This document shows positions 1 to 35,252 of a DNA stretch of 35,252 nucleotides, piece after piece. The stretch is from Ferroacidibacillus organovorans (GTDB lineage Bacteria; Bacillota; Bacilli; Alicyclobacillales; SLC66). A program made the translations under genes and the position numbers. The number at the start of each line of letters is the position of its first letter. The first letter of the stretch is position 1. The notes beneath the pieces are model-generated. The model was not told the origin of the DNA and made no database searches. It saw only the letters and a list, made by a program, of their open reading frames with translations. The DNA is taken from contig NZ_LSUQ01000027.1 of NCBI RefSeq assembly GCF_001642725.1, positions 1 through 35,252 of the forward strand, given 5' to 3'.

Positions 1-70
1 CCAAAGCTCTGCACGTCAGACTATTTTGGTATTCTCTGTTCGGGGTGTCTACTCTATTGACTTAATATCA
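1..70. mobile_element. Terminal end of an IS3-family-like insertion sequence (rest lies outside the window)
   Basis: 45-70 GTGTCTACTCTATTGACTTAATATCA ends in CA (reverse complement starts TG...AGTAGACAC), resembling IS3-family inverted repeats. The IS110 reading frame HIKNLPGRKTD begins right at this point, with an in-frame TAA just upstream. Confidence 0.6.
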
Positions 71-1040
71 TATAAAAAATCTTCCGGGAAGAAAGACAGA
101 CATGAAAGATGCTGAATGGATTGCCAAGCTTCTGAGATCCGGATTAATCGAAGGAAGCTTTGTTCCTTCTGAAGAAGTTCGTGATCTTCGCGATCTTACG
201 AGATACAGAAAGAAGTTGGTTTATCAAGCGACCTCTGAGAAAAATCGAATTCACCGTATACTTCAAGATGCAAACATTAAGCTTACATCGTACATGTCAG
301 ATGTCTTTGGAAAATCTGGTCGTCTACTTCTACAAAGACTTGTCAATGGAGAAGTAATCACTTTGGAATTCTTAGAAGAGAATATGAAGGGTCCGTTGAA
401 GCAGAAATCTAATCAATTACTCCAGTCTCTTCAAGGTCGGTTGCGTTCGCATCATGTGGAGATGATTCGTTTCTCATGGGATCACCTTGTCTACATTGAA
501 CAAACCATCAAGCAAATCGATCTTCGAATTTACCTTAGGTTAGAAAGTCGAAGAGAGTCTGTTGAACTGCTCACGACAATTCCTGGAATAAATGAGCAAG
601 CCGCCTCAATCATTATTGCAGAAATCGGTACAGATATGAGCCAATTTAAGAGTGAACACCACTTGGCTGCATGGGCTGGCGTGTGTCCGGGAAATTACGA
701 AAGCGCTGGAAAAAAGAAACGCGCAAGAGTGAGATCCGGTAATAGCCTGTTAAAGGCAATACTTTGTGAATGCGCGTGGGCTGCATCACGAACTCGAAAT
801 ACACGATTATCTGCTCGATATTGGGCTCTGGTTAAGCGCATGGGTAAGAAAAAAGCATTAGTTGCTTTAGCTCATACGCTTCTTAAAATTAGCTACCATG
901 TTTTGCTAAAAAGGCAATCTTATATTGAACTCGGTGTGGAGTATCTCGAACAGTTTCAGATGCGAAGGGAAAAACAGACGGAGACCCATATGATCCAGTT
1001 GCTTGAGGCGAAGGGTTTTCTTGTTACGAAGGCTTGTTAA
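71..1040 (+). pseudogene. IS110-family transposase/recombinase, 5'-truncated
   Basis: Frame continues upstream of the ATG at 102 as IKNLPGRKTDMKDAEWIA. Contains LRDLTRYR, LTTIPGI, IIAEIG, AWAGVCPGNYESAGK and ALVALAH motifs of IS110 (Transposase_20). The N-terminal part of the DEDD domain is missing. Visibly more AT-rich than flanking genes. Confidence 0.9.
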
Positions 1041-1085
1041 AGATTCCTGTTGATATCTATGTGCCTATTGCATTTTCGTAAAAAA
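71..1085 (+). mobile_element. IS110 element, right part with short (~45 bp) right non-coding end
   Basis: After the stop at 1040, AT-rich sequence runs to ...CATTTTCGTAAAA, where CoxA-like coding on the minus strand breaks off. Exact junction is ambiguous within the A-run at 1080-1087. Confidence 0.7.
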
Positions 1086-1804
1086 ATCTGGCCTGAAGGA
1101 TCTTGGGCCGCCAGTGGTTCATATCCCCACAGTCCAGCGGTCGATCCGCCATACATAGGAATGAGAAGAATGGTGATCACCCCGGCCGGGTACATCCAGA
1201 ACGCAATTCCGCCAAGGCGCGGATACATGCGCTCTCGGGCGCCGATCATCAACGGCACTACGTAGTTTCCAAGTCCGCCGACAAATCCGACTACGGCCAC
1301 TCCGAGCAACATCAGCACACCGTGCATCGTGACGGCTGAGAGATACCAGACATCGCCGCCAAAGACGTTGTTGTTGCTCCCCATGAGCTGCGCGCGCATG
1401 CCCATGGCAATCAGACCTGCGATACCGAATGTGGCGACAGACCCAACCATATACTGGATCCCGACCACCTTGTTATCCAGGCTGAGTTCGAAATACCGCC
1501 GCCATCCACGGGACGCTACAAACGTATTTGGCAGTCCGAGCCACGGCCGGACGATCGACTCAAAACCGCCTACCCCGAGAAGCCACCCTACAAACCCTAG
1601 TAGCCAACCGACCGTCACGGCTGGTTCTGTGATGAATGGAGGATTGGCTCCAGGAAAGCGATCCACCAGAAACATGAAACACGTTCCAATAAGAAATCCT
1701 ATCCCCGCCCACAAAAATCCGCGCGCGACCGGCGGCATGGGAGCGCGCCTTCGCGTCGCCCGTGATCCGCCGGGCACAGCCAGTGTTGCACTGTTTTGCG
1801 CCAT
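1083..1804 (-). pseudogene. coxA: Cytochrome c oxidase subunit I, N-terminal ~240 aa, interrupted by IS110
   Basis: DNKVVGIQY, TMHGVLML (low-spin heme His), GNYVVPLMIGA...YPRL, GLWGYEPL. Extra hydrophobic N-terminal extension. The ORF runs into IS-derived LRKCNRHIDINRNL and lacks the CuB/heme a3 ligands. Confidence 0.9.
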
Positions 1805-1860
1805 TCTCCTTCGACCCCTCTCTATCCGCGACGTTGCGCGCGGTCACTGAATCTGGCTGA

Positions 1861-2667
1861 TTATGAGTTCTGGTTAGAAACTTGCGTCTTTTCCTGCGCC
1901 ACCCATATTGCAAACGCTTGCGGTGAAACGACTTCAACATCGGCTTCCATATAGGAGTGTCCCGCTCCGCAAAGTTGTGCGCACTGCAGGCGAACCATCG
2001 GATTGGCGGCCGTCGAAGTGATCTGCGTCGGGGTGATATAGAGATCGCGCGTGATACCAGGGATGATGTCTGCCTTAATACCCCACGCTGGAACGTAAAA
2101 TGAGTGCGTTACGTCGAGGCTGTTCATCACAAACTTGATCTCGCGTCCGGCAGGAACCACAAGCACGTCACGTCCATTCGTCTTGGTGTTCATCGGCAAG
2201 CCGTACTGAGGATACCCAAAGCGAAACTGACATTGCCGAGCCTGGACATTGACCACGAGTGCCCCGTGGTTCCAAGGTGGAAGGCCGTATGCCCAGAGTT
2301 GTTCCATACCCGAGAGATCAGGATGGAGAAAAAAAGTCATGACGATGGCGATGGTGAGCACCATCCAACTTCGCTGAAAGAGCAGATTGCTCTGGTTCTG
2401 CACCGGGCTGTCCCCTGTCTCTCCTGCGCGCTGTCTGAATCTCACCGCGGCAAAAGCCATAAACAAAATGATGAAAACGAACAGTATGACCGAAACGTAA
2501 ACCAGGGTGTCGAAAGCGTCGAGGGACACACCTCCCTGCAGGGAAGCCACATAATAGTACGGGGTGTGAATCACCCAGAGGTGGGCAAAGTATTCAAGTA
2601 TTGCAGAAAAAAAAAGCCACAGACCAACGAACATCGAAATATTTCTGCCGTTTTGGACGCGCTCCAT
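1861..2667 (-). CDS. coxB: Cytochrome c oxidase subunit II (CuA type)
   Basis: DVTHSFYVP and CAQLCGAGHSYM CuA ligands; about three N-terminal hydrophobic segments; RBS GAAGGAGAGGAG before ATG at 2667. No lipobox and no fused cytochrome c. Confidence 0.93.
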   Translation of the reverse strand: MERVQNGRNISMFVGLWLFFSAILEYFAHLWVIHTPYYYVASLQGGVSLDAFDTLVYVSVILFVFIILFMAFAAVRFRQRAGETGDSPVQNQSNLLFQRSWMVLTIAIVMTFFLHPDLSGMEQLWAYGLPPWNHGALVVNVQARQCQFRFGYPQYGLPMNTKTNGRDVLVVPAGREIKFVMNSLDVTHSFYVPAWGIKADIIPGITRDLYITPTQITSTAANPMVRLQCAQLCGAGHSYMEADVEVVSPQAFAIWVAQEKTQVSNQNS

Positions 2668-2693
2668 ACGCCGCTCCTCTCCTTCTTTCGCCG

Positions 2694-3359
2694 TCATGCT
2701 CGCACGATATTGATCGTGCCGCGCATTCCCATCCGATAGTGTTCATAGTGTTGTACAAAGCATCCATAATGCCAAAGTCCCGGCTTGTCCGGAACGGTGA
2801 AGGTGATGTCAACGGCGCCATCAGGATTCAACGTCGGGCTGAAATTCCCTCCGTCCGCGATGTTGTAGAGCGATTTTTGCCCCTCATATGTGACGATGGC
2901 TTTGTTTGGCACAAAGTTATTCACATTGCGCGGATTGCTGAGTGTGACGTAAACACCGTCGAAGAAATCCTCCGCGAACCCGTCCTGCGTCTCTACTCCG
3001 AACACCGTGTTCTCGGTGTTTACATGGCGTCCCACCACCCACTCGTGATACTTTCCTGGGTGGGACTGACTGCGGTTACGAAAGGCGATGGTGATGCGAT
3101 CGCCAACCCGCCATTTCATGTAATTCGGGATGTAGTAATAGTCGAGCGCGTACAGCGGGATGTTTCCAGTTTCTACCTGCGACCCGAATATTTCACGCAT
3201 CGCGCGGGCAATCGTGGATCCGCCAAAGGTACCGATGAGGCCGGCAACTGTCACTGCGCCGACACTAAAAAGAAATTGGCGTCGGCTCCAGTCGGGTAGA
3301 TCCTGTGACCCCTGCGCAATCTCTTCACCTAATGCGTTTTTATTAGGTGTTTCAGCCAT
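2694..3359 (-). CDS. Tat-exported type-1 copper cupredoxin, AcoP/Cup-like
   Basis: SRRQFL twin-arginine motif plus hydrophobic stretch. Ligands H (KYHEW) and C..H..M in GCFVQHYEHYRMGM. Motifs YYYxPxxMxWxVG, NRSQS, FFDGV and VPxKPGxWxYGCF match the AcoP sequence as I recall it. Confidence 0.85.
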   Translation of the reverse strand: MAETPNKNALGEEIAQGSQDLPDWSRRQFLFSVGAVTVAGLIGTFGGSTIARAMREIFGSQVETGNIPLYALDYYYIPNYMKWRVGDRITIAFRNRSQSHPGKYHEWVVGRHVNTENTVFGVETQDGFAEDFFDGVYVTLSNPRNVNNFVPNKAIVTYEGQKSLYNIADGGNFSPTLNPDGAVDITFTVPDKPGLWHYGCFVQHYEHYRMGMRGTINIVRA

Positions 3360-3425
3360 GCCCTTGCCACCTTCTTTCCACTTGGTGATGATTTACTTCG
3401 ACATAAAATCTTCGAAAGCAGGGTA

Positions 3426-3468
3426 ATTTTAGCAACGATCTTCAAACAAGAGTGTGATATATGTCACA
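3426..3468 (-). promoter_or_regulatory. Class II Fnr/Crp-dependent promoter of the cupredoxin-cox operon
   Basis: Perfect TGTGA-N6-TCACA at 3453-3468. Extended -10 TGcTAAAAT at 3434-3426 on the minus strand. Implied +1 near 3419 centres the site at -41.5. Confidence 0.8.
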
Positions 3469-3657
3469 AATATGGATAATAGGTGTCTAGTAAAACGATG
3501 AGAGGTGTTCAGGTGATTGCGATCAGTCACATTTCGTACAATCGTTCTCAGCATGCACATTCCACTGCGGGAGTTCTCTAGCATGTATGGGTCATGCGGT
3601 GCAATCACATTATTTTTTCATGTTAAATTACATTCAACATGAACGTTGGCAATTAGC

Positions 3658-3689
3658 AAAAAAAAGGCACGACGCGAGCACGTCGTGCC
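3658..3689 (-). terminator. Intrinsic terminator of the small membrane-protein gene
   Basis: 9-bp stem GGCACGACG/CGTCGTGCC followed by T8 on the minus strand. Confidence 0.85.
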
Positions 3690-3705
3690 AGACATTTTCT
3701 GTAGA

Positions 3706-3834
3706 TTAGTATGCCCCAGCAGTTCCGCCTGCACCTGTTCCATAGCCATAGGTTGGTACAAACAGGAAGAACAGTACGAAGATGATGAGGAACACGACTG
3801 CCCAGCGAGTATAACCGCCAAAAACACCGTACAT
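3706..3834 (-). CDS. 42-aa Gly/Tyr-rich single-TM small protein (YjcZ/SscA-like sporulation peptide)
   Basis: Manual translation MYGVFGGYTRWAVVFLIIFVLFFLFVPTYGYGTGAGGTAGAY; strong RBS AAGGAGG; own terminator. Not in the ORF track. Confidence 0.8.
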   Translation of the reverse strand: MYGVFGGYTRWAVVFLIIFVLFFLFVPTYGYGTGAGGTAGAY

Positions 3835-3866
3835 TTTTGATTTCCTCCTTTGCGCTTTGATAGTAC

Positions 3867-3893
3867 AGCGTATGAGAGGAGTTCAACTTAGGT
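3867..3893 (-). promoter_or_regulatory. Putative mother-cell (sigmaK/sigmaE-type) promoter
   Basis: AC-N17-CATACGCT on the minus strand, upstream of the 42-aa ORF. Confidence 0.45.
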
Positions 3894-3952
3894 CGTAGGG
3901 CAAATAACCCGTATTCATGATAAATCTTGCAACCGCCTGTCACTGAGTTTCA

Positions 3953-5212
3953 TCATGTTCGCGTCTGACCTCGTCCGTGTATCAGATATTGATAACTCGT
4001 CAATTCGCGGAGACCCATGGGGCCTCGCGCGTGCATTTTTTGCGTCGAGATCCCGATTTCCGCACCAAATCCGAACTCGAAGCCGTCTGTAAAACGCGTG
4101 GACGCGTTGTGGTACACGGCCGCCGCATCTACGTTCGTCAAAAAATAGTCGGCCGCATCAGGGTCTTCCGTGACAATCGCTTCGGAGTGGTTTGTCCCGT
4201 AGGTCTCGATGTGCGCTACTGCTTCCTCTACCGAATCGACAACTCGCACGGCGAGGATGTCATTGAGAAACTCTTCTTGATAATCTGCCTCTGTTGCCCG
4301 TTTGATCTTTGAATAGGAATCGCTGAATTTACTGAAGGATGTTTCGCAAAGTCGCAGTTCAACGTTCGCTTGCGACAAGTCGCTCAGGATTCGCGGCAAA
4401 AGGGTGTCTACACACGCGCGGTGAATAAGCAGTGTTTCGGCAGCGTTACACACTGACGGTCGAGAACATTTTGCATTGTGAACGATTGAGATCGCCATTT
4501 CTTGATTGGCGAATTGATCGACGTAAATATGACAGTTACCGACACCCGTTTCAATCACCGGAACGCGAGCGGTCTCAACGACGCGTCTGATCAGTTCGGC
4601 GCCGCCTCGGGGAATGGCTAGATCAACCAAACCGCGAAGTTTTAGAAGTTCGTCAATGCTATTACGATCCGGATCATCGACAAATTGAATCGTTTCACTA
4701 GGAATGGATGTTCCTTCAAGTGCGCGTTTCATCGATTGAATAAGCGCTTTATTCGTTTGCATCGCGTCTGTTCCACCCCGCAACACGACAGCATTTCCTG
4801 ATTTGAGCGCGAGAACTGCCGCGTCTACGGTGACGTTTGGACGCGACTCATAAACAATGGCGAGAACTCCGAATGGAACGCGCACTTTTTTTATCTGCAT
4901 GCCGTTTGCGTGATCAATCTGTTCAATGCACTCACCCACAGGGTCATCAAGCGCTGCGACATGGTGCACGCCCTTGATGATCTCCTGTAAGCGCGCGTTA
5001 TGTAGGGTCAGTCGATCGACACGATGAGGAGGAACACCACGTTTTAGTGCCTGCTCCACGTCGCGCTGATTTGCCTCAAACAGTGCGTTGCGATCTTGAA
5101 ATAACGCGTTTGCGATTGTTTCAAGCGCCTCATTTTTTTGTTCAGATGTACAGCGTCGCAAAATCCGCGCCGACTGTTTGGCTGTGCGAGCCAGCGACTT
5201 GACGTCACACAC
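3953..5212 (-). CDS. proA: Gamma-glutamyl phosphate reductase
   Basis: VPFGVLAIVYESRPNVT, SVCNAAETLL, NASTRFTDGFEFGFGAEIGISTQKMHARGPMGL. GTG at 5212 chosen from RBS GGAGTGA (alternative ATG 5230). Confidence 0.97.
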   Translation of the reverse strand: MCDVKSLARTAKQSARILRRCTSEQKNEALETIANALFQDRNALFEANQRDVEQALKRGVPPHRVDRLTLHNARLQEIIKGVHHVAALDDPVGECIEQIDHANGMQIKKVRVPFGVLAIVYESRPNVTVDAAVLALKSGNAVVLRGGTDAMQTNKALIQSMKRALEGTSIPSETIQFVDDPDRNSIDELLKLRGLVDLAIPRGGAELIRRVVETARVPVIETGVGNCHIYVDQFANQEMAISIVHNAKCSRPSVCNAAETLLIHRACVDTLLPRILSDLSQANVELRLCETSFSKFSDSYSKIKRATEADYQEEFLNDILAVRVVDSVEEAVAHIETYGTNHSEAIVTEDPDAADYFLTNVDAAAVYHNASTRFTDGFEFGFGAEIGISTQKMHARGPMGLRELTSYQYLIHGRGQTRT

Positions 5213-6320
5213 TGGAATCACTCCGTTCATCAGAAAACAACACGAGATGGTTGCGATGAATCACTTCAACCTGTGCCGCAGATTTTCGATCAAGAAGCAG
5301 TGTGATGTCACGCGAAGCATAGTTCGTTCTTCCCCGGCCAATGCGCTCCCCTTTAAAACTCACATCGATCACGGAGCCAGTTTCAAAATCCCCCTCTACG
5401 TGAAGGATGCCCGGCATGAGCAGGCTGGCCTTTTTATTGACGAGCGCATCGCGTGCGCCAGAGTCAACGTCTACGCGTCCCATCGAACGAGAAGAATGCC
5501 TTAACCATGCGCGTTTTGCGCCAAGTCCTGGCGAGTGCGATGAAAAGCGCGTGCCGAAGTGGTCGTTTGTCAAAAGTTCAAGCAAGTGATTTGCGTGTTG
5601 AATGCTGGCGATGACCGCCTCGATTCCAGCAGATGTGACGATTTGAGCGGCTGTCAGTTTTGTTTTCATACCGCCTGTGCCTGATACAGACCCGGCCTGT
5701 CCGGCGCGCATAAGGATGTCTTCATCAATTCGATGAACGAGCGGTATTCGCTTTGCGTGAGGATCTTTGCGCGGATCAGACGTGTACAACCCGTCGCGAT
5801 CCGTCAAAAGGATCATGGCGTCAGCTTCCGTTAAGAGACTGACATGTGCCGCGAGCGAATCGTTATCCCCGAGGCGTATTTCGTCAATTGATACAGAGTC
5901 ATTTTCGTTCACGATCGGAATGACGTGATGCGAGAGAAGCGTCTCAAACGTATTTCTTACATGGAGATAGCGACGACGGTCATCGAGATCGGATCGGGTG
6001 AGAAGAATCTGCGCGATGTTTTGGTCATAGCGATCAAACTCCGTCTGATAGAGGGAGAGCAGCTTCCCCTGCCCCACCGCCGCTGCCGCTTGTTTTTCTG
6101 GCATCGTCATCGTGGCGCGGGACCAGCCGAGAATTCCGAGTCCAGCGCCGACCGCGCCGGAGGATACGAGCACGATGCGCGCATTCGTTTCTCGCTTGAA
6201 TTTCATCAATGAATCGACCACATGTTGGAGTTTCTCGTGGCTTAAAATTCCTTGCTCGTCCGTAAGACTGCTCGTTCCCACCTTCACGACGATACGTTTC
6301 CATCTCATAGCGATTGGCAC
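5205..6320 (-). CDS. proB: Glutamate 5-kinase with PUA domain
   Basis: RIVVKVGTSSL, VSSGAV, KQAAAAVGQ, IVNENDSV, GDNDSL, GTGGMKTK, C-terminal EVIHRN. Start could be ATG 6308. Confidence 0.97.
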   Translation of the reverse strand: MPIAMRWKRIVVKVGTSSLTDEQGILSHEKLQHVVDSLMKFKRETNARIVLVSSGAVGAGLGILGWSRATMTMPEKQAAAAVGQGKLLSLYQTEFDRYDQNIAQILLTRSDLDDRRRYLHVRNTFETLLSHHVIPIVNENDSVSIDEIRLGDNDSLAAHVSLLTEADAMILLTDRDGLYTSDPRKDPHAKRIPLVHRIDEDILMRAGQAGSVSGTGGMKTKLTAAQIVTSAGIEAVIASIQHANHLLELLTNDHFGTRFSSHSPGLGAKRAWLRHSSRSMGRVDVDSGARDALVNKKASLLMPGILHVEGDFETGSVIDVSFKGERIGRGRTNYASRDITLLLDRKSAAQVEVIHRNHLVLFSDERSDSSV

Positions 6321-6343
6321 CCTACCTTAACATACAATGTCTG

Positions 6344-7081
6344 CTACTTCGTTGTATCAGACCTTGCGGCAGACGTTTCTGCGCGATTCTGGTACAGTTC
6401 GTAGAATCGCTCGTATTTGCCAGGTTGAGCGGCCGGCACCACGCGAGGCGTTGATTTTGTCGCTTGCGTTGTCTTCTGCGCGGTTCGCTCTTTTTCTGGC
6501 TCCGTTCGTTTTCGATACGTTTTGCGATACTCGCTCAACTGCTTTTCGCTCTTGATATTCGCTCGGGCCCAGCCTCGTAAAATCGTGTCGACATAGCGGA
6601 AATTGAACACGCCAGAGAGGACAGATTCACGAAGCGCTTCAATAATCAACCACTCGGGGTGCTCATCTTCACTGAGCCAGCGCGTGATCTGTTCATATTC
6701 GAGCGGAGAAAGCAAACGTCCAAACTCTTCTTCAAATCGAGTAAACACCGCGAGAGACGCTTGCTCTTCGTTATGCATGCCAATCATTCGCTCAAGGAGT
6801 GGCCGCACGCTGATCATGCGATCAACGTATTGAATATGCCCTTCTACAATCAAGCGTTGAATCGTTACGGCGATTTCATCTGCGGTGAGGCTCATTCGTT
6901 CCGCGAGTCGATCAAGGTCAGGGAAAGTATGGTCTACTTGCTGATAAGAAAGGATATGGATAATCACCATCATATCGACATCAGATAAGCCCAAAGCATT
7001 GTAGGTTGTTAGCAATTCATAGGGAAAATTGACATGACGTTGCTCCAAGGCATTGAGCGCGTGATCCAGGTATTTTTTCAT
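6344..7081 (-). CDS. dnaD: DnaD primosomal/replication initiation protein
   Basis: N-terminal winged helix (LAERMSLT); FEEEFGRLLSPLEYE and FRYVDTILRGW (YxxxIxxxW) DnaB_2 motif; downstream of asnS; RBS AAGGAAGGAG before ATG 7081. Confidence 0.92.
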   Translation of the reverse strand: MKKYLDHALNALEQRHVNFPYELLTTYNALGLSDVDMMVIIHILSYQQVDHTFPDLDRLAERMSLTADEIAVTIQRLIVEGHIQYVDRMISVRPLLERMIGMHNEEQASLAVFTRFEEEFGRLLSPLEYEQITRWLSEDEHPEWLIIEALRESVLSGVFNFRYVDTILRGWARANIKSEKQLSEYRKTYRKRTEPEKERTAQKTTQATKSTPRVVPAAQPGKYERFYELYQNRAETSAARSDTTK

Positions 7082-7143
7082 CGCATGCGCTCCTTCCTTA
7101 AGCAAGTATACCATTCTCCCATCTGTTCTGGGATTCCTCTTTT

Positions 7144-7484
7144 AGAGGAAGTTCAAAGAGAAGTCAGAACTCCTCTGCGCATTGGTGTGTCAGCGTCAAA
7201 AATACTCCCTCACGTACGTAAATGTACGCTGTGTACGCATTTTTCGACTCGCTTCCTGCCACTGCTTGATTCTTACCTGACTCCTCTTTGAACGCTCAAG
7301 ATGAGAGGAAGTTCAAAGAGAAGTCAGAACTCCTCTGCGCATTGGTGTGTCAGCGTCAAAAATGTTCCCTCACGTACGTAAATGTACGCTGCGTACACAT
7401 TTTTCGACTCGCTTCCTGCCACTGCTTGATTCTTACCTGACTCCTCTGCGCATTGGTGTGTCAGCGTCAAAAATGCTCCCTCAC
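7144..7484. repeat. Tandem copies of a ~160-bp palindromic interspersed repeat (MITE/bcr1-like): one full, one near-full, one partial
   Basis: Copy 1 from 7144, copy 2 from 7304 (period 160), partial copy 3 at 7440-7484. Terminal inverted repeats GTTCAAAGAGAAGTCAG (7151-7167) and CTGACTCCTCTTTGAAC (7277-7293) match at 16/17. Internal hairpin CGTAC-N6-GTACG. Confidence 0.9.
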
Positions 7485-7488
7485 CCAC

Positions 7489-8781
7489 TTAGGGGTAGAG
7501 GCGGTACAACAGACGCGGAAACGGGATGGTTTCTCGAACATGGTCAAGGCCACAGATCCACGCAACGGTCCGTTCGAGTCCGAGTCCGAACCCGGAGTGT
7601 GGCACGGTGCCGTACGTCCTTAAATCTAGGTACCAGGCATACGCTTCTTTGGAGAGATCGTGTTCTTCAAATCGTTTTATGAGCAGTTCAGGATCGTCAA
7701 TCCGTTGTGAACCACCAATGATTTCACCGTATCCCTCAGGCGCCAACAGGTCTGCGCAAAGTACAACTTCAGGACGAGCAGGATCTGGTTTCATATAAAA
7801 AGCTTTCAGCGATGTAGGATAGCGTTCGATAAAAACAGGTCGATCATAAGCCTCGGCGATTTTTGTCTCATCTGGCGCGCCAAAGTCGTCACCCCACGTA
7901 AAATCTTGACCAGTCGATTGCAAAAAAGCAACCGCCTCGTCGTAAGAGATGCGTGGAAAGGGCGCTTTGATTTGTTCCAGTTTTGACGTGTCTCGCCCGA
8001 TGGTGCGCAGTTCTTGCTCACAGTGGCTTAGGACGTGCTGCATAATCGCGCAAATCAATGCCTCTTGAATTGCGACACTCTCGTCGTGTTCTACATAAGC
8101 CATCTCTGGTTCAATCATCCAAAACTCGATAAGATGGCGGCGAGTTTTCGATTTTTCAGCACGGAATGTAGGGCCAAAGGAGTATACGCGCCCGAGCGCC
8201 ATCGCTGCTGCTTCCATGTAGAGTTGACCGCTCTGTGTTAAAAACGCATCCTCATCAAAATAGGAAGTGTGAAAAAGTGTGGTTGTTCCTTCACACGACG
8301 AAGGTGTGAGAATGGGTGGATCCACTTGGGTGAATTCATGACTGTCAAGAAACTGGCGAATCGCGCGAATGATCTCGGCGCGAATCTTTAAAATGGCTCG
8401 TTGTCTTGGGGCGCGCAGCCAGAGATGGCGCTGATCCATGAGGAAATCAACGCCGTGTTCTTTAGGCGTAATTGGGTAATCGTGTGTCAGCGAGACGAGT
8501 TCGATATCTCTGACTTGAAGCTCAACACCGTTTTTTGCACGCTGATCAGTCTGAACGACGCCGTGAACAATGATGGCGCTCTCTTGTGTCAAGGATTGCG
8601 CTAAAGCAAAGATATCCTCTGACTCGTCTTCTTTTGCAAGAACGCCTTGAACAAAACCGCTGCCGTCGCGAAGTTGGAGAAAAATGATCTTTCCAGAAGA
8701 TCGTTTTTGATGAAGCCACCCTTTGATCGTTACGGTTTCCCCTAAATGATCACTCAATGATGCAATGCGAACTACTGCCAA
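7489..8781 (-). CDS. asnS: Asparagine--tRNA ligase
   Basis: [66 protein letters not shown] at 8781 follows RBS GAGGAG. Confidence 0.98.
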
Positions 8782-8822
8782 CGCAATCGTCTCCTCTATA
8801 CACTCACTCACATATCATTGCT

Positions 8823-8851
8823 ATTTTACAATGGACAATGTCAACCGTCTA
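8823..8851 (-). promoter_or_regulatory. Putative sigmaA promoter of asnS
   Basis: TAGACG-N17-TAAAAT on the minus strand. Confidence 0.55.
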
Positions 8852-8865
8852 GAAAAGAACGCCAC

Positions 8866-8901
8866 AAAAAAGAGCGCAGGTATATATGCTGCGCCCTTTT
8901 T
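8866..8901 (-). terminator. Intrinsic terminator after the FtsH paralogue (possibly bidirectional)
   Basis: A-run, GCGCAG...CTGCGC stem, T-run. Confidence 0.75.
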
Positions 8902-8920
8902 AGGGGTGTTTTACATCCCA

Positions 8921-10408
8921 TTACTGCCCAATCGCCGTTTCCAAATCGGTACGCTTCAGAAGCCAAGCGCGAAACTCACTGCCATCCATACTTTCGCACT
9001 CGACGACATGCCGCGCAAATGATTCAAGTTCGTTCGCATAGGAATCTAAGACGTCTTTTGTTCTTTTTTCAATTGAAGCCAAGATAAAGCGCACTTCTTC
9101 ATCGAGAATGTTTTCAGGCAAGTGTTCTTCGGCGACGATCCCAATTCGACTCAGCCCACACATCACTTCCGTTTTGGCAAGACGACTCGCTTGGACAAAA
9201 TCGTTTTGTGCGCCTGTCGAGCGATTGCTAAAGATCAGTTCTTCGGCGATTGCCCCGCCCAGCGCAACGACGATCTGCTGATCGAGCTGCTCTTTGGTGT
9301 AAAGATAAGAATCCGCCTCTGGAATCTGCCGCACAAAACCGAGCGCATTGCCGCGAGGCGCGATTGTGATGTGTGAAACGGAACCTTTGCGCATCGTTTC
9401 CGAGGCGATCGCGTGTCCTAATTCATGAACTGCTACGCGCAACAATTCGTCTTCGGTAGGAATGCGTCCCGTCTTTTCACCCATGAGCACCTTGTCAACC
9501 GCATCGCGAAAGTACGATTGGCGAATTGTCGGCGCGTTTTCACGTAACGCGATAATCGCCGCTTCATTGCAGAGACTCTCTAACTGTGCACCAGAGAAAC
9601 CGTAGGTCTCACGCGCAATGTGTTCGAGATCGACGTCTGTATCGAGAGGTTTGTCGCTCGCCTGAATTCGCAAGATATGAAGCCTTCCCTCGCGATCAGG
9701 AAGGTCAACGCGAATCTGACGATCAAATCGTCCTGGGCGTAAAAGTGCGCTATCAAGGATGTCAGAACGGTTGGTTGCGGCGATTACAAGTACCATTGGC
9801 GTTTGCGTCGTTTGCATGCCATCCATTTCAGTGAGCAACTGGTTGAGCGTCTGATCGTATTCCTGGTGGCTGTGCATCCCCCGCCGACCGCCGACGACGT
9901 CAATCTCATCGATGAAGACAATCGCGCTTTCTTTGCCTTCCTTTTTTGCGCTCGCACGCGCTTTGCGAAACAATTCACGTACGCGCTGCGCTCCAACGCC
10001 CACATACATCTCGACAAACTCACTCCCTGATGCTGAAACAAACGCAGAGTCTGTGTAGGAGGCAGCCGCTTTGGCCATCATCGTCTTTCCGGTTCCTGGC
10101 GGTCCTGTCAAAAGAATGCCTTTTAGCGGACGAATGCCGAGTTTGCGAATTTTATCGCGATAGCGAAGAAAATCAAGTGCCTCCATCAATTCGCGCTTTG
10201 CGTGCTCTTGCCCACCAATATGCTCAAAATTGACCTGATGGCGAACTGCCGTTTCTTTAGATCCAGTTGGAGCGACTTGACGTCGGCCCATAAGGGTATA
10301 AAATGCGAAACCCAGGCCGACGATAAACAGAAGTGGCAAGATTTGAATGCCGAGCAACTCCAGAAAAATAACGAGTGCAATTCCGGCGCCAATTAACCAT
10401 TCTTTCAT
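8921..10408 (-). CDS. FtsH-like AAA+ ATPase / M41 zinc protease (short paralogue)
   Basis: Walker A GPPGTGKT, pore FVEMYVGVG, Walker B IVFIDEID, SRH TNRSDILDSALLRPGRFDR, HELGH zinc motif. Short hydrophobic N-terminus with no extracytoplasmic domain. Confidence 0.93.
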   Translation of the reverse strand: MKEWLIGAGIALVIFLELLGIQILPLLFIVGLGFAFYTLMGRRQVAPTGSKETAVRHQVNFEHIGGQEHAKRELMEALDFLRYRDKIRKLGIRPLKGILLTGPPGTGKTMMAKAAASYTDSAFVSASGSEFVEMYVGVGAQRVRELFRKARASAKKEGKESAIVFIDEIDVVGGRRGMHSHQEYDQTLNQLLTEMDGMQTTQTPMVLVIAATNRSDILDSALLRPGRFDRQIRVDLPDREGRLHILRIQASDKPLDTDVDLEHIARETYGFSGAQLESLCNEAAIIALRENAPTIRQSYFRDAVDKVLMGEKTGRIPTEDELLRVAVHELGHAIASETMRKGSVSHITIAPRGNALGFVRQIPEADSYLYTKEQLDQQIVVALGGAIAEELIFSNRSTGAQNDFVQASRLAKTEVMCGLSRIGIVAEEHLPENILDEEVRFILASIEKRTKDVLDSYANELESFARHVVECESMDGSEFRAWLLKRTDLETAIGQ

Positions 10409-10932
10409 AGACCGCTCGCCCCCGAAAGTTTAGTGGAGTACGGCACAATGGCATACAAGTACGACGACCCTTGCCGAAACTGAAGAAAGACATCGGATGC
10501 GTTCATCGTGATGCGCGCTTGTACGTGAAGTTTTGCAGCCGACGTTAACAAATTCGCAATCATGGTCGTGTACGTGCCGTGAGCAATGCCTTGATACAAG
10601 ATTGGTTGCAGTGCCTCATAATCGCGATAGAGCGCTGCATTGCGATGATCTTTTAGCACAATTTGATAAGGTGTACCGATTGAAGTTGAAACAATGGACT
10701 GCAACTGATCATACGTTGTTTGAAGGTCGCTCACAAGTCCTAGTTTGATGACGATCAAGGGTGCGCTCCCGGTCAAATCAATCGCAGCGGACTGTACAGA
10801 AGCGATATGTGTGAGTTGAGATTTCAGCGGTTGGACGAGATCGTACGTGCGATAAATTTGAAAACCGCCAAAAAGCAGCGCAAACGTCAAAATCAGCGCG
10901 GAGACGGTGGGCACGATCCGAATGCGAGACAT
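10405..10932 (-). CDS. Hypothetical membrane-anchored protein, overlapping the start of the FtsH paralogue
   Basis: RBS AAGGAGG; single N-terminal TM segment; ATGA overlap with the next gene. Confidence 0.85.
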   Translation of the reverse strand: MSRIRIVPTVSALILTFALLFGGFQIYRTYDLVQPLKSQLTHIASVQSAAIDLTGSAPLIVIKLGLVSDLQTTYDQLQSIVSTSIGTPYQIVLKDHRNAALYRDYEALQPILYQGIAHGTYTTMIANLLTSAAKLHVQARITMNASDVFLQFRQGSSYLYAIVPYSTKLSGASGL

Positions 10933-11137
10933 GCATACGCCTCCCTTTTTGAACGATTCCTAAGTAGCGACATCATACACGAAGCCACAGAAAGGATTTA
11001 TAACGTGTAAATAATCGTTACCCGTACAGCTACGAAACTAGTAGCAGTATAGCATGAGACGATCTTTTGCACGATGCTCAATCTCGTCCAAACCCGCACA
11101 CTTCTTCCATTCTTCCATATGACAATAGCAGGCTCAA

Positions 11138-11662
11138 TCAGTCCAGATAGGGATGATCGACCGTTGCGGTCTCGTGCCATAAAAGAGAACCCGAATACGC
11201 GTTGACATACGCAAACACATAGCGACCGGCTGGCGTTTTTGCTGAAACAAAATAAATCGCATTCGTTTGCTGTTGATACGGGGAAACGCGACAGTAACCG
11301 AGCGCGTCCGTAAGCACCGTAAGCGGGTGTATGCCCAGTACGAAGAGTGCCTGGACCGCTCGTTTTGGCGTGATCAGCGAATGCGCATAAACGGGAATGG
11401 TGGCGTTGCCATAGACAAAGACGTCAAGGGGTCTCCCCTGCGCGTCAACGCCGTATACCGTTTGGGATAAGGCACCTCCGGTAAACCATTTGACGTCCGT
11501 AACACGCGAAAGTGCCGTATGATTCAGTGCCAATCGCGCCGCTCGAATGTTTGGGCTATCCACGGCGGACAGCCTGGGATAAATCCAGACGACTGCCGAG
11601 ACGACAAAGAGAATGACGAGAACAAAGAAACCGACGAATCCCCAAATGATCGATCGTTTCAT
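11138..11662 (-). CDS. ypmB: YpmB/DUF5590-like membrane-anchored protein with PepSY-like C-terminus
   Basis: N-terminal TM, FTG motif, C-terminal YVNAYSGSLL; directly follows ypmA. Confidence 0.7.
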   Translation of the reverse strand: MKRSIIWGFVGFFVLVILFVVSAVVWIYPRLSAVDSPNIRAARLALNHTALSRVTDVKWFTGGALSQTVYGVDAQGRPLDVFVYGNATIPVYAHSLITPKRAVQALFVLGIHPLTVLTDALGYCRVSPYQQQTNAIYFVSAKTPAGRYVFAYVNAYSGSLLWHETATVDHPYLD

Positions 11663-11835
11663 TCGTGTGCGCGGTAAATCGTGACGGTGTATTTTCCGTC
11701 GTCAGTTTTTGATTTTGAAAGTCCAAAAATGACATTCAAATCCTTCAATGTGCGATTAAGAAAATCAATCAATTGATACATGTCTTCTGACATTGCGACG
11801 TCTTTTGTCGCAAGGATCATATCAGCGCGTTCCAT
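11659..11835 (-). CDS. ypmA: YpmA/DUF4264-family small protein (58 aa)
   Basis: Manual translation MERADMILATKDVAMSEDMYQLIDFLNRTLKDLNVIFGLSKSKTDDGKYTVTIYRAHE, with the DxLNRTLK...FGL...TIY signature; RBS AAGGGG. Not in the ORF track. Confidence 0.9.
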   Translation of the reverse strand: MERADMILATKDVAMSEDMYQLIDFLNRTLKDLNVIFGLSKSKTDDGKYTVTIYRAHE

Positions 11836-11847
11836 CAAGCTGCCCCT

Positions 11848-12612
11848 TCAAAGTTGAAATGGCCACGATTTGAGTGTATCAACCATCTCTGAATTTGTAA
11901 AATGAAGATGAACGGGCGTCACACTCACATAGCCTCGCTCAACTTGATAGACGTCGGTGTCTGGTTCATTCTCTATTTGGACAACCTGACCCGCCTGCCA
12001 ATAATAGGTTCTCCCCAGGGGATCAACCCGTTTTTCATACGCATTTCTGTATTTGCGGATGCCCGTTTTAGTGACGCGTATTCCTTTTAGCGATTCGCGT
12101 GAACCGGGGGGAATATTCACATTGAGATAGACGTCGTGTGGCAATTTGTGGTAATTGAATAAGTCGATCAGACCTAAGCCGATGTGCACACTCGCGGTAA
12201 AGTCAAAAGGCTCGTCAATCAGGGACATTGCGATCGCAGGGATCCCGTGCATGACCGCTTCAGAAGCGGCTGATGCGGTACCTGAATAAACGATGTCCAT
12301 TCCAAGATTAGCACCGTGGTTAACGCCGCTCACAACCAAGTCAGGCGGGTGTTCGTCACACAGTGCGCCAAGCGCCAGTTTGACGCAATCGGCAGGCGTA
12401 CCGTTAACCGCGTAGCCTTCGATTCCATGCGGCAGCGCCACAGACTTTGCGTGTAGCGGTTTGTGCAGCGTAATGGAGTGGCTCGAAGCGCTCTGTTGGC
12501 GATCTGGCGCAACGACTGTCACGCGGTGACGCTGCGTTTGTGCGAGCGCAATTGCGAGTGCACGAATTCCTTTTGCATAGATGCCGTCATCGTTTGTAAT
12601 CAACAAATGCAT
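11848..12612 (-). CDS. surE: 5'/3'-nucleotidase SurE
   Basis: LITNDDGI, VVAPDRQQSASSHSIT, NGTPADCV, VVSGVNHGANLG, YSGT. Confidence 0.97.
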   Translation of the reverse strand: MHLLITNDDGIYAKGIRALAIALAQTQRHRVTVVAPDRQQSASSHSITLHKPLHAKSVALPHGIEGYAVNGTPADCVKLALGALCDEHPPDLVVSGVNHGANLGMDIVYSGTASAASEAVMHGIPAIAMSLIDEPFDFTASVHIGLGLIDLFNYHKLPHDVYLNVNIPPGSRESLKGIRVTKTGIRKYRNAYEKRVDPLGRTYYWQAGQVVQIENEPDTDVYQVERGYVSVTPVHLHFTNSEMVDTLKSWPFQL

Positions 12613-12715
12613 GTAGGCGTTCCTCTTTCAACGTGTTGTGGTAGATGATGCTCTCATGGCAATGCGTTTCGCGGTGATACTATCCTTATCAGCATACGTG
12701 AGAGGATGATCGCGC

Positions 12716-12850
12716 ATGAACGAACGCATCACATCGACAGACCCTGACGTTTCTGATGATCGCGTGCCCGATGCGCTGTTCGATGCGCACTATGAAGCGC
12801 GCGAGGACGTCATCACGCTCTACCGTACCGTTTGGAACTGGTTATCATGA
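12716..12850 (+). CDS. Putative 44-aa acidic small protein
   Basis: RBS GAGAGGATGA then MNERITSTDPDVSDDRVPDALFDAHYEAREDVITLYRTVWNWLS. Fills the surE-mtaD gap; its 3' end overlaps the mtaD stop convergently. Confidence 0.55.
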   Translation: MNERITSTDPDVSDDRVPDALFDAHYEAREDVITLYRTVWNWLS

Positions 12851-14173
12851 AGGTGTCGAAAATGATGCCTTCGTGTGAAATTTGGCGCCTACACGCTCTG
12901 CCTCATAACGCACCTTTTCTTGATCGATCGTCATAAATTCGCGATTGCGATAGAGCGCACGCCCGGCGACAAAGACATCTGTCACGTCACAGCCCGACGA
13001 GCTGTATACGGCGTGCGCGAGCAGGCGATGACGCGGAAAATAGCGTGGACTGGTGAGATCAATTAGAATCAAATCGGCTGGCGCGTCAACGCGCAATGTG
13101 CCGAGATCCGGATGGACTCGCTCATCCAAGAAGAGCGCTTTTGCGCCTTGCGACGTTGCCATGGACAGCGCGGCATTCGCGTCAATCGCAGTCGCATTTT
13201 CAAGAACGCCTTTGTGCAAAAGCGCTGCAAGTCGCATCTCTTCAAAAAGGTCAAGTTTATTATTACTCGCGGCGCCATCCGTGCCAAGACCGACGATGAT
13301 CCCTCGCTCTCGCATGGCGAGCAGCGGAGCAATGCCGCTCCCTAATTTTAAATTGCTGCCCGGGTTGTGAGAGACGCGCACGCCGCGCTCTGCGAGAATA
13401 TCCAAATCGTTATCATCAGCGTGCACAACATGCGCTGCGGTGACTGGATGCGAAAAGAGACCGATCTGATGCAAATAGACAATGGGTGAAACGCCGTGTT
13501 CGCTCAGGCTGTCTTGAACTTCTTTGCGCGTCTCTGACACGTGGATTTGCAGTGGCACATCGAGCTTTTCGGCGAGTGCCATCACTTCTTTGAGCGTTTC
13601 TGCAGAACACGTATAAGGAGCGTGTGGCGCGAGGTTGATCGAGATCCGCCCACCTCCTGCCCCATGATACGCTCGATAAAGCGCTTCTGCCTCTTTTAGC
13701 GCGAGCGTCGCTCCTTCGCCTGAAACGATCCCTCGCCCCAACGCAGCGCGCATCCCTGACGATAAGACCGCTTCTGCGACGGTGTCCATAGAAAAATACA
13801 TATCCGTAAAGGTCGTCGTCCCAGTCTCGATCATTTCAAGCATGGCGAGTTGTGTGCCGAGGTGAATGTCTTCCGGTGAAAGCTTTGCTTCGGCCGGCCA
13901 AATGCGATCGTTCAACCACGCGTGCAGCGGCATATCATCTGCGAATCCGCGCAAAAGAGACATCGCGGCGTGTCCGTGCGCGTTGATAAGGCCAGGCATG
14001 ACAAGGCGGTTCGCTCCATCGATCGTCTGATCAAAATCACTTCGCGAGTGCGGACAGTCGCCAGGCCCGATCTCGGCGATGCGATCCCCGTGAATGACGA
14101 TGTAGCCGGATTCTGCTTCACGACCTGTGCCATCAAGATAGTGGGTCGAGTGGATTAAAATTCTCAACGTCAT
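12845..14173 (-). CDS. mtaD: 5'-methylthioadenosine/S-adenosylhomocysteine deaminase (amidohydrolase)
   Basis: PGLINAHGH, APHAPYTC, IHVSET, AAHVVH, HNPGSNLKLGSG, GTDGAASNN; RBS GGGAGGG before ATG 14173; adjacent to an MTAP-family gene. Confidence 0.9.
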   Translation of the reverse strand: MTLRILIHSTHYLDGTGREAESGYIVIHGDRIAEIGPGDCPHSRSDFDQTIDGANRLVMPGLINAHGHAAMSLLRGFADDMPLHAWLNDRIWPAEAKLSPEDIHLGTQLAMLEMIETGTTTFTDMYFSMDTVAEAVLSSGMRAALGRGIVSGEGATLALKEAEALYRAYHGAGGGRISINLAPHAPYTCSAETLKEVMALAEKLDVPLQIHVSETRKEVQDSLSEHGVSPIVYLHQIGLFSHPVTAAHVVHADDNDLDILAERGVRVSHNPGSNLKLGSGIAPLLAMRERGIIVGLGTDGAASNNKLDLFEEMRLAALLHKGVLENATAIDANAALSMATSQGAKALFLDERVHPDLGTLRVDAPADLILIDLTSPRYFPRHRLLAHAVYSSSGCDVTDVFVAGRALYRNREFMTIDQEKVRYEAERVGAKFHTKASFSTPS

Positions 14174-14187
14174 TCGCCCTCCCTGCG

Positions 14188-14988
14188 CTATGCGTTCATT
14201 GCGTGTGCGGCTGTGCGACATGTACATGATTCATCGGGATCGGGCGCGAGCAGCGTATGAAAGAAGAGATCGCGAATGCGGTGGACATTTTCTGACATCA
14301 CGTCAAGCACCTCTTGATGGGTCAGGACATCTCCGGTGATTCCGCTACAGTAGTTCGTCACCATCGCGACTGACGCATAGCACATACCGAGTTCTTTGGC
14401 GAGCACCACTTCAGGCACTGCGGTCATACCGACTACATCTCCACCCATCCGATCAAACATGCGGATCTCAGCCGATGTCTCAAAACGTGGACCTTCCGTG
14501 CAGACGTACGTTCCCCCATAAACAATGGGAAGGGATTGTTCTGCCGCAGATTTCGCGAGCTTTTTGCGCAGTCTTCCGCAAAATGGATCGGTCATATCAA
14601 CGTGCGTCACAGGGTTCCCATCTTCAAAAAATGTGACTGGGCGCGATTTCGTAAAATCTAAAAATTGATCAACGACGACAAGCGAGCCAGGTGGGAGGTT
14701 TTTATGCACGCTACCGACTGCTGCCGTCGCATAAATTTCAGTGACGCCGAGTTCACGCAATGCGTAGAGATTCGCGCGATACGGAACTTGGTGAGGCGGG
14801 AGATGGTGACCTTCTCCGTGGCGCGGTAAAAAAACGACCGTGTCTCCGCCGTATTCTCCGAGTGTGTAAACCGTTTTTCCAAAAGGTGTCTCCATCGTCT
14901 GTTGTTCACTGTTTTTTAGGCGTTGTGCGTCATAGACGCCCGTTCCCCCAATGATTGCTTTTTTGGCGATAGCCTTCTTTGTGCTCAA
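14188..14988 (-). CDS. mtnP: MTA/MTI phosphorylase (PNP/MTAP family)
   Basis: IIGGTG, FLPRHG, TEGPRFET, DVVGMT, VTNY; TTG 14988 after GGAGGA. Confidence 0.92.
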   Translation of the reverse strand: MSTKKAIAKKAIIGGTGVYDAQRLKNSEQQTMETPFGKTVYTLGEYGGDTVVFLPRHGEGHHLPPHQVPYRANLYALRELGVTEIYATAAVGSVHKNLPPGSLVVVDQFLDFTKSRPVTFFEDGNPVTHVDMTDPFCGRLRKKLAKSAAEQSLPIVYGGTYVCTEGPRFETSAEIRMFDRMGGDVVGMTAVPEVVLAKELGMCYASVAMVTNYCSGITGDVLTHQEVLDVMSENVHRIRDLFFHTLLAPDPDESCTCRTAAHAMNA

Positions 14989-15062
14989 ATGTTCATCCTC
15001 CTGCAAATCCAATCTTCTCTCCTAGTCTACCACAGGCTTGTATTTGCAAACACTGTAACCCA

Positions 15063-15887
15063 TCAAGAATGTACCATCTGAGAGCGACTCATCGGTAGAA
15101 TGAGGTGATGACGATCGATTGTAAGCACCAACGGATTTCGTTTGGTGACTCGATACACATCGCCCCAGTGCTCTCTAAGGCGTTCAATCAGCGCACCTGT
15201 CTCAGCGTCTTTTGGCGATCCTTCATCAAGAACAATGCGAGCGCTTGGATCGAGAACATCCAGCGGTTTTTGATCACGCGCTCGCGGAAAAAGGGACGGT
15301 TGCAGCAGTAGAATGTCAGGGTCATCTGGCCACGGATGCGGGTCCATTTGCGCCGGGAGCAAGATTCCGATCGCAAACGAGCGATAGGAGACGCGCAGGA
15401 GACTTGTGTGGACATGTAATCCGCCGTCTGCTGACGGCAGTGGATGAAGCGATAGCGTGAAGTCGCTTGCCAAGGCATACATCTTATGGGATGAGACGGC
15501 TGTGAGCTGCCGATCTTCAGGTTGACGCACAGGCGTTTGGTAAACGGTGAGGAGTCGATTGCATCTCATTTTTTGCCTGATGGAAAGAAGCGCATTCCGC
15601 CATTTCGCGGCGGTTTGCTGGTCAGGGATTGCATAGACGACCAGAATGCGCACTTCTTGCGTTGAATGGGGTGCTACCACTTGCGCGAGCGGACGTAAGT
15701 CCCGTGCACGCACACTTGAAAAAGGCAAAAAGAGGACGGTTCTGCCGCTCTCCGCCGTGAGGGATAGGAACGGATAAGGGGCGACTTGCACCGTGAGCGT
15801 CGCGATGACATTTCGTGCGTCTTCCTTTGCGAATGCAGGAACTGCGGACGCGAGCAGGAAACCTAACGTGATGAGCATTGCCGCCAC
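15063..15887 (-). CDS. Secreted/membrane hypothetical protein, possibly degenerate ComEC-type metallo-beta-lactamase fold
   Basis: Signal peptide ending AFA. C-terminal LIERLREHWGDVYRV...LVLTID resembles ComEC-like C-termini; no HxHxDH motif. Fold call is weak and start is uncertain. Confidence 0.55.
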   Translation of the reverse strand: MAAMLITLGFLLASAVPAFAKEDARNVIATLTVQVAPYPFLSLTAESGRTVLFLPFSSVRARDLRPLAQVVAPHSTQEVRILVVYAIPDQQTAAKWRNALLSIRQKMRCNRLLTVYQTPVRQPEDRQLTAVSSHKMYALASDFTLSLHPLPSADGGLHVHTSLLRVSYRSFAIGILLPAQMDPHPWPDDPDILLLQPSLFPRARDQKPLDVLDPSARIVLDEGSPKDAETGALIERLREHWGDVYRVTKRNPLVLTIDRHHLILPMSRSQMVHS

Positions 15888-15903
15888 TGTTTCGATTACC
15901 TGC

Positions 15904-18627
15904 TCACCTCACCATAAAATACTTGCGTGCCTGCCCAATCAGATCGATCAGCGTTCCGCGCGCGATGGTTGGACTTGGCAGCGCGTTTAAAAAAACAGCG
16001 CCATACGGTTTATCATCGAGCCGGCGATCCAGCACGAAGACTGCGCCTTGATCTTTTGTGGAACGAATCAAGCGGCCAAACCCTTGTGTGAAACGAATCA
16101 CAGCCTGCGGTGTCTGATAGACAACAAACGGGTTTAACCCCTGTTTTCTGAGATGCTCTGACCGCGCTTGAACCACTGGGTGCGAAGGAACGGCAAAAGG
16201 AAGTTTCACGATGATCATACAGATAAGCGCACTCCCGGGAATGTCGATGCCCTCCCAGAAGCTTTGGACGCCAAATAAAACGGCGCGTTCGGATGCGCGA
16301 AATTGTTCGATCAGTGCATGTCGAGTGATCCCGTCTCGACCTTGTGTTAAGAGTTCCAAACGCTTCTGTTCCAAGTTTGCCCGAACCAACCGATCGCATT
16401 CGATCATCATCTGATAAGAAGTGAATAAAACGAGGGTACGCCCATGTGCCGCGTCGACGATCGTTTCGATGGAGCGAGCCGTATACGCCAAATACGACGG
16501 ATCATCGACTGTGGGACCGTCTTTTGGCAGGCAAAGCAGCACGTTTTTCCGGTAATCAAAGGGGGAGGCCGCGACCAAGGTTGTAACCCGCGCTGGCGGT
16601 TCAACAAATTGTAGTCCCGTCTGATTGAGGAAGTATTGAAATGTCCCTCCGCTGCGCAGCGTAGCCGATGTCGCAATCACCGCGCGTTTGACTGCGAATA
16701 AATGATCGTATAACAGTCGGCGCACAGAGAGCGGCGCCAGCGAAAATGTCAAATCAAATCCGCTTGGGTGTCTTGTCGCAGTCACCCAAGAAACAAACGC
16801 ATCCTCCCCTTTTTGGAGCAACAACACATCGGAAATGATTTCCAGAGCGTTAAGCCACTCGGATGCGCGCCCAAAAACGTCTTGTACGCGCCCGTGGAGC
16901 GCCTCATCGAGATCCTCGCTTGGCGAGAGGTTTTCGTACTGGCAAAGGGACGCCTCAAGGCCACTGCGCGCGTCGCCAAGTGCTTGCACAGACAGGATCA
17001 GCGGTGCGTAAGATGGCATGGAGAGCCAGTCTTTTGTGATGCGCTGTTCAGAAGCATCGGGTTGAAATACGTTTTTTGCGTGTCCGACCACATCGCGAAA
17101 CGCTTCAAACGCGTGGCGAATTCCATCGTGTAAACGCGTCGTGACAGAGAGATAGGGTGAGCTTTCTGCGTGCCCGGATGACGCGCGAACGCGCAGGTTT
17201 TGAAGCAAATCAGGGATGCCGCCGCGGGATGCGTTTAAACGCTCGTACATACGTCTTATTTCTCGTTCGCTCACTTCAGCACCGAAATGTTGTGTCGCCA
17301 GTTCTTCGAGGTGATGAGCTTCATCGAGCACGAGGAAATCGTATCCAGGAAGAACGCGGTGATCCGTGCGGATGTCTGATAAGACGAGCGCGTGATTGGT
17401 GATCACAACGGCGGCAGATGCTGCCTTTTGGCGTGCGCGATAGTAATAACAGTGACGAAAAAATGGACAGGAGCGCGCGATGCAACTTTCGGTTTCACTC
17501 TGTACATCGCGCCACAAGTGGCTGTGCAAAGGAGTGAAAAACAGCTCTTCGCGATCGCCCGTCTCGGTGTGCGTTACCCACGTCGCGATCTGCATTGCAA
17601 ACGCGAGATCATCGTCGCGCTGTGAAGGCGTTTCACGGACGACGTGGGCTGCTTTACGCAGACAGAGGTACTGGTTGCGCCCCTTCATGACAGTGACGCT
17701 GATCTCCTGATCGACAGCCTGCAGTGCGTTTACGACATCCTTTTCGATCAACTGTTTCTGGAGGGCCAGTGTGTGCGTCGATATGACGATCCGCTGGCCC
17801 TCTTTTGCCGCAAAGAGAAGGCTTGGAATGAGGTATGCGAGCGATTTCCCGGTTCCCGTTCCTGCCTCGACGACCACATGTTCATCCTTTTCTAATCCCT
17901 GCGCAATAGCGCGTAGCATGGTTCTTTGCGAAGGGCGGGATTCATACGAAAACGCGTTTAGCGCGGCCAAGCGCTCCGTCAAAATCACATCCGACAGATC
18001 TGCCAAGGGTACTTCTGCGCGCGCGCGCGTATCGTCTTCTTCGCGATCAAACAGGCGCTCAATCGGTTCGAGATTGCGAAACGAGAGACCGTGAATCATT
18101 TTTTGTGCAAAGCGCGCCGTGCGCAAGATTCTTGAATCAGCGATGTGAGTAAACCATGCGCGCTCTGCGCTCGTTCGCGCGTTCGCAGTGTACAAGGCAA
18201 ACGTTGATTCGGGCAGCGCGGACAGCGCTTCTGCAAGTTCTATGTGTGCCAGGCCTTTTTGTGATTTGCGCGAAGGGGCTGTCGTGGCAGATAGAGCGTG
18301 TTTGATCCAGGATAGATCAATGATTTGATCGAAAGGCAAAAAAGCGAGTCCTGCCCCTTCTAAGATAGCGCCGAGTTGCGAATGCGCATTCTCGTACGAT
18401 GAAAGAAAGACAGGTTGCTCGCCAATCACTGAGGTCATTTTTTCCCACAGTGAAGAGAGATCGAGGGACTGCTCGAGCTGTTTCACGTGATATTGTTTGC
18501 TCGTATTGTCATACTTCGCGCCGATTGTAAGAATGCGTGACGCTTCATGTGGAACTTCGAACAACGCAAGGGTTTGCACAATGGAGCGTTTAGCATCCCA
18601 CGCGTACGCGACTTGATAATTGGACAA
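15904..18627 (-). CDS. dinG: DinG-family ATP-dependent DNA helicase
   Basis: YESRPSQ Q-motif, EAGTGTGKS, DEAHH, TSATL, LFTSY, FWEGID, QGFGRLIR; four Cys (YLC; C-IARS-C-PFFRH-C). Confidence 0.95.
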   Translation of the reverse strand: MSNYQVAYAWDAKRSIVQTLALFEVPHEASRILTIGAKYDNTSKQYHVKQLEQSLDLSSLWEKMTSVIGEQPVFLSSYENAHSQLGAILEGAGLAFLPFDQIIDLSWIKHALSATTAPSRKSQKGLAHIELAEALSALPESTFALYTANARTSAERAWFTHIADSRILRTARFAQKMIHGLSFRNLEPIERLFDREEDDTRARAEVPLADLSDVILTERLAALNAFSYESRPSQRTMLRAIAQGLEKDEHVVVEAGTGTGKSLAYLIPSLLFAAKEGQRIVISTHTLALQKQLIEKDVVNALQAVDQEISVTVMKGRNQYLCLRKAAHVVRETPSQRDDDLAFAMQIATWVTHTETGDREELFFTPLHSHLWRDVQSETESCIARSCPFFRHCYYYRARQKAASAAVVITNHALVLSDIRTDHRVLPGYDFLVLDEAHHLEELATQHFGAEVSEREIRRMYERLNASRGGIPDLLQNLRVRASSGHAESSPYLSVTTRLHDGIRHAFEAFRDVVGHAKNVFQPDASEQRITKDWLSMPSYAPLILSVQALGDARSGLEASLCQYENLSPSEDLDEALHGRVQDVFGRASEWLNALEIISDVLLLQKGEDAFVSWVTATRHPSGFDLTFSLAPLSVRRLLYDHLFAVKRAVIATSATLRSGGTFQYFLNQTGLQFVEPPARVTTLVAASPFDYRKNVLLCLPKDGPTVDDPSYLAYTARSIETIVDAAHGRTLVLFTSYQMMIECDRLVRANLEQKRLELLTQGRDGITRHALIEQFRASERAVLFGVQSFWEGIDIPGSALICMIIVKLPFAVPSHPVVQARSEHLRKQGLNPFVVYQTPQAVIRFTQGFGRLIRSTKDQGAVFVLDRRLDDKPYGAVFLNALPSPTIARGTLIDLIGQARKYFMVR

Positions 18628-18676
18628 CGTGGCCCTCCTGCTCGCAACTTCTATCGTATTTGAAGATGGCTTATTC

Positions 18677-18706
18677 AGTATCTGAGAAAGTGCGGCCGCC
18701 TGTCAA
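18677..18706 (-). promoter_or_regulatory. Putative sigmaA promoter of dinG
   Basis: TTGACA-N18-GATACT on the minus strand. Confidence 0.5.
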
Positions 18707-18747
18707 TGGCGAGCAACGCTTGAATCTCCTGAAGTTGTCAAAGCACC

Positions 18748-20148
18748 TTAAGGCGTGACGGTATGTTCTGTTGGCCGTGTGTGCGCCTTCAGGAGTGAGC
18801 GCGCAGCGCGCAGGGAGGGTCGCAAAGAGAGTGCGACCCGCAGATTGCGCAGACCGCGCTGTGTATCTCCGCGCCTAAGATGAATTCGCCCCAACTCGTA
18901 CATCAAATCAGCGCGATCATCCGCTGAGGCGTGCTGGAGCGCATGGCTGAGCTGTTTTAGAGCCGCGGCATAATCACCGCGCTCACATGCGGCGCGCGCC
19001 ATGCCCGTCGCGCATAAAACGGTGATTTCAGCGTTCTCTTGAACAGTTTGAAACACGCGCAAAGCCTGTTTCCAGTCTTTTTTCGCCAGGTGCGCGTAAC
19101 CGAGGTGGAGCGTCGCCTGCACATGATTTCTCTGCACAGTCAACAGTGCTTTGAGTCGCGCGCACGCCACGTCAGGTTGTTTGCGCAAGAGATCGAGTTT
19201 GGATAGCCCAATCATCGCGTCTGGCCAGGTATGCGTAAATTGACGCGCCTTTAAGAAATGCGCTTCCGCTTCTTGCGTGCGTCTGAGCCGAAGCGCAAGA
19301 AAGCCGATTTCCACGTCGAGTTGTGGATCCCTTTTACAGAGTGGTTGCGCGTGGATAAGCGCGTTTCTCGCATCGTTCAAGCGACCGAGCGCCGCATATG
19401 CATTGCCGATGATTCGCCAGGCTGGACCATCTGCCTCATCGATCGATACAGCGTGTTGCGCACAGCGCAGCGCCTCAACCCACTGCTTTTCATGGGCGTG
19501 ACAAACCGCTAAATTGACCCACGTATCGCTTGCCCGCGGGCGTGCCACAACCACGTCTGTCAACTCGCGGATGGCTTCGGGAATACGCTTTGCGCGTACG
19601 TAGAGTTCCGCCTGCGCATCTTTTGCGGCGGCAATCAAGAGTGGGTCTGTGACGGCGCTTCGCAGGTGTGCGAGATGAGCTTCGGCGCATTGTGCATCAT
19701 TTTGAGCGATGCAACTATAAATGAGAAAAAGTCGTGCGATGTTCATGACCGGATCGCTCTCAACCAAGCGTTCAAAGACGAGGCGAGAATCTTCAAACAT
19801 CAACAACTCAAAATATCCCATGCCCCGTCGAAACAGCGATAGCCCCTGCTCACTCGCAAGCGCGGTTCCCATGTCTTTGGCCAAATCGAACGCGTGCGCT
19901 TCTTCTGGTTCACTCGCACTCCATTCCGTGTCGGTTATAAGCGGCGCGTGACGGTCTGTATCGCCTAGTAACGCTTCGATTTCTTCATCGCGCGCAACCC
20001 ACCATGCGAGCATGTGTCGCTCAAACGTTTGATACGCGCGGAGTGTGCGACTTAGCGCTGCGCGTTGCGTTTCGTCTGCCCCTTTTAAGGCTTGTGAGAT
20101 GCGATGGAGTTCTTCTTTAAAGCGTCTGCAATCGTCTTCAAACATCAT
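18748..20148 (-). CDS. Tetratricopeptide repeat protein
   Basis: Repeated ~34-aa helical units (WVNLAVCH, WRIIGNAYAALG, LHLGYAHL, YELGRIHL); RBS GAGGCGG. Confidence 0.88.
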   Translation of the reverse strand: MMFEDDCRRFKEELHRISQALKGADETQRAALSRTLRAYQTFERHMLAWWVARDEEIEALLGDTDRHAPLITDTEWSASEPEEAHAFDLAKDMGTALASEQGLSLFRRGMGYFELLMFEDSRLVFERLVESDPVMNIARLFLIYSCIAQNDAQCAEAHLAHLRSAVTDPLLIAAAKDAQAELYVRAKRIPEAIRELTDVVVARPRASDTWVNLAVCHAHEKQWVEALRCAQHAVSIDEADGPAWRIIGNAYAALGRLNDARNALIHAQPLCKRDPQLDVEIGFLALRLRRTQEAEAHFLKARQFTHTWPDAMIGLSKLDLLRKQPDVACARLKALLTVQRNHVQATLHLGYAHLAKKDWKQALRVFQTVQENAEITVLCATGMARAACERGDYAAALKQLSHALQHASADDRADLMYELGRIHLRRGDTQRGLRNLRVALSLRPSLRAARSLLKAHTRPTEHTVTP

Positions 20149-20260
20149 AGAGACACCGCCTCACGCGCAAGATCGTAATACGTAAAATGTGCGCGAGGTT
20201 GTGTCTCGTTATGCAAGGATGTTTCTTATTGCGAAATGAACAATCTTTTGCAAGCAAGTT

Positions 20261-21103
20261 TCAGAAAGACGCGCGCCACTCAAGATTGTCAATCAATCTT
20301 GTCTTTCCAAGGTAGATCGCGCCTGCAATCAGACAGGGTGTTTGCTCTGGCGCGTGAAGAAGCGGTGCCAGCGTCTCATCGTCGTACACATTTAGATAGT
20401 CGATGCGAAACCCGGATTCCTCCAGTTTTGCGCATCCTATTGCGAGCCGTTCTGCAACGGATTCACCGGGTCGAAGCGCGTCCCGCAGTTCGCGCAGCGT
20501 TTGATTGAACTGTGGCGCGCGCGCGCGCTCCTCTTCACTCAAATAGACATTGCGTGAGCTGAGTGCGAGTCCGTCCGATTCACGTACGATTTCACACGGC
20601 ACAATATCAACTGCCATGGAAAGGTCCGCGACCATTCGTTTTAAAATTCGCCACTGTTGTGCATCCTTTTTTCCAAAATAGGCGTGTGTCGGTTGTACTA
20701 AATGGAAGAGTTTAGAAACGACGGTACACACACCGTCAAAGTGCCCTTTGCGACTCGCGCCGCAGAGATGGTTACCAAGTTCGCGCACGTGGACGGATGT
20801 GAGCACCGGTTGCCGCCCGTACATCTCAGAGACACTCGGTGTGAATACCTGATCGACGCCCAGTGACTCGCAAAGCGCGAGGTCTCGCTCCATATCGCGC
20901 GGATAGCGCTCGAAATCTTCATTTGGCGCAAATTGAAGCGGATTGACAAAAATGGAGACGATGACCGTCTCATTTTCCGCGCGTGCGCGCTTGATCAGTG
21001 AGGCGTGCCCATCGTGCAGAAAACCCATGGTTGGAACAAAGCCTACAGTCGCCTGGTCGGGGTGCGCCTCACGCAATTCGTTTTGGGTTTCAATCCGCCT
21101 CAC
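20261..21103 (-). CDS. panC: Pantoate--beta-alanine ligase
   Basis: FVPTMGFLHDGH, SIFVNPLQF, AYFGKKDAQQ, DGLALSSRN, RLIDN; GTG 21103 after AAGGGG. Confidence 0.97.
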   Translation of the reverse strand: MRRIETQNELREAHPDQATVGFVPTMGFLHDGHASLIKRARAENETVIVSIFVNPLQFAPNEDFERYPRDMERDLALCESLGVDQVFTPSVSEMYGRQPVLTSVHVRELGNHLCGASRKGHFDGVCTVVSKLFHLVQPTHAYFGKKDAQQWRILKRMVADLSMAVDIVPCEIVRESDGLALSSRNVYLSEEERARAPQFNQTLRELRDALRPGESVAERLAIGCAKLEESGFRIDYLNVYDDETLAPLLHAPEQTPCLIAGAIYLGKTRLIDNLEWRASF

Positions 21104-21965
21104 GCGGAGCGCCCCTTTCGCCTGTGCCATAAAGTTGATCGAGTTCATCGACGTGAATCTCATACGTATATTCGGCGGTCGGAAAGGAGCTTTGTTTGAC
21201 GTCATTTCGGTAGGCTAGAAGCGCGCTACGCGTCACTTCGTGGAGCGACGCGTAGGATTTGACGAATTTTGCAGTGTCCTGCCCGTGCATGCCCAATACG
21301 TCGTGATACACAAGCACCTGTCCAGAACACGCTGCGCCGGCCCCGATGCCGATGGTGGGGATGGCGAGTTGTTCTGTCACAAGCGCGCCGACATCGTTTG
21401 GGACGCATTCTAACACCAACAAAAAGGCGCCAGCCGCTTCAAGCGCGCGCGCATCTTCTAGCAGACGCTGTGCAGTCTCTTTGTCTCGCCCTTGAACGCG
21501 GTACCCACCAAGCTTTAGCACCGCCTGTGGCGTTAAACCAAGGTGTGCACAGACAGGGATTCCGGCGTTTATCAGGACCTCGACATGCGGCAAGATCTCG
21601 CGGCCACCTTCGAGTTTTAGTCCGTCGGCATGCGCTTCTTGCATGACGCGCATCGCGTTTTTTAGCGAGACTTGGGGATCGCCGTGATATGTGGCAAACG
21701 GAAGATCGACGAGCATCATCGTGTTTTGTGCGCCCCGGCGCACCGCCTTTGCGTGATGGATCATCTCATCGAGCGTCACCGGAATCGTCGTGTCATACCC
21801 AAGCATGACCATGCCGACCGAATCGCCAACCAAGATGATGTCCATCTCGGCTTCTTCAGCCAACCGGGCTTGATTCGCGTCATACGCGGTGACCATCGCA
21901 ATTTTCTCAGCTTTTTGCTTCATCGCGCGAAGTGTTCGCGTCGTGTGACGTCTGTTCAATGCCAT
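21090..21965 (-). CDS. panB: 3-methyl-2-oxobutanoate hydroxymethyltransferase
   Basis: MVTAYD, ILVGDS, KLEGG, HLGLTPQ, TIGIGAG, GQVLVYHD. Confidence 0.98.
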   Translation of the reverse strand: MALNRRHTTRTLRAMKQKAEKIAMVTAYDANQARLAEEAEMDIILVGDSVGMVMLGYDTTIPVTLDEMIHHAKAVRRGAQNTMMLVDLPFATYHGDPQVSLKNAMRVMQEAHADGLKLEGGREILPHVEVLINAGIPVCAHLGLTPQAVLKLGGYRVQGRDKETAQRLLEDARALEAAGAFLLVLECVPNDVGALVTEQLAIPTIGIGAGAACSGQVLVYHDVLGMHGQDTAKFVKSYASLHEVTRSALLAYRNDVKQSSFPTAEYTYEIHVDELDQLYGTGERGAPREAD

Positions 21966-21989
21966 GCTTTGCGCCCTCCTCGCTTCTCA

Positions 21990-22820
21990 TTACAGTGAAA
22001 ATCTCATCCCTTCAAGTGGCGCGGTTTCAACGATCTCCCCGCTGAAAAGCGTGTGGCGATTCCCTGCGTGATCCCGCAAAAAGAGTGTTCCGTGCTCATC
22101 GATCGCTTCCGCGACACCTTCTAAAACCTCACTCCCGTGCACAGCGCGCACGTGTTTGCCAAGCGTCTCACACGAAGCGCGATACGCGTCAATCCGATCA
22201 CCAAAGCGCAGTCCTTCCGCCACATCCCGTTTTAACATTGCGAGCGCGTGAATCAGGGCGCTCGCCAAGTGATTTCTGTCCACGGTCACGCCGAGCGATT
22301 CAAAGGATGTCGCGCGGTTTTTGACATCATCCGGCGTGCTCAAAAGGTCGAGACGGACGTTGACGCCGATTCCCGTAATCATCACGGCGCGATCTTCAAG
22401 CTGGCGCGCCTCAGTGAGAATGCCGCACACCTTCTTTCCGCCTGCGAGAAGGTCGTTTGGCCACTTTACAGTGAGATCCATTGCAGTCTGTTCTGCAAGC
22501 GCGTCGCGCACGCACAGTGCGACCAAAAGTGGCCAGGCATCAGGGATCAGGGGGCCCTGAATCGCGTGTGCGTAGGTAAAGAAGAGTCCATTTCCCGGTT
22601 GGGAGACCCAACTCCTGCCGCGCCTTCCCCGACCTGCGGTCTGCTCTTCTGCGAGAACAGCAACCCACGTCAGATGGTCGTGCAACATCGTCTCGCGCGC
22701 AACGTCATTGGTCGATGTCACAGACGGAAAAACGAGTACAGCGCCTTCGCGCAATACGCGCGCACCCTCTCTCATCCGTTTGAGATCGCGTTCGATCACG
22801 TTTGCGTCAAGCATCTCCAT
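21990..22820 (-). CDS. birA: Biotin--protein ligase lacking the N-terminal HTH (group I)
   Basis: STN, QTAGRGRRGRSW, KWPND, KKVCGILTE, GIGVN; only ~35 aa before the catalytic domain. Confidence 0.93.
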   Translation of the reverse strand: MEMLDANVIERDLKRMREGARVLREGAVLVFPSVTSTNDVARETMLHDHLTWVAVLAEEQTAGRGRRGRSWVSQPGNGLFFTYAHAIQGPLIPDAWPLLVALCVRDALAEQTAMDLTVKWPNDLLAGGKKVCGILTEARQLEDRAVMITGIGVNVRLDLLSTPDDVKNRATSFESLGVTVDRNHLASALIHALAMLKRDVAEGLRFGDRIDAYRASCETLGKHVRAVHGSEVLEGVAEAIDEHGTLFLRDHAGNRHTLFSGEIVETAPLEGMRFSL

Positions 22821-22826
22821 GCTTTA

Positions 22827-23981
22827 TTATGCACTCCCTTTTTCTGCGCCTTCCGACTTTTGCGAGCTCTCAATCAGGCACTCGTAGAGGCGTTCGTAGC
22901 TCGAAACGATTTCACTTGCCGAGAATTGCGCCGCGCGTGCGCGCGCCGCGCGCGAATAGGCACTCCACAAGCGATCGTTCGAGAGGAGCGCTTGCGCATT
23001 TTTCGCCATGTCTTCCACATCGCCGATGGGAGAAAGCAGACCTGATTTTCCGTGTTCGACAACCTCTGGAATGCCACCTGCAAGAGACCCGATGACAGGG
23101 ACACCACACGCCATCGCCTCAAGGGCGACTAACCCGAAACTCTCTTTTTCTGAAGGCAGCAACAGCAAATCTGCCGCGGAGAGAAGCGCTGCGACTTCGT
23201 CTCGTTTGCCAAGAAAGTGAATATCACGCGCCATTCCCATTTCCTCACTCATGCGCCACGCCGCGTCAAGGTCTGGGCCTTCCCCAATAAGGATGAGTTT
23301 GGCGGGAAGCGATTCGCGCACCTTAAAAAACGTCGCGAGTACGTCGCTCACTCTTTTTACAGGGCGAAAATTGGAGACGTGCATCAGCACCTTTTCACCG
23401 TTTGGCGAAAAGCGTTTTCGCCACTCGTTCTTTGTCGTCCTTTTGTAGAGTTGAAGATCGACAAAATTGCTGATCTTGATCATCGACTGGCGCGGCCCGA
23501 ACAACTCAATGGTCTGATCGATCAAACTTTTTGACACGGCCGTGACGAGATCGCTTTTTTCGATTCCCAGGCGGATCAATCTGCGCAAAAGCGGATCTTC
23601 TGCAAGCACAGTGATGTCCGTTCCGTGCAAAGTCGTCACGATGCGCACAGGGTGATTGTAAAGCATTTCACGCGCGAGAAACGCGCAAACGGCATACGGC
23701 ATGGCATAGTGGACATGCAACACATGAAGATCATAATGCTTGATGACATCCGCCATTTTGGCGGCGAGCGCGAGATCGATTGGCGAAGAGTGAAGCACCG
23801 GGTAGCTTGCTGTCTCGACTTCGTGAATGAAGATGTTTTCTTGAAACAGTCCGAGCCGAAAAGGGATTCCCGACACGATAAAATGCACCTCGTGGCCGCG
23901 TGCCGCGAGCGCTTTTCCCAGTTCCGTTGCGACCGCACCCGAACCGCCGAGCGTCGCGTAACAACTGATGCCGATTCTCAA
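22827..23981 (-). CDS. bshA: N-acetyl-alpha-D-glucosaminyl L-malate synthase (bacillithiol biosynthesis)
   Basis: [51 protein letters not shown]; synteny with mgsA. Confidence 0.96.
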
Positions 23982-24406
23982 CGTGCGTCTCCCTCTGGAA
24001 GCTCCTGTTCCTCTTTAATCACGTCGCGCCACAGAAAATCTCCACGCCACAGCCCGCGCACAAGAATTTCTGCGGTCGCCACATTTGTGGCAACGGGAAT
24101 CGCATGCACGTCACATAGCCGCAAAAGCGCGATGATGTCAGGTTCGTGCGGTTGCGCGAGAAGTGGGTCGCGCAGAAAAATGAGCAAATCCAGCCGATTT
24201 TCGGCGATGAGCGCTCCAATCTGCTGATCGCCGCCAAGCGGTCCGCTTTGGAAACGCTGGATGTGTAGGTTCGTCGCCTCTAGAATGCGCTTGCCAGTCG
24301 TTCCTGTCGCGTACAATTCGTGACCTTCAAACAAACGTTCGTAGGCAATCGTAAAGTTGACGAGATCCTCTTTTTTTGAATCGTGTGCAACGAGTGCAAT
24401 GCGCAT
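23978..24406 (-). CDS. mgsA: Methylglyoxal synthase
   Basis: [41 protein letters not shown]. Confidence 0.97.
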
Positions 24407-24441
24407 CGCTTTATGCCATCTCCCCTGGTAACCAATCGTCA

Positions 24442-25182
24442 TTAACGGAGCAGGTGATCGAGTCCAACGGTGAGCCCTGTCAGCGCCTGTACATTCCTGA
24501 CTGAAAGCAGCACGCCCTGCATAAAACTTTCGCGCGACATCGAGTCATGCCGGAGCGTAAAGCGCTCGCCGTCACCGCCAAAAATGACTTCCTGATGAGC
24601 AATAAAACCGGGTAAGCGGACGCTGTGAATCGGGATTTTTCGCGGTGATTCACGCGTGGTGCGCGCGCGGTATCGCTGATCAAGCGCTTGCTCAATGCGC
24701 TCTGCCGTTCGCTTGGCCGTTCCTGACGGTGCGTCGCGTTTTTGTTCATGGTGGTATTCAATGATCTCGACGTGATCGAAAAAACGGGAGGCGATCTCTG
24801 CCATTTGCATCATGAGGATTGCCCCGATTGCAAAATTTGGGACATAGAGTCCGCCGATGCCTGCGTTTTTTAACGCACGGTCGTATGCTTCTAACTCGTC
24901 GTCGCGAAAACCAGTCGTTCCGATGACAGGCGATACCCCCGCTTCAATCGCACGCGGGATGATCGCGCGACTCGCGTCTGCGTGTGTAAAGTCGACCACG
25001 ACATCGACTCGCTCTGTTAAAAAGCATTGCAGCGGATCATCATAGACGGGAATCATTGCATCCTGCGGATCTGCCTTTCGGTCAAGGAGTGCGACGAGTT
25101 CGAGATCTTCCGCCTGCATGAGCGCACGCACCGTTTCGCGCCCCATCTTTCCCCGTGGTCCCGCTACAGCCGTGCGGATCAT
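24442..25182 (-). CDS. dapB: 4-hydroxy-tetrahydrodipicolinate reductase
   Basis: [46 protein letters not shown]. Confidence 0.97.
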
Positions 25183-25511
25183 CGCAAAACATCCTTTCTC
25201 GTAAAGCGATCCGCATCGCGCGTTCGAAACTTCTCCATGACGGCCGTATGCGCGTCATCGAGGGAAAGATGGAGCTGATTCGCAAGACACGCCATCACAA
25301 AGAGCATGTCACCCAGTTCCAACGCGATATTTCCTTCCGGTTCTGTTGCCTTTTTCTGCTTTTCTCCGTAGTGGTGGTTGACTTCCCGCGCCAATTCCCC
25401 CAACTCTTCGGTCAGTCGAACGACCAACGTCATGGGATGAAAATACCCTTCTTGAAACTGAGAGATAAACTCATCCACGTCACGTTGAACGTCGGAAAGC
25501 GTGCGCGCCAT
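25179..25511 (-). CDS. ypjD: MazG-like nucleotide pyrophosphohydrolase YpjD
   Basis: RLTEELGELAREVNH, ELGDMLF, KFRTRDADRF; ATG 25511 after GAGGAG. Confidence 0.93.
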   Translation of the reverse strand: MARTLSDVQRDVDEFISQFQEGYFHPMTLVVRLTEELGELAREVNHHYGEKQKKATEPEGNIALELGDMLFVMACLANQLHLSLDDAHTAVMEKFRTRDADRFTRKDVLR

Positions 25512-25592
25512 TGCTCGGTTCTCCTCTTCTAAATGCGTCTTGTCCACTAGTATATCGGTCATTACCATTCTCGTCCAACTGCACAGCCTGTC

Positions 25593-25621
25593 TCATATGC
25601 GTTCAATGTCTTACATAGTAG
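25593..25621 (+). promoter_or_regulatory. Putative sigmaE promoter of ylbJ
   Basis: TCATATG-N14-CATAGTAG upstream of a mother-cell sporulation gene. Confidence 0.5.
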
Positions 25622-25667
25622 TAGAGGGAGTCTGATGAACCATTCTAGCGAAAGGAGGTATCGCGCG

Positions 25668-26918
25668 TTGCCATCCCGCAGGAAACACGTGTCAGGGTTG
25701 CTGTTAGCGATCCTCGTCGTCCTTTTTACCCTTGCGCTCGTGGTCTATCCAGAGCAAGGTTTCACGGCAGGAATCGCCGGACTTAAAGTGTTCTGGGACG
25801 TGGTCTTTCCCTCCCTCCTCCCCTTTTTCATCCTTTCGGAGCTGTTGTTAGGCCTTGGCGTTGTAAACGCGCTTGGCGTGATGCTTGAGCCGTTGATGCG
25901 CCCACTTTTTAGCGTGCCAGGTGTTGGCGCGTTTGCATTGTCGATGGGCCTTGCGGCAGGTTATCCGATGGATGCGGTCATCACGGCGCGCTTTCGCAAA
26001 AATGGGCTGTGCAGCCGCATTGAGGGAGAGCGACTCCTTGCTTTTACAAACACAGCCGATCCTTTGTTCATGTTTGGCGCAGTCGCGGTCGGGATGTTTC
26101 AAAATAAGGCCCTCGGCATCCTGCTCGCACTGGCTCACTACGCTTCGTCCTTTCTGGTTGGACTTACCTTCAAACTCTATGGTCGGCGTGAAGAAAAGAG
26201 CGTGCGGCCCGTCGCGCGAACGGATCGACACCCCCAAATTTTGAAACGTGCGTATCAAGAAATGGTGCGGGCGCGCGAAGAGGACGATCGCCCTTTTGGA
26301 AAACTGCTCGGTGATTCGGTCAACGATTCGATTCGAACACTTCTCATGATTGGCGGATTTATCGTCTTTTTTGCTGTCTTTATCAAAGTCCTCACCATTG
26401 CCGGAATCGTCACGATCATCGGCGTGCCGTTTGTCCTTTTGTTCCACGCGCTCCACATGGACACAGCGCTTGTACAACCGCTGGTCAGCGGGATTTTTGA
26501 GATTGACATCGGTTCCGCTGCGACGGCGAGCACATCAGCCGCCTTGATCCAAAAGGTGAGCGTTGTCAGCGCAATCATCGCGTGGAGTGGTTTGAGCGTT
26601 CACGCGCAGGTGGCGAGCGTCCTCACCCAGACGGATATCCGCATGCGCCCCTACGTGATTGCGCGCGTTTACCACGCAGTCCTTGCAGCCGTTTTGACGT
26701 ATTTTTTCTACCAGGCAGGACTCGGTCGCTCACTCGCTTTCGTACCGCACGCCATCTCAGTGATGGCGCCGCTGTCGGCGGGACCTGTGGCACACTGGAC
26801 CATGACAGGAATCGCACTGGCAACCGCTGCCGCACTGCTTGCTCTGGCTCTTTTGTTGTCGCTTTTGATCCACCTCTTTCGTGACAGTCGCTTTGCCGCG
26901 TGGTATGCCAAATCGTGA
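25668..26918 (+). CDS. ylbJ: Sporulation integral membrane protein YlbJ
   Basis: VFPSLLPFFILSEL, GYPM, PLFMFGAV, GIFEIDIG, WSGLSVHAQV; TTG 25668 after AAAGGAGG (alternative ATG 25635). Confidence 0.93.
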   Translation: MPSRRKHVSGLLLAILVVLFTLALVVYPEQGFTAGIAGLKVFWDVVFPSLLPFFILSELLLGLGVVNALGVMLEPLMRPLFSVPGVGAFALSMGLAAGYPMDAVITARFRKNGLCSRIEGERLLAFTNTADPLFMFGAVAVGMFQNKALGILLALAHYASSFLVGLTFKLYGRREEKSVRPVARTDRHPQILKRAYQEMVRAREEDDRPFGKLLGDSVNDSIRTLLMIGGFIVFFAVFIKVLTIAGIVTIIGVPFVLLFHALHMDTALVQPLVSGIFEIDIGSAATASTSAALIQKVSVVSAIIAWSGLSVHAQVASVLTQTDIRMRPYVIARVYHAVLAAVLTYFFYQAGLGRSLAFVPHAISVMAPLSAGPVAHWTMTGIALATAAALLALALLLSLLIHLFRDSRFAAWYAKS

Positions 26919-26926
26919 TGATGTTG

Positions 26927-26963
26927 AAAAAATGGCGGGAGCTGTGTGCTCCCGCCATTTTTT
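26927..26963. terminator. Bidirectional terminator between convergent ylbJ and uppP
   Basis: AAAAAA-TGGCGGGAGC-tgtgt-GCTCCCGCCA-TTTTTT. Confidence 0.9.
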
Positions 26964-26975
26964 CGTCGTATAGGT

Positions 26976-27011
26976 TGTACTGTCGCTTTAAAATGTACTG
27001 TCGCTTTAAAA
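26976..27011. repeat. Perfect 18-bp tandem duplication
   Basis: TGTACTGTCGCTTTAAAA at 26976-26993 and 26994-27011. Confidence 0.9.
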
Positions 27012-27842
27012 GAAGCGGTGAAAAAAGAGTTGATCCGTTATGATCAGTACGCCGAGCACCGCCGCATAGTAACCAAATCCGCGCAAATTCGCTCGCCTGA
27101 CGTAGTTCATCATAAAGCGGATGGCGAGATAGCCCACCACAGCGCTCGCCAGGAGCCCTGCGAACAAGGTTCCAGAAAGCTGAACGTGTAGTGGTGCTTT
27201 GACGAGTTCATACACGGTTGCGCCGGCAATTGCAGGAATGGAGAGAAGAAAGGAAAAGCGTACCGCCGCTTCGCGCGTGAGGCCGAGGCCAAGACCCGCG
27301 CTGATCGTGAGTCCAGAGCGCGATAGCGCAGGAAAAACGGCGGCGCCTTGGGCCACGCCCATCCACACAGCTTGGCGATACGATACAAGGGACTCGTGCA
27401 GCGTGGTTGCAGATGGAGAATTTGTTGCGCTACGGCGCAGGGATCGCGTGCGCGGCAGCACTTCTTTGCGCGCGGTCAGGCTCTCACTGAAAAGTAAAAG
27501 CACGCCTGTGATCACAAATTCAAGGCCTAGTGTGACGCCGTTTGAGAAGGCGGATGCAACAGCGTCTTCAAACACATAGCCGATGACAAACGTCGGTATG
27601 CTCCCCGCGATCAAACGTCTCATCAACGGTGACGTCGGGTGACGCAAGAGCTCGCTGACTGCCGCGCGAAAATAGAGAAGAAGCGCTAGCAGCGTCCCAA
27701 GGTGAAGCAATACATCAAACGAAAGGTTACTTTTGATGTGAAACAAACGCTCTAGCACGACGAGATGGCCTGAACTGCTGATGGGCAAGAACTCCGTGAG
27801 TCCCTGCGTGATGCCAAGGATAATCGCTTGGATGGAAGTCAC
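27006..27842 (-). CDS. uppP: Undecaprenyl-diphosphate phosphatase (BacA family)
   Basis: QGLTEFLPISSSGHL, HLGT, PALSRSGLTI, FSFLLSIPA. Start GTG 27842 or 27851. Confidence 0.95.
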   Translation of the reverse strand: MTSIQAIILGITQGLTEFLPISSSGHLVVLERLFHIKSNLSFDVLLHLGTLLALLLYFRAAVSELLRHPTSPLMRRLIAGSIPTFVIGYVFEDAVASAFSNGVTLGLEFVITGVLLLFSESLTARKEVLPRTRSLRRSATNSPSATTLHESLVSYRQAVWMGVAQGAAVFPALSRSGLTISAGLGLGLTREAAVRFSFLLSIPAIAGATVYELVKAPLHVQLSGTLFAGLLASAVVGYLAIRFMMNYVRRANLRGFGYYAAVLGVLIITDQLFFHRFF

Positions 27843-27980
27843 ACGCAACACCTTCTCTCGCTTGATGGACCTGCACTACATGCGTATGGCGAGAGCGGTT
27901 TGGCCATGCCCTGCGTGTCTAAAAAATGGTCATTGAAGGAGACGACTCCGAATAGAGTGAGACAAGCGGGGTGAGGTTTT

Positions 27981-29042
27981 GTGTTTCGGTCAGGGTGGCG
28001 ACAAGCGTTACAAATTGCGGCAACCTATATTGGCACCGTTGTTGGGGCCGGATTTGCATCGGGTCAGGAAGTGTGGCAATTTTTCACGCGGTATCAAACA
28101 GGATCACTGATCGCCATCGGTTTTGCTGCCCTGCTATTTTTTGTGTTAGGCGCGTATGTCATGAATCTCGGGCAGCGACTTAATGCCTCATCTCTCGGTG
28201 CCCTACTTCTCAAATTGCTGCCGACCAGAGCCGCCGAAGGCTTGCAAGGCGCGATGCTTGCGCTGCTCTTTGCGCTTACCGTCGCGATGCTTGCAGGGGG
28301 TGGCGCGCTCTTGCATGAGCAGTTCGGTTTGAATCCTTGGATAGGCTCACTCGCGACGGCGGCACTTGCACTCATCACCCTCCTCTTTGGAATGAATGGC
28401 ATCCTGTCAGCCAATTCACTGATTGTGCCCGCTATGTTTCTGCTCGTCCTGATTGTTACGGGCCACAGCATGATGGATTCGCCGAGTGCCACAATGTCCT
28501 TTTCGCAACCGCCTGAAGAGCATTCAAGTGGGCTCTCTCTTTTTCTGTCCGCGCTTTCGTATGCGGGATTTAATCTCGGTCTCGCCATGCCTGTGCTGAT
28601 TCCTCTTGGATGCGTTACAAAGCAAAAAAACACGCTGCGCACAGGCGCGTTTTTGGGCGCCGTTGGCCTATTCGTGATGCTTGCGGTCATGAATGGCGCA
28701 CTCGCGCGAAACGCGGGTCTCATGACGCGTGAGATTCCACTTTTGGAATTGGCGCGCGGCCAGGGACGGTTTATCGTCATTCCATTCGCCATGGCCCTGT
28801 GGGCTGAGATCTACTCGACGCTCATCGCGAATCTCTTTGGATTGACACACGAAATCAGGCGCATCACGGGGATGCGTGAGCGAACGATTCTAGTCATCTT
28901 GCTGACGCTCGCGCTCGCCGGCGCGCAGATTGGGTTTGGCCAAATTGTGCGCATCGGCTATCCCCTGTTTGGCGTGATCAGTGGCTGCATTCTCACGCTG
29001 GTCATTTTCGCAGATGTGAAAATGCGATTACGCTCTTCCTGA
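27981..29042 (+). CDS. YkvI-family membrane protein
   Basis: QIAATYIGTVVGAGFASGQE and AEIYSTL signatures, ~10 TM segments; RBS GAGGT. Confidence 0.88.
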   Translation: MFRSGWRQALQIAATYIGTVVGAGFASGQEVWQFFTRYQTGSLIAIGFAALLFFVLGAYVMNLGQRLNASSLGALLLKLLPTRAAEGLQGAMLALLFALTVAMLAGGGALLHEQFGLNPWIGSLATAALALITLLFGMNGILSANSLIVPAMFLLVLIVTGHSMMDSPSATMSFSQPPEEHSSGLSLFLSALSYAGFNLGLAMPVLIPLGCVTKQKNTLRTGAFLGAVGLFVMLAVMNGALARNAGLMTREIPLLELARGQGRFIVIPFAMALWAEIYSTLIANLFGLTHEIRRITGMRERTILVILLTLALAGAQIGFGQIVRIGYPLFGVISGCILTLVIFADVKMRLRSS

Positions 29043-29119
29043 TACACTCTTGCGTGCGCGCTGTCTGCTTCGGGTATAATGAAGCGCGTACTAGCGCATG
29101 ACGTGACGGGGGTGATGCA

Positions 29120-29944
29120 GTGAAGAAGTTGATTCCGTATGGACTCATCGTTGTTGGAAGTTTTATTTACAGTGTGGGACTAAACGCCTTTATCTCCGCA
29201 AATCAGTTGGCAGAGGGCGGCTTTGTGGGAATCTCCCTGGTGCTCTACTATAAACTGCACATCTTAACAGGCCTATCCTATTTCGTGTTTAACATACCTG
29301 TCCTGTATCTTGGTTGGCGTTTTTTTGGCCGGGAGTTTATCGCAAAAACATTCGTTGGGGTCGTCGCCGTCTCGCTCTTCACCGTTTTGACTGTCGGATT
29401 CGCACAGCATGTAGGCGATCGCCTCCTCGCGGCGCTCTACGGCGGTGTCATCTGTGGCGCGGGGCTTGGTTTAATATTTCGCAGTGGTGGAACGACGGGC
29501 GGCGTTGATATTCTCGCGCGCATCGCGCGACATTACTTTGGTTACTCCATGGGCCGCCTCCTCTTTTCATCCGATGTCGTCGTGATCGCCATCGTTGCGC
29601 TCATTCTCGGCAAAGAGGTCGCCATGTATTCGCTCGTGGCGCTCTTCGTTTCGAGCCGTGTCATCGACTATGTGATCGAAGGCGTCTCTTCCTCTCACGC
29701 CGCGATGGTCATCAGTGAGAAAAACGCAGCGATTGCCGATCGCATTCACAATGACCTCGGGCGCGGAACCACCTTTTTGCGAGGACGTGGCGGATACACG
29801 GGGAGCGACAAAGATGTCTTATACTGCGTGGTGAGTCGAGATGAGATTGTCCGACTGCAAAAAGCGGTCGCGCTTGAGGATGAAGACGCATTCGTGGTCG
29901 TCCATGAGGTTCACGATGTACTCGGTGAAGGATTCTCACGCTGA
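29120..29944 (+). CDS. YitT-family membrane protein with DUF2179 (YpjC-like)
   Basis: LAEGGFVG, FNIP, GGTTGGVDI, RGTTFL.GRGGYTG, VHDVLGEGF. Confidence 0.93.
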   Translation: MKKLIPYGLIVVGSFIYSVGLNAFISANQLAEGGFVGISLVLYYKLHILTGLSYFVFNIPVLYLGWRFFGREFIAKTFVGVVAVSLFTVLTVGFAQHVGDRLLAALYGGVICGAGLGLIFRSGGTTGGVDILARIARHYFGYSMGRLLFSSDVVVIAIVALILGKEVAMYSLVALFVSSRVIDYVIEGVSSSHAAMVISEKNAAIADRIHNDLGRGTTFLRGRGGYTGSDKDVLYCVVSRDEIVRLQKAVALEDEDAFVVVHEVHDVLGEGFSR

Positions 29945-30543
29945 CGTATTCCGCTGGATAATCTGATCCGATAGAACAGGCTTACTGTGGCAAGCGTCAT
30001 GAGCGGCGTGGCAATCGTGACAAAAGGTAACATGGCGTGATTGGGCAAGTAAGGAAAAACGCCATACACATAATCAACATAGTCATTCAAAAAAAGCGCC
30101 GCTCCCGCAACAAAGAGCTCCCCCTTCTCAAACGTCAAGAGTGGTGAGACTAGTGTGTATAAAAAAGCTTCCACCATCATCCCTGTGTGACTGATGATAA
30201 GCAGCCAGGCCTCCAAAGGAAGCCAGTGGACGTTAGCAAACTGCGTCAACAAGACGGTGTCGCACCACAGGCCGTACTTGACAAGCCATGTTGCGCAAAG
30301 CGCGGAGAACAAGCGATAGACGGCTTGGCGAGAAGCGTTTTTCATGGTGAGGGCCAGTGTGAGTACAACCGTAAAAAAAAACGCGGAAACGGGGCTGTCT
30401 GGCACGAAAGGCCAAAAAAACGTTGAGGTTCTCGCGAGTTGTCCGCGATACCAAGCGAATCCAAAACAGACCCCGATGACGTTCATCACAAGGACAAAGA
30501 AAAGCACATCGCGCCGCAACAAAAGAGTCGCCAATCGGTTCAA
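29911..30543 (-). CDS. ypjA: DUF1405 (YpjA-like) membrane protein
   Basis: GFAWYRGQL, FVPDSP, VKYGLW, SHTGM, LNDYVDY. Confidence 0.88.
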   Translation of the reverse strand: MNRLATLLLRRDVLFFVLVMNVIGVCFGFAWYRGQLARTSTFFWPFVPDSPVSAFFFTVVLTLALTMKNASRQAVYRLFSALCATWLVKYGLWCDTVLLTQFANVHWLPLEAWLLIISHTGMMVEAFLYTLVSPLLTFEKGELFVAGAALFLNDYVDYVYGVFPYLPNHAMLPFVTIATPLMTLATVSLFYRIRLSSGIRQRENPSPSTS

Positions 30544-30578
30544 AGACTCACCCCCATGAACGAGTCTTTCCGAGGGAC

Positions 30579-31235
30579 TCAGCGATTATCCTTGTTTGTC
30601 CCCCAAAGTGTCAAAATGCGCTTTTGCAACACATTGTCAATCGCCAGAAAGGTTGCGAGACTCTCTTGTCGTTCTTGCCCACCCTGCGCTTTTTGTGCAA
30701 GGCGTGGCGCAATTTCAGTGAGCAATGAAAGCTCGTCACGGAAGTCTGGCGCCTCTTTTAAAAAAAGTTCAGGTGTAAATTCCTGATGATCTGCTGGATC
30801 GCTTGTGAGAAACGACGTGTCGCGCCACCAAACGAACGAAGTCGCTTGCAGCGATTTGCTTTGAAACGGTATCATGGCCTGCATCATCGCTTGCTCTGTC
30901 GCGATGTGGTCGGTGCACAGGATGAGATGGCGGAGTGCGACGTGCTCATTCACCGACCGGATCAAGGATGTGATGTACGCGCTCTGCTGGGCAGACTCAA
31001 GCGCGCCAAAGGTTGAATGTCCATGATCTACATAAAACGGTAAAAGTGGCATCGTCAGCGCGCGACCACCGAGTTTTTGCTCAATTCCATCGCGAATGCG
31101 CCGCAAAATCATCCACGATGTGCCAATAGGCAAATTGTCGTTGCGTTGCGCGAGTCCCCCTACACAAAGGACAAGCGTATCGCAGAGGGATGACACGCGT
31201 TTGATGTCGCTCATACTCAATTCTTCAAACCGCAC
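30579..31235 (-). CDS. DUF2487/YpiF-like protein (degenerate creatininase-like N-terminus)
   Basis: DTLVL, IEQKLGGRALTMP, LILCTD, C-terminal ILTLW; position directly after ypiB; RBS GGAGGA. Confidence 0.65.
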   Translation of the reverse strand: MRFEELSMSDIKRVSSLCDTLVLCVGGLAQRNDNLPIGTSWMILRRIRDGIEQKLGGRALTMPLLPFYVDHGHSTFGALESAQQSAYITSLIRSVNEHVALRHLILCTDHIATEQAMMQAMIPFQSKSLQATSFVWWRDTSFLTSDPADHQEFTPELFLKEAPDFRDELSLLTEIAPRLAQKAQGGQERQESLATFLAIDNVLQKRILTLWGTNKDNR

Positions 31236-31258
31236 AGACTCGTCCTCCTGAATAGAAC

Positions 31259-31297
31259 AAAAGCACGCGGTGAAGGGAGAATTGATTCACCGCGTGC
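31259..31297 (-). terminator. Stem-loop/terminator between ypiB and ypiF
   Basis: 12-bp perfect stem GCACGCGGTGAA/TTCACCGCGTGC followed by TTTT on the minus strand. Confidence 0.65.
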
Positions 31298-31305
31298 AAA
31301 ATCGT

Positions 31306-31863
31306 TCAAATTTCACGTTGTTGAAGTAGCGTGCACAGTTCAGACGCACTTTCATAGAATTCTTTTTCATTTTTTGCCAAGAGCGCGTCATCAATTCGCT
31401 TTCGCAAAACAGATTCGCGATATTCCTGCGCAATGCGATCAAGCCATAGTTCGGCGATCAGGCCATGGAGTACCTCAAGGGTTGAAGCTGTGTAACGCGT
31501 CTCAGATTGTGCCTCGACAACCGCTTTATAGCGAGCGCTGTTTGCGCGATCGCGGAAATAAAGCGTAACATAGACATCTTCCTCCGGGTGATTGTGCACA
31601 TCAAGAAATGCTTTCTCCACATCGGATGTTACGCGTTTATTTTTGTAGAATTTGAAAGCGGTCATTTGCACACATGTCGTCGACATGAGCAAAGCCTTTG
31701 GACTGTTACGAAATTGGTCAGTGAAGTGCACTCTTGCAAGCAGTTGTTCACTGGAGCAGAGGTACTGTAAGAGCCACTCAGACTCCGGGTTTTTGAGTTC
31801 ATAATGCTCCAAAAACCACTGAATGAACTGTTTTTTGTCTGCGGCAGTAATCATTTCTTTCAC
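31306..31863 (-). CDS. ypiB: YpiB/ReoY-family protein (UPF0302 + IDEAL domain)
   Basis: KKQFIQWFLEHYELK..ESEWLLQYL, FKFYK, AFLDV, IDDALLAKNEKEF; GTG 31863 after GGAGG. Confidence 0.9.
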   Translation of the reverse strand: MKEMITAADKKQFIQWFLEHYELKNPESEWLLQYLCSSEQLLARVHFTDQFRNSPKALLMSTTCVQMTAFKFYKNKRVTSDVEKAFLDVHNHPEEDVYVTLYFRDRANSARYKAVVEAQSETRYTASTLEVLHGLIAELWLDRIAQEYRESVLRKRIDDALLAKNEKEFYESASELCTLLQQREI

Positions 31864-31931
31864 GATCCATTCGCCTCCAATGCTCAAAAGACTTGCGCCT
31901 TCCAATCTGAGAAACGTACGATTCCCATGTA

Positions 31932-31957
31932 ATTCGCCAAGCTCTGCGTTCATTCCT
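31932..31957 (-). promoter_or_regulatory. Putative sigmaH promoter of ypiB
   Basis: AGGA-N18-GAAT (gcAGGAatgaacgcagagcttggcGAAT) on the minus strand. Confidence 0.6.
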
Positions 31958-31993
31958 GCTTCATATTCAACACCACGTATAGCCAATACATGC

Positions 31994-32024
31994 AAAAAAA
32001 GAGCCGCCCATGACTGCGGGCGGC
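31994..32024 (-). terminator. Intrinsic terminator after the helicase-associated gene
   Basis: GCCGCCC/GGGCGGC stem followed by TC-T7 on the minus strand. Confidence 0.75.
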
Positions 32025-32087
32025 AAAAAAAATGATGGAATCTAAAACTTGGAATTTTTGAACAATCATCTTATTTGAACTAGCACC

Positions 32088-33659
32088 TTAATGGTCTGTT
32101 TGAATGAGGTATCCGAGCCGACGCAATGTTTTTTCAAGCGGTGCTCGCCCTTCGTCTGCCATGGCGAGAATGAGCGGGCTGACCCAGGTTCCGTCTGCAA
32201 TCTCTTTCAATGGCAACTGCCTGACGACGTGCGCGCTCGCCTCATCCCGACACGTAATCAGCGTTGCGTGTGACACTTTGATTTTTCCATACGCTTGACT
32301 CCACTGTTCTATCATCGTGCACACATTGTCAGGCAGAGGGTGGGGACTGTGTTCGCAGAAAAAATGGAGTATCGATTCTGCTGTATATCCGCTTTGGCAT
32401 GCGCGGTAAATGCTCTCGCGAGAGATGCGGTAAACACTCATGCGATCTTGTGACACGGGATCTGCGAGTTGTAGCAGATCCCAGCCAAGTATCGCATCGC
32501 TTTCTTCAGAGACAATAACATCAAATGTCCCCTGTACAAACAGTGTTGGTTTTCTCGTCACATTCTCTGCTGATTCATCGATCGACTTCGCGTTCAGCCA
32601 TGAGCAGCCGCGTTCAGTTGCCTGGTAAAGTGGTTCGCCAGACGGTGCAACGGCCGCCCGCAACAGGCCAAGGTATTGAAACATCGCGAAGATGCGCTTT
32701 TCGAGTACGACTTCTGGCGTTTCGTAGTAATACGATGTGACATACGGAAGCAACGCCTCGCGCAGTGACGCTGCATATACCCAGTGTGCGTTCGTTAATT
32801 CGACAATGCGTTTTGCAATCATTCGGAGGTTGGGAATCGCTGCACAGTAAAGGTGGAGATAGTCGTGCAGAATTTTTTCGGCGCGTTCCTCTTCGCGGAG
32901 TGACGTATACGCGCGAGATGGCTCTTCATTCACAGCGAGTCGATCGTCTTCTTGCTCTACAAGACACCCCCGACTGTAGAGGTGATCATACAAAAGCGAA
33001 AACCGATCTGGATAGTCAGAAAACCGTCGACCATACCCAAAGCGCCAACCGACATTTGCTTCAAGCGGTTGTTCAGGAATCTGAAAGAGGCTGAAAACCT
33101 GTTGCTGGTGTCGCTTAAACATTGCGCCGTCGCGCGTGAGCCTGATTTCATGTGTGCGTACAAAACTAAGCAACGTATAGGCGTCTTTCGCCATACAAAG
33201 CCCATCATCTCGATATAAATCAGGCTCACGACTGTAGATTTGAATCGATCGCATCAACTGTTCTGATGTCAGTTTGTAGATGCGATCCCAGAGTTCTTTT
33301 GGACAGTGATAGCCATCATCTTTTTGATGACGGCGTCGAAATAATAAACCCTCGTCCTCCAATTGGGAGACGGTGCGCAGAGACGTTTCGCGATCGAGAC
33401 CCGCGCGTTTGATCACGGCCAATACCTCTTCTGGCGCCAGGGTTTCACGGCGATCAAGCGCGAGCGCCTGAATCGCGCGAATTTCTTCATCCGTAAGGTG
33501 TTCTTGTCTCTGTTGCCAATAGGACGGTTCAAAAAAACGTGCAACAATCTCTTGGAGGAGTGAATTTTTAGAATAAAGTGGACAATCCAGCGTGTGGCGT
33601 AATGCAATTTTACGCAAATGGCTGACATCGCTGTCATTCAGGTACTCAAGCAGACGCAT
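32088..33659 (-). CDS. Helicase-associated domain protein (XPB/Ssl2-like Helicase_C_3 domain, no ATPase)
   Basis: LFVQGTFDVIV, YRISRESIYRA, PLPDNVCTMIEQWSQAYGKI; RBS GGAGGT; no Walker motifs. Confidence 0.8.
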   Translation of the reverse strand: MRLLEYLNDSDVSHLRKIALRHTLDCPLYSKNSLLQEIVARFFEPSYWQQRQEHLTDEEIRAIQALALDRRETLAPEEVLAVIKRAGLDRETSLRTVSQLEDEGLLFRRRHQKDDGYHCPKELWDRIYKLTSEQLMRSIQIYSREPDLYRDDGLCMAKDAYTLLSFVRTHEIRLTRDGAMFKRHQQQVFSLFQIPEQPLEANVGWRFGYGRRFSDYPDRFSLLYDHLYSRGCLVEQEDDRLAVNEEPSRAYTSLREEERAEKILHDYLHLYCAAIPNLRMIAKRIVELTNAHWVYAASLREALLPYVTSYYYETPEVVLEKRIFAMFQYLGLLRAAVAPSGEPLYQATERGCSWLNAKSIDESAENVTRKPTLFVQGTFDVIVSEESDAILGWDLLQLADPVSQDRMSVYRISRESIYRACQSGYTAESILHFFCEHSPHPLPDNVCTMIEQWSQAYGKIKVSHATLITCRDEASAHVVRQLPLKEIADGTWVSPLILAMADEGRAPLEKTLRRLGYLIQTDH

Positions 33660-33772
33660 ACTTCATAACCTCCAGAAACGCATGGCGTGGTGACGTGGGA
33701 CAAATGCTCCCTTTTTTTAGAAACCTTCCCACCTCACACGTTTCTTATGCGCGTCATGGATCAACTTTAAAG

Positions 33773-33843
33773 AAAAAAAGACTCGCGAGATCGCGAGCCA
33801 AGAGAGAGATTATAAGGAGTGGAGAGAAACCATAGCACATCCT
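33773..33843 (-). ncRNA. Candidate ~71-nt CU-rich small regulatory RNA
   Basis: Bounded by a near-consensus sigmaA promoter and an intrinsic terminator (GGCTCGCG-atct-CGCGAGTC-T7). Body contains UUUCUCUCCACUCCUU and UCUCUCUCU. Confidence 0.7.
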
Positions 33844-33849
33844 GAACTG

Positions 33850-33878
33850 ATTCTACCGACCAATCGTTTGGAAGTCAA
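33850..33878 (-). promoter_or_regulatory. sigmaA promoter of the candidate sRNA
   Basis: TTGACT-N17-TAGAAT, +1 predicted at A 33843. Confidence 0.8.
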
Positions 33879-33933
33879 TGGGCAACACCTTAAATTACCG
33901 TTTTTTCACATTTTTGAACAGCAATAGACATGA

Positions 33934-35046
33934 TTATACACGATCAATGATTTGATATCCTTCACGCTGAAGCACAGAGAGTGCATCGTCGTGGAAATGG
34001 ATCTTATCAAATTGCAACAGCAGTTGACCGAGATCTTCTTCCCTGCTCTCTAGAATGCCGATGTTCCGAATGCTGATGTGATGATTCCCAAGGAGCATTG
34101 CAATGCGACCAATCATTCCCGGTTCGTCAGGTACGGAAACGGTCATGGCAAACACGGCGCGAATCGCGCCCGTAGAACGCGCAGGAAGCGCGTCGCGAAA
34201 CGTGCGCGCATCGTCAAAAAAATGATGGAGATGGGCCTTGTCGCTCGATGAAAGAAGTGCTTTAAGCGCGTTTACACGCGCAATAAAGTCGTCGAGCATC
34301 GGAAGAATCTCGGCTCTGTTCTCAAGGGTGATGTCACGCCACAGCGCTGGATCGGCCGAAGCAATGCGCGTAATGTCACGAAACCCGCCCGCTGCGAGCT
34401 CTGCGTAAGCAGCGTGTCGATCTGCCAAATCTTTGACCTGACTCACGAGTGTAGACGCGATCAGGTGAGGTACATGGCTAATCGCCGCGACAACACGATC
34501 GTGATCCACCGCATCCATAAAGCGCACGCGGCACCCCGCGCGTTTTAAAACGTCAGAAAATACACGCACTTGCACTTCCTGGGTGCTCTCTGGCGTGAGT
34601 ACATACACGGCGTTTTCAAGCAAGAGCGCATCTGCCGCATACACGCCGGATTTTTCCGACCCTGCCATCGGGTGACCGCCGAGAAACTGCGCATGGAGAC
34701 CGCACTGTTTGGCGCGATCAACGACACTGCTTTTTGTACTGCAGACATCGGTTATCAAAACATCGCGTGCGGCGAGATGAATGTTTTTTTGCACAAGTGG
34801 GAGCAGGTCGAGCACGACGGGAGACGGCGCCGCCAAAACGATGAGATCCGCGTGACGCAATGCGTCTTCTAACCGGTCAGCCGCCTCGTTTATGACACCG
34901 CGTTCACGCGCTGCGCGTAGCGCCTCGGGGTTTGCGTCATAGCCGATGACACGCGCTACGGCTCCTGTTTTTTGCAGAGCGAGACTCAGCGAACCACCAA
35001 TTAATCCACACCCGATCAGACACATGCGAGAAAACTGCGAATCCAA
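33934..35046 (-). CDS. tyrA: Prephenate dehydrogenase with C-terminal ACT domain
   Basis: IGCGLIGGS, TDVCSTK, GGHPMAGSE, HDRVVAAISHVPH, GGFRDITRIA, VPDEPG ACT domain. Confidence 0.97.
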   Translation of the reverse strand: MDSQFSRMCLIGCGLIGGSLSLALQKTGAVARVIGYDANPEALRAARERGVINEAADRLEDALRHADLIVLAAPSPVVLDLLPLVQKNIHLAARDVLITDVCSTKSSVVDRAKQCGLHAQFLGGHPMAGSEKSGVYAADALLLENAVYVLTPESTQEVQVRVFSDVLKRAGCRVRFMDAVDHDRVVAAISHVPHLIASTLVSQVKDLADRHAAYAELAAGGFRDITRIASADPALWRDITLENRAEILPMLDDFIARVNALKALLSSSDKAHLHHFFDDARTFRDALPARSTGAIRAVFAMTVSVPDEPGMIGRIAMLLGNHHISIRNIGILESREEDLGQLLLQFDKIHFHDDALSVLQREGYQIIDRV

Positions 35047-35106
35047 ACCGAACTTCCCCTTTATGCAACTGATTTGCCATATTCACATTTGTATCTGGTA
35101 TCGTGA

Positions 35107-35252
35107 TCATTCACAGGCGATTTTCGCGAGCGACTTTGCAAACGCGATAAGTTCATCTTGTTCGCGCTGCGCTCCGATTGAATCCCCATTCTGTATAGCT
35201 TCCGCAATCGCCGCACAGCGCCTGACCAGTGCGCTCCCGACGACGATGCCGT
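35107..35252 (-). CDS. trpA: Tryptophan synthase alpha chain, C-terminal end (partial, runs off the window)
   Basis: Manual translation (D)GIVVGSALVRRCAAIAEAIQNGDSIGAQREQDELIAFAKSLAKIACE-stop; synteny with tyrA. Confidence 0.85.
   Translation of the reverse strand, partial: GIVVGSALVRRCAAIAEAIQNGDSIGAQREQDELIAFAKSLAKIACE

Follow-up and report, generated by a model that had tools for sequence, protein, structure and literature searches.

How electrons from Fe(II) reach oxygen in iron-oxidising acidophilic Bacillota is poorly explained. A sequence-only reading of the DNA studied here made this remark, and passages in Sulfobacillus genome papers likewise call Gram-positive Fe(II) uptake unresolved (PMC6803676, PMC4062416). 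The window, by which we mean the whole stretch analysed, is the complete 35,252-nucleotide contig NZ_LSUQ01000027.1 of Ferroacidibacillus organovorans. On its minus strand it carries one row of genes, consisting of a cupredoxin gene, coxB and the 5' part of coxA (Table 1). This locus raises the question of whether it is a relative of the rus-operon oxidase module of Acidithiobacillus, and if so whether the module works here and what feeds it.

Table 1. Features of the oxidase locus, in window positions.
Feature	Position	Strand	Basis
Insert, right-hand part: IS110-family 3' remnant	1..1082	+	Pfam and NF033542 profile matches
coxA 5' fragment, codons 1-241	1083..1804	-	COX1 match; truncated gene
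coxB, subunit II, 278 aa	1861..2697	-	COX2 and TIGR02866 matches
AcoP-family cupredoxin gene, 221 aa	2694..3359	-	phmmer, fold and copper ligands
Stretch between the cupredoxin gene and the next gene upstream; presumed promoter region	3360..3952		Only short ORFs (none above 96 aa)

In the ORF list, the stop codon of the cupredoxin gene overlaps the start of coxB. The real coxB start may be the second Met, at 2667, because the orthologue in another genome of the same genus (G006) starts at the equivalent position. The rest of coxA lies on a second contig (C39), together with coxC, and the last 70 bases of this contig are identical to window bases 1-70. The order cup-coxB-coxA, which the sequence-only reading had likened to that of the rus operon, is therefore followed by coxC, and the core order is found at the window locus with coxA interrupted. 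Domain searches identify coxC as COX3 in the G006 orthologue and in a paralogue on contig C62. Two further, intact copies with a complete coxA are present on contigs C62 and C23, so that the host genome has three paralogous cup-coxB-coxA-coxC operons in all. At 52–56%, the GC content of the region shows no sign of recent import against the 52% of the genome.

The coxA reading is lost after codon 241, at about window position 1082/1083, where it runs into an IS110-family transposase fragment. The transposase ORF (102..1040, plus strand) matches NF033542 (E 8e-61, profile positions 96-342 of 343) as well as Pfam Transposase_20 (5e-24) and DEDD_Tnp_IS110 (1e-12), and about its first 95 residues are missing. 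The complete insert in coxA measures 2611 bp; its left-hand part lies on C39 and includes an IS3-type element with orfA and orfB (HTH_Tnp_1 1.5e-18, rve 7e-31). The missing N-terminus of the IS110 transposase was not found in the approximately 280 bp that separate coxA from the IS3-type element, and as all three forward frames of this stretch are full of stops, it seems to have been deleted. An Rfam search of the two contig ends (E ≤0.1) gave no match and lends no support to an IS110 bridge RNA or another RNA. The window coxA fragment aligns to residues 13-239 of the intact C62 paralogue, and the alignment of the remaining part (C39:20826-22046, minus strand) begins at residue 233. As these alignments meet, no coding sequence was lost.

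An assembly chimera at the contig break was rejected, as the junctions lie inside contigs, the overlapping bases are identical and the G006 locus is colinear on both sides. The G006 locus has no insert and its coxA is complete (646 aa). Position 1082 is also bridged by contigs from four DNA runs of one sample, possibly the source sample; they are not independent evidence. Since IS DNA splits the gene, the window locus cannot encode a complete CoxA, and we regard the window coxA as very probably non-functional. The sequence-only reading, whose range begins at 1083, did not mention this break. The insertion probably occurred recently, because the cupredoxin gene and coxB are still open, and the function of the broken operon would fall to the two others. 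Being broken, the window copy is silent on whether the module is necessary; it adds little, and its intact twin in G006 and the two paralogues are more informative.

The cupredoxin belongs to the AcoP family, by sequence and by fold. In a phmmer search of all PDB sequences, AcoP chains were the only significant matches (7z3b_A, E 2.3e-20; next PDB match, E 0.17). The alignment to 7z3b_A covers two stretches, residues 71-140 and 173-219, and identity to AcoP is only about 30–35%. It contains the motifs YYY.P..M.W.VG, NRSQS, FFDGV and VP.KPG.W.YGCF.Q...H...GM, which the sequence-only reading had named. A type-1 copper site (His105/Cys200/His207/Met212) with the spacing C-x6-H-x4-M can be read from the sequence, and its four ligands do not vary in either of two alignments, of 15 and of 26 homologues. 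The unusual Cys-x6-His-x4-Met loop is part of the copper-site definition of AcoP given in a passage of Roger et al. 2014 (PMC4059628). The family is further marked by a green copper site, a high redox potential and physical association with the oxidase. The AlphaFold2 model (pLDDT 88.1) has helices at 26-45 and 47-58. Its top seven Foldseek matches in the PDB are AcoP chains (E 1e-14 to 8e-14, TM 0.84-0.87 on target), followed by auracyanin (E 2.9e-7). A twin-arginine motif, SRRQFL, lies in the N-terminus ahead of the first helix, which is predicted to supply the N-terminal membrane anchor of the AcoP family; TatC is encoded in the host genome.

The oxidase could be shown to be a dedicated CuA-type, A-family haem-copper oxidase from the same clade as the Acidithiobacillus rus-operon oxidase. 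CoxB matches Pfam COX2 (5e-12) and TIGR02866 (1.9e-35, below that model's cut-off) and has a CuA domain and, at its N-terminus, two membrane helices, without a lipobox, CxxCH or fused cytochrome c. Its CuA ligands (H198, C239, C243, H247 and M250) are invariant in 28 cupredoxin-linked CoxB proteins and absent from all three qoxA of the host genome. The residue between the two CuA cysteines is usually Glu; in the window CoxB it is Gln. The anticipated motifs G(M/L)EQLW, VPAWG and ITPT....TA.NPM.R.QC are indeed common to the window CoxB and those of A. ferriphilus and A. ferrianus, and are missing from the three host qoxA proteins. A 10-residue CoxB insertion present in the other aligned Bacillota copies is absent from the window copy and from L037, a locus in a Bacillota MAG.

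The window coxA fragment matches Pfam COX1 (5.6e-22) over profile positions 2-119 of 436 only. It has in common with Acidithiobacillus CoxA the motif G.WGY.PLA and a two-helix N-terminal extension (PA.TVG...GWL.G.G.(W/F)E), both of which had been anticipated. The extension was found only within the cupredoxin-linked clade, and ordinary oxidases lack it. CoxA identity is 32–36% to ordinary oxidases and 40–47% to proteobacterial cupredoxin-linked ones. In a FastTree phylogeny of 103 CoxA rows, with 18 other oxidases from six genomes as the outside set, every cupredoxin-linked CoxA fell into one clade of 85 with support 100. A quick IQ-TREE run on 42 rows split 30 linked from 12 unlinked sequences (SH-aLRT 100). 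Inside the clade, the gammaproteobacterial acidophiles (Acidithiobacillus and Acidihalobacter) are sister to the Bacillota with support 96, and among the Bacillota sequences a deep branch of its own holds the window copy together with L037, its only close relative. Tree and PDB search thus agree in grouping CoxA with the Acidithiobacillus clade and the cupredoxin with AcoP, and the locus is almost certainly an AcoP-type oxidase module. CtaCDEF (caa3) and QoxABCD (aa3-600) of Bacillus belong to the same haem-copper oxidase superfamily, but the window CoxB lacks the lipobox or fused cytochrome c and CoxA lies across a support-100 branch, so that the unlikeness noted from the letters stands.

Compared with the rus operon of A. 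ferrooxidans (AcoP/Cup and CoxBACD), the window locus has the same copper ligands and their spacing, the same fold, the same order cup-coxB-coxA-coxC, the same oxidase clade, and the same CoxA extension and CoxB motifs. Unlike the rus operon, it has no cyc2 or cyc1 upstream and no rus within the operon, its cupredoxin carries the twin-arginine motif, and its coxA is split. The sequence-only reading had been right about cyc2 and cyc1: the stretch from the cupredoxin gene to the next upstream gene is free of long ORFs. In the plasmid locus L081 of A. ferrianus, by contrast, the cupredoxin gene has a cytochrome c gene just before it, and a 485-aa ORF also lies ahead of it. A search of the host genome for rusticyanin (TIGR03095) gave only two matches, both on contig C28 and, at 95–100 bits, below the equivalog cut-off.

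The three genes cup, coxB and coxA are closely linked in other genomes too. On the same strand, they pass the order-and-spacing test at 72 of 78 related loci in named genomes, or at 73 when L032, with its coxA in two pieces, is added. Three of the remaining five loci are cut by contig ends, and two, in Deinococcota MAGs, have no cox genes beside the cupredoxin gene. The sharing of this module across distant phyla fits horizontal transfer, as do the two Acidithiobacillus copies on records titled as plasmids. The proposal of a module passed horizontally among acidophiles is therefore supported as to the transfer and not as to its confinement to acidophiles. The module is also present in Acidimangrovimonas pyrenivorans and in MAGs of Rhodobacteraceae, Jiangellaceae and Alphaproteobacteria, lineages that are not known as acidophilic iron oxidisers. 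Among these are Alphaproteobacteria and Actinomycetota. Two complete sox-cup-coxBAC loci (L056 and L062) also occur in Alicyclobacillus mengziensis S30H14, which according to its description tests negative for oxidase and oxidises neither Fe(II) nor sulfur (PMC9558579).

These occurrences would suit a general terminal oxidase fed by cupredoxins, or a system for handling copper, with no tie to iron; it would serve other periplasmic or extracytoplasmic donors, or copper stress. The frequency of the module among iron oxidisers would then only mirror metal-rich acid habitats. A paper title (reference 64 of PMC6803676) that names AcoP and rusticyanin as possible copper-resistance determinants points the same way. 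So does the Acidimangrovimonas locus, which is preceded by a two-component regulator and encodes a CoxB with a long Met/Gly/Ser-rich tail. Against this, the named module-bearing isolates are mostly iron oxidisers, namely Sulfobacillus spp., A. tolerans, A. ferrooxydans (with two modules, L051 and L061), Sulfoacidibacillus and iron-oxidising Acidithiobacillus. Iron oxidation is confirmed in passages of the literature for A. ferrooxydans, Sulfoacidibacillus and Ferroacidibacillus (PMC5143472, PMC11123200); the latter source names sulfur oxidation for Sulfoacidibacillus only and describes Ferroacidibacillus species as iron-oxidising. The module was found in none of 10 genomes searched in the sister family, which likewise speaks against this alternative. 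We consider a role unconnected with iron improbable.

The host genome restricts the possible electron donors. No match to PF00034, PF13442, ResB or CcmE was obtained in the host genome, whereas control genomes gave matches; this absence of cytochrome c refers to domain searches of draft genomes, that of the host being 96.8% complete. The lack of cytochrome genes that had been noted upstream of the cupredoxin gene thus extends to c-type cytochrome domains genome-wide. PF01578 has a single match, between haem-biosynthesis-like ORFs, which we take to be HemX by synteny, and CxxCH occurs only as single, chance-like motifs. Four of five cupredoxin-bearing relatives in the host family also lack both cytochrome c domains. 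The three other oxidases of the host are encoded by qoxABCD-like operons, whose subunit II is a lipoprotein without CuA ligands. On both C62 and C23, the gene next upstream of the cupredoxin gene encodes a SoxE-like (sulfocyanin) lipoprotein. No sulfocyanin gene is present in 3360..3952 of the window, and the orthologous G006 locus likewise has none, the cupredoxin gene there directly adjoining the next gene on this side.

As no c-type cytochrome or maturation system was detected and the other three oxidases are CuA-less quinol oxidases, the CuA oxidases would be fed by copper proteins from the outer face of the membrane. The AcoP-like cupredoxin would dock on CoxB and pass electrons to CuA, and it would receive them from Fe(II) directly, from the sulfocyanin lipoprotein or from the two rusticyanin-like proteins; in a Gram-positive cell, an outer-membrane conduit would be unnecessary. 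Judging from gene content, we think it rather probable that the cupredoxin is the electron entry to CuA. Whether the chain would serve Fe(II) respiration appears evenly balanced. Without cytochrome c, no other donor to the three CuA oxidases suggests itself, which again speaks against a role unrelated to iron. The literature speaks on both sides. In favour, in whole cells both of S. thermosulfidooxidans and of A. ferrooxydans, a-type cytochromes are the only ones that Fe(II) reduces, according to a passage in PMC5143472. Against it, the introduction of PMC4059628 does not describe the A. ferrooxidans AcoP as an Fe(II) oxidant. Two Acidibacillus genome announcements make no mention of rusticyanin, cytochrome, sulfocyanin, copper or iron oxidation.

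The AcoP-like protein may instead be a protective or stabilising accessory subunit that shields the CuA domain at very low external pH and carries no electrons, with CuA supplied from elsewhere, for instance by sulfocyanin or a rusticyanin-like protein. The A. ferrooxidans AcoP is described in PMC4059628 as a partner of both cytochrome c and the oxidase that maintains the activity of the latter at low pH, and a passage of the same paper (Roger et al.) counts in favour of this alternative. The strict linkage to coxB fits a subunit-like partner as well as a donor, and other cupredoxins are encoded in the host genome. However, the full type-1 copper site, invariant in all aligned homologues, suggests a redox function, and electron transfer between a dihaem cytochrome and the cupredoxin has been studied (PMC5982212, in part). 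Moreover, a sulfocyanin gene is lacking both in the window operon and in the G006 orthologue, and acid protection makes little sense in the module-bearing organisms not known as acidophiles. We therefore judge the accessory role unlikely, though less so than a role without iron. Three paralogous operons encoding cupredoxin-fed CuA oxidases, with the window copy inactivated, are as a whole the explanation that we favour with moderate confidence. On this explanation the host genome represents a stripped-down case, in which three CuA oxidases each have their own AcoP-type cupredoxin, no cytochrome c is detected and quinol oxidases serve everything else. Candidates for the chain from Fe(II) to oxygen are thereby reduced to a few small copper proteins, which are open to expression and direct testing.

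A link between AcoP-type cupredoxins and oxidases in related Gram-positives is already published. Roger et al. 2014 (PMC4059628) located AcoP homologues of Sulfobacillus within gene clusters for cytochrome c oxidase, and Cup was placed with Alicyclobacillus in a 2023 paper (PMC10654088). The Sulfobacillus homologues, the 'group II' of Roger et al. 2014, belong to the same family and have the same oxidase linkage as the window protein. Their loci, of which S. thermotolerans Kr1 has four, are arranged cup-coxB-coxA-coxC, one with an upstream SoxE-like gene. In passages of PMC6315122, the S. thermosulfidooxidans genes Sulth_0449-0451 (oxidase subunits III, I and II) and Sulth_0453 (sulfocyanin) are highly transcribed, and their transcripts drop beside a stronger iron oxidiser. 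We infer that Sulth_0452 is the AcoP homologue of this cluster. Unlike the host, module-bearing Sulfobacillus genomes encode c-type cytochromes (parts of PMC6803676 and PMC4378227), and for this reason cupredoxin-only input is not general.

In archaeal sulfocyanin-dependent oxidases (SoxM type; the Ferroplasma model), a blue copper protein replaces cytochrome c as the donor of the CuA oxidase. The SoxE-family gene directly upstream of the two intact host operons resembles this arrangement. The host oxidase differs in being a bacterial A-family enzyme from another clade with an additional AcoP-type cupredoxin, and in having no Rieske or cytochrome b genes in its operon. Part of this comparison follows passages of PMC4062416. 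At its widest, our reading would have Fe(II) respiration proceed by copper proteins only in Ferroacidibacillus and most of the relatives searched. A rusticyanin-like protein or sulfocyanin and the Tat-exported, membrane-anchored AcoP-type cupredoxin would form the sole electron route into the CuA clade, a 'cupredoxin:oxygen oxidoreductase' replacing the cytochrome c chain of Gram-negative iron oxidisers. The cassette would have moved between phyla and would include a selenocysteine variant. We offer this combined view tentatively, as a possibility that we rate below the explanation for the host genome.

In a Sulfobacillus subclade of the same cupredoxin family, the codon of the copper-ligand cysteine is TGA, which suggests a selenocysteine cupredoxin. 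Sulfobacillus harzensis DSM 109850 has such a gene, and its genome also encodes a Cys paralogue (L027). A metagenome scan for TGA-type cupredoxin genes with a 24-base pattern returned four stretches, none of which encodes a cupredoxin, and these were chance matches. A word search of the prokaryotic selenoprotein families that a 2026 review lists gave no natural type-1 copper site in which selenium is a ligand. If the reading of TGA is right, evolution has tuned the copper ligand between thiolate and selenolate, and TGA-for-Cys variants of this kind would be of interest to bioinorganic chemists.

The window (the whole of contig C27 of G000, a draft Ferroacidibacillus organovorans genome of 3.03 Mb, 98 contigs and 52% GC) carries a cupredoxin gene, coxB and the 5' part of coxA on its minus strand. 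The cupredoxin ORF had no above-threshold family in Pfam or NCBIfam, and its closest database relative is an F. organovorans protein with 93% identity. Among all PDB chain sequences, the only significant matches were chains of AcoP (Cup), the cupredoxin of the Acidithiobacillus ferrooxidans rus operon (7z3b_A, E 2.3e-20); the first match outside AcoP had an E of 0.17. An AlphaFold2 model built from 26 homologues (mean pLDDT 88.1) likewise had AcoP chains as its best seven fold matches (E ~1e-14, TM 0.84-0.87 on the target), with auracyanin next and seven orders of magnitude weaker. The AcoP motifs that a sequence-only reading had listed are all present in the alignment to AcoP. His105, Cys200, His207 and Met212 were invariant in alignments of 15 and 26 homologues, and the protein shares with AcoP a Cys-x6-His-x4-Met loop that is called peculiar to AcoP in the accessible text of Roger et al. 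2014 (PMC4059628). The window cupredoxin is a member of the AcoP family. The model further predicts an N-terminal helix (26-45) directly after an SRRQFL twin-arginine motif, and TatC is encoded in G000.

Coordinates of the module and of other features (C, contigs of G000; L, cupredoxin loci from other genomes)
Feature	Record	Position	Strand	Remark
Cupredoxin gene	window	3359..2694	-	221-aa ORF
coxB	window	2697..1861	-	278-aa ORF; start overlaps cupredoxin gene stop
coxA 5' part	window	ORF start 1804	-	COX1 profile positions 2-119 of 436 only
Mobile DNA in coxA	window; C39	1-1082; 22047-23645		nested; IS110 remnant without first ~95 transposase codons
Direct repeat	window	7144-7447		160-bp unit x1.9, 97% identity, in gap between two minus-strand genes
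Cytochrome-b-like gene pair	C5	84732-86425		paralogous to C10 pair
Cytochrome-b-like gene pair	C10	877-2467		paralogous to C5 pair
Linked CoxB of Acidimangrovimonas pyrenivorans	L071	8407-9597		C-terminal tail long and Met/Gly/Ser-rich
TGA at copper-ligand Cys	L022	686
TGA at copper-ligand Cys	L024	1235
TGA at copper-ligand Cys	L030	8550
TGA at copper-ligand Cys	L034	5503
TGA at copper-ligand Cys	L067	8053
TGA at copper-ligand Cys	L069	8574

The second ORF encodes a haem-copper oxidase subunit II (Pfam COX2, 5e-12; TIGR02866, 1.9e-35, below the curated cut-off). In an alignment with CoxB encoded next to AcoP genes in Acidithiobacillus ferriphilus, Acidithiobacillus ferrianus, Acidihalobacter and others, the window protein shared the motifs G(M/L)EQLW, VPAWG and ITPT....TA.NPM.R.QC, as the sequence-only reading had stated. 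The CuA ligands are present and, as had been proposed, the protein is unlike the Bacillus type, with neither a lipobox nor CxxCH. G000 has three further subunit II genes, all in qoxABCD-like operons and all encoding lipoproteins without CuA ligands. The middle residue of the CuA loop C-x-E-x-C is usually Glu; at this place (CoxB 239-243) we found Gln in the window, in L037 (a Bacillota MAG) and in Acidimangrovimonas; Acidithiobacillus has Leu or Met there, and the remaining aligned Bacillota copies have Glu. A 10-residue insertion of the other aligned Bacillota CoxB is missing from the window and L037. For CoxA, the proposed N-terminal hairpin (PA.TVG...GWL.G.G.(W/F)E) aligns with Acidithiobacillus CoxA, as part of an extension of ~100 residues with two hydrophobic segments that ordinary oxidases do not have.

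The coxA fragment corresponds to residues 13-239 of an intact paralogue, beyond which it runs into a fragment of an IS110-family transposase (NF033542, E 8e-61, profile positions 96-342 of 343). The first 70 bases of the window are identical to the last 70 of contig C39, where the remainder of coxA, starting at paralogue residue 233, is followed by coxC. The insert between the halves is 2611 bp long and consists of ~280 non-coding bases, an IS3-type orfA/orfB pair (HTH_Tnp_1, rve) and the IS110 remnant. In the congeneric genome G006, the sequence to either side of the insertion site is colinear (82-88% nucleotide identity), the insert is missing and coxA encodes 646 aa. The coxA/IS junction is also spanned by contigs from four sequencing runs of a single sample, but the assembly may come from that sample, so they are not independent evidence. 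As the insert separates the two halves, this copy, judged from its assembled sequence, cannot encode full-length CoxA (subunit I). Since coxA has lost no coding sequence and neither the cupredoxin gene nor coxB has been disrupted, the insertion looks recent. The first 69 bases of contig C59 are identical to C39:22329-22397 and read depth over the window's first 70 bases was several-fold higher, so the IS3-type element is multi-copy; one base near C39:22330 is ambiguous.

A search for intact copies found two further AcoP-like genes in G000, 46% and 42% identical to the window cupredoxin. In both cases intact coxB and coxA and a short coxC follow, and a gene for a SoxE-family (sulfocyanin) lipoprotein lies directly in front. 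G006 also has three cupredoxin copies. The search for rusticyanin returned two rusticyanin-like ORFs on another contig, but at 95-100 bits these fall below the TIGR03095 cut-off of 146.7.

We scanned one genome per prokaryotic species by pattern, with tblastn confirmation, which gave 84 relatives, of which 80 were kept, in 78 loci. Their Bacillota sources are Sulfobacillus spp., Alicyclobacillus tolerans, Alicyclobacillus ferrooxydans, Alicyclobacillus mengziensis, Alicyclobacillus strains SP_1 and ALC3, Sulfoacidibacillus thermotolerans and many MAGs. Proteobacterial sources are Acidithiobacillus, Acidihalobacter and Acidimangrovimonas pyrenivorans, and further MAGs belong to Rhodobacteraceae, Alphaproteobacteria, Gammaproteobacteria, Jiangellaceae, Trueperaceae and Deinococcales. 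Acidimangrovimonas pyrenivorans is not known to be an acidophile; its operon is preceded by a histidine kinase/LuxR-type regulator pair. By script, cup, coxB and coxA stand in this order on one strand in 72 of the 78 loci, with coxC also seen in 65 of these 72. In L032 the arrangement is the same but coxA is divided in two. Contig ends cut off L017, L026 and L083, and no cox genes adjoin the cupredoxin gene in L074 and L080. A SoxE-like gene is immediately upstream in 24/78. Within the taxonomic family of the window, 8 of 15 other searched genomes carry the cupredoxin gene, compared with 0 of 10 in the sister family. In L081 (Acidithiobacillus ferrianus MG) and L084 (Acidithiobacillus ferruginosus CF3), rus-type cup-coxBAC lies on records titled plasmids p1MG and pCF3-2, direct evidence for the module on mobile replicons; in L081 an rve-type integrase gene lies ~3.5 kb upstream.

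We created a phylogeny of CoxA from every COX1 match in G000 and five named genomes, together with CoxA of the cupredoxin-linked loci. The FastTree phylogeny (103 rows) contained one clade of 85 with support 100, leaving 18 other oxidases outside. This clade held all 72 rows from linked loci and 13 genome-scan rows: ten are the same genes entered twice, two are the other linked G000 copies, and one is a second Acidithiobacillus ferriphilus copy that may be linked. IQ-TREE in quick mode (LG+G4, 42 hand-chosen rows) separated 30 linked from 12 unlinked rows on one branch (SH-aLRT 100), with the Gammaproteobacterial acidophiles sister to Bacillota (support 96) and Rhodobacteraceae and Jiangellaceae outside. 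The window CoxA and that of L037 (78-79% identical) form a separate deep branch within the Bacillota group. As the sequence-only reading had anticipated, CoxA groups with the linked Acidithiobacillus oxidases, apart from ordinary oxidases of the same genomes. Linked CoxA would accordingly appear to be a single clade, relative to a small outgroup of 18 unlinked oxidases from six genomes.

Parts of this picture were known. AcoP homologues with ~35% identity have been described in S. acidophilus and S. thermosulfidooxidans, their genes within cytochrome c oxidase clusters (Roger et al. 2014, PMC4059628). In the accessible text of a 2023 network study, Cup and Rus grouped with Bacillales including Alicyclobacillus, and the Acidithiobacillus Cox cluster derived from distant phyla (PMC10654088). 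Sulfocyanin has been proposed to act in Sulfobacillus iron oxidation since 2014 (PMC4062416). The accessible text of the literature found on AcoP with Firmicutes or Alicyclobacillus does not treat Ferroacidibacillus. Within that literature, as far as searched, the new points are three AcoP-family copies in Ferroacidibacillus, the missing cytochrome c in G000 and four relatives, the single oxidase clade with the CoxA extension and its spread beyond acidophiles, and the IS disruption of coxA.

Searches of G000 (96.8% complete) with the cytochrome c domains PF00034 and PF13442, ResB and CcmE returned no matches, and control genomes did give matches. The single PF01578 match lies between ORFs resembling hemA and hemC, and we take it to be HemX from synteny. 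Both cytochrome c domains are also missing in four of five cupredoxin-bearing family relatives (completeness 97-100%); the fifth has three matches. As no cytochrome c domains were found, the three CuA oxidases of G000 would have no cytochrome c to oxidise. Electron donors to CuA would instead be copper proteins on the outer side of the membrane, for which the co-encoded AcoP-like protein is the obvious candidate. This proposal fits spectroscopy of whole S. thermosulfidooxidans and Alicyclobacillus ferrooxydans cells, in which Fe(II) reduced only a-type cytochromes (PMC5143472), and S. thermosulfidooxidans transcript counts for Sulth_0449-0451 and the sulfocyanin gene Sulth_0453 (PMC6315122). 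Cytochrome b matches in G000 were weak (35 and 21-30 bits). The sole cytochrome-b-like genes found are two paralogous pairs, each a ~205-213-aa weak Cytochrome_B protein followed by a 341-361-aa membrane protein, which may be relevant to uphill electron flow from Fe(II).

The module had been proposed as a candidate iron-oxidation respiratory system. Against a strict link to iron, several bacteria that carry it are not known to be acidophilic iron oxidisers. Alicyclobacillus mengziensis S30H14 carries two complete sox-cup-coxBAC loci (L056, L062), yet is reported to oxidise neither Fe(II) nor sulfur and to be oxidase-negative (PMC9558579). For Acidithiobacillus ferrooxidans itself, AcoP has been presented as partnering cytochrome c and the oxidase and not as the Fe(II) oxidant (PMC4059628), which also counts against such a link.

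The codon for the copper-ligand Cys is TGC in the window; outside it, in 6/78 loci, this codon is TGA. These include L030 from the isolate Sulfobacillus harzensis DSM 109850. Past the TGA, the reading frame stays open to its usual terminus and retains the conserved His and Met ligands. By CoxA, all six loci fall in a single Sulfobacillus subclade of ten, in which the remaining four carry TGT or TGC. A hairpin begins 11-13 nt after the TGA in all six (-7.2 to -10.1 kcal/mol); at the same place, energies were -2.9 to -9.5 kcal/mol in the four Cys orthologues and -0.8 to -3.7 kcal/mol in eight genes of other clades. SelB scored above cut-off in all three TGA genomes searched, as it did in two genomes of the subclade that carry the Cys form, SelA was found in 4/5 TGA genomes, and tRNA-Sec exceeded the Rfam threshold in 3/5 genomes, called tRNA-SeC by ARAGORN. 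In a large protein collection, 11 of 60 newly returned cluster representatives, with 68-91% identity to the S. harzensis protein, terminate precisely at ...KPG.W.YG and are interspersed among Cys forms; where a source name is given, the label is only 'hypothetical protein'. A word search of the accessible text of a 2026 review of prokaryotic selenoproteins did not find cupredoxin, plastocyanin or Sulfobacillus. On these gene-level observations, the TGA form probably encodes a natural selenocysteine-ligated AcoP-type (type-1 copper) cupredoxin overlooked by annotation, a by-product that may matter more than the window module.
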